Below are positions 1 to 19,327 of a stretch of DNA of 19,327 bases, piece after piece. The position numbers were made by a program, and so were the translations under genes. Each line of letters begins with the position of its first letter. Positions within the stretch are counted from its first letter, which is position 1. The stretch is from Candidatus Iainarchaeum sp. Its GTDB lineage: Archaea > Iainarchaeota > Iainarchaeia > Iainarchaeales > 0-14-0-20-34-12. Where the stretch lies: NCBI GenBank assembly GCA_030649345.1, contig JAUSKK010000019.1, positions 1 through 19,327 on the forward strand. The letters run 5' to 3'. The notes under the pieces were generated by a model that was not told the DNA's origin, searched no databases, and saw only the letters and a program-made list of their open reading frames with translations.

Positions 1-54
1 TGGACAAACATTACGATAAATTCAAGGATATTCAAAGACTAACTGAATTGAAAC

Positions 55-1158
55 TTAAAGATGGAACAATTTCTTGATTTTGCTTAATTGATACTCTTTT
101 TGTAATTCCGAACCTTCAATAACTCCAATTAATTGTTTTTCTGAATTGACTACTGGCAATAAGTCAAATCCTTTGGTTAAAAATTTTTCCAAAATACGTT
201 CAGCAGAATCTGTTTCTAAAACAAATGGAACTGGCAAAGTTAAAGATTCCAATAAAGTGTTTTCTGAAAATTCTTTTTTAGCCAAACCCACAACTGAAAA
301 AACACCAAAGCCTTCATGAAGTTCCACCAAGCAAATATTTTTGTTGATTTCAATCATTTTCTCTAAAGCTTCCCGTAAAGTAATGGTTCCATTTAAAACA
401 AATGGATTTTTGTTAATGACTTTTTCTAAAGACAAATCATTTGCAGACTCGCGCAAAATTGCAATTTGATTTTCTTGCTGGGATCCAAAATAAATCAATA
501 CAGCAATGGCTGCCACAACCAAACCGCCGAAAAACAAGCCATAAAAAAACAACAAAAACGCAACTACAGTACTAATTCGAGTAATCACATGAGTGGCTTG
601 AGAATATCCTAATTTAATTCCCAGCAAAGCACGAAATACTCGGCCTCCATCTAAAGGCAAAGCAGGCAAAAACAAATTAAATGCACCTAAAACTAAGTTC
701 AGCCAAAATAAAGCAAACAAAGGATATTGAAAAATTGCAAACTGAATTGAATTAAAGTTTAGACCTTGGCTAAAAATATCCCGCGGAAACGGCAAAGGAA
801 AAATATGAACCAAAATCCAGAGAACTGTAATTAAAATAAAATTAAACAAAGGACCTGCAACAGCAATCAAGAATTCATGTTTTGGGTTTTCAGGCATTTC
901 ATCCGCAATGGAAACTCCGCCAATCGGCAATAAAACAATTTTTTGAACATTGGATTTTAACTGCAAGGCAACTACGGAATGACTTAATTCATGCAGTAAA
1001 ACTGAAACAAACAAAAAAACAAAAATCATTAAACTAATAAAACCATTTTGGGGAGCCAAAAACAACAAACTAACTACTAACAAAACTGCCAGTAAAACAA
1101 AACTCCAATGCAAGACTATTTCGATTCCAAAAATTTTGCCCAAAGAAAGAGAACGCAT
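55..1158 (-). CDS. Site-2 protease (peptidase M50) family zinc metalloprotease with C-terminal tandem CBS domains
   Basis: 367-aa ORF starting at ATG 1158. The polytopic N-terminal region carries HELSH (HExxH) in a hydrophobic helix and the second S2P motif LPALPLDGG. The soluble C-terminal ~130 aa has a CBS-pair-like pattern (ICLVELHEGFGVFS; LLPVVNSEKQLIGVI). Confidence 0.85.
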   Translation of the reverse strand: MRSLSLGKIFGIEIVLHWSFVLLAVLLVVSLLFLAPQNGFISLMIFVFLFVSVLLHELSHSVVALQLKSNVQKIVLLPIGGVSIADEMPENPKHEFLIAVAGPLFNFILITVLWILVHIFPLPFPRDIFSQGLNFNSIQFAIFQYPLFALFWLNLVLGAFNLFLPALPLDGGRVFRALLGIKLGYSQATHVITRISTVVAFLLFFYGLFFGGLVVAAIAVLIYFGSQQENQIAILRESANDLSLEKVINKNPFVLNGTITLREALEKMIEINKNICLVELHEGFGVFSVVGLAKKEFSENTLLESLTLPVPFVLETDSAERILEKFLTKGFDLLPVVNSEKQLIGVIEGSELQKEYQLSKIKKLFHL

Positions 1159-1290
1159 TTTAATCTACACAATTAGAATAAAAAAAGATAAAAACAAGAC
1201 AGTGATGCTAAAGCAAAGCTTAAGTTGTGTCAATGATTGAAAAAAATAAAAAGAAGGTAGTGCTTGCGCACCACCAATAGATTGTTGATT

Positions 1291-1938
1291 TTAACCCAGT
1301 AAACCGGATCCAACTAAGCCAGACAATGAACTTAATGCGGTTAACATAGTTGTGAGTAAACCGACTAAAGTTTGTGCTATGGCTAAAGTTGCAATCATGT
1401 TTAAGGCTAACCCAAAGGCACCCCAAAACAAGGTTACTCCAACTAAAACTGTAACATAGTCTATGTCAAATAATTCTTTAAATCCTCTGAAAGAAACAGC
1501 CGTTCCGACTGCAAAGAAATACAAAAGAACTAAAGTAGCTAAAAGAGCTCCTATTATTGGAATAAAGTTTAACAAAATTGCTAAAACAACTCCAACTGAG
1601 GTTAAAAACCAAGAATAAGCCAAAGGAGTTAATCCTGCTGAAAATCCTCCGGTTCCACCTAAAATTTTAAATATTTGAGTTGCAATAAATCCAGCAATAA
1701 CTCCAAAAACAATTACTGCAAAAAAAACACCAGCTGCCAAAAAAAGTGCTCCTCCAGAAACTAAACTTCCGATACCTGGAACATTGGCTAAGCCGCTAAA
1801 TAATTGGCCTAAACCCAAATATGCAGCAACTGCAAATAAAACTGCCGCAATAATTAATTCTACAAATGCTTTTCCTAAACTAGCTTCTTTTTTAGCCTCC
1901 ATTAAGGCTTCGATTGGATTGGTTAAAACGTTTAACAA
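1291..1938 (-). CDS. Polytopic Gly/Ala-rich membrane protein, Yip1-domain-like
   Basis: 215-aa ORF with about 5 hydrophobic helices after a short amphipathic N-terminus, the Yip1-like layout. The start is TTG at 1938, preceded by a canonical GGAGGTG 5 nt upstream on the minus strand. The next in-frame ATG (1902) has no SD. The family call is tentative. Confidence 0.55.
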   Translation of the reverse strand: MLNVLTNPIEALMEAKKEASLGKAFVELIIAAVLFAVAAYLGLGQLFSGLANVPGIGSLVSGGALFLAAGVFFAVIVFGVIAGFIATQIFKILGGTGGFSAGLTPLAYSWFLTSVGVVLAILLNFIPIIGALLATLVLLYFFAVGTAVSFRGFKELFDIDYVTVLVGVTLFWGAFGLALNMIATLAIAQTLVGLLTTMLTALSSLSGLVGSGLLG

Positions 1939-2071
1939 ACAAACACCTCCAAAAAATTATGTAATTGCGTTAAACAACTAGAATACATGAAAAAACCAAG
2001 TATTTAAACCAACAGTAAAAAAACAAGCAATAGTTCGTTCATTGACGATATTTTTGCATTTTTTTAAGTAA

Positions 2072-2410
2072 TTAGCAAATTTTAGATTGATTAAGTGCAT
2101 GCACGACTTTGTCAGCAATAATTCTAGCTTGGCTTTCTTGTTTTAAGTCTTTGACTAAAATTTTCCCATTCTGAAACAAACTAGTGCTAACTGAATCAAT
2201 CACTAAAAGCAAAACTACAGGCGTATTAGCTTCGACTTGAATTCCTTGCTTGTGAAAACTTTCTGCAATCTTTTCCAAAGACAAATTCATAGATTGCTTG
2301 GGCAAAAAGTCATACCCTGTTCTACTCGAACAAGGTTTGCAGGCAAAATCTTTTAATTCAACCATAACCTGGTTGGTGTGTTGTGCTATCTTCACTTTGT
2401 TCGATAGCAC
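2072..2410 (-). CDS. Hypothetical small protein with a single CxxC (CKPC), co-directional downstream of aIF5A
   Basis: 112-aa ORF. The annotated start is GTG at 2410, 33 nt after the aIF5A stop; an alternative ATG lies at 2365. I recognise no family with confidence. The C-terminal FQNGKILVKDLKQESQARIIADKV loosely recalls C-terminal tails of archaeal ThiF/MoeB-type E1-like enzymes, from memory and unverified. Confidence 0.45.
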   Translation of the reverse strand: MLSNKVKIAQHTNQVMVELKDFACKPCSSRTGYDFLPKQSMNLSLEKIAESFHKQGIQVEANTPVVLLLVIDSVSTSLFQNGKILVKDLKQESQARIIADKVVHALNQSKIC

Positions 2411-2443
2411 AGTATCACATCTTTTAATTCAAACATAAACGCA

Positions 2444-2845
2444 TTATTTTTTGCGGTTGATTTTAAACAATGGACCATATCGAACGAATTCTACTTCATC
2501 GCCAGCTTTAATGCCTGGAATATCTTTGGGATTTAATACATCCACTGTTTCATAAGATTCTTGGTCCATAATTTGAATATTCCCGCCCATGACTGCAACT
2601 ACATTGGCTGAACCTTTTTCAACAATTGGAACTTCTACATCTGCAGAAGTAGGCTTTAAGAGTACTCGTTTTTGGTTGTCAAACAAGCCAATAGTCGTCA
2701 TTCTGGCTTTGGTAGACCCGTGTTTTCCGGATTTACTTTTTTCAACTTCTTTAACTTTGCAAACATGCTCGTCAATTAAAATATAACTTCCTTCTTTTAC
2801 TTGGCCAATTTCTTTAAATTGCTTTTCTGCATCCTTTCCTGCCAT
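2444..2845 (-). CDS. eif5a: Translation initiation factor 5A (aIF5A)
   Basis: 133 aa, starting at ATG 2845 with GAGGTGG 7 nt upstream. The hypusine-loop motif SKSGKHGSTKAR (K41 in GKHG) is present, followed by a C-terminal OB-like half typical of aIF5A/eIF5A. Confidence 0.9.
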   Translation of the reverse strand: MAGKDAEKQFKEIGQVKEGSYILIDEHVCKVKEVEKSKSGKHGSTKARMTTIGLFDNQKRVLLKPTSADVEVPIVEKGSANVVAVMGGNIQIMDQESYETVDVLNPKDIPGIKAGDEVEFVRYGPLFKINRKK

Positions 2846-2902
2846 TTTGTATCCACCTCAAAAACATCAATTACAATTATTAAATAGATTAAACTATAAT
2901 AA

Positions 2903-2973
2903 TCAGAGTGTTGAACAAATAAAAACATATGGTTGAGTTCAATATATTAAATATATAGTATTCAACACTCTGA
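2903..2973. repeat. Perfect 13-bp inverted repeat (TCAGAGTGTTGAA / TTCAACACTCTGA) with a 45-nt AT-rich spacer
   Basis: Arms read directly at 2903-2915 and 2961-2973. The repeat lies in the divergent intergenic region between aIF5A and the 3135 ORF. The spacer contains its own 7-bp palindrome ATATATT-A-AATATAT (2942-2956). Confidence 0.7.
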
Positions 2974-2990
2974 AAGAGCTTTACAAAGAA

Positions 2991-3007
2991 AATATAAATC
3001 TATATAT
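2991..3007 (+). promoter_or_regulatory. TATA-like run (AATATAAATCTATATAT), candidate promoter for the 3135 transcription unit
   Basis: AT-only TATA-like stretch about 25 nt upstream of the first hairpin of the 3029-3135 array. Placement follows the archaeal TATA rule of about -26; no BRE was assessed. Confidence 0.3.
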
Positions 3008-3028
3008 CGGGTTATCGGGTGCAAATAT

Positions 3029-3135
3029 GGTTTCAAAATCAAAGACTTTGAAAACCTTAAAAAACCAGGGGGGTTTTAATGGATTTAAATTTTGCAACAA
3101 AATTTAAAAATTTAAAATCGCAGAGGCGATTTTAA
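3029..3135 (+). repeat. Array of four consecutive AT-rich hairpins/palindromes abutting the ATG at 3135
   Basis: Stems read directly: 3029-3037/3047-3056; 3057-3066/3072-3079; 3084-3094/3098-3108 (11 perfect bp); 3112-3121/3126-3135 (10 perfect bp, loop AGAG). Centres are about 27 nt apart. They share the TTAAAAYC...GRTTTTAA theme with 7786-7954. Confidence 0.7.
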
Positions 3136-3620
3136 TGGAATTTCCTTCAGGCGAAAAACTAGAAACTGGAATTTTGTTAAAAAAATTCAATTTAGAGAAA
3201 ACCTTTACTCAATTGGCCGGCAGTAAATTTTCGGGTTATTTGGCCTTAACTATAGACAATACTACTGGAATCGAAGAAGGCATTTTGTTATGGAGAGAAG
3301 GAAAAATCACAGCCGCTCAATATGAGTACGGGCAATTGAAAGTTATTAACCAAGGAGAATTGGCATTTCAAGAATGTGTAAATGCTTTGCAGGCAGAAAA
3401 AGGAATTGTGGATATTTTTCAATTAACCAAACAACAAGCAGAACTCATTATAGCCTTTAATGAAAAACTTAAAACAGAACACGAAATCAAAGACTTAAAA
3501 AAATGGCTGGCAAAATTTTCAACCAAATTTAATGAAGACAGCCAAAAAAAAGCACAAAGCACAGATAAATCCAAAATTGACATCATGAAAAAAATGGGGT
3601 TATTGGATATTGAAAAATAA
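3135..3620 (+). CDS. Hypothetical protein, possible DUF4388/PATAN-like N-terminal domain plus Lys-rich helical tail
   Basis: 161-aa ORF starting at ATG. The pattern GILLKKFNLEKTFTQL..FSGYLALT...GILLWREGKITAAQYE....GELAFQECV...GIVDIF matches my recollection of the DUF4388 signature (G.L..l.dll..l....tG.L.v....g.iyf.dG.ivhA...G..A). It lies immediately upstream of a MinD-type ATPase. The family call is unverified. Confidence 0.55.
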   Translation: MEFPSGEKLETGILLKKFNLEKTFTQLAGSKFSGYLALTIDNTTGIEEGILLWREGKITAAQYEYGQLKVINQGELAFQECVNALQAEKGIVDIFQLTKQQAELIIAFNEKLKTEHEIKDLKKWLAKFSTKFNEDSQKKAQSTDKSKIDIMKKMGLLDIEK

Positions 3621-3631
3621 TTCGGCAACCC

Positions 3632-3639
3632 TTATAAAT
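3632..3639 (+). promoter_or_regulatory. TATA box (TTATAAAT) for the MinD-like gene, implying a leaderless or near-leaderless mRNA
   Basis: It sits 23-30 nt upstream of ATG 3662, and there is no SD between it and the start. Confidence 0.4.
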
Positions 3640-3661
3640 TTGTAGTTCTTAATAAGTTACT

Positions 3662-4444
3662 ATGACTCGCGTAATTGCAATCACTTCCGGAAAAGGTGGA
3701 GTAGGGAAAACTACTTTAACTGCTAATTTAGGAATTGGTTTAGCTCTCCAAAACCAAAAAGTTTTGCTGATTGATGCAGACATTGCCATGGCGAATTTGT
3801 CTTTGCATTTAGGAATGCAAAACACCCCCATTACATTACATGATGTATTATTGGGAGAGGCCTCCATTGCAGATTGTGTTTACGACGGACCCAACAAAAT
3901 TGAAATTATTCCTTCCGGTTTAAGTATTGAAAGTTATCGAAAAATTGATCCCACTCGGCTCAAAGGAATAGTAGATTCCATTAAAGACAAATATGATTTC
4001 ATTTTAATTGATACTGCAGCAGGCATTGAACGCATTGCTTTAGCAGCCTTAAGTGCCAGCACTGAAGTACTGCTGGTAGTAGAGCCAACGTCCAGCAGTA
4101 TTGCCGATGCATTGAAAACCAAAATCAGTGCCCAAAAATTAAATTGTAAAATCATTGGAGTTATTTTAAACAAAGTATTTAATGAAAAAGGAGAAATTTC
4201 TTCGGAAAATATTAGCCGAATGCTGGAATTACCAGTATATGCCATTATTCCGTTTGATGAAATTGTACGCAGATCATTCTATGAAGAACGTGCACCCTTT
4301 ATGGCCAGCGGAAAACAAACTCCAGCCATGAATGAAGTGAACAAAATTGTTTCCAGACTTATAGGGATTCCCATTAAAGAAACCAGCACAAAGGAATCAT
4401 TTATAAAAAGATTCTTAAATAAAATATTCAAACACAAACAGTAA
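3662..4444 (+). CDS. minD: MinD/ParA-family P-loop ATPase (archaeal MinD-like) with C-terminal amphipathic helix
   Basis: 260 aa. It has the deviant Walker A SGKGGVGKTT (residues 9-18), LLIDADIAMANL and a Walker B-like FILIDTAAG. The C-terminal SFIKRFLNKIFKHKQ resembles the MinD membrane-targeting helix (E. coli ...GFLKRLFGG). Confidence 0.85.
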   Translation: MTRVIAITSGKGGVGKTTLTANLGIGLALQNQKVLLIDADIAMANLSLHLGMQNTPITLHDVLLGEASIADCVYDGPNKIEIIPSGLSIESYRKIDPTRLKGIVDSIKDKYDFILIDTAAGIERIALAALSASTEVLLVVEPTSSSIADALKTKISAQKLNCKIIGVILNKVFNEKGEISSENISRMLELPVYAIIPFDEIVRRSFYEERAPFMASGKQTPAMNEVNKIVSRLIGIPIKETSTKESFIKRFLNKIFKHKQ

Positions 4445-4470
4445 AAAATAATCTAAAAGGAGAAAACACA

Positions 4471-4710
4471 ATGCAAGATAAAAAAACAGAAATACCTGGA
4501 AGACCATTTGATGACTTAAACAAAGCAGTTGGAGAAACTGTCTTGGTGAAACTGAAAGGCGAAAAAACAGTTCGCGGAATCTTAAAAGCATTTGATGTAC
4601 ACTTAAATATTGTATTGGATCAAGCCGAAGAATTAGAAAATGGAGAAGTTAAAATCAAGCACAGCAAACTCATGGTTCGCGGCGACTCCATTATTATGAT
4701 TGCTTTGTAA
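4471..4710 (+). CDS. Sm-like archaeal protein (SmAP/LSm)
   Basis: 79 aa with AGGAG 9-13 nt upstream of the ATG. Sm1 (VLVKLKGEKTVRGILKAFDVHLNIVL) and Sm2 (KLMVRGDSIIMI) motifs are present. Confidence 0.9.
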   Translation: MQDKKTEIPGRPFDDLNKAVGETVLVKLKGEKTVRGILKAFDVHLNIVLDQAEELENGEVKIKHSKLMVRGDSIIMIAL

Positions 4711-4711
4711 A

Positions 4712-5086
4712 TTACTTTCTAGACTTTTTTGCAATATCTTGAAATTCCCACACTAATGAAAGTAAATGCAAACGTTGGGCATAATCTTTTTCTTTTCCAG
4801 CTGCTTCAGAAATAGCACGAGCTATTTTATCTAAAGCATCAAATTGAAATTTTCCTTGTTCAGCTCTGCGCAATAATTCATGCACTGCACCTAAACGCAA
4901 AGTATGATGCGCATAAGCACTTTCACCTGGAGGACTTCGAATTTGATTGATTAAACCTTGAGATGGTTCTTTGAGTTGAGCAGTGGCTAATTGGGGCACA
5001 GTTTGTTTACCTAGTTGACTTGAAGCTTGAGTGTGTACAGCGTATTTGATTTTTGTGGCACGCAAACGTCCAAGTCTTCGATTCAT
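4712..5086 (-). CDS. Hypothetical all-alpha protein (orphan)
   Basis: I prefer ATG 5086 (124 aa, MNRRLGRLRATK...) over the TTG at 5110 used in the ORF track. A TATA-like TTTAATAATT sits 23-32 nt upstream of ATG 5086, suggesting a leaderless mRNA. The protein is Gln/Ala/Leu/Arg-rich and contains an R-x4-H string (RLGAVH). No family recognised. Confidence 0.5.
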   Translation of the reverse strand: MNRRLGRLRATKIKYAVHTQASSQLGKQTVPQLATAQLKEPSQGLINQIRSPPGESAYAHHTLRLGAVHELLRRAEQGKFQFDALDKIARAISEAAGKEKDYAQRLHLLSLVWEFQDIAKKSRK

Positions 5087-5108
5087 ACAAACAAAAATAC
5101 TGAAAAAC

Positions 5109-5118
5109 AATTATTAAA
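5109..5118 (-). promoter_or_regulatory. TATA-like element (TTTAATAATT on the minus strand) for the 4712-5086 ORF
   Basis: Positioned -23 to -32 from ATG 5086, in the divergent spacer shared with tRNA-Ala. Confidence 0.35.
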
Positions 5119-5150
5119 GGTTTCAGTCCATTATTTAATATCCAACACTT

Positions 5151-5222
5151 GGGCTCGTAGCGTAATGGTATCGCGCACCCATGGCATGGGTGAGACTACG
5201 GGTTCGATTCCCGTCGAGTCCA
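5151..5222 (+). tRNA. tRNA-Ala (anticodon GGC)
   Basis: Hand-folded cloverleaf: acceptor GGGCUCG/CGAGUCC with the alanine identity pair G3:U70; D-arm GCGU-AAUGGUA-UCGC; anticodon arm CACCC-AUGGCAU-GGGUG; T-arm ACGGG-UUCGAUU-CCCGU; discriminator A. CCA is not encoded. Confidence 0.9.
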
Positions 5223-5283
5223 CTTAAAAATCAACTTACAAAAATACAGACATACTATCCATCAGTCTGTATGAGATCACATT

Positions 5284-5814
5284 ATGAGAAAATCAAATCC
5301 AAAAACAAGAAAACCTAAGAGTATTGTGAAAAAACCATTTAATCCATATCGAACCATGAAAAGAACTATTACCAAAGCAAGCTTTGCTGTTCGAAAAAGA
5401 GCAGGTCCTCAATCTAAACGAAGCCCCAATGAAAAAATGAAACGCGTCAAACATGTTTTTAGACAAAAAATGATTCAGCCATTAATTAAATATGCATTGG
5501 ATAAAAACGGAATTACGAATCTTGAAATAAGAGCTTTTTGTTATCAAAGATATCCATATGGAGAAGAAAATGAAGGACTCCAAAAAGGCCTTAGAGAACT
5601 ATTTAAAAAAATCTGCACAAAATATTCTGAAGGCCAAGCTTCACAAGTTATAAATGACTTCAACGACTTAGCGGCCAATATGACTTCACTTTTAGTGCAA
5701 CGGCCGCCAATCCATCCAAATCCTGTGACTGATTTAGCACAAGTACAAGCATGGTCAAGAAGGGTATTAAATGCAGCACAAAAGCAAATGGATAACTTGA
5801 AAAGAAAAAAATAA
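5284..5814 (+). CDS. Hypothetical protein with strongly basic N-terminal ~60 aa (orphan)
   Basis: 176-aa ORF starting at ATG. The N-terminus MRKSNPKTRKPKSIVKKPFNPYRTMKR...RKRAGPQSKRSPNEKMKRVKH is Lys/Arg-rich, followed by a helical C-terminal half. No family recognised. Confidence 0.5.
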   Translation: MRKSNPKTRKPKSIVKKPFNPYRTMKRTITKASFAVRKRAGPQSKRSPNEKMKRVKHVFRQKMIQPLIKYALDKNGITNLEIRAFCYQRYPYGEENEGLQKGLRELFKKICTKYSEGQASQVINDFNDLAANMTSLLVQRPPIHPNPVTDLAQVQAWSRRVLNAAQKQMDNLKRKK

Positions 5815-5973
5815 ACACACAAACAATTGGGTGCACACGCAAAACGCTTTAGCAAAAATACAATCGTAAACTAGAATACTGTAAAATTTAGAAAAGCCTC
5901 TGAAACTCACAGAATACAACCAGTACATGCGTGTACATAGCTTTTTAAGAATAAAAACTCTAATGTAGAAAGC

Positions 5974-7335
5974 ATGCAAGAAGATGATTTACTGATTCAG
6001 TCCATTAAAAAACTGCGTTCTTTGAATGTTTCTGACCAAGAAATTTTGTTAAACTTAAAAGAATTGGGCGTAGACGAACCTAAAGCTAGAACCTTGTTAG
6101 CGCAAAGCAAACAAACACAAAACGAATTATTAAAAGAAACTGCAAATTTATCGGAAACTGAATCCGAAGAAAATGTTTTATTGGATGAAGTCATGGAAGA
6201 CAAAACACAAGTACAATCAATTAAGCCAATTCCGGAAGCTACTCAAATTTCTAAATTATGGGAAAAAGGAATTCTGGTAACCATTACTCAAAACTTGGAG
6301 GAAATGCAGCGCTTAAAAAAAGACATTGGGTTAGTTGTCGATTCTAAAGTAAAAGAAAGCATGGAAAAAGAAAGGAAAAAAATGCAAACCTTGCTGGACT
6401 CACAGCGTATTTTGTTAGGCGAAAAAGTGAATGTAGAATTGCAAGGAAAAGAAAAAGAAATTACGGAAATCATTAATTCCAAAATACAAGAATTAACCGA
6501 ATTGGCTAAAGAAATTCAGGCCAATTTGCAGGACATTGAGCGTTTAAAAATAGGCCAACAGCAAGTCTTGAAAGAATTTGAAGTCAAAAAACAAGAACTC
6601 ATTCAAACCAAAAACAAAATGGTTATTGAAATGAATTCTGAATTAATTAAAGAAAAAAGTTCAGCCGAAGAAATATTAAACCAGTTAAAAGAAAAACTGG
6701 GAGAAATAGATAATCGTGTGGATAAATCATTGGAATTAGAATCTAAGATTGTCGAAGGATTGGTAGCCGATGCAGAAGACCAGATTACGCAATTAAAAGA
6801 TGAAAAGAAAAGCGAACTCAGTGCAGACATTGAAGCTGAGCTTGAAAAATTAGAAGTAATTCGAAAAAAAATTGATCCAGACAAATTACAGGAAAAAATA
6901 AAACAATTGGATTTATTCAAAAAACAAATCGAACAGGCATTTACAGGAAAAGAGCAGGAAATTGAATTATTCAAACAACAACTTCAAGTGAAATCTATGG
7001 AAGCAGCCAAAGAAGCTGCGCAGGAAAAAGTAAGCGAAAGTGCTGCAATCGTACGCAAAGAAATGGATGTAGAAGGCTTCAAAACGCAAATGAAAGGATT
7101 GGAAGAATTCAGAAAACAATTTGTAAACGCCTTGCAGGAAAATACAGATCAATTTAATGAAAAATTGACAATGTTTAATGAAAGCACAGTGCAAATGATG
7201 AAAGAGTATGATTCTAGAGTGAAAAAAATTGATTCCAAAATCGAAGAGCTTGACACTTTTGCCAAAAACTTTGCGCAAGAATTGGGATTAGTACTGGATG
7301 AATTAATCAAAAAAGAAAAAAACAAGAAAAAATAA
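5974..7335 (+). CDS. Long coiled-coil protein (Glu/Lys/Gln-rich) with a small N-terminal helical domain
   Basis: 453 aa. Residues ~90-450 are nearly continuous heptad-like E/K/Q/L sequence. The C-terminal third carries a recurring L-[DE]-x-F-[KRA]-[KQ]-[QN]-[IFL] motif (LDLFKKQI, IELFKQQL, LEEFRKQF, LDTFAKNF). The N-terminal LIQSIKKLRSLNVSDQEILLNLKELGVDEPKARTLL looks like a UBA/TS-N-type three-helix unit, which is tentative. Confidence 0.7.
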   Translation: MQEDDLLIQSIKKLRSLNVSDQEILLNLKELGVDEPKARTLLAQSKQTQNELLKETANLSETESEENVLLDEVMEDKTQVQSIKPIPEATQISKLWEKGILVTITQNLEEMQRLKKDIGLVVDSKVKESMEKERKKMQTLLDSQRILLGEKVNVELQGKEKEITEIINSKIQELTELAKEIQANLQDIERLKIGQQQVLKEFEVKKQELIQTKNKMVIEMNSELIKEKSSAEEILNQLKEKLGEIDNRVDKSLELESKIVEGLVADAEDQITQLKDEKKSELSADIEAELEKLEVIRKKIDPDKLQEKIKQLDLFKKQIEQAFTGKEQEIELFKQQLQVKSMEAAKEAAQEKVSESAAIVRKEMDVEGFKTQMKGLEEFRKQFVNALQENTDQFNEKLTMFNESTVQMMKEYDSRVKKIDSKIEELDTFAKNFAQELGLVLDELIKKEKNKKK

Positions 7336-7339
7336 TAGT

Positions 7340-7714
7340 TTACAAGCTTTTTAGTTTTACATATTTTTGATACGCTTGTTCTACATGTTCGTGTCTTACG
7401 TATTGTTTGTGGTTTCGAAAACCGCCGGCAAATGATTGGGGAACATGCATGAGTTCATGAATCAATACTTTGGTTTGAGCTGTTGCATCCAGTTTGTTAA
7501 ATTTTTCAGAGATTAATTCAATTACATAGCAGGGCTTCATATTCATGCCAATCTGCAAGGCTTTCGAAGTTCCATGAATGCGAGCATAAGCCCTAGCTTT
7601 TGAACCAAAACTAATAATGCACGAAATACGTGAATGATCAATGTAATCAAAGTTTAAAGTGCTGGCAATTTCATGCGCTTTGTTTGTCCATTCTGGAGAA
7701 AAAGAATACTTCAT
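7340..7714 (-). CDS. Predicted zinc metallopeptidase (HExxH; archaeal COG4900/SprT-like small peptidase)
   Basis: I prefer ATG 7714 (124 aa, MKYSFSPEW...) over the TTG at 7729. It has an HELMH motif followed by VPQSFAGGFRNH, and an upstream SFGSKARAYARIHG. This matches my memory of the small archaeal predicted-metallopeptidase family. Confidence 0.6.
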   Translation of the reverse strand: MKYSFSPEWTNKAHEIASTLNFDYIDHSRISCIISFGSKARAYARIHGTSKALQIGMNMKPCYVIELISEKFNKLDATAQTKVLIHELMHVPQSFAGGFRNHKQYVRHEHVEQAYQKYVKLKSL

Positions 7715-7767
7715 ACACAAACAAAACAACTAAAAGAATTAAAAAAGAAGTATTGTGAAAACAAAGT

Positions 7768-7965
7768 CAAGCCTATCGAGTGAAACGCAATTAAAATCGA
7801 AGATTTTAATGCGTGATTAAAACTTAGAGTTTTAATACGCCCAGCTTAGGCGCATTAAAACCAAGGGTTTTAATCGCGAAGATAGGCTAACACGCCAACC
7901 AGGTTATACTGCAAAATCGAAGATTTTGCATATACGCAAAATTACAATTTTGCGGTATGGTTGAA
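7768..7965. ncRNA. Candidate structured RNA / palindromic-unit cluster of unknown class (strand undetermined)
   Basis: There are two nested domains. AGCCTATC 7770-7777 pairs with GATAGGCT 7881-7888 and encloses hairpins 7786-7813, 7816-7836 and 7851-7878. CAACC 7896-7900 plus ATAC 7906-7909 pair with GTAT 7955-7958 plus GGTTG 7959-7963 and enclose hairpins 7910-7930 and 7935-7954. Arm differences between units are compensated. No Rfam family was identified by eye. Confidence 0.4.
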
Positions 7966-8610
7966 TTATTGGAAAACATTTTGCGGTTTGAACATTTTCT
8001 TTCTTCCTTGTTTTTTCCAGCCAGGCTTATGTGAACCTCTAGCTTTTTCTGCGCCTTTTCCTTTATTGCGCAAGCCTCGGGATTTTCTACCTGAACTGGT
8101 TAAGCCTCTCCAAACTCTTCCGCGATGATTTCCATTCAATAACCAGTTGACGTCTTTGTCAGATTGAACGGCTGGATTTAAAGAATCAATTAAAATGACT
8201 TCAAAATAATGCTTGGTTCCATCGTTTCCAACAGAATAACTGTTTAAGACTTCACAATTTGGAAACTTTCGTGCAGCTCTTTGTTCTGCAATGGATTGAA
8301 TGCTTAAGTTTCGGGTTAATTTATTAATTCCCATTCGCTTAGGTCTGCGGGCCATAGTTGGTCTTGTGTGCATTCCTGAACCTTTTCTGACTCGAACGCG
8401 GGCAACCACAAAACCTTGTTTGGCTTTATAACCTAAAGTTCGGGCTCTAGCTAAATTCGTAGGCCTTTGCACTCGAAGAACAGCATGTTTTTCTTTACGG
8501 TAAGTCTGCAATCTGTCAGCATTGATTTTTTTATAATTGAAATCTTTGTCTTTTTTACCCTTAAACTCATTTTGAAAGGTTTCTTGAATATACGTTAACG
8601 CATTGGTCAT
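7966..8610 (-). CDS. rpl15e: 50S ribosomal protein L15e
   Basis: I prefer ATG 8610 (214 aa, MTNALTYIQETFQ...) over GTG 8619, because L15e proteins begin with this Y-I-x-E/D-x-W/F-type segment. Diagnostic stretches: RPTNLARARTLGYKAKQGFVVARVRVRKG, RPKRMG, EVILID, NHRGRVWRGLTSSGRKSRGL. Confidence 0.92.
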   Translation of the reverse strand: MTNALTYIQETFQNEFKGKKDKDFNYKKINADRLQTYRKEKHAVLRVQRPTNLARARTLGYKAKQGFVVARVRVRKGSGMHTRPTMARRPKRMGINKLTRNLSIQSIAEQRAARKFPNCEVLNSYSVGNDGTKHYFEVILIDSLNPAVQSDKDVNWLLNGNHRGRVWRGLTSSGRKSRGLRNKGKGAEKARGSHKPGWKKQGRKKMFKPQNVFQ

Positions 8611-8729
8611 AAAAGTCACTTAAAAACAGTTATAGAATAAATAATCCGGATATTTTAAAAAGGAATACTTTAAAGGCAAATTAAACGAAAAAGGCTCTAT
8701 TTTTAAGAAATTCTGAGAAAATACACTAT

Positions 8730-9749
8730 ATGGGAAGCACTAGCACAGAATTAATTTTGACGTGTGGAGAAAAACGCACAGACATATTGAAAGAACAGGC
8801 AGTCCAATGCAGGCATTGCAGTCAACCAGCAAAAATTCATTTACCGTACACAAAATTAGATTTATGCGCTAATCACTTCACGCACTTGTTGGAAAAACGA
8901 GTGAAGTATACTGTTCGAAAATACAAACTTATTCAAGCCAAAGAAAAAATTGTAATCGGTGTCAGTGGAGGAAAAGACTCCATGACTACATTGCATATTT
9001 TGGGAAAATACTATTCTAAGAGCAATCCAATTGAAGCCTTAATGATTGACGAAGGAATTCATGGATACAGAGACAGTGCAGTCCAAGTTGGAATCAATAT
9101 GTGCAAACAATTGGATATTCCGTACAAGGTTGTACGTTATCAAGATGAATTTGATTTAAGTATGGACAAAATTGCGAACTTAATTGAAAAAAATCCAGAC
9201 TTAGGTACAACATGTAGTTTTTGCGGAGTCATGCGCAGACAATTGTTGAACAAATATTCCAGAGAAATGGGGGCAGACAAATTAGCTACAGGACACAATT
9301 TAGATGACGAAGTTCAAAGTGTGTTAATGAATATTACACAAAATAGCTATGATTCTTTTATTCGCACTGGAGCCACTACTGGAATTAAAAGTTTTCAAGG
9401 ATTTATCCCCAGAATTAAACCATTGTATGAAATTCCAGAAAAAGAAATTATTGCCTATACTGCGTTCAATAATATTGAGCATTATTCGCATGATTGTTGT
9501 CCGCATTCCTGGCAAGCCAAACGCAATGATTTTAGAAAAATTTTAAATGACTTGGAAACCAAATATCCTGGAACCAAATACGGAACATTAAATTTCTTTA
9601 ATGCAGTTAAAGACAAACTTCGCACAATAGAAGTAGACAAAATCAAAACACTCGATATGGAATACTGTAAAGAATGCGGAGAACCGAGTGCTAAAGCAAA
9701 ATGCAAAGCTTGTGAAAAGATAGAGATTTTAAAAAAACAACCTATCTAA
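8730..9749 (+). CDS. ttuA: TtuA/Ncs6(NcsA)-family tRNA 2-thiouridine synthetase (PP-loop ATPase with Fe-S and zinc-finger cysteines)
   Basis: 339 aa. It has an N-terminal CxxC...CxxH finger (CRHCSQP...CANH), the PP-loop SGGKDS, central CSFCGVMRR plus a later DCCPHS (cluster-ligand pattern of TtuA/Ncs6) and a C-terminal CKECG...CKAC finger. Whether the target is U54 or U34 cannot be told from sequence. Confidence 0.8.
9727..9734 (+). promoter_or_regulatory. Possible TATA element (TTTTAAAA) for tRNA-Val inside the 3' end of the ttuA-like CDS
   Basis: It lies 27-34 nt upstream of tRNA position 1 (9761). Only 11 nt separate the CDS stop from the tRNA, so any dedicated promoter must lie within the CDS. 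Confidence 0.25.
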
Positions 9750-9760
9750 GTAGTTTAATC

Positions 9761-9831
9761 AGGCCCGTGGTTTAATGGTAGAATGGCACACTTACACTGT
9801 GTTGAAAGGAGTTCGATTCTCCTCGGGCCTA
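9761..9831 (+). tRNA. tRNA-Val (anticodon UAC)
   Basis: Hand-folded cloverleaf: acceptor AGGCCCG/CGGGCCU (A1:U72); D-arm GUUU-AAUGGUA-GAAU; anticodon arm GCACA-CUUACAC-UGUGU; 4-nt variable loop; T-arm AGGAG-UUCGAUU-CUCCU; discriminator A. CCA is not encoded. Confidence 0.88.
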
Positions 9832-9837
9832 CTTTAA

Positions 9838-10398
9838 ATGAAAAATATGCTCGAAACAGATTTTGTTGAATTTTTTGACTTAAATAAACTAAAACAAATT
9901 CAAGCCTTTTTAGGGAACTCAAAAATAGTTGTTTTGAAAACCGTGAAAGTTAAAGAAGAAATCAAAGACTTAAAAGAACAATTTCCTAAACTTGAATTTG
10001 GAACCTGGATTAATTCAAAAAATGAGCGCATGATTCAATCTATGGGTTCTCAAACTAAATATTTAGTTGTGCCTGCAGAAACTTTACAAGATTACCAGTT
10101 TTCAGTTAACCACAAGCAAGTACAATTTATTGTGCCTAATTTAAAACGAAAACTAGAACTAGACCTCCAATTAGCTGGATTGTTAGGCAATGCCGAAAAG
10201 ATAATCTTAATTCCTTTTTCTGAATTTTTAACAGCCAAACCTTTTGAAAGAGCAAAAATGATTGAAAACTTTAAAAAATTATCTAAGATATGCAAAAAAG
10301 CAAAAATAGAAATGCATTGGATTAGTTTAGCTCAAAACGAATATGACTTAAGAAATATGAAAGACTTCAAAAACTTAGAAAGCTTAATTCAAAAATGA
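9838..10398 (+). CDS. rnp3: RNase P protein component 3 (Rpp30/Rnp3-like)
   Basis: 186 aa. The C-terminal two-thirds (YLVVPAETLQDYQFSVNHKQVQFIVPNL...ILIPFSEFLTAKPFERAKMIENFKKLSKICKKAKIEMHWISLAQNEYDLRNMKDF) aligns by eye with my recollection of Pyrococcus Rpp30 ([28 protein letters not shown]...[43 protein letters not shown]). It needs an HMM check. Confidence 0.6.
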   Translation: MKNMLETDFVEFFDLNKLKQIQAFLGNSKIVVLKTVKVKEEIKDLKEQFPKLEFGTWINSKNERMIQSMGSQTKYLVVPAETLQDYQFSVNHKQVQFIVPNLKRKLELDLQLAGLLGNAEKIILIPFSEFLTAKPFERAKMIENFKKLSKICKKAKIEMHWISLAQNEYDLRNMKDFKNLESLIQK

Positions 10399-10419
10399 AC
10401 AATCAATCAGTGAAAAAAT

Positions 10420-10977
10420 ATGAGTACACAAAAAAAATTACCTTCCCACAAACAATGCTTGAACTGGATTCAGGAGAAAAATCCAGCCAACATTGTACAG
10501 CATAGTTTGCAGGTCAACAAAGTTGCAATGTTTTTAGGAAAAAAATTACAAGAAAAAGGACAAAAAATTGATTTAGAGTTATTGGATCGAGCTAGTTTAC
10601 TGCATGACCTAGATAAATTTGAAACTCTGAAAACAGGCAACCATGGATTTACAGCAGGAAAATGGTTAAGAAAAAAAGGATTCAAACGAATAGCAGAAGT
10701 CATAGAACACCATTTAACCAACCGAATATTGGATTCAGATTTTAATGAATGGCCTTGGGAAGACAAGTTAGTCAATTATTCAGATCGAAGAATTGTACAT
10801 ACTAAAATTGCCAGCCTAAAAGAACGATTTGCTTACTTGATTCAAACATATGGAACTACACCAGAACGAAAAAATACTTTAAAAAAAGCAGGACAAAAAT
10901 TCTTGAAATTTGAAACACAATTAAAGAAAATACTTAAAAGTTCTTTAAGCTCTAACCAGCTCAAAAAACAGATTTAA
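10420..10977 (+). CDS. HD-domain metal-dependent phosphohydrolase
   Basis: 185 aa. H...HD signature: VQHSLQV (His), LLHDLDK (HD), IEHH further downstream. Substrate unknown. Confidence 0.75.
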   Translation: MSTQKKLPSHKQCLNWIQEKNPANIVQHSLQVNKVAMFLGKKLQEKGQKIDLELLDRASLLHDLDKFETLKTGNHGFTAGKWLRKKGFKRIAEVIEHHLTNRILDSDFNEWPWEDKLVNYSDRRIVHTKIASLKERFAYLIQTYGTTPERKNTLKKAGQKFLKFETQLKKILKSSLSSNQLKKQI

Positions 10978-11041
10978 TAATGAGTGATGTTCTGCATAAA
11001 GCATCCTAACGATATTTGCTAACTATCGACATCACTCATTA
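10978..11041. repeat. Perfect 13-bp inverted repeat (TAATGAGTGATGT / ACATCACTCATTA) enclosing a 38-nt spacer with inner stems
   Basis: The arms are at 10978-10990 and 11029-11041, starting at the base after the HD-gene stop codon. There is an inner 5-bp stem CGATA 11010-14 / TATCG 11024-28 and a mini-stem TGC-ATAAA-GCA. Confidence 0.7.
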
Positions 11042-11067
11042 AATAAACTACATATTCTAAATAAGTC

Positions 11068-11427
11068 ATGCTAAGAGAGGATAAATTTGCAATTCTAGCC
11101 ATAGCCGTAAGCTTGTTAGGCCTAATTTTATTGTTTTATTATACAGAAACCCAACAACCAATTTTAGTCAAAGTAAGTGAAATTACGGAAGAAAAAATAG
11201 GCTGGCAAATTGAAACCCAAGGCCGAGTCAAAAATCTATATTCTGGAAAAAACTTTCTTGCATTTGAATTAATAGATCAAAACAGTATTTCTGGAATTTT
11301 GTTCAATCCAAATACAATTCAAGCAGCTGTGCTTCAAGAAAATTTTAAAGTAAAAATTCAGGGAAAAATAGAAAAACGAAACAAACAACTCCAAATTCAA
11401 GTACAGGAAGTGAGTTCGTTTGACTGA
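11068..11427 (+). CDS. Membrane-anchored OB-fold protein (tRNA_anti-like OB domain after one N-terminal TM helix)
   Basis: 119 aa. TM helix FAILAIAVSLLGLILLFYY, then the OB pattern IETQGRVKNLYSGKNFLAFELIDQNSISGILFNP....FKVKIQGKIEKRNKQLQIQVQEV. Confidence 0.6.
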   Translation: MLREDKFAILAIAVSLLGLILLFYYTETQQPILVKVSEITEEKIGWQIETQGRVKNLYSGKNFLAFELIDQNSISGILFNPNTIQAAVLQENFKVKIQGKIEKRNKQLQIQVQEVSSFD

Positions 11428-12583
11428 ATTTGGTTTACTGCTTACTTTTGTTTTAGCCGGATGGATTCTTGGAACTTTTACTGGATTTATTCCAGGAATT
11501 CACGGAAATCTAATTGCTGGATTGCTGGTACTGTTTTTTAGTTCCAGCAACGAATATCTTGCCATGGCAATTATTTCAGCCAGCATTACCCATGTGTTTT
11601 CAGAATGGATTTCTGCACAATTGCTTCAATGGCCAACCGAAACAGGATACCTTTTTCAGGTATATTCAAATTCCAAAACATCTTTTCAAGAATTAATTCA
11701 CCAAGGATTTATTGCAGGATTGCTTGCGATCATTTTTGCGTTAGGGTTAAGTTCAATTCTTTTTTTCATTCAACCCATTCTTCAAACAATCACATTTCAT
11801 TTGCTTATTTTAGTATTGGGCTTGTTGATTGTCAGTGCAGGAACTTGGAAAAAAACAATTTACACAATTGCAATTATTGGATTGGCTGGAATTCTGGGAT
11901 TAATTGCATTAAATTCATTAACATTTCGCGATCCATTGCTTCCCTGCATTACTGGATTTTTTGGAATCAGCACTTTGCTGCAGGAATTGTTTTTAGAAAA
12001 AATGAAAACAAAAGAACTCACGTCAACTCAGTGGAGTTGGAAAAATAATGCAATCGGAACAGGAATTGGATTAAATATTGCATTAATTCCCAGCATAACC
12101 ATCGGAGAACAAACTTTAGCAGCACAAGAAATATTTGGAAAAAAGAAAGGATTGAATTGGCAGAATACAATTGCGTGCGCCAGTATAGCTTCTTTGGTTG
12201 CTTCTTTTATTTTAGCTGAAACCAATAATCTTGCACGAACTGGACAATCTGCATTAATGAAGGAAATGCTGTCTGGAAAAGAAAATTTAATTCTAATATT
12301 GGGAGTAATTCTTTTCACATTGGGATTATCTTATTTGAGTCATTCGTTTTTTGCAAAAAAAATTTCTGCAGGCATGCAAAACTTTCCAGTAAAACTATTT
12401 TCGGTAATTTCTTTAATTTTTTTAATTGCCATCAACTTTATTTTAGGCAGTTGGCTGGGATTATTTTTGTTAATTATTTCAACCAGTATTGGCTTGCTTC
12501 CTTTGTTAACTGGAACCCATCGAAGCAGCTGCATGAGTTTTTTATTAATTCCTACTTTGATTTTTTATTTTCCGTTCGGTTAA
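11420..12583 (+). CDS. Polytopic membrane protein, DUF112/TctA-like (archaeal COG1784-type)
   Basis: 387 aa with at least 9 hydrophobic helices. The N-terminal GTFTGFIPGIHGN resembles the DUF112 G-x-x-PG signature. The start is TTG at 11420, overlapping the upstream stop by 8 nt and preceded by GGAAGTGA 7 nt upstream. There is no in-frame ATG for about 46 codons. Confidence 0.6.
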   Translation: MTEFGLLLTFVLAGWILGTFTGFIPGIHGNLIAGLLVLFFSSSNEYLAMAIISASITHVFSEWISAQLLQWPTETGYLFQVYSNSKTSFQELIHQGFIAGLLAIIFALGLSSILFFIQPILQTITFHLLILVLGLLIVSAGTWKKTIYTIAIIGLAGILGLIALNSLTFRDPLLPCITGFFGISTLLQELFLEKMKTKELTSTQWSWKNNAIGTGIGLNIALIPSITIGEQTLAAQEIFGKKKGLNWQNTIACASIASLVASFILAETNNLARTGQSALMKEMLSGKENLILILGVILFTLGLSYLSHSFFAKKISAGMQNFPVKLFSVISLIFLIAINFILGSWLGLFLLIISTSIGLLPLLTGTHRSSCMSFLLIPTLIFYFPFG

Positions 12584-12622
12584 TAGATTTATTTAAATCC
12601 TGAACTCAAATAACATTACTGT

Positions 12623-12991
12623 ATGTATTTAGTAAAACAGCAGCTAATCGATTCCTTATTGGAAGCTGCGCGCATCGTTTATCCAAATGAATTTATTTGC
12701 TTAATTGGATCCAAACAAAACAATCAAATCTTAGATGATTTAGTGGTAGTTCCTGCAGTTTACGGAGATAGTTATTCGTTCATTCACTCTCATTTAGTGC
12801 CTATAGATCCAACCATTAAAGGGTCTGTGCATTCGCACCCAACACAATCCAATCAGCCAAGTACAGCGGATAAACAAGCATTTCAAAAATTAGGCAGTGT
12901 GCATTTAATTATCGGATACCCGTATACTATAGACTGTATTCAGATGTACGACTCGCAAGGAAACCCAATTCATTTTGAGGTAATTCAATGA
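12623..12991 (+). CDS. JAMM/MPN+ (Mov34) family metalloprotease
   Basis: 122 aa with a complete JAMM motif: E23 ... H70-S-H72-x7-S80-x-x-D83 (HSHPTQSNQPSTAD). Confidence 0.8.
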   Translation: MYLVKQQLIDSLLEAARIVYPNEFICLIGSKQNNQILDDLVVVPAVYGDSYSFIHSHLVPIDPTIKGSVHSHPTQSNQPSTADKQAFQKLGSVHLIIGYPYTIDCIQMYDSQGNPIHFEVIQ

Positions 12992-14553
12992 GCAAAAATA
13001 AAGCAAAACCAGTTGTATTGATTGTAATGGATGGATTTGGCTTAGGTAAACCAAATTCAGGAAATGCAATTTTTTTAGCTAAGCCTAAAAACTTTAATAA
13101 TTACTGGAAAACATATCCTCGTACTTCATTGAATTGCATTGGAAAATTTGTTGGCTTAAGTGGAAAAACTCAAGGCAATTCTGAAGTTGGACACTTGCAT
13201 TTAGGTGCAGGAAAAATTGTCTGGCAGCCTATGGAATTGATTGATCGAGCCATTCAAAACAAACAATTTTACAAAAATAAAGCCTTTCTTAAAGTAATTC
13301 AAAATGTAAAAAAACACAAAACACAATTACATTTAATGGGCTTGTGTTCAAATCAAGGAGTCCATGCTCAATTGCAACATTTGTTTGAATTAATTAAATT
13401 GGCAAAAAAACACAAACTCAAAAAAGTATTCATTCACTGTTTTTTAGATGGACGAGACGTACCCGAACGCAGTGCAATAAAGTATGTGCAGCAAATTCAA
13501 ACAGAATGCAATAAACTAAAAATTGGAAAAATTGCTTCCTTGATTGGAAGATATTACGCCATGGACAGAGATCAAAATTGGGAAAGAACTCAAACAGCCT
13601 ATGAATTAATTACTCAAGGAAAAGGAAAACCCATTCAAGACCCCATACAAGGAATTCAAACAATATACCAAGAAGGAAATGAAACAGATTACTATATTGA
13701 ACCTTTGGTTGTGGTAGAACAAACCGGAAAGTCAGTAAGTATAATTCAAGAAAACGACGGAGTTATTTTTTTCAATTTTCGCACAGATCGAGCCCGGCAA
13801 TTAACTCAGGCAGTCACGGATTCAAAATTTGATAAATTTAAACGAAAAAAAATTCCAGTTACTTTTGTCAGCATGACCGAATATAATCCTAAATTTAAAA
13901 CATTGATTGCGTTTCCTCAAGAAAAAATTAAAACAAATTTAGGAAAAATAATCAGCCAACACAGGCTAACTCAATTACGGATTGCGGAAACTGAAAAATA
14001 TGCACATGTAACTTTCTTTTTTAATTCACAAACTGAAAAGCCTTCCAAAGGAGAACACCGTATTTTGATTCCGAGTCCAAAAGTTAAAAGTTATGACTTA
14101 AAACCAGAAATGTCAGCCTATAGAATTAAGGATACTTTAATTCAAGAATTGGAAAAAAATAAATATGATTTTGTCTTGATTAATTTTGCCAACCCAGATT
14201 TAGTGGGGCATTCCGGAAAACTAAATGCAACCATAAAAGCAGTTCAAGTAGTAGATGAATGTATTGGAAAAATTGTTGAAAAAGTACTGGAAAAAAATGG
14301 AATTGTTTTATTAACTGCAGATCATGGAAATGCTGAAGAAATGGTATACTCGAATGGTTTACCTAAACCCAGTCATACGCAAAATAAAGTTCCTTGCATT
14401 TTAATTTCAAACAAACCTAACTGGAAAAAAATAAAACTTAAAAAAAATGCAGAAATAAAGGATATAACACCCACAATCCTTGAATTATTGAAATTAAAAA
14501 AACCCAAAGAAATGACTGGAAAATCATTGATTCAAAACCATAAGCAGAATTAA
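12988..14553 (+). CDS. gpmI: 2,3-bisphosphoglycerate-independent phosphoglycerate mutase, bacterial GpmI type
   Basis: 521 aa, collinear with my recollection of Bacillus iPGM: VVLIVMDGFGL, GNSEVGHLHLGAGKIVWQ, FLDGRDV, GRYYAMDRDQNWERT, LRIAETEKYAHVTFFFN, PEMSAY, ANPDLVGHSG, TADHGNAEEM, EMTGKSLI. Its ATG overlaps the JAMM stop (ATGA). Confidence 0.92.
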   Translation: MSKNKAKPVVLIVMDGFGLGKPNSGNAIFLAKPKNFNNYWKTYPRTSLNCIGKFVGLSGKTQGNSEVGHLHLGAGKIVWQPMELIDRAIQNKQFYKNKAFLKVIQNVKKHKTQLHLMGLCSNQGVHAQLQHLFELIKLAKKHKLKKVFIHCFLDGRDVPERSAIKYVQQIQTECNKLKIGKIASLIGRYYAMDRDQNWERTQTAYELITQGKGKPIQDPIQGIQTIYQEGNETDYYIEPLVVVEQTGKSVSIIQENDGVIFFNFRTDRARQLTQAVTDSKFDKFKRKKIPVTFVSMTEYNPKFKTLIAFPQEKIKTNLGKIISQHRLTQLRIAETEKYAHVTFFFNSQTEKPSKGEHRILIPSPKVKSYDLKPEMSAYRIKDTLIQELEKNKYDFVLINFANPDLVGHSGKLNATIKAVQVVDECIGKIVEKVLEKNGIVLLTADHGNAEEMVYSNGLPKPSHTQNKVPCILISNKPNWKKIKLKKNAEIKDITPTILELLKLKKPKEMTGKSLIQNHKQN

Positions 14554-14577
14554 ATAAAACACTGGCTTAAGTTATAC

Positions 14578-15006
14578 ATGAATGACCGCGGGCAATTTAG
14601 TGTAGATTTGCTTTTAGCTGTAGGCGCTGTTTTTACATTTATAATAGCCTTGCAAGGTATTGCCGCAACTATGGGGTCAACGCAGGCAGAACACAGTATT
14701 ATTATCCAAGAAAGCGAATTGTCTTTGAAAATCGCCAGCCTATTCAATGAAAGCCGAATACTTCAAGAAGGAAAATTCAAAATCGAATATGCAACTCCAA
14801 ACTTAAAAGTTCCTGGAAAAAACAATCAACCCAATTGCAGCATACGCATTGAAACTAACCCAAAACAAGTCGTGGTAGCCTATGATTTAGATGGACAGAA
14901 TTTAGAAGCAAGTTCTCAAATAGTATTAACTGAAGATATCCTAAATCAAATGATTTTTCCAGAAAATTTAAATTGCGGAGAAAAATTAACCATTGAAAAA
15001 AGGTAA
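14578..15006 (+). CDS. Class III signal-peptide protein (archaeal type IV pilin-like), 1 of 4
   Basis: 142 aa. The N-terminus MNDRG/QFSVDLLLAVGAVFTFIIAL has a short charged leader with R at -2 and G at -1, then a Q-x-S-x-D-x-x-x-L (DUF361-like) and a hydrophobic helix. There are two Cys in the mature part. Confidence 0.7.
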   Translation: MNDRGQFSVDLLLAVGAVFTFIIALQGIAATMGSTQAEHSIIIQESELSLKIASLFNESRILQEGKFKIEYATPNLKVPGKNNQPNCSIRIETNPKQVVVAYDLDGQNLEASSQIVLTEDILNQMIFPENLNCGEKLTIEKR

Positions 15007-15011
15007 CTGAT

Positions 15012-15530
15012 ATGAACGATCACGCACAAATTTTTAGCTTGGATGCAATCATTTCTTTAATTTTAGTAATTTTTGCATTAGGGATTATTTTTGGGATACT
15101 GGAAACCAATTCCTATAATTTAAAAGAACAGCAAATATTTGAAGAACTACGAATTGCTGGAAGAACTGCAGCCAATGTTTTGATTGCCAGTCCAGAGCTA
15201 ACTTGCACACTAACCAATTCTTCTGGAACTGAATTATTTTCAATCACCCATTGTTTAGATATTCAAAAAGTTCAAGGAATTTCAACACAAGATTTAGAAT
15301 TGCCTTCAGATTATCAATTTAGTATTCAGCGTACAGGAATACTTTTAGCTGGAGAAATGATTCCGGAAAATAGTGCACACATTTATTCAGAAAAACGAAC
15401 TGTGTTTTTTTACGATAGCTTAGCTGAACCCATTACCAAACAAAAATGGATGGAATGCAAGACAGGAAATCCTGCCTGCGCACTTACTGAACCCGAAGAA
15501 GTAATGATTTCCATATGGAGGGTTCCATGA
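15012..15530 (+). CDS. Class III signal-peptide protein (pilin-like), 2 of 4
   Basis: 172 aa. MNDHA/QIFSLDAIISLILVIFALGIIFGIL is the same leader architecture as the upstream gene. Four Cys. The start is 5 nt after the upstream stop. Confidence 0.65.
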   Translation: MNDHAQIFSLDAIISLILVIFALGIIFGILETNSYNLKEQQIFEELRIAGRTAANVLIASPELTCTLTNSSGTELFSITHCLDIQKVQGISTQDLELPSDYQFSIQRTGILLAGEMIPENSAHIYSEKRTVFFYDSLAEPITKQKWMECKTGNPACALTEPEEVMISIWRVP

Positions 15531-15826
15531 AGAAAGGATTTATTTTCACCATCGATGCCATAACTGCATTGTTATTGGTAATGGCTTTGGTTGGATTATT
15601 TGCCACCAGCCAAGAAAACAATCCAACAGTTAATGTGCCAGTAGATTCTTTAAATCAAAAAACACTAGATCAAAGTATTGCATTCAATTATTTTAATCAA
15701 ACTGGAAATCAAGCCAGCACTCCAACAGCCCAATACAGGGCATGCAATATTCAATATATTTACGATTTTACAGAAACACAATTGGAAAAAAAAGTAAAAG
15801 AACGAAAAATATGTGAGGAAATTTAA
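15527..15826 (+). CDS. Class III signal-peptide protein (pilin-like), 3 of 4
   Basis: I prefer ATG 15527 (99 aa, MKKG/FIFTIDAITALLLVMALVGLF). GGAGG at 15517-15521 lies 5 nt upstream, and this ATG overlaps the upstream stop (ATGA). The ORF-track start at 15515 would add MEGS. Two Cys. Confidence 0.65.
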   Translation: MKKGFIFTIDAITALLLVMALVGLFATSQENNPTVNVPVDSLNQKTLDQSIAFNYFNQTGNQASTPTAQYRACNIQYIYDFTETQLEKKVKERKICEEI

Positions 15827-15828
15827 GC

Positions 15829-16347
15829 ATGAATAATAACGGATTGTATGTAAGTGCTCTGGCATTTATTGCAGTATTGGTTATGGCATTTGTTTTAATG
15901 AATTCCGCCAGCAAAAGCGATATTCAGCCATTTACTGGTTTAAGTTTATTGAAAGCTAAAACAAACCTAGAAAACACTCGTGAAATATTGGACTCAGCAG
16001 TCAGCGATGCTATTCTAGAATATCAAATTCAAAGTCCTGTCTGCGGAGCAGATTTAAGTTCACAGCCAGCACAAATTCAAACATTTTTAAATCAAGCAAT
16101 CATTCAAATTAATTCAACCAAAAAATGCAGTTACCAGATTACAAATTATTCTGGACGATTTGTAGAAAGCATTATTACTGTTTTGATTTCATGCACTGAA
16201 AATGAAAAAAATTTAGCCACAGAATTTTCACAAGAATTTGTTTTCAAAAAAAGAGCCAGTACCAATCAAGTGGGTGCTGATTGCGCAGTTCAAATCCAAG
16301 ATGCGGATAGCACATTAATTGAAGTTGAAAAAATATTCCAGCCTTAA
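15829..16347 (+). CDS. Pilin-like protein with N-terminal hydrophobic helix, 4 of 4
   Basis: 172 aa. MNNNG/LYVSALAFIAVLVMAFVLM. GAGGAAA lies 8-14 nt upstream and the start is 2 nt after the upstream stop. Four Cys. The leader is less canonical because there is no basic residue at -2. Confidence 0.55.
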   Translation: MNNNGLYVSALAFIAVLVMAFVLMNSASKSDIQPFTGLSLLKAKTNLENTREILDSAVSDAILEYQIQSPVCGADLSSQPAQIQTFLNQAIIQINSTKKCSYQITNYSGRFVESIITVLISCTENEKNLATEFSQEFVFKKRASTNQVGADCAVQIQDADSTLIEVEKIFQP

Positions 16348-16348
16348 C

Positions 16349-16365
16349 TTTGGTTTTTCTTTTTA
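16349..16365 (+). terminator. Oligo-T tract (TTTGGTTTTTCTTTTTA), candidate archaeal terminator for the pilin-like operon
   Basis: A T-rich run directly after the stop at 16347. Archaeal termination typically uses oligo-T. It overlaps the 3' end of the convergent gene. Confidence 0.3.
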
Positions 16366-17205
16366 CTTAACTTTTTTCTTTTTATTTAATTTTTTCAATT
16401 CTTTACTTACACCAGAATCATACTGAATGGCTTTTTTGGGCTGGAGTGCAATTAATTCCGGCAAACCCAATGACAAGCCCAAAGAACGCAAAGCATGCTT
16501 TCGCAGTAAATCATGCGAGGAATGAATTTTTTCAGCAACCGGCAAAGCCATAGCTATTTTCATAAATTCTGGATCCAAATACGGAGCACGCAAATCTAAA
16601 TTTAAATAATCTGCCAAAGCTAAATCTCGTGCTAAATTATCCTGCCATAAATTTTCCAATTTTTTCCAAGACAAATTTTGAACAGCTAACTCTCCTCGAT
16701 CAAATACTTTTCTAAATTCAGTATACCCTGCAAACAATTCATCGGCTCCTTGACCGCAAAAAACTGTTTTAAATCCAGAAATTTTTACAGCCCGCATGGC
16801 TAAAAATTCAGCTAAAGCAATTTGAATTTGCAGAAAATTATCTGTGCCTAAAATTTTTTTTACTTCTACAGCAAAGACATCTACATCTGTTTTAGTGATG
16901 GTTTGAAATTTTAAAGGCAAATTTAAAAGATTTGCAGCCATATGAGCTCGAGCAAAAACACTCGAATTCGAAGTACCGGCGCAAAACAAAACAGTATTTT
17001 TTACTTTTTGACTTACAGCTAAAGCAATCAAACTAGAATCAATGCCGCCGGAAAACAAGACTGCTGCTTTGGAAACATTTTGAGTTTGGGTTTGAATGGA
17101 TTGATCAAATGCTTTTTGAAGATCTTTTAAATTAGATGATTTGGGTAAATTTTTTTGCAATAAAAGAATATTTTCAGTATTTTTAAAAAAGTCAACTGCA
17201 GACAT
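16363..17205 (-). CDS. Asparagine synthetase B-like synthetase domain only (PP-loop ATP pyrophosphatase, no glutaminase domain)
   Basis: 280 aa. PP-loop AAVLFSGGIDSS, GQGADELFAGY and LDLRAPYLDPEF...LPVAEKI match AsnB C-terminal domain signatures. There is no N-terminal Ntn (Cys2) glutaminase domain and no room for one upstream. Confidence 0.7.
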   Translation of the reverse strand: MSAVDFFKNTENILLLQKNLPKSSNLKDLQKAFDQSIQTQTQNVSKAAVLFSGGIDSSLIALAVSQKVKNTVLFCAGTSNSSVFARAHMAANLLNLPLKFQTITKTDVDVFAVEVKKILGTDNFLQIQIALAEFLAMRAVKISGFKTVFCGQGADELFAGYTEFRKVFDRGELAVQNLSWKKLENLWQDNLARDLALADYLNLDLRAPYLDPEFMKIAMALPVAEKIHSSHDLLRKHALRSLGLSLGLPELIALQPKKAIQYDSGVSKELKKLNKKKKVK

Positions 17206-17277
17206 ACTCTTTTTTTGAACAGAAATCCGTAATAATATACCTTTGTTCAGAAAATAAATAAAAATGCAAAAATTTGT

Positions 17278-19074
17278 TTAATGCAAAGCATAATATTGGT
17301 TGGCTTTTTTTTGCTCTAAATCCAGCAAAGAACCAGGTTTATTGGCACGCAATCTGCCGGATTCAGGGTCTCTTCGAAAAGTAATATCTAAAGTTTTCAA
17401 AAAGTCATTCATTCCTTGAATCAATTCTTGCGCTGGCTTTCCTTGGCCTTTCCGGGAAGGAATTCCATCAAACACCATTATGCGATCGGCAACATAATCT
17501 TGAAATAAAATATCGTGATCCACAACCAAAATAGGCAAATCTTTAACAAACGCAATATGGCGTAAAATATCCGCAATGACTAAACGATCTTCGATATCAA
17601 TAAAGGCTGTAGGTTCGTCCAATAAAACTAAATCGCATGGCTTGCATAAAGTTACTGCAATGGCAACCTTTTGAAGTTCTCCTCCGCTTAAAGTATCTAA
17701 TTTTTTTTCCAAAAATTTATGCAAATCTAATTTTTGTTCAAATTCTGTCCGGAATAATTCAAAATCAATTTTTTCTCGAAACAACAATTCGTTAACCGTA
17801 ATATTTTCTTCGGTTTTCAAGTATTGCGGTTTATAGCTTACTTTTAACTTAAAATTCATAGAATCATTGTCTGATTTTTCTACGCCGGCCAGCATTTTTA
17901 CAAACGTACTTTTTCCAATTCCGTTGGCGCCCACTACAGCAACTACTTCGCCGCGCATAATTCTTCCTTCGTCTACTGTTAATTTAAAATTGGAAAATGT
18001 TTTCTCCAGAGAAGGATAAGCCAAAAATACTGTTTTCTTTTCTTGTTTATTGGAATTAATACTAAATTTTAGTTCTTTTTTTCGAATACGTACATTTTCT
18101 GTTTTCAAATATCCTGCTAAAAATTCATTCACTCCATTTTTCGAACTCCGTGTTTCACTGACAACTCCGTATACTGCAGGTTCTCCAAAAAATACATTTA
18201 CATAATCTGCTAAATAATCCAAAACTGCTAAATCGTGTTCGACTACAACTACTATTTTTCCGTTTTCTGCAATTTTTCTCACTGCTCCAGCCATAATAAG
18301 TCTTTGTTTGACATCCAAATAAGAAGTGGGCTCATCCAAAAAATACGCAGAAGATTCTTTCAATAAAGTAGCTGCAATGGCAACACGCTGTAATTCTCCG
18401 CCAGATAATTCAGACAATTGATTGTCTAAAATGGAATCAATTTGCAATTCTTTGGCTAATTTTTCCAATTCTTTGCGTTCATCTGTTTTTTTTAATAAAT
18501 CTCTAACTTTTCCTTTAAACTGTTCTGGAATTTTGTCAATAATTTGAGGTTTAAACGAAAAACTTAATTTTTTTTCTTTGGCTTGCGTAAAAAAAGTCTG
18601 CAGTTCTTTTCCACGAAACTGTTTAATGATTGCAGCATAATCTCCAGGCTTAGAATAATTCCCTAAATTTGGAATTAAATTTCCGGTTAAAATTTTCAAT
18701 GCAGTTGTTTTTCCTACACCATTTCGTCCAACCAAAGCCAAAACATTTCCGTGTTTGGGCGTAGGCAATTTGTATAAACGAAACGAATTTTTGAAAAATT
18801 GATGAACTGGATTTTGGGCTAGTTCTTTAGGCAAGTTCACAATCCGAATGGCTTCAAACGGGCAGGCTGGAACACATAACCTGCAGCCAATGCATAAATC
18901 TTCATCAATTACAGCTTTATTAATAATTGGATCAATGGCAATGCAAGGTTTGTTTTGCCGATTAATGGGACAAGCACGCATGCATTCCAAAGCACATTTT
19001 TGCGGATTACATAGTTCTCTATCTACAACCGCAATGCGCGTACTTTGATTTGCTAAAGGCAAGGAAATGGACAT
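17278..19074 (-). CDS. abcE1: ABCE1 / RNase L inhibitor homologue (ribosome recycling ABC ATPase)
   Basis: I prefer ATG 19074 (598 aa, MSISLPL...RIAVVDRELCNPQKC) over TTG 19095. It has an N-terminal double 4Fe-4S ferredoxin-like domain (CNPQKCALECMRACP; CIGCRLCVPACP), two ABC cassettes (GRNGVGKTT, LSGGELQR, DEPTSYLD; GANGIGKST, LSGGELQK, DEPTAFID) and a C-terminal RRDPESGRLRANK. Confidence 0.93.
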   Translation of the reverse strand: MSISLPLANQSTRIAVVDRELCNPQKCALECMRACPINRQNKPCIAIDPIINKAVIDEDLCIGCRLCVPACPFEAIRIVNLPKELAQNPVHQFFKNSFRLYKLPTPKHGNVLALVGRNGVGKTTALKILTGNLIPNLGNYSKPGDYAAIIKQFRGKELQTFFTQAKEKKLSFSFKPQIIDKIPEQFKGKVRDLLKKTDERKELEKLAKELQIDSILDNQLSELSGGELQRVAIAATLLKESSAYFLDEPTSYLDVKQRLIMAGAVRKIAENGKIVVVVEHDLAVLDYLADYVNVFFGEPAVYGVVSETRSSKNGVNEFLAGYLKTENVRIRKKELKFSINSNKQEKKTVFLAYPSLEKTFSNFKLTVDEGRIMRGEVVAVVGANGIGKSTFVKMLAGVEKSDNDSMNFKLKVSYKPQYLKTEENITVNELLFREKIDFELFRTEFEQKLDLHKFLEKKLDTLSGGELQKVAIAVTLCKPCDLVLLDEPTAFIDIEDRLVIADILRHIAFVKDLPILVVDHDILFQDYVADRIMVFDGIPSRKGQGKPAQELIQGMNDFLKTLDITFRRDPESGRLRANKPGSLLDLEQKKANQYYALH

Positions 19075-19081
19075 AAAGATC

Positions 19082-19294
19082 TTAACTGAAAGCAATCATG
19101 AACCCAACTAAAATAAACAACAAACTAAAGCCAATAACTGCACCCCAAAGCAAAAAATTTAACATAGACAGCATAGCTTGAACTGGATGAATGATGCCTT
19201 GAAACACAAAGACAAATACAGCTGCCAAAATTAAGAAGCCTAAGACACTTAAAATTAAGCCTTCGCGTGCAATTGCCATAAATATATTATCCAT
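19082..19294 (-). CDS. Small hydrophobic membrane protein (2-3 TM helices), hypothetical
   Basis: 70-aa ORF starting at ATG, almost entirely hydrophobic. Its stop lies 7 nt upstream of the preferred ABCE1 ATG on the same strand. There is no family signal, and a short hydrophobic ORF in AT-rich DNA may be fortuitous. Confidence 0.4.
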   Translation of the reverse strand: MDNIFMAIAREGLILSVLGFLILAAVFVFVFQGIIHPVQAMLSMLNFLLWGAVIGFSLLFILVGFMIAFS

Positions 19295-19327
19295 TATAGG
19301 TTTATTAAAAGGAAATGTTCGATTATG

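Follow-up and report, generated by a model that had tools for sequence, protein, structure and literature searches.

The hairpins upstream of the DUF2226 gene of this uncultivated archaeon are probably (at a rough probability of 0.55) a lineage-specific insertion of short palindromic modules, similar to REP/BIME elements or small MITEs, with no conserved role in regulation or partition. Of the three readings put forward in the preliminary description, REP-like palindromes that have landed in a permissive spacer is the best fit, because the hairpins are absent from relatives and the same design recurs in a second spacer. By this account, about 108 nt of hairpin modules would have entered right behind an old start codon (ATG 3027) and supplied a new one (ATG 3135), and modules of the same design would have colonised another spacer downstream of the L15e gene. 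The modules would be mobile DNA or present in many copies, or at a minimum unstable through recombination. Any effect on DUF2226 would be a by-product: either transcripts from the old promoter now have a leader of about 110 nt in which the last hairpin hides the AUG, or ATTTAAAAA, which lies within the insert at -33, acts as promoter and the transcript is leaderless again.

The window analysed here is a whole 19,327-nt contig from a metagenome-assembled genome (MAG) that NCBI names Candidatus Diapherotrites archaeon. It has a G+C content of 33% and a typical archaeal gene set that includes aIF5A, a TBP-like protein, LSm, L15e (MDO8428097.1), an RNase P p30-like protein and two tRNAs; a metallopeptidase (MDO8428096.1) is encoded on it as well. 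Some genes of the contig carry Shine-Dalgarno (SD) sequences of the GGAGGTG type. A switch in GC skew near position 3000 was considered as an origin signal and rejected, since skew tracks gene strand along the contig and the spacer at this point is not conserved.

The hairpin block occupies a 289-nt spacer between the divergent aIF5A (2444-2845, minus strand) and DUF2226 genes (Table 1). DUF2226 is under purifying selection (dN/dS = 0.12, with dS about 1.1, between the window and its ortholog in locus L001), and its N-terminus is conserved (MEFPSGEK in the window, MEMPSGEK in L001). The ATPase encoded next to it matches the archaeal MinD model and fails those for ParA (ParA_partition, 64.5 against a cutoff of 180). 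Within the 41-nt spacer that separates these two genes (3621-3661) there is a TATA-like CTTATAAAT about 33 nt ahead of the MinD ATG, so MinD may be transcribed separately as a leaderless mRNA. A profile search with DUF2226 found no solved relative, and its AlphaFold model (pLDDT 75.8) matched no PDB fold at E below 0.05. As far as this model goes, nothing points to DNA binding by DUF2226, and such binding stays conceivable. On an ENA contig (L038, 208-552, P0006), a HepT-like toxin domain is fused to the last ~40 residues of a DUF2226 protein that are 91% identical to those of the window; either a close relative has undergone a rearrangement or the assembly is chimeric.

Table 1. Positions of the features discussed in the text. 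Single-hairpin z values compare each hairpin, folded alone as a DNA strand, with 200 shuffles.
Feature	Position	Strand	Description
69-nt inverted-repeat element	2904-2972		perfect 12-bp terminal inverted repeats CAGAGTGTTGAA / TTCAACACTCTG; A/T-rich centre; DNA fold z = -3.6
Conserved promoter block	2975-3004	+	ancestral TATA-like box AAATATAAA (2990-2998); nearly identical in L001
Tandem duplication	3005-3020	+	perfect 8 nt, TATCGGGT twice, between TATA block and ATG 3027
ATG at ancestral position	3027-3029	+	opens 26-codon ORF in frame with DUF2226; TAA stop at 3105-3107
Hairpin A1	3029-3056		imperfect, GGTTTCAAA / TTTG[A]AAACC; z = -1.1, 27/200 shuffles fold as well
Hairpin A2	3057-3079		imperfect, AAAACC / GGTTTT core plus outer TT/AA; resembles B3; z = -1.9, 18/200 shuffles
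Hairpin A3	3084-3108		11 perfect bp, loop CAA; z = -4.5, 0/200 shuffles
TATA-like ATTTAAAAA	3102-3110	+	33 nt ahead of ATG 3135; could serve as a new promoter giving a leaderless mRNA
Hairpin A4	3112-3135		10 perfect bp, loop AGAG; z = -7.9, 0/200 shuffles; resembles B1
Direct repeat TTTTAATGGA	3130-3139	+	second copy of 3074-3083, 56 nt apart
DUF2226 gene	3135-3620	+	161 aa, intact; Pfam PF09987
Archaeal MinD ATPase gene	3662-4444	+	TIGR01969 minD_arch, 268.8 bits against a cutoff of 201.75
Cluster B	7785-7959		five hairpins of cluster-A design; between L15e stop (7966) and metallopeptidase promoter
Hairpins B1 to B5	B1 7785-7814, B2 7811-7840, B3 7850-7878, B4 7905-7934, B5 7931-7959		single-hairpin z = -4.1 to -6.0

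Re-reading the window confirms the coordinates and sequences first given for the four hairpins of this spacer (cluster A), as well as the position of the A of ATG 3135 as the final base of A4, the AGAGG run at 3122-3126 and the presence of a TATA-like run. The four are of unequal strength. A3 and A4 are strong, and the claim of four hairpins stands for these two; A1 and A2 are marginal, and each alone is no better than chance. Folded as RNA, the whole of 3020-3145 has a z of -2.7. The direct repeat TTTTAATGGA splits the block into two related two-hairpin units of ~56 nt, at about 3028-3083 and 3084-3139. Their second halves (A2 and its tail, A4 and its tail) are about 75% alike by our own count, and their first halves (A1 and A3) are unlike each other. 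Since RTTTTAATG also follows B1 and B3, the present ATG of DUF2226 may belong to the repeat consensus and not to a duplicated target. Two short ORFs are found within the block, one of 26 codons that starts at the old start codon (3027-3107) and one of 18 codons (3079-3135, MDLNFATK...). The TAA of the latter overlaps the DUF2226 ATG as TAATG.

Cluster B consists of five hairpins of the same design, and its RNA fold has a z of -7.9. Perfect stems of at least 9 bp with loops of 2-8 nt occur 7 times in the window compared to 1.9 times in dinucleotide shuffles, and all seven fall within the two spacers (two at 3084-3135 and five at 7790-7954). This clustering is real. An alignment of the copies gives a common design in which an A-run and a pyrimidine are followed by a loop of 2-5 nt, a purine and a T-run (AAAAY...RTTTT), often with AATG thereafter. 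A4 is like B1 with a longer tip (TTAAAATCG...GATTTTAATG), and A2 is like B3. The pattern TTAAAAY-N(3-9)-RTTTTAA is present three times in the window, where 0.10 are expected. Among the stem differences between copies, five positions have changed on both sides and one-sided changes are absent, which argues that the ability to form a hairpin has been propagated and not a fixed sequence for protein recognition. The nine hairpins are 20-30 nt overall, and in seven the stem is perfect over 9-11 bp. Both clusters lie between genes and have linkers of 0-40 nt, and adjacent arms are complementary as well. The family link to 7786-7954 that had been proposed from the sequence holds at the level of architecture, on which it mainly rests, because the sharing of k-mers between clusters A and B is only modestly unusual (four 10-mers, p about 0.012).

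Several other properties of cluster B and its surroundings were observed. An outer stem between AGCCTATC (7773-7780) and GATAGGCT (7882-7889) encloses B1-B3, and a second outer pairing (7901-7965) encloses B4-B5, which gives two multi-hairpin domains in a region where NCBI has no annotation. A CRISPR-like array was discarded as a description of the repeats because their spacing is irregular and each unit is itself a palindrome. The stretch at 5151-7729 contains tRNA-Ala and then three ORFs, two of them with no family match and one matching PF18894 'phage metallopeptidase', and it is a synteny break relative to the related loci L040 and L041. The idea that 5224-7785 is an integrated element bounded by cluster B was rejected, since it has no att-type repeat of tRNA-Ala and no integrase. 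A PHROGs search returned just two weak matches (E 0.002-0.004) and was uninformative on the ORFs of this stretch.

Homologues of DUF2226 are few. Four relative loci were compared with the window (L001, L002, L003 and L006, with 78, 65, 64 and 39% amino acid identity, respectively), as were 20 further DUF2226 loci with 30-41% identity from Micrarchaeota, Diapherotrites and Iainarchaeum genomes. L001, L002 and L003 keep the gene order aIF5A-DUF2226-MinD-LSm as far as their contigs reach, and there are no hairpins in their aIF5A/DUF2226 spacers of about 77-107 nt. None occur in L006 either, in which another gene is found upstream of DUF2226. Of the 24 homologous loci, 0 have a hairpin of 9 bp or more in the 200 nt that precede DUF2226, and TTAAAAY-N(3-9)-RTTTTAA has no match in any archaeal relative locus examined. 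The preliminary description had named beforehand, as an outcome that would refute it, the absence of the hairpins from orthologous loci that keep the genes, and this absence is what the comparison found.

The region downstream of L15e also has no hairpins in relatives whose L15e is 65-68% identical. In the closest relative (ENA ERZ27297570), the spacer between L15e and the metallopeptidase is 214 nt, against 251 nt in the window, a comparison of lengths alone. Since this spacer is also long, cluster B may be older than cluster A and possibly functional, which counts against the reading as inserted repeat modules. Related DPANN genomes have palindromes of a different type from those in the window, AAACCTTTTT-NN-AAAAAGGTTT, at gene ends (L007, L010, L011, L014, L016, L017, L018, L020, L024 and L040), and these look like bidirectional terminators with T-runs. 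In L014 (9756-10281), they bracket a tRNA-Val and a GC-rich stretch that lacks annotation and matches nothing in Rfam.

An anchored alignment with L001 places the extra DNA of the window in three blocks. By this alignment, the spacer has evidently grown to 289 nt by the addition of the 69-nt inverted-repeat element, the 8-nt tandem duplication and ~108 nt of hairpin modules. The long spacer is derived, because the outgroups have a short one. L001, L002 and L003 keep both flanking genes with neither insert and represent the empty site; in L001, the promoter block is preserved too. Ancestrally, the aIF5A/DUF2226 spacer measured about 100 nt, with a TATA box about 20 nt before the start codon, a distance that implies a leaderless mRNA. 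From this box to the ATG there are 19 nt in L001; in the window there are 28 nt to ATG 3027, or 20 nt minus one copy of TATCGGGT. ATG 3027 therefore represents the old start codon, as the distance matches that of L001 once the duplication is removed. The hairpin block beyond it (3030-3137) keeps the frame and ends in the second ATG, which leads into the conserved N-terminus, and ATGG is present at both of its edges (3027-3030 and 3135-3138). The 69-nt element is not in the orthologous spacer of L001 and has no target-site duplication. A scan of JGI metagenomes for its repeat pair gave only six unrelated GC-rich matches.

An independent assembly breaks at module boundaries in both clusters. Two Logan contigs assembled from run SRR13727527 match the window exactly, one over 3108-7842 and the other over 7813-12751. 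The first of these begins at the last base of A3, and the two share 30 nt (7813-7842) that include the B2 hairpin; this overlap equals k-1 for k = 31, assumed to be the Logan k-mer size. Two of the three known junctions are thus at module edges within the hairpin DNA, which totals 276 nt; by our own arithmetic, this has a chance probability of about 6e-4. Palindromes alone should not break an assembly graph, because the stems are far shorter than k. Forks at module edges in both clusters therefore suggest that the reads offer alternative continuations, as would be expected if the modules are multi-copy or polymorphic for presence and absence.

REP and BIME elements are imperfect palindromes of 20-40 nt that form extragenic clusters, have a high dispersed copy number, carry a GTAG or CGTC tag and go with a cognate RAYT (a Y1 transposase) in the genome. 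Like those of E. coli and Pseudomonas, including REPINs, the 20-30 nt palindromes of the window are confined to extragenic spacers and arranged back-to-back with short linkers. The copies likewise keep their stems through compensatory differences, one cluster is located just 3' of a gene, and the hairpins are not conserved between related genomes. Unlike REP stems, which are GC-rich, those of the window are AT-rich, and none of the nine hairpins has a visible GTAG or CGTC tag beside it; the flanks are CGC/GCG or A/T-rich. There is no RAYT, Y1 or other transposase gene among the window ORFs, and the host belongs to the DPANN archaea. There are published reports of loosely defined REP-like palindromes from archaea as well (PMC12306157, PMC3733652). 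In the 19.3 kb covered, the present family occupies two loci, and it has no copies in the loci examined from relatives.

The arrangement at DUF2226 can also be compared with small non-autonomous insertions that remodel 5' regions, such as MITEs, the Correia elements of Neisseria and the palindromic elements of Rickettsia. Similarly, the window has a palindromic insert of ~100 nt at the 5' end of a gene, its length is a multiple of three, and it may bring a promoter-like sequence and even a start codon. A second inverted-repeat element (2904-2972) is present in the same spacer. In contrast to MITEs, the hairpin block has only weak terminal inverted repeats (ends resembling YAAAATC...GATTTTR), and no other copies or parent IS were found. 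There is also no clear target-site duplication, as the sole candidate is the flanking ATGG, which a start codon favours anyway. Searches of viral contigs returned only low-complexity AT repeats with a degenerate (IUPAC) double-hairpin pattern, three chance matches in AT-rich phage contigs with the exact B1 core and no match with an extended consensus; blastn of both clusters against plasmids and phages gave no match. These results weigh against the insertion of repeat-type modules, as does the origin of the evidence in one 19.3-kb contig of the genome.

Palindromes might instead be generated locally, through duplication of a ~56-nt two-hairpin unit combined with template switching or slippage that makes perfect inverted repeats, and would then have neither mobility nor function. 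The repetition of TTTTAATGGA and the resemblance of A2 and its tail to A4 and its tail speak for such a process, and the perfect 8-nt tandem duplication that adjoins the block suggests a slippage-prone spacer. The lack of copies in the metagenome, viral, plasmid and phage searches agrees as well, with the provision that the metagenome scan used the repeat pair of the 69-nt element. We nevertheless regard a purely local origin as unlikely, since cluster B, 4.7 kb away, is built of modules with this design, the first hairpins of the two units are unlike, and the forks of the assembly in both clusters suggest that the modules are multi-copy or polymorphic.

The consequences of a modular insertion for the expression of DUF2226 depend on which promoter is used. 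If the old TATA box is active, then the mRNA would begin near ATG 3027 and have a leader of ~110 nt that contains the 26-codon ORF, with the AUG of DUF2226 in the A4 stem and AGAGG in its loop. If the insert-borne ATTTAAAAA is the promoter, a leaderless mRNA would be restored. The latter site scores 7.4 bits, which is in the range of the best sites of other upstream regions and in the top 0.6% or better of window positions. The box model behind this score is crude, its training set being 21 upstream regions of the contig; because it captures only a weak A/T motif at scattered positions, no choice between the old and new promoters is possible. The old promoter block is GCTTTACAAAGAAAATATAAATCTATA in the window and GCTTTGCAAAGCAAATATAAACCTATA in L001. 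Its conservation despite saturated synonymous sites nearby (dS about 1.1) argues that either the old TATA box is still in use or the insertion is recent.

Continued use of the old promoter with a long structured leader fits this conservation, and to that extent it favours an acquired RNA leader over repeat-type modules. Transcription would start from the TATA box at 2990-2998, and A4 would gate the translation of DUF2226, for example in response to temperature or an RNA-binding factor. As in RNA thermometers and other leaders that occlude the SD sequence, the AUG closes a 10-bp AU-rich stem in silico and SD-like purines are in the loop. A4 is strong as RNA (about -10 kcal/mol), AGAGG is 8 nt before the AUG, and GGAGGTG-type SD sequences are used by some genes of the contig. 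On the other hand, the structure is found in no ortholog and matches no Rfam family, a 3' end also carries modules of this design, and transcription of the leader is a prediction. All of the relatives compared lack the hairpins, and the orthologous spacers do without the region altogether. In an Rfam search at gathering and permissive thresholds, only the two tRNAs pass, and matches in 2846-3200 and 7700-8000 are far below threshold. The stems are also perfectly Watson-Crick paired with zero G-U pairs and are consequently strand-symmetric. A leaderless mRNA from the old promoter would begin at ATG 3027 and translate the 26-codon ORF, and the TATA-like site at -33 provides a simpler route to expression. 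An RNA leader acquired for regulation is accordingly doubtful in our estimation. The proposal that a structured leader gates translation does not survive as a conserved mechanism, given its absence from orthologues and Rfam; as a lineage-specific by-product of insertion, it is possible if the old TATA box is still the promoter.

The hairpins have a T4 run on both strands, and it is very unlikely that both arrays are bidirectional terminators or mRNA-end hairpins that stop or stabilise transcripts as bacterial REPs do. Cluster B directly follows the L15e stop codon, relatives have the AAACCTTTTT-NN-AAAAAGGTTT palindromes at gene ends, and a terminator scan flags A4 on the minus strand and a pairing of B2 with B3. 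Cluster A, however, is between divergent genes where there is no upstream transcript to end, and a terminator there would block the old promoter of the gene itself. In addition, the T-runs span just four nucleotides and are inside the stems. A terminator or stabiliser role suits cluster B and not cluster A.

That the palindromes form an operator or centromere array, recognised as double-stranded DNA by DUF2226, MinD or a transcription factor, is highly improbable. The archaeal partition systems SegAB and pNOB8 AspA-ParB-ParA have repeated palindromes upstream of an operon for a deviant Walker ATPase, and the window shares this arrangement, with iterated palindromes upstream of the Walker-type ATPase gene pair and half-sites about one helical turn apart. 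The centromere reading of the preliminary description fails because the ATPase is an archaeal MinD and not ParA or SegA, and MinD has its own TATA-like box. No DNA-binding adaptor or fold is recognised in the DUF2226 model, 0 of the 24 related loci have iterated sites upstream of the cassette, and arm sequence and loop length (2-5 nt) vary among copies while complementarity is kept. Modules of the same design downstream of L15e are at odds with this role too; more generally, the occurrence of the two clusters in different contexts, 5' of DUF2226 and 3' of L15e, argues against any function specific to one gene.

DPANN archaea have tiny, compact genomes with few described repeats. If the modules are multi-copy, then they would document REP/BIME-like palindromic repeats in a DPANN archaeon, and they would also show an insert that landed exactly on a leaderless start codon and did not destroy the gene. 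A bolder form of this explanation, to which we assign a low likelihood, is that the modules represent a previously undescribed type of mobile hairpin cassette from DPANN archaea, whose consensus has a TATA-like A/T run and a terminal ...TTTTAATG and which spreads without the GTAG/RAYT machinery of bacterial REPs. Insertion of such a cassette at the start of a leaderless gene would bring a portable promoter and start codon and thereby rewire its expression. For annotation, the lesson is that neither a regulatory nor a centromere feature should be assigned to the DUF2226-MinD pair on the strength of these hairpins.

Follow-up and report, generated by a model that had tools for sequence, protein, structure and literature searches.

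A cluster of bulged palindromic units nested in a repeated backbone downstream of an archaeal L15e gene, probably a composite DNA repeat rather than a dedicated RNA gene

The window analysed here is an entire contig of 19,327 bp with housekeeping gene content, including IF5A, an Sm-like protein, a TtuA-like enzyme, two tRNAs, RLI and iPGM. Its ribosomal protein L15e (MDO8428097.1) belongs to a MAG labelled Candidatus Diapherotrites archaeon (DPANN). The L15e gene and a metallopeptidase gene are separated by a spacer of 251 nt, measured from the L15e stop (7966) to the metallopeptidase ATG (7714), the same gap as given in an earlier reading of this DNA made without database searches (the sequence-only reading). 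Both genes lie on the minus strand, so that transcription runs from L15e through the element described below to the metallopeptidase gene. The hairpin element is located in or after the 3′ end of L15e, its upstream neighbour. Coordinates are collected in Table 1.

Table 1. Positions of genes, repeat modules, hairpin units and assembly contigs in the window
Feature	Positions	Strand	Sequence or evidence
L15e gene, 214 aa	7966..8610	-	Pfam PF00827, E = 7e-66
Metallopeptidase gene	7340..7714	-	PF18894, HExxH; downstream neighbour
Composite element (backbone with two nested insertions)	7738..7995	-	alignment to uninterrupted copy 2343-2430; fold z
Backbone left arm	7959..7995	-	GCAAAATGTTTTCCAATAATTCAACC; H1 5′ strand CAACC 7963-7959; boundary ~7995 approximate
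Backbone middle	7879..7907	-	ATAACCTGGTTGGCGTGTTAGCCTATCTT; H1 3′ strand GGTTG 7900-7896; linker; H2 5′ strand
Backbone right arm	7738..7785	-	H2 3′ strand GATAGGCT 7777-7770; T-tracts; TATA-like box
Uninterrupted ('empty') backbone copy	2343..2430	+	spacer after IF5A stop (2444)
Insertion 1, inverted doublet U5 + U4, 48 nt	7908..7955		loop of H1; filled-versus-empty alignment
Insertion 2, U3 + U2 + U1, ~93 nt	7786..7878		loop of H2; boundaries ambiguous
U1, subfamily A	7786..7813	+	CGC / bulged A7789 / ATTAAAATC / GAA / GATTTTAAT / GCG; 9-bp stem 7790-7798/7802-7810
U2, subfamily A	7812..7839	+	CGT / bulged G7815 / ATTAAAACT / TAG / AGTTTTAAT / ACG; 9-bp stem 7816-7824/7828-7836
U3, subfamily A	7850..7878		clamp GCG/CGC or CGC/GCG; stem ATTAAAACC / AAG / GGTTTTAAT; 9-bp stem 7854-7862/7866-7874
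U4, subfamily B	7906..7933	+	ATA / bulged C7909 / TGCAAAATC / GAA / GATTTTGCA / TAT; 9-bp stem 7910-7918/7922-7930
U5, subfamily B, inverted	7932..7958	-	ATA / CGCAAAATT / AC / AATTTTGCG / bulged G7955 / TAT, reverse complement of ATA-C-CGCAAAATT-GT-AATTTTGCG-TAT; 9-bp stem 7935-7943/7946-7954
Logan contig tiles	1-2386; 3108-7842; 7813-12751; 12745-19322		exact matches

The composite element fills the L15e-metallopeptidase spacer and overlaps the final ~10 codons of L15e; the overlapping part is backbone and not hairpin units. The L15e C-terminus carries 11 extra residues (KMFKPQNVFQ and one preceding residue) which are missing in 10/10 relatives, all ending in KRQAK, and the codons of this extension, together with the stop codon, lie inside the backbone left arm. 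At the opposite end of the element, the right arm includes a TATA-like CTTTTTTAATTC (7749-7738), located 24-35 nt upstream of the metallopeptidase ATG. Boxes of the TTTTAA/TTTAAA type are found at a similar distance upstream of many starts on the contig. Judging from these boxes, the metallopeptidase gene is probably transcribed from a promoter of its own, which would place the hairpin array in the L15e 3′ UTR. Other gene ends, in the window as well as in relatives, show T-tracts without hairpins. No ORF of at least 20 aa crosses the element, and a hidden small protein is thus not supported.

Five perfect 9-bp hairpins, U1 to U5, are present within the region 7770-7963. All the helices described in the sequence-only reading were found where it had placed them, including the 8-bp pairing of 7770-7777 with 7881-7888. 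Folding of the two strands, which had been proposed as a check, gave for a 211-nt segment an MFE of -72.1 kcal/mol on the plus strand (z = -8.54) and of -77.3 kcal/mol on the minus strand (z = -9.34), and 0/200 dinucleotide shuffles folded as well. Of all perfect hairpins of at least 8 bp in the window, 5/8 are located within 170 nt of the spacer. The background in 1.19 Mb of archaeal loci is 0.23 such hairpins per kb, and clusters of at least three in 250 nt were found there at just three other loci. The structure composed of the five local hairpins (-58.8 kcal/mol) is ~13 kcal/mol worse than the plus-strand MFE structure, which pairs unit with unit (U2 with U3, U4 with U5), as every unit is complementary to the others. 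Alternative inter-unit pairings dominate the ensemble, in which the frequency of the MFE structure is 0.01. Considered alone, the two closing helices are poorly supported (8-bp helix, P ~0.02; 5-bp helix, P ~0.33); they gain support only because the same two helices recur at 2359-2412.

A single family of palindromic units, present in both orientations, accounts for all five hairpins. The units are 27-28 nt long; each has a 9-bp stem that ends in a loop of 3 nt (2 nt in U5) and is prolonged, past one bulged nucleotide, by a clamp of 3 bp, giving 12 paired positions and one bulge for each unit in this 251-nt extragenic spacer. In U1 and U4 the loop, C(GAA)G, would form a very stable triloop in DNA. 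A comparable extension by bulge and clamp was observed in 8/259 (3.1%) of background hairpins. In the oriented alignment of the units, 59/59 stem cells are Watson-Crick and none is G·U. Double-sided changes occur in 8 of the 12 pairs and one-sided changes in none, as anticipated by the sequence-only reading, according to which each difference in one arm is matched on the opposite arm. The observed covariation score was reached by 0/500 shuffles. The A4/T4 core is invariant in 5/5 units. The longer shared core AAAAYC-N3-GRTTTT proposed earlier applies to U1, U3 and U4, but not to U2 (AAAACT/AGTTTT) nor to U5 (AAAATT/AATTTT, with its 2-nt loop), while the 15-mer AAAATCGAAGATTTT does occur twice (7793-7807 and 7913-7927).

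As judged by the side of the bulge, U1, U2 and U4 are in forward orientation and U5 is inverted; U3, with CC/GG inner pairs and either C7853 or C7875 as bulge, is ambiguous. The units begin with CGCA, CGTG, GCGC or ATAC and their start-to-start spacing is 26, 38, 56 and 26 nt. U2 and U3 form an inverted doublet with imperfect arms of 30 nt, 77% complementary and 7 nt apart, and U4 and U5 form another with arms of 21 nt, 76% complementary, so that each doublet can be folded into a single long hairpin. The termini of the U4/U5 doublet, ATACCGCAAAAT and ATTTTGCAGTAT, match at 11/12 positions. The long-range ATAC/GTAT helix of the sequence-only reading exists as a pairing, but is made of the terminal clamps of U4 and U5. 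The complete lack of G·U, the equal stability of both strands and the occurrence of both orientations are better explained by a constraint acting on hairpins in DNA, or by palindromes formed on a template, than by an RNA transcribed from a single strand.

The strict 28-nt unit was not found outside the cluster, either in the 19.3-kb contig or in viral contigs and the other fetched loci. The loose core AAAAYN5RTTTT gave 5 matches across the window for 2.7 expected, which is non-significant, and ATTAAAAY...RTTTTAAT gave just non-specific AT-rich matches in the viral contigs.

Without the units, the backbone is a module of ~90 nt with a TATA-like end and a pair of small hairpins (H1 and H2). At least two copies are present in the contig, in opposite orientations, each adjoining the stop codon of a translation-related gene. 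The second, uninterrupted copy was found by way of an independent Logan contig ending at 2386. In this paralog, H1 is CAACC(A)/(T)GGTTG (2359-2375) and H2 is GTGCTATC/GATAGCAC (2385-2412). Positions 7984-7959 of the minus strand align to 2343-2363 of the plus strand, and 7907-7878 to 2364-2393 with 26/30 identical positions; in the next aligned segment GATAGCAC of the paralog stands opposite GATAGGCT of the focal copy, and the end of the right arm has its counterpart in ...CACAGTATCACATCTTTTAATTC. The focal core, its insertions excised, gave a local score of 32 against 2343-2430, compared with 10.9 ± 2.0 (max 21) for shuffles and 10.1 ± 1.8 for random window segments. The global score of focal core against paralog was 41.7 (shuffles 13.9 ± 2.9), and the backbone middle matched the paralog by blastn with E = 0.001 in 2.25 Mb. 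H1 is identical between the two copies. In H2, the focal 5′ strand AGCCTATC (7888-7881) pairs with GATAGGCT; compared with GTGCTATC/GATAGCAC of the paralog, three compensatory pairs keep the 8 bp, and both copies are fully Watson-Crick. The paralog spacer folds with z = -3.5 on both strands. A backbone 18-mer had no match in viral contigs or in the other fetched loci. The two copies are oppositely oriented relative to their co-directional flanking genes, which argues against a strand-specific cis-regulatory role.

Alignment of the two copies shows where the units are inserted. At H1, the paralog reads CAACC-ATA-ACCTGG (2359-2372) and the focal copy reads CAACC-ATA-[48 nt]-ATA-ACCTGG. The flanking (A)TA duplication is 2-3 nt long, lies within a TATA-like run and could be due to chance. 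The other insertion occupies the loop of H2, which measures 12 nt in the uninterrupted copy. As judged by this alignment, the second copy represents the empty site and the focal locus its filled counterpart. What had been taken for two nested domains reflects a backbone with insertions in its hairpin loops, which is also found elsewhere in the contig without them, in the opposite orientation.

The assembly graph gives information on this region. Logan contigs (k = 31, run SRR13727527) tile the window by exact matches, with internal breaks at 2386, 3108, 7813/7842 and 12745-51. The second and third contigs share an exact overlap of 30 nt (7813-7842) within U2, as produced by a branching node in a k = 31 graph, and the contig end at 2386 (Logan contig L287) lies within the second backbone copy. 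The three repeat-bearing spacers, 3.7% of the window, contain three of the four internal breaks (P = 2e-4). Together with the two backbone copies within 19 kb, these breaks are indirect evidence of further copies. This branching fits with further identical copies elsewhere in the community, or with hypervariability; strain variation instead of extra copies could also cause the breaks.

Searches by L15e identity retrieved no close relative from the collections covered: the best values were 56-62% among GTDB species representatives, 75% for one truncated metagenome contig and 70% in a set of 5.8 billion proteins. Inspection of the spacer downstream of L15e in related genomes had also been suggested in the sequence-only reading. 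In all four relatives with readable downstream DNA (63-70% L15e identity), this spacer is short or unstructured (L162, 52 nt; L163, 3 nt; L164, 291 nt with a fold z of -0.36; L286, 69 nt) and no hairpin cluster follows L15e. From this comparison, the element is absent from the relatives. The TtuA-L15e block has the opposite orientation to that in L163 and L164 when the conserved 453-aa gene is taken as reference, and the breakpoint coincides with the element site.

Several known classes of element were considered and rejected. A scan of the whole window at Rfam gathering scores returned two tRNAs only. The faint resemblance to RNase P RNA mentioned in the sequence-only reading found no Rfam match at E<=10 on either strand. 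At this threshold, 7650-8050 gave three chance matches, the best being a microRNA model at 22.6 bits (gathering score 86), and 2800-3200 gave TD-2 at 29 bits (gathering score 48.7) at 3054-3141. No C/D-box, H/ACA, K-turn or bulge-helix-bulge motif was found by eye. The irregular spacing, the lack of spacers and the palindromic nature of the units in both orientations do not correspond to a CRISPR array. One match to the consensus of an intrinsic terminator was obtained, which is not above shuffles. As for a replication origin, the window contains no Orc1/Cdc6 gene, and no ORB-like repeats were seen by eye.

We consider it probable that the locus, rather than being a dedicated RNA gene, is a nested repeat of composite structure (REP/BIME/REPIN- or MITE-like) that arose and is maintained as DNA. 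The folded RNA gene put forward by the sequence-only reading is not supported, given the absence of an Rfam match, four relatives without the element and a single palindrome used in two orientations with no G·U, and the evidence favours instead the alternative it had listed, a cluster of REP/BIME-like extragenic palindromes. A structured small-RNA family could still be imagined, with an H1 + H2 core at 2343-2430 (+) and 7995-7738 (-) and with expansion hairpins in both apical loops of the focal copy, transcribed as an independent sRNA or processed from the L15e 3′ UTR. It would account for the identical H1 and for the three compensatory changes in H2, for the very high predicted stability, for a paralog spacer that also folds better than shuffles on both strands, and for insertions restricted to apical loops with surviving closing helices, as expected of expansion segments. 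We nevertheless judge it unlikely. Both H2 copies are fully Watson-Crick, as are all 59 unit stem cells, and the strands fold equally well; the so-called expansions repeat one palindrome five times, in both orientations, and alternative inter-unit pairings prevail in the ensemble, with an MFE frequency of 0.01 and the five local hairpins 13 kcal/mol above the MFE. In addition, the overlap with a coding 3′ end and with the next TATA-like box is not that of a discrete gene.

The perfect Watson-Crick stems, as given by templated correction, and the absence of the unit elsewhere in 19 kb would also be compatible with local replication errors, by which template switching or snap-back would turn the backbone into palindromes amplified in place, with neither mobility nor function. 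Consistently, CA(A/T)ACCGCAAAAT at 7990-7978 is found again as the outer arm of U5 (7959-7947), and the backbone GCAAAATCTT matches an arm of U4. As a complete explanation this origin appears doubtful, since the backbone is present at two distant loci in opposite orientations, since a single, precise architecture is common to both of the distinct unit subfamilies, and since the graph branches at the U2 30-mer, unique in appearance, and at two other repeat-bearing spacers, suggesting copies elsewhere. Still less probable, and in our view highly unlikely, is an array of protein-binding DNA sites, either operators of a dimeric regulator or decoy or bidirectional TATA/BRE-like boxes for the metallopeptidase or L15e gene. 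Half-sites beyond the A-tract are not conserved but covarying, which indicates a hairpin constraint and not a sequence read-out, the bulge-plus-clamp architecture is meaningless in B-form duplex DNA, and relatives have no comparable array. These points outweigh the invariant A4/T4 core, the position of the array 50 nt upstream of the metallopeptidase ATG and the TTTTAA contained in the GRTTTTAAT arms, a hexamer located 15-45 nt upstream of 4/20 genes for ~1.1 expected.

REPINs are inverted REP doublets mobilised by RAYT transposases, and elements of the IS608 type carry imperfect hairpins with an extrahelical base, recognised as single-stranded DNA. The closest analogues of the array are bacterial REP/BIME clusters and REPINs, with which it shares imperfect palindromes, 20-40 nt long and extragenic, whose stem has a conserved irregularity, their head-to-head and head-to-tail clustering in one spacer, the predicted placement in a 3′ UTR and a structure kept by compensatory changes. 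The inverted doublets U2/U3 and U4/U5, each foldable into one long hairpin, recall REPINs in particular. In contrast to those systems, the host is an archaeon, the stems are AT-rich instead of GC-rich and the units are nested in the hairpin loops of another repeat; unlike in REPIN-RAYT systems, no gene for a RAYT, the cognate single-copy Y1 HUH transposase flanked by the repeats, was seen among the window ORFs. The GTAG/CGTC tags of REP sequences, as described in PMC3733652, are absent from the units, and neither GTAG nor CTAC occurs in 7760-7970.

Likeness to MITEs resides in the short non-coding intergenic module, the inverted termini (ATACYGCAAAAT at both ends of the U4/U5 doublet), the possible 2-3-nt (A)TA target duplication, the empty-site paralog and the promoter-like end. 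The 8-bp AGCCTATC/GATAGGCT pair is part of the backbone hairpin H2 and not a terminal inverted repeat. In contrast to MITEs, the inserts, of only 48 and ~93 nt, are assembled from 28-nt palindromes; the shortness of the duplication precludes a firm conclusion, and no parent insertion sequence or transposase was identified in the window. As for the subterminal hairpins of the IS200/IS605 family (summarised in PMC6006769) and of its derivatives lacking a transposase, strict Watson-Crick stems with a conserved bulge would fit recognition of hairpins as single-stranded DNA. The locus differs in that no TnpA/TnpB gene is nearby and no conserved cleavage tetranucleotide was identified, and in that it has an array of five hairpins instead of one at each element end. 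Reports from archaea, including DPANN, describe generic extragenic palindromes as well as MITEs (PMC12306157; PMC11602168), the latter at high density in some DPANN archaea (PMC11602168), and REPINs have been stated as undetected in archaea (bioRxiv 10.1101/2021.07.10.451892).

In the nested repeat that we favour, the loops of both hairpins of the ~90-nt backbone would have received copies of the 28-nt bulged palindromic unit, the U4/U5 inverted doublet entering H1 and U1, U2 and U3 entering H2. The units may spread as hairpin-forming DNA, either through a trans-acting transposase (a REP/REPIN-RAYT-like enzyme, a single-strand enzyme of the IS200/IS605 type or one generating TA/TWA-duplicating MITEs) or through local template-switch replication, creating and perfecting palindromes. 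No transposase-like Pfam match was obtained in any window ORF. The array on the minus strand would be transcribed as L15e 3′ UTR, where its stem-loops may incidentally block 3′-to-5′ decay and set L15e apart from the metallopeptidase gene and its probable promoter. A more specific proposal, which we regard as improbable at this stage, is that the locus represents a first REPIN-like system in archaea, in which a trans-acting enzyme of the Y1/HUH type would copy the 28-nt bulged hairpin unit in single-stranded DNA form. The unit would insert with a preference for the loops of other hairpins, remodelling gene ends such as the L15e C-terminus and carrying promoter-like boxes within a streamlined DPANN genome.

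Taken together, the locus provides a worked example of how a stable, multi-helix and covarying intergenic segment of a MAG can be a nested DNA repeat and not an RNA gene, the telltale signs being Watson-Crick-only covariation, presence in both orientations, an empty-site paralog and breaks in the assembly graph. With an altered L15e C-terminus and the promoter region of the next gene overlain, it suggests that such repeats reshape compact genomes and fragment their assemblies. Should the units prove dispersed and mobile, the known range of REP/REPIN-type elements would come to include the DPANN archaea, where these are unreported.

The spacer between the divergent IF5A and DUF2226 genes carries a second hairpin cluster (window 3028-3135), made up of four stem-loops with A-tract/T-tract stems. 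The bulge-plus-clamp that characterizes the 28-nt palindromic unit is absent from all four, and the A of the DUF2226 ATG forms the end point of stem-loop 4. The fold z of this spacer was -4.5/-5.8, and its cluster gave a sub-threshold match to Rfam TD-2 (29 bits, E = 0.019). One contig of the independent Logan assembly ends within the spacer, at position 3108.

Stem-loops of the hairpin cluster in the IF5A / DUF2226 spacer
Feature	Window position	Stem	Pairing by strand
Stem-loop 1	3030-3055		A·C on +, G·U on -
Stem-loop 2	3061-3077		
Stem-loop 3	3084-3108	11 bp	
Stem-loop 4	3112-3135	10 bp	

A long hairpin was also observed in this spacer, at 2903-2975, where a 13-15-bp stem (CAGAGTGTTGAAC ... 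GTTCAACACTCTG) encloses ~44 AT-rich nt. It has no match in Rfam and could represent another repeat or a small RNA.

In the uninterrupted copy of the ~90-nt backbone repeat, hairpin H2 is flanked on either side by a 22-nt direct repeat, ATCTTTTAATTCAAMCATAAMC (2349-2372 and 2418-2441). The two copies are identical at 20/22 positions (blastn E = 5e-4), and the motif contains a TATA-like box; they may reflect a promoter duplication or correspond to the ends of a module. The backbone repeat is overlapped by the N-terminal part of a small ORF, 2072-2410 (-), in which one TBP-like repeat spans residues 41-108 of the 112 encoded (Pfam TBP, E = 2e-5). Since the first position of the Pfam match coincides exactly with an internal Met (ATG 2290), the true protein may be only 72 aa.

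Around the hairpin-packed spacer next to L15e, repeat-derived sequence is found within a coding region: it encodes an 11-residue C-terminal extension of L15e (7966-7998, -) which is missing in 10/10 aligned relatives. Comparison of window 5974-9749 with two loci of other archaea, L163 and L164, showed the TtuA-L15e block in reversed orientation with respect to a conserved 453/530-aa gene of unknown function, with the metallopeptidase gene interposed in the window. A 138-aa gene separates TtuA from L15e in L164 and in a further locus, L162, and is missing from the window. Further along, a tRNA gene (9761-9831) is followed 7 nt later by the start of an ORF, 9838-10398 (+), described as Rpp30-like in the sequence-only reading. 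Its match to PF01876 scores just 19.1 bits, where the cut-off is 35; the ORF cannot be securely identified as encoding an RNase P subunit. Two adjacent ORFs at 14578-15530 (+), neither with a Pfam match, are weakly similar to each other (E = 0.001). Both begin with MND(R/H)xQ(I)FS(V/L)D and then run into a hydrophobic stretch, so that their predicted N-termini resemble archaeal class III (type IV pilin-like) signal peptides.

The MAG contig begins and ends in intergenic DNA, and its two termini match independent Logan contig ends exactly or within 5 nt (window 1 and 19322-19327). This coincidence suggests that repeats or graph branches terminate the MAG contig too.

Hairpin arrays were also observed at loci of other archaea. 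In an uncultured archaeon of 21.6% GC (L004), three AT-only hairpins with stems of 9-12 bp directly follow the L15e gene (3604-3695); at such a base composition, they could well have arisen by chance. In a distant DPANN relative of 33.5% GC (L092, L15e identity 57%), three tandem hairpins in a style like the window's occur at 585-669, immediately upstream of a minus-strand tRNA gene. They include ACATAAAATCC-TTT-GGATTTTATGT and AATAAAATTTC-ATA-GAAATTTTATT, the latter with both 1-nt bulge and clamp. A-tract hairpin arrays may be more widespread among AT-rich DPANN genomes.

Follow-up and report, generated by a model that had tools for sequence, protein, structure and literature searches.

Four small consecutive genes of Candidatus Iainarchaeum sp., called g1–g4 here, encode pilin-like proteins that most probably constitute the distal minor-pilin module of an archaeal type IV pilus of the Epd or 'system 1' type, as is typical of Iainarchaeota. 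This module would prime the filament and be found at its tip. The genes lie in a contig of 19,327 nucleotides, which was analysed over its whole length (the window) and whose sequence is also present in SRR13727527. They are regarded as uncharacterised families of minor pilins within a known type of system, not as a system of a new kind. The gene block itself is a real feature, confirmed far beyond chance by positional orthologues in 23–24 other loci, in which N-terminal motifs and Cys columns are conserved.

The gene block and its families

Block g1–g4 comprises four tightly coupled ORFs of the + strand (14578–16347, from the ORF list of the window), followed by a T-rich tract. The features are listed below; arrows mark predicted cleavage sites.

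g1, 14578..15006, + strand: pilin-like protein of 142 aa; leader MNDRG, predicted cleavage G↓QFSVD; 2 Cys
g2, 15012..15530, + strand: pilin-like protein of 172 aa; leader MNDHA, predicted cleavage A↓QIFSLDA; 4 conserved Cys
g3, 15527..15826, + strand: pilin-like protein of 99 aa from the MKKG start; predicted cleavage G↓FIFTIDA; 2 invariant Cys
g4, 15829..16347, + strand: pilin-like protein of 172 aa; leader MNNNG, predicted cleavage G↓LYVSALAF; 4 Cys
T-rich tract TTTTTCTTTTT, 16354..16364, + strand: read from the sequence, immediately downstream of the g4 stop, in the interval towards a convergent Asn-synthase-like gene

The start of g1 follows the gpmI stop (14553) by 24 nt. The g1/g2 junction measures 5 nt, the g3 start overlaps the g2 stop by 4 nt (ATGA) and 2 nt separate g3 from g4. 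All these distances had been reported in a preliminary description of the window and are confirmed, as are its ORF sizes, its GGAGG motif at 15517 and, by count, its even Cys numbers (2, 4, 2 and 4 for g1 to g4). A longer alternative start of g3, at 15515, is also present in the ORF list, and the GGAGG at 15517–21, located 5 nt ahead of the g3 ATG, supports 15527 as the start. The second Shine–Dalgarno motif proposed ahead of g4 does exist as GAGGA, but at position 15815 and not 15814, the preceding T having been counted. Each of the four proteins contains a single strongly hydrophobic stretch at residues ∼5–30 (Kyte–Doolittle 19-residue maximum 2.4–3.1). A loose six-frame scan of the window (short leader, G/A and 20 hydrophobic residues) detected no further stand-alone pilin-like ORF, and its other matches correspond to internal starts of multi-pass membrane proteins or to an OB-fold anchor protein. 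Archaeal terminators are oligo-T stretches, and the tract downstream of g4 probably marks the end of the transcription unit.

The complete set g1–g4, with its order preserved, has orthologues in 21 loci, and each gene singly in 23–24 loci of Iainarchaeota (Diapherotrites, DPANN). The genomes carrying them are deeply diverged, with ABCE1 sequences 44–55% identical (23 genomes). Overlaps of 4 nt are near-universal at the g2/g3 junction (22/23 loci) and the g3/g4 junction (17/22 loci), which implies coupled translation. A word-index homologue search was nearly blind to these families (one g2 homologue; five matches each for the g2 and g4 alignments). It was the full HMMER search on representatives that opened up the g2 family, with 224 cluster representatives at E≤1e-3 in a library of 1.84 billion proteins. 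No close relative emerged from a contig scan and two metagenome scans for which the window's own lineage served as seed. The leader is MNANG in the closest g2 homologue, and in a 63%-identical relative g2 is full-length and the gene order unchanged. Conserved positions are a Cys pair in g1 (18 of the 23 orthologues), the (nearly) invariant Q6, D11 and four Cys in g2, the invariant G4, F7, C73 and C96 in g3 (23 orthologues) and Cys columns in g4 (22–23 orthologues). Profile–profile comparison by hhalign relates the g1 and g2 families at 97.6% over 98 columns, and g3 to the N-terminus of g2 at 96.5%.

N-terminal signatures and predicted structure

Predicted leaders have 3–9 aa across the four orthologous families (4–5 residues in the window). 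Residue –1 is G in nearly every locus of each family, with A in one g1 and one g2. K or R is found at –2 in 22/23 (g1), 22/24 (g2), 20/23 (g3) and 18/23 (g4) loci; in the window this residue is R in g1 and K in g3, but H in g2 and N in g4, whose leaders are devoid of K/R. The g1 signature is [KR]G↓QxSxD, with Q+1, S+3 and D+5 conserved in 22/23, 23/23 and 22/23 orthologues, respectively. The g2 family follows the consensus MxxKG↓QIFSLDF (signature [KR]G↓QIFSLDF; Q+1, S+4, D+6), and the motif [GAS]↓Q-x4-[DE] is present in 137 of 150 representatives, 121 of these 137 having K/R at –2. For g3 the signature KG↓[FIV]-x-F-[ST]-x-[DE]-A (23 orthologues) includes F+1 in the consensus and an acidic D/E at +6. 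In g4, characterised by KG↓[FLVI]-Y/A-[ST], essentially no acidic position is conserved at +1 to +8 (22–23 orthologues), and the helix of the window protein has no acidic residue. The substrates of EppA in Methanococcus maripaludis are described (PMC3875500) with leaders of 5–13 aa ending in G, followed by Q+1 and E+5. The DUF361-like acidic position reported in the preliminary description holds in part: the acid is present in g1–g3, but g1 alone is in the DUF361 register (Q+1, S+3, D+5, with D in place of E), the acidic residue of g2 and g3 being one position later, at +6, and the PF04021 profile matches none of the four families.

Searches of Pfam and NCBIfam (E≤10) with the window proteins yielded no PF04021 (Class_IIIsignal), PF07790, NCBIfam pilin N-terminal or other relevant match. 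Likewise, no PF04021, PF07790 or NCBIfam pilin profile matched the family members (99 for g2; 23, 23 and 22 for the others) at E≤0.1–1, and the T2SS pseudopilin families of Pfam/NCBIfam matched neither the window proteins nor the family members. The same scan does find PF04021 in neighbouring pilins of two loci outside Iainarchaeota, L031 and L032 (see below). Sequence searches of the PDB gave nothing relevant, whether the query was a single protein or the g1 or g2 profile. The haloarchaeal Pfam families DUF7287 and DUF7288 cover the N-terminal helix of 8/99 and 4/99 g2 members (best E values 0.0023 and 2.9e-4), and also match, below threshold, the large g3-like proteins of L031 and L032. Every match is under the gathering score, membership in either family is unsupported, and the likeness to g2 and the g3-like proteins is limited to the N-terminal helix region. 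A literature search found no paper on DUF7287/7288/7289, DUF7266 or DUF7261/7262.

Structure prediction, suggested beforehand as a check of the pilin-like reading, was run for g2. The AlphaFold2 model (pLDDT 96, pTM 0.82) displays a helix at residues 3–59, then six β-strands and two short helices, i.e. a confidently predicted secondary-structure layout of the pilin type. Its predicted helix of 57 residues corresponds to about two membrane spans, as in pilins. Foldseek comparison of this model with the PDB gave no match at E<0.1 (best E=0.16, TM 0.14) and no solved pilin; the matches to LC3, SUMO and TCR chains, with TM ∼0.14, are noise. The g4 model, based on 5 sequences, is too poor for use (pLDDT 55.6). 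Altogether, the family-wide N-terminal motifs, the g2 model and the synteny with pilus machinery strongly support the view, first expressed in the preliminary description, that g1–g4 are class III signal-peptide, pilin-like proteins, with cleavage expected at the predicted sites.

Pilus machinery in relatives and equivalents in other archaea

The genes upstream of the block are conserved neighbours identified with Pfam, and are given as context only:

OB-fold protein, membrane-anchored, 11068–11427, + strand
TctA-like membrane protein, 11420–12583, + strand
Prok-JAB protein, 12623–12991, + strand
gpmI, 12988–14553, + strand

The order OB–TctA–JAB–(PGM)–g1..g4 recurs in relatives, where the phosphoglycerate mutase (PGM) gene is often present. 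In all 15 relatives with sufficient upstream sequence, the block closes a super-locus. In order, this has a T2SSE ATPase and two TadC-like platforms, then Flp-like short pilins, an EppA-type prepilin peptidase, a further pair of pilins and DUF2101, followed by the OB-fold, TctA-like and JAB genes, often PGM, and finally g1–g4. All 15 relatives' loci with at least 6 kb of upstream sequence have a Peptidase_A24 gene 3–9 kb upstream of g2, both T2SSF genes are found in 12 of them, and the ATPase too in 11 of these 12 (within the fetched flank). Arc_PepC is recorded for the copy of Peptidase_A24 in one locus (L002). Usually the Peptidase_A24 gene is preceded by the T2SSE ATPase, two T2SSF genes and pilins of 46–115 aa that have Q+1/E+5 and faint or sub-threshold PF04021 matches. 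The relatives also have separate Flp-like pilins of 46–59 aa, which are better candidates for the major subunit than g1–g4; one such relative is AR10 (CP010424.1). In the 19.3-kb contig, no pilus ATPase, platform or prepilin peptidase is present, including the 14.5 kb upstream of g1, and the window retains only OB–TctA–JAB–gpmI–g1–g4. The earlier remark that no machinery is nearby is accordingly correct for the window, but does not extend to the relatives with enough flank. Because these keep the super-locus and the window only its distal part, the lack of machinery near g1–g4 is, judged from gene order, a lineage-specific rearrangement. Location of archaeal pilin genes apart from the machinery is normal, the pilus genes of M. 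maripaludis being distributed over at least four loci (PMC3875500).

Outside Iainarchaeota, similar N-termini are encoded in the same order. In the Methanobacteriota locus L031, consecutive proteins starting with RG↓QIFSLDL, KG↓FIFTVDA and KG↓YAFT follow an EppA-type peptidase and PF04021 pilins. In the metagenome locus L032, the succession is RG↓QLSLDL, RA↓QIFSLDA, KG↓FVFTLDA and RA↓FLINS. The g2 and g3 profiles align with the L031 proteins at 95% (hhalign). The alignment of the g4 profile with the 372-aa protein of L031 is not significant, so that the equivalence of g4 beyond Iainarchaeota is one of position and acid-less N-terminus only. At the g4 position, L032 encodes a protein of 811 aa with a DUF2341 domain (E=1.8e-19), a domain assigned to PilY-like tip adhesins of such loci (Makarova et al. 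2016, PMC4858521); according to the profile scan it is absent from g4 of the window and from its 22 orthologues. More generally, the L031/L032 proteins carrying g-type N-termini are much larger than g3 and g4 of Iainarchaeota (∼100 and ∼170 aa versus equivalents of 700–800 aa). The OB-fold, TctA-like and JAB genes were considered as pilus components and rejected, since they are undetected in the non-Iainarchaeota loci and the literature treats the TctA-like family as a predicted transporter that stands alone.

Proposed role and alternative readings

The reference for comparison is the Epd pilus of M. maripaludis ('system 1' or clade 1), with the peptidase EppA, the minor pilins EpdA–D and the Flp-like major pilin MMP1685; 'system 1' loci encode two TadC-like platform proteins and DUF2341 adhesin-like proteins. 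EpdA/B/C and the DUF2341 proteins correspond to arCOG05053, arCOG05055, arCOG06584 and arCOG03508. The super-locus of the relatives resembles it by the T2SSE ATPase, the two T2SSF genes, Peptidase_A24 (with Arc_PepC), the 46–59 aa Flp-like Q+1/E+5 pilins, DUF2101 and several larger pilin-like genes. Additional likenesses are the Q+1 of g1 and g2, typical of EppA substrates, and the gene-order equivalents of g2–g4 in the Methanobacteriota locus. However, g1–g4 match neither PF04021 nor any curated model, D replaces E and is placed at +6 instead of +5 in g2 and g3, the small g3 and g4 lack DUF2341, and the module of the window is detached from the machinery.

According to the proposed mechanism, each pre-protein would be inserted in the membrane via its N-terminal hydrophobic helix, and its leader of 4–5 residues would be cut after G/A by an EppA-type prepilin peptidase encoded elsewhere in the genome. 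The mature proteins would then assemble, by contacts between N-terminal helices, into a small complex, to which g1–g3 would contribute the acidic residue (+5 or +6), with the acid-less g4 on top. Disulfides may stabilise the small heads. This complex would prime a filament of short Flp-like major pilins and finish at its tip. A role of g1–g4 as minor, initiation or tip subunits rather than major ones had been anticipated in the preliminary description, and it fits with the separate Flp-like pilins of relatives, the acid-less g4 and the DUF2341 domain at the g4 position of L032. Priming and tip location are suggested by gene position and by analogy with bacterial minor pilins.

Four different pilin-like subunits, co-encoded and translationally coupled, are reminiscent of GspH-I-J-K of bacterial T2SS and FimU-PilV-W-X of T4aP. 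As in the bacterial minor (pseudo)pilins, the helix carries an acidic residue in three proteins (g1–g3) and none in the fourth, and the acid-less g4 parallels GspK. However, no sequence or fold similarity with these complexes was detected and the heads of g1–g4 are much smaller; the link is at best a functional analogy. A further reading is tentative and rather doubtful: g1–g4 might correspond, in archaea, to the four-subunit minor-pilin priming/tip complex of bacteria. The block would be conserved from Methanobacteriota, with adhesin-bearing pilins of 700–800 aa as g3 and g4 equivalents, to Iainarchaeota, and miniaturised in the latter to a disulfide-stapled core of ∼600 residues for all four proteins together. 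If true, theirs would be the smallest of natural tip complexes, and a tractable system for the study of archaeal pilus priming. In a bolder extension of this reading, less likely still, g1–g4 and the always-adjacent membrane-anchored OB-fold, TctA-like and JAB proteins would form a pilus-linked uptake module (e.g. for nucleic-acid scavenging) of auxotrophic small-genome archaea.

Alternatively, g1–g4 could be processed class III proteins of a short pseudopilus or surface-anchored complex (cf. the Sulfolobus bindosome), possibly acting with the OB-fold, TctA-like and JAB proteins in substrate uptake and taking no part in the priming or capping of a long pilus. Non-filament substrate-binding proteins also use class III signal peptides (bioRxiv 10.64898/2026.04.22.720090), and OB–TctA–JAB stay with g1–g4 in the window although the machinery half is gone. 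This alternative is nevertheless unlikely: the heads are small, Cys-rich and without a binding domain recognisable in profile scans, tblastn detected neither TctA nor JAB in the Methanobacteriota and metagenome loci having g2-g3-g4-like genes, and TctA-like proteins of arCOG04469 are mostly stand-alone, predicted carboxylate transporters (PMC5898192).

The block may also be a relic in the lineage of the window, its machinery lost and its genes decaying or recruited elsewhere. The absence of machinery from the 14.5 kb upstream, where every relative has it, and the positive charge lost from the g2 and g4 leaders would agree with this idea, which is nonetheless quite improbable given that none of the four ORFs is disrupted and every family-conserved Cys, Q+1 and D residue is kept, that translational coupling and Shine–Dalgarno-like sites are preserved, and that the 63%-identical relative has the full-length g2 in the same gene order. 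That g1–g4 are ordinary uncleaved single-pass signal-anchor proteins, with a prepilin resemblance and pilus neighbours in relatives due only to inherited gene order, is hardly credible: it would account for the lack of pilin-family profile and solved-pilin matches and for two of the four window leaders without K/R at –2, but four unrelated heads sharing an invariant G at residues 3–9 and family-specific motifs over 23 diverged genomes are unexpected for plain membrane anchors, the same N-termini occur in non-Iainarchaeota loci with EppA-type peptidases and PF04021 pilins, and the predicted g2 helix has, as in pilins, about twice the length of a membrane span.

DPANN archaea are believed to rely on cell–cell contact, for which pili are prime candidates, but their pilins are mostly 'dark matter' overlooked by annotation pipelines. 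With the minor-pilin reading preferred here, four 'hypothetical proteins' become defined pilin-like families that span the phylum and have explicit N-terminal signatures. They are thereby tied to machinery of the Epd type and to larger equivalents from other archaea that bear adhesin domains. They provide profiles for annotation and a compact candidate for structural work on priming and tip assembly of archaeal pili.

The g1–g4 genes and their families

The products of four consecutive genes of the window, g1–g4, are probably pilin-like proteins that are processed and belong to a type IV pilus system, most likely class III signal-peptide proteins of a pilus of the Epd or 'system 1' type, which a few DPANN are reported to have (bioRxiv 10.64898/2026.04.22.720090).

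14578-15006, + strand: g1, 142 aa
15012-15530, + strand: g2, 172 aa
15527-15826, + strand: g3, 99 aa (start taken at MKKG)
15829-16347, + strand: g4, 172 aa

Re-reading of ORFs, hydropathy and sequence bore out the preliminary description of four coupled ORFs, their leaders, Cys counts and SD sites. The junctions are 5 nt (g1/g2), a 4-nt ATGA overlap (g2/g3) and 2 nt (g3/g4); 24 nt separate g1 from the stop codon of the preceding gene, for a phosphoglycerate mutase of the gpmI type, GGAGG lies 5 nt upstream of the g3 ATG and GAGGA upstream of the g4 ATG. Each product has a polar leader of 4–5 residues ending in G or A and one hydrophobic stretch at residues ~5–30 (Kyte–Doolittle 19-residue maxima 2.4–3.1), with two Cys in g1 and g3 and four in g2 and g4. 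No other prepilin-like ORF was found in the window.

None of the four proteins matched a Pfam or NCBIfam family, PF04021 (Class_IIIsignal/DUF361) included even at E ≤10, or a PDB sequence. A word-index search returned a single g2 homologue, 63% identical, whose 1.6-kb contig shares the gene order of the window. Full HMMER over 1.84 billion cluster representatives gave 224 g2 relatives at E ≤1e-3, of which 118 pass E ≤1e-10; all are 108–222 aa long. The N-terminus varies remarkably little among them, M-x(1-8)-[KR]-G/Q-I-F-S-L-D-F-L (slash, predicted leader cleavage site, followed by position +1), and Q+1, D+6 and four Cys are all (nearly) invariant. The pattern [GAS]/Q-x4-[DE] occurs in 137 of the 150 listed relatives, 121 of these 137 having K/R at −2. 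Alignment of positional orthologues defined a signature for each family, as well as conserved Cys columns, each family having its own set.

N-terminal signatures of positional orthologues (alignment, number of loci)
g1 (A4, 23): [KR]G/Q-x-S-x-D; Q+1 22/23, S+3 23/23, D+5 22/23
g2 (A2, 24): [KR]G/QIFSLDF; Q+1 and D+6 24/24
g3 (A5, 23): KG/[FIV]-x-F-[ST]-x-[DE]-A; F+3 22/23, acidic +6 22/23
g4 (A6, 23): KG/[FLVI]-[YAF]-[ST]; no conserved acidic residue

The 4-nt overlap recurs at the g2/g3 junction in 22/23 loci and is found at the g3/g4 junction in 17/22. Profile–profile comparison gave 97.6% for g1 against g2 over 98 columns and 96.5% for g2 against g3 over the N-terminal 33 columns. A Pfam scan of every g1–g4 family member assigned no family, with just sub-threshold matches to haloarchaeal DUF7287 and DUF7288. 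EppA substrates of Methanococcus maripaludis are described as having a 5–13 aa leader whose last residue is G, followed by Q at +1, with E at +5 (PMC3875500); these features are present in g1 with D replacing E, in g2 with the register shifted by one residue, and in part in g3 and g4. In the window, K/R at −2 is missing from the leaders of g2 (MNDHA, 15012-15026) and g4 (MNNNG, 15829-15843), and also from that of the 63%-identical g2 relative (P0002; MNANG), unlike about 80–90% of g2/g4 family members; the peptidase of this lineage may have an altered specificity, or the constraint may be relaxed.

Pilus machinery and neighbouring genes

Besides a g2 relative found on an 831-kb contig (L002), scanning GTDB species genomes for a pattern yielded 24 further loci, mostly from Candidatus Iainarchaeum or Iainarchaeota MAGs and including the complete genome of archaeon GW2011_AR10. 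Their gene order was derived from tblastn mapping and ORF listings.

Gene order of the super-locus in relatives
1: T2SSE-type ATPase
2: two T2SSF/TadC-like genes
3: two to four small pilins, 46–115 aa, [KR][GA]/Q-x-[SA]-x-E-[YFL], PF04021 faint or sub-threshold
4: Peptidase_A24 with Arc_PepC domain (EppA type)
5: two larger pilins, Q+1/E+5
6: DUF2101 membrane protein
7–9: membrane-anchored OB-fold, TctA-like and Prok-JAB proteins
10–11: phosphoglycerate mutase (often), then g1-g2-g3-g4; ABCE1 nearby

Peptidase_A24 is found 3–9 kb upstream of g2 in 15/15 loci with at least 6 kb of upstream sequence; in 12 of these 15 the fetched flank also includes both platform genes, and in 11 of the 12 the ATPase too. 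The window retains the proximal order (OB-fold 11068-11427, TctA-like 11420-12583, Prok-JAB 12623-12991, gpmI 12988-14553, g1–g4), followed downstream by a convergent Asn-synthase-like gene and ABCE1. The OB gene is preceded by unrelated housekeeping genes, and no ATPase, platform or prepilin peptidase gene occurs in the window, the non-pilin genes being housekeeping ones (including M50 protease, eIF5A, LSm, L15e, TtuA-like, HD-domain and ABCE1). The earlier remark that no machinery is nearby thus holds for the window but not for the module: since relatives carry the machinery where the window has housekeeping genes, comparative gene order indicates that the gap is a rearrangement peculiar to the window's lineage. 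Conserved window proteins share just 44–56% identity with their counterparts in the fetched loci, which makes their source a deep, unsampled relative of Iainarchaeota.

Of the alternatives, it is unlikely that g1–g4 build a surface complex of the pseudopilus or bindosome kind that makes no filament, perhaps together with the neighbouring OB, TctA and JAB proteins, and more unlikely still that they are a relic module of a lineage having lost its pilus. Plain uncleaved membrane anchors are very improbable, since the four families share an invariant G within residues 3–9 plus family-specific +1 to +8 motifs, across genomes with ABCE1 just ~45–55% identical.

Wherever an Iainarchaeota locus extends far enough upstream, TctA-like and JAB genes directly precede g1–g4 or the mutase, and the membrane-anchored OB-fold gene was detected in the window, L007, L011, L012 and L016; all three remain beside g1–g4 in the window despite the departed pilus machinery, and none was detected in the Methanobacteriota (L031) and metagenome (L032) loci. 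The slot between JAB and g1 holds a phosphoglycerate mutase of three different types in most loci: gpmI (window, L009, L013, L016, L019-L023, L025), archaeal apgM (L007, 8319-9524; L008, L010-L012, L015) or cofactor-dependent gpmA (L014, 2625-3317; L018), with none in L002, L024 and L026-L030. This looks like in situ non-orthologous gene displacement within a pilus-related gene string. The pilus T2SSE-type ATPase of L002 (contig Ga0209514_10000011, 1-1611; 1104 aa) contains an intein (matches to Intein_splicing, LAGLIDADG_3, plus HTH_3). Two contigs with Iainarchaeota-type g1–g4 beside archaeal ABCE1, L019 (JAFCCH010000039.1, deposited as a 'Thaumarchaeota archaeon' MAG and additionally holding the upstream pilus-gene section) and L023 (JAFCCG010000054.1, 'Chloroflexi bacterium' MAG), are probably mis-binned.

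Elsewhere in the window, the stretch 3135-4444 encodes a DUF2226 protein (161 aa) directly preceding a MinD/ParA-type ATPase (260 aa); a figure legend includes MinD/FleN-type ATPases among accessory genes of archaeal pilus loci (PMC4858521). A 112-aa ORF (2072-2410, − strand), half the normal size of a TATA-binding protein, has a one-repeat TBP match (PF00352, E=2.3e-5, residues 41-108). A very E/K-rich, probably coiled-coil protein of 453 aa (5974-7335) is flanked by a 176-aa basic protein, both without Pfam match, and by a 'PhageMetallopep' protein (7340-7729, − strand), in otherwise housekeeping surroundings.

Predicted structure and equivalents outside Iainarchaeota

AlphaFold folding, proposed in the preliminary description, was favourable for g2 and unreliable for g4 (five-sequence alignment, pLDDT 55.6). 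The g2 model (99-sequence alignment, mean pLDDT 96, pTM 0.82) has a single helix (residues 3-59), then six β-strands and two short helices, a predicted layout that is that of type IV pilins. By element order, conserved Cys65 and Cys81 map to successive strands; Cys149 and Cys156 are seven residues apart near the C-terminus, and this placement would be compatible with two disulfides. Foldseek of the model against the PDB returned nothing meaningful (best E 0.16, TM ~0.14), the modelled head being without demonstrable likeness to any solved pilin.

Gene strings of L031 (Methanobacteriota MAG) and L032 (metagenome contig)
L031: EppA-type peptidase (A24 + Arc_PepC)
L031: PF04021 pilin, above Pfam threshold
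L031: DUF2101 protein
L031: second PF04021 pilin, opposite strand, sub-threshold (20.2 bits vs cut-off 23.7)
L031, consecutive genes: 299 aa, KRG/QIFSLDL; 710 aa, DKG/FIFTVDA; 372 aa, DKG/YAFTPLA
L032, gene 1: RRG/QVSLEF, PF04021
L032, gene 2: KRG/QLSLDL, g1-like, 145 aa
L032, gene 3: RKA/QTSLEL
L032, gene 4: RRA/QIFSLDA, 343 aa
L032, gene 5: RKG/FVFTLDA, 730 aa
L032, gene 6: KRRA/FLINS, 811 aa, g4 position, no acidic residue

Over the N-terminal helix, the 299-aa and 710-aa L031 proteins align with the g2 and g3 profiles, respectively, at 95% probability; the profile alignment of the 372-aa protein was not significant. The 811-aa protein contains DUF2341 (E=1.8e-19), a domain assigned to PilY-like adhesins with an inferred pilus-tip location in the clade 1 loci that Methanococci and their relatives carry (Makarova, Koonin and Albers 2016, PMC4858521). 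The g1–g4 order of N-terminal types thus predates Iainarchaeota, in which the g3 and g4 positions hold much smaller proteins than in L031 (710/372 aa) and L032 (730/811 aa). A CetZ-type tubulin-like gene (Tubulin + CetZ_C; L032 6723-7817) lies <1 kb upstream of the L032 pilin string.

A possible priming role

By analogy with M. maripaludis MMP1685 (74 aa; PMC3875500), the 46–59 aa Flp-like pilins in the upstream block of relatives are better candidates for the major subunit, and g1–g4 are therefore read as an accessory set. Their complex would prime filament assembly and remain at the tip, a specific role proposed tentatively from tight translational coupling, constant co-occurrence, the combination of three acid-bearing members (g1–g3) with an acid-less one (g4) and the adhesin domain of the L032 protein in g4 position. 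Bacterial GspH-I-J-K and FimU-PilVWX prime filament assembly and stay at the tip; the likeness is a functional analogy, homology not being detected.

That the pilus loci of DPANN hold pilin-like 'dark matter' has been remarked on in a general way (PMC6393860); the g1–g4 families are absent from Pfam and NCBIfam, and no paper describing them was found. The type of system is already known, and g1–g4 are four new families within it; they are useful for annotating surface structures of DPANN archaea and, being compact, are a candidate for a complex that primes archaeal pili.
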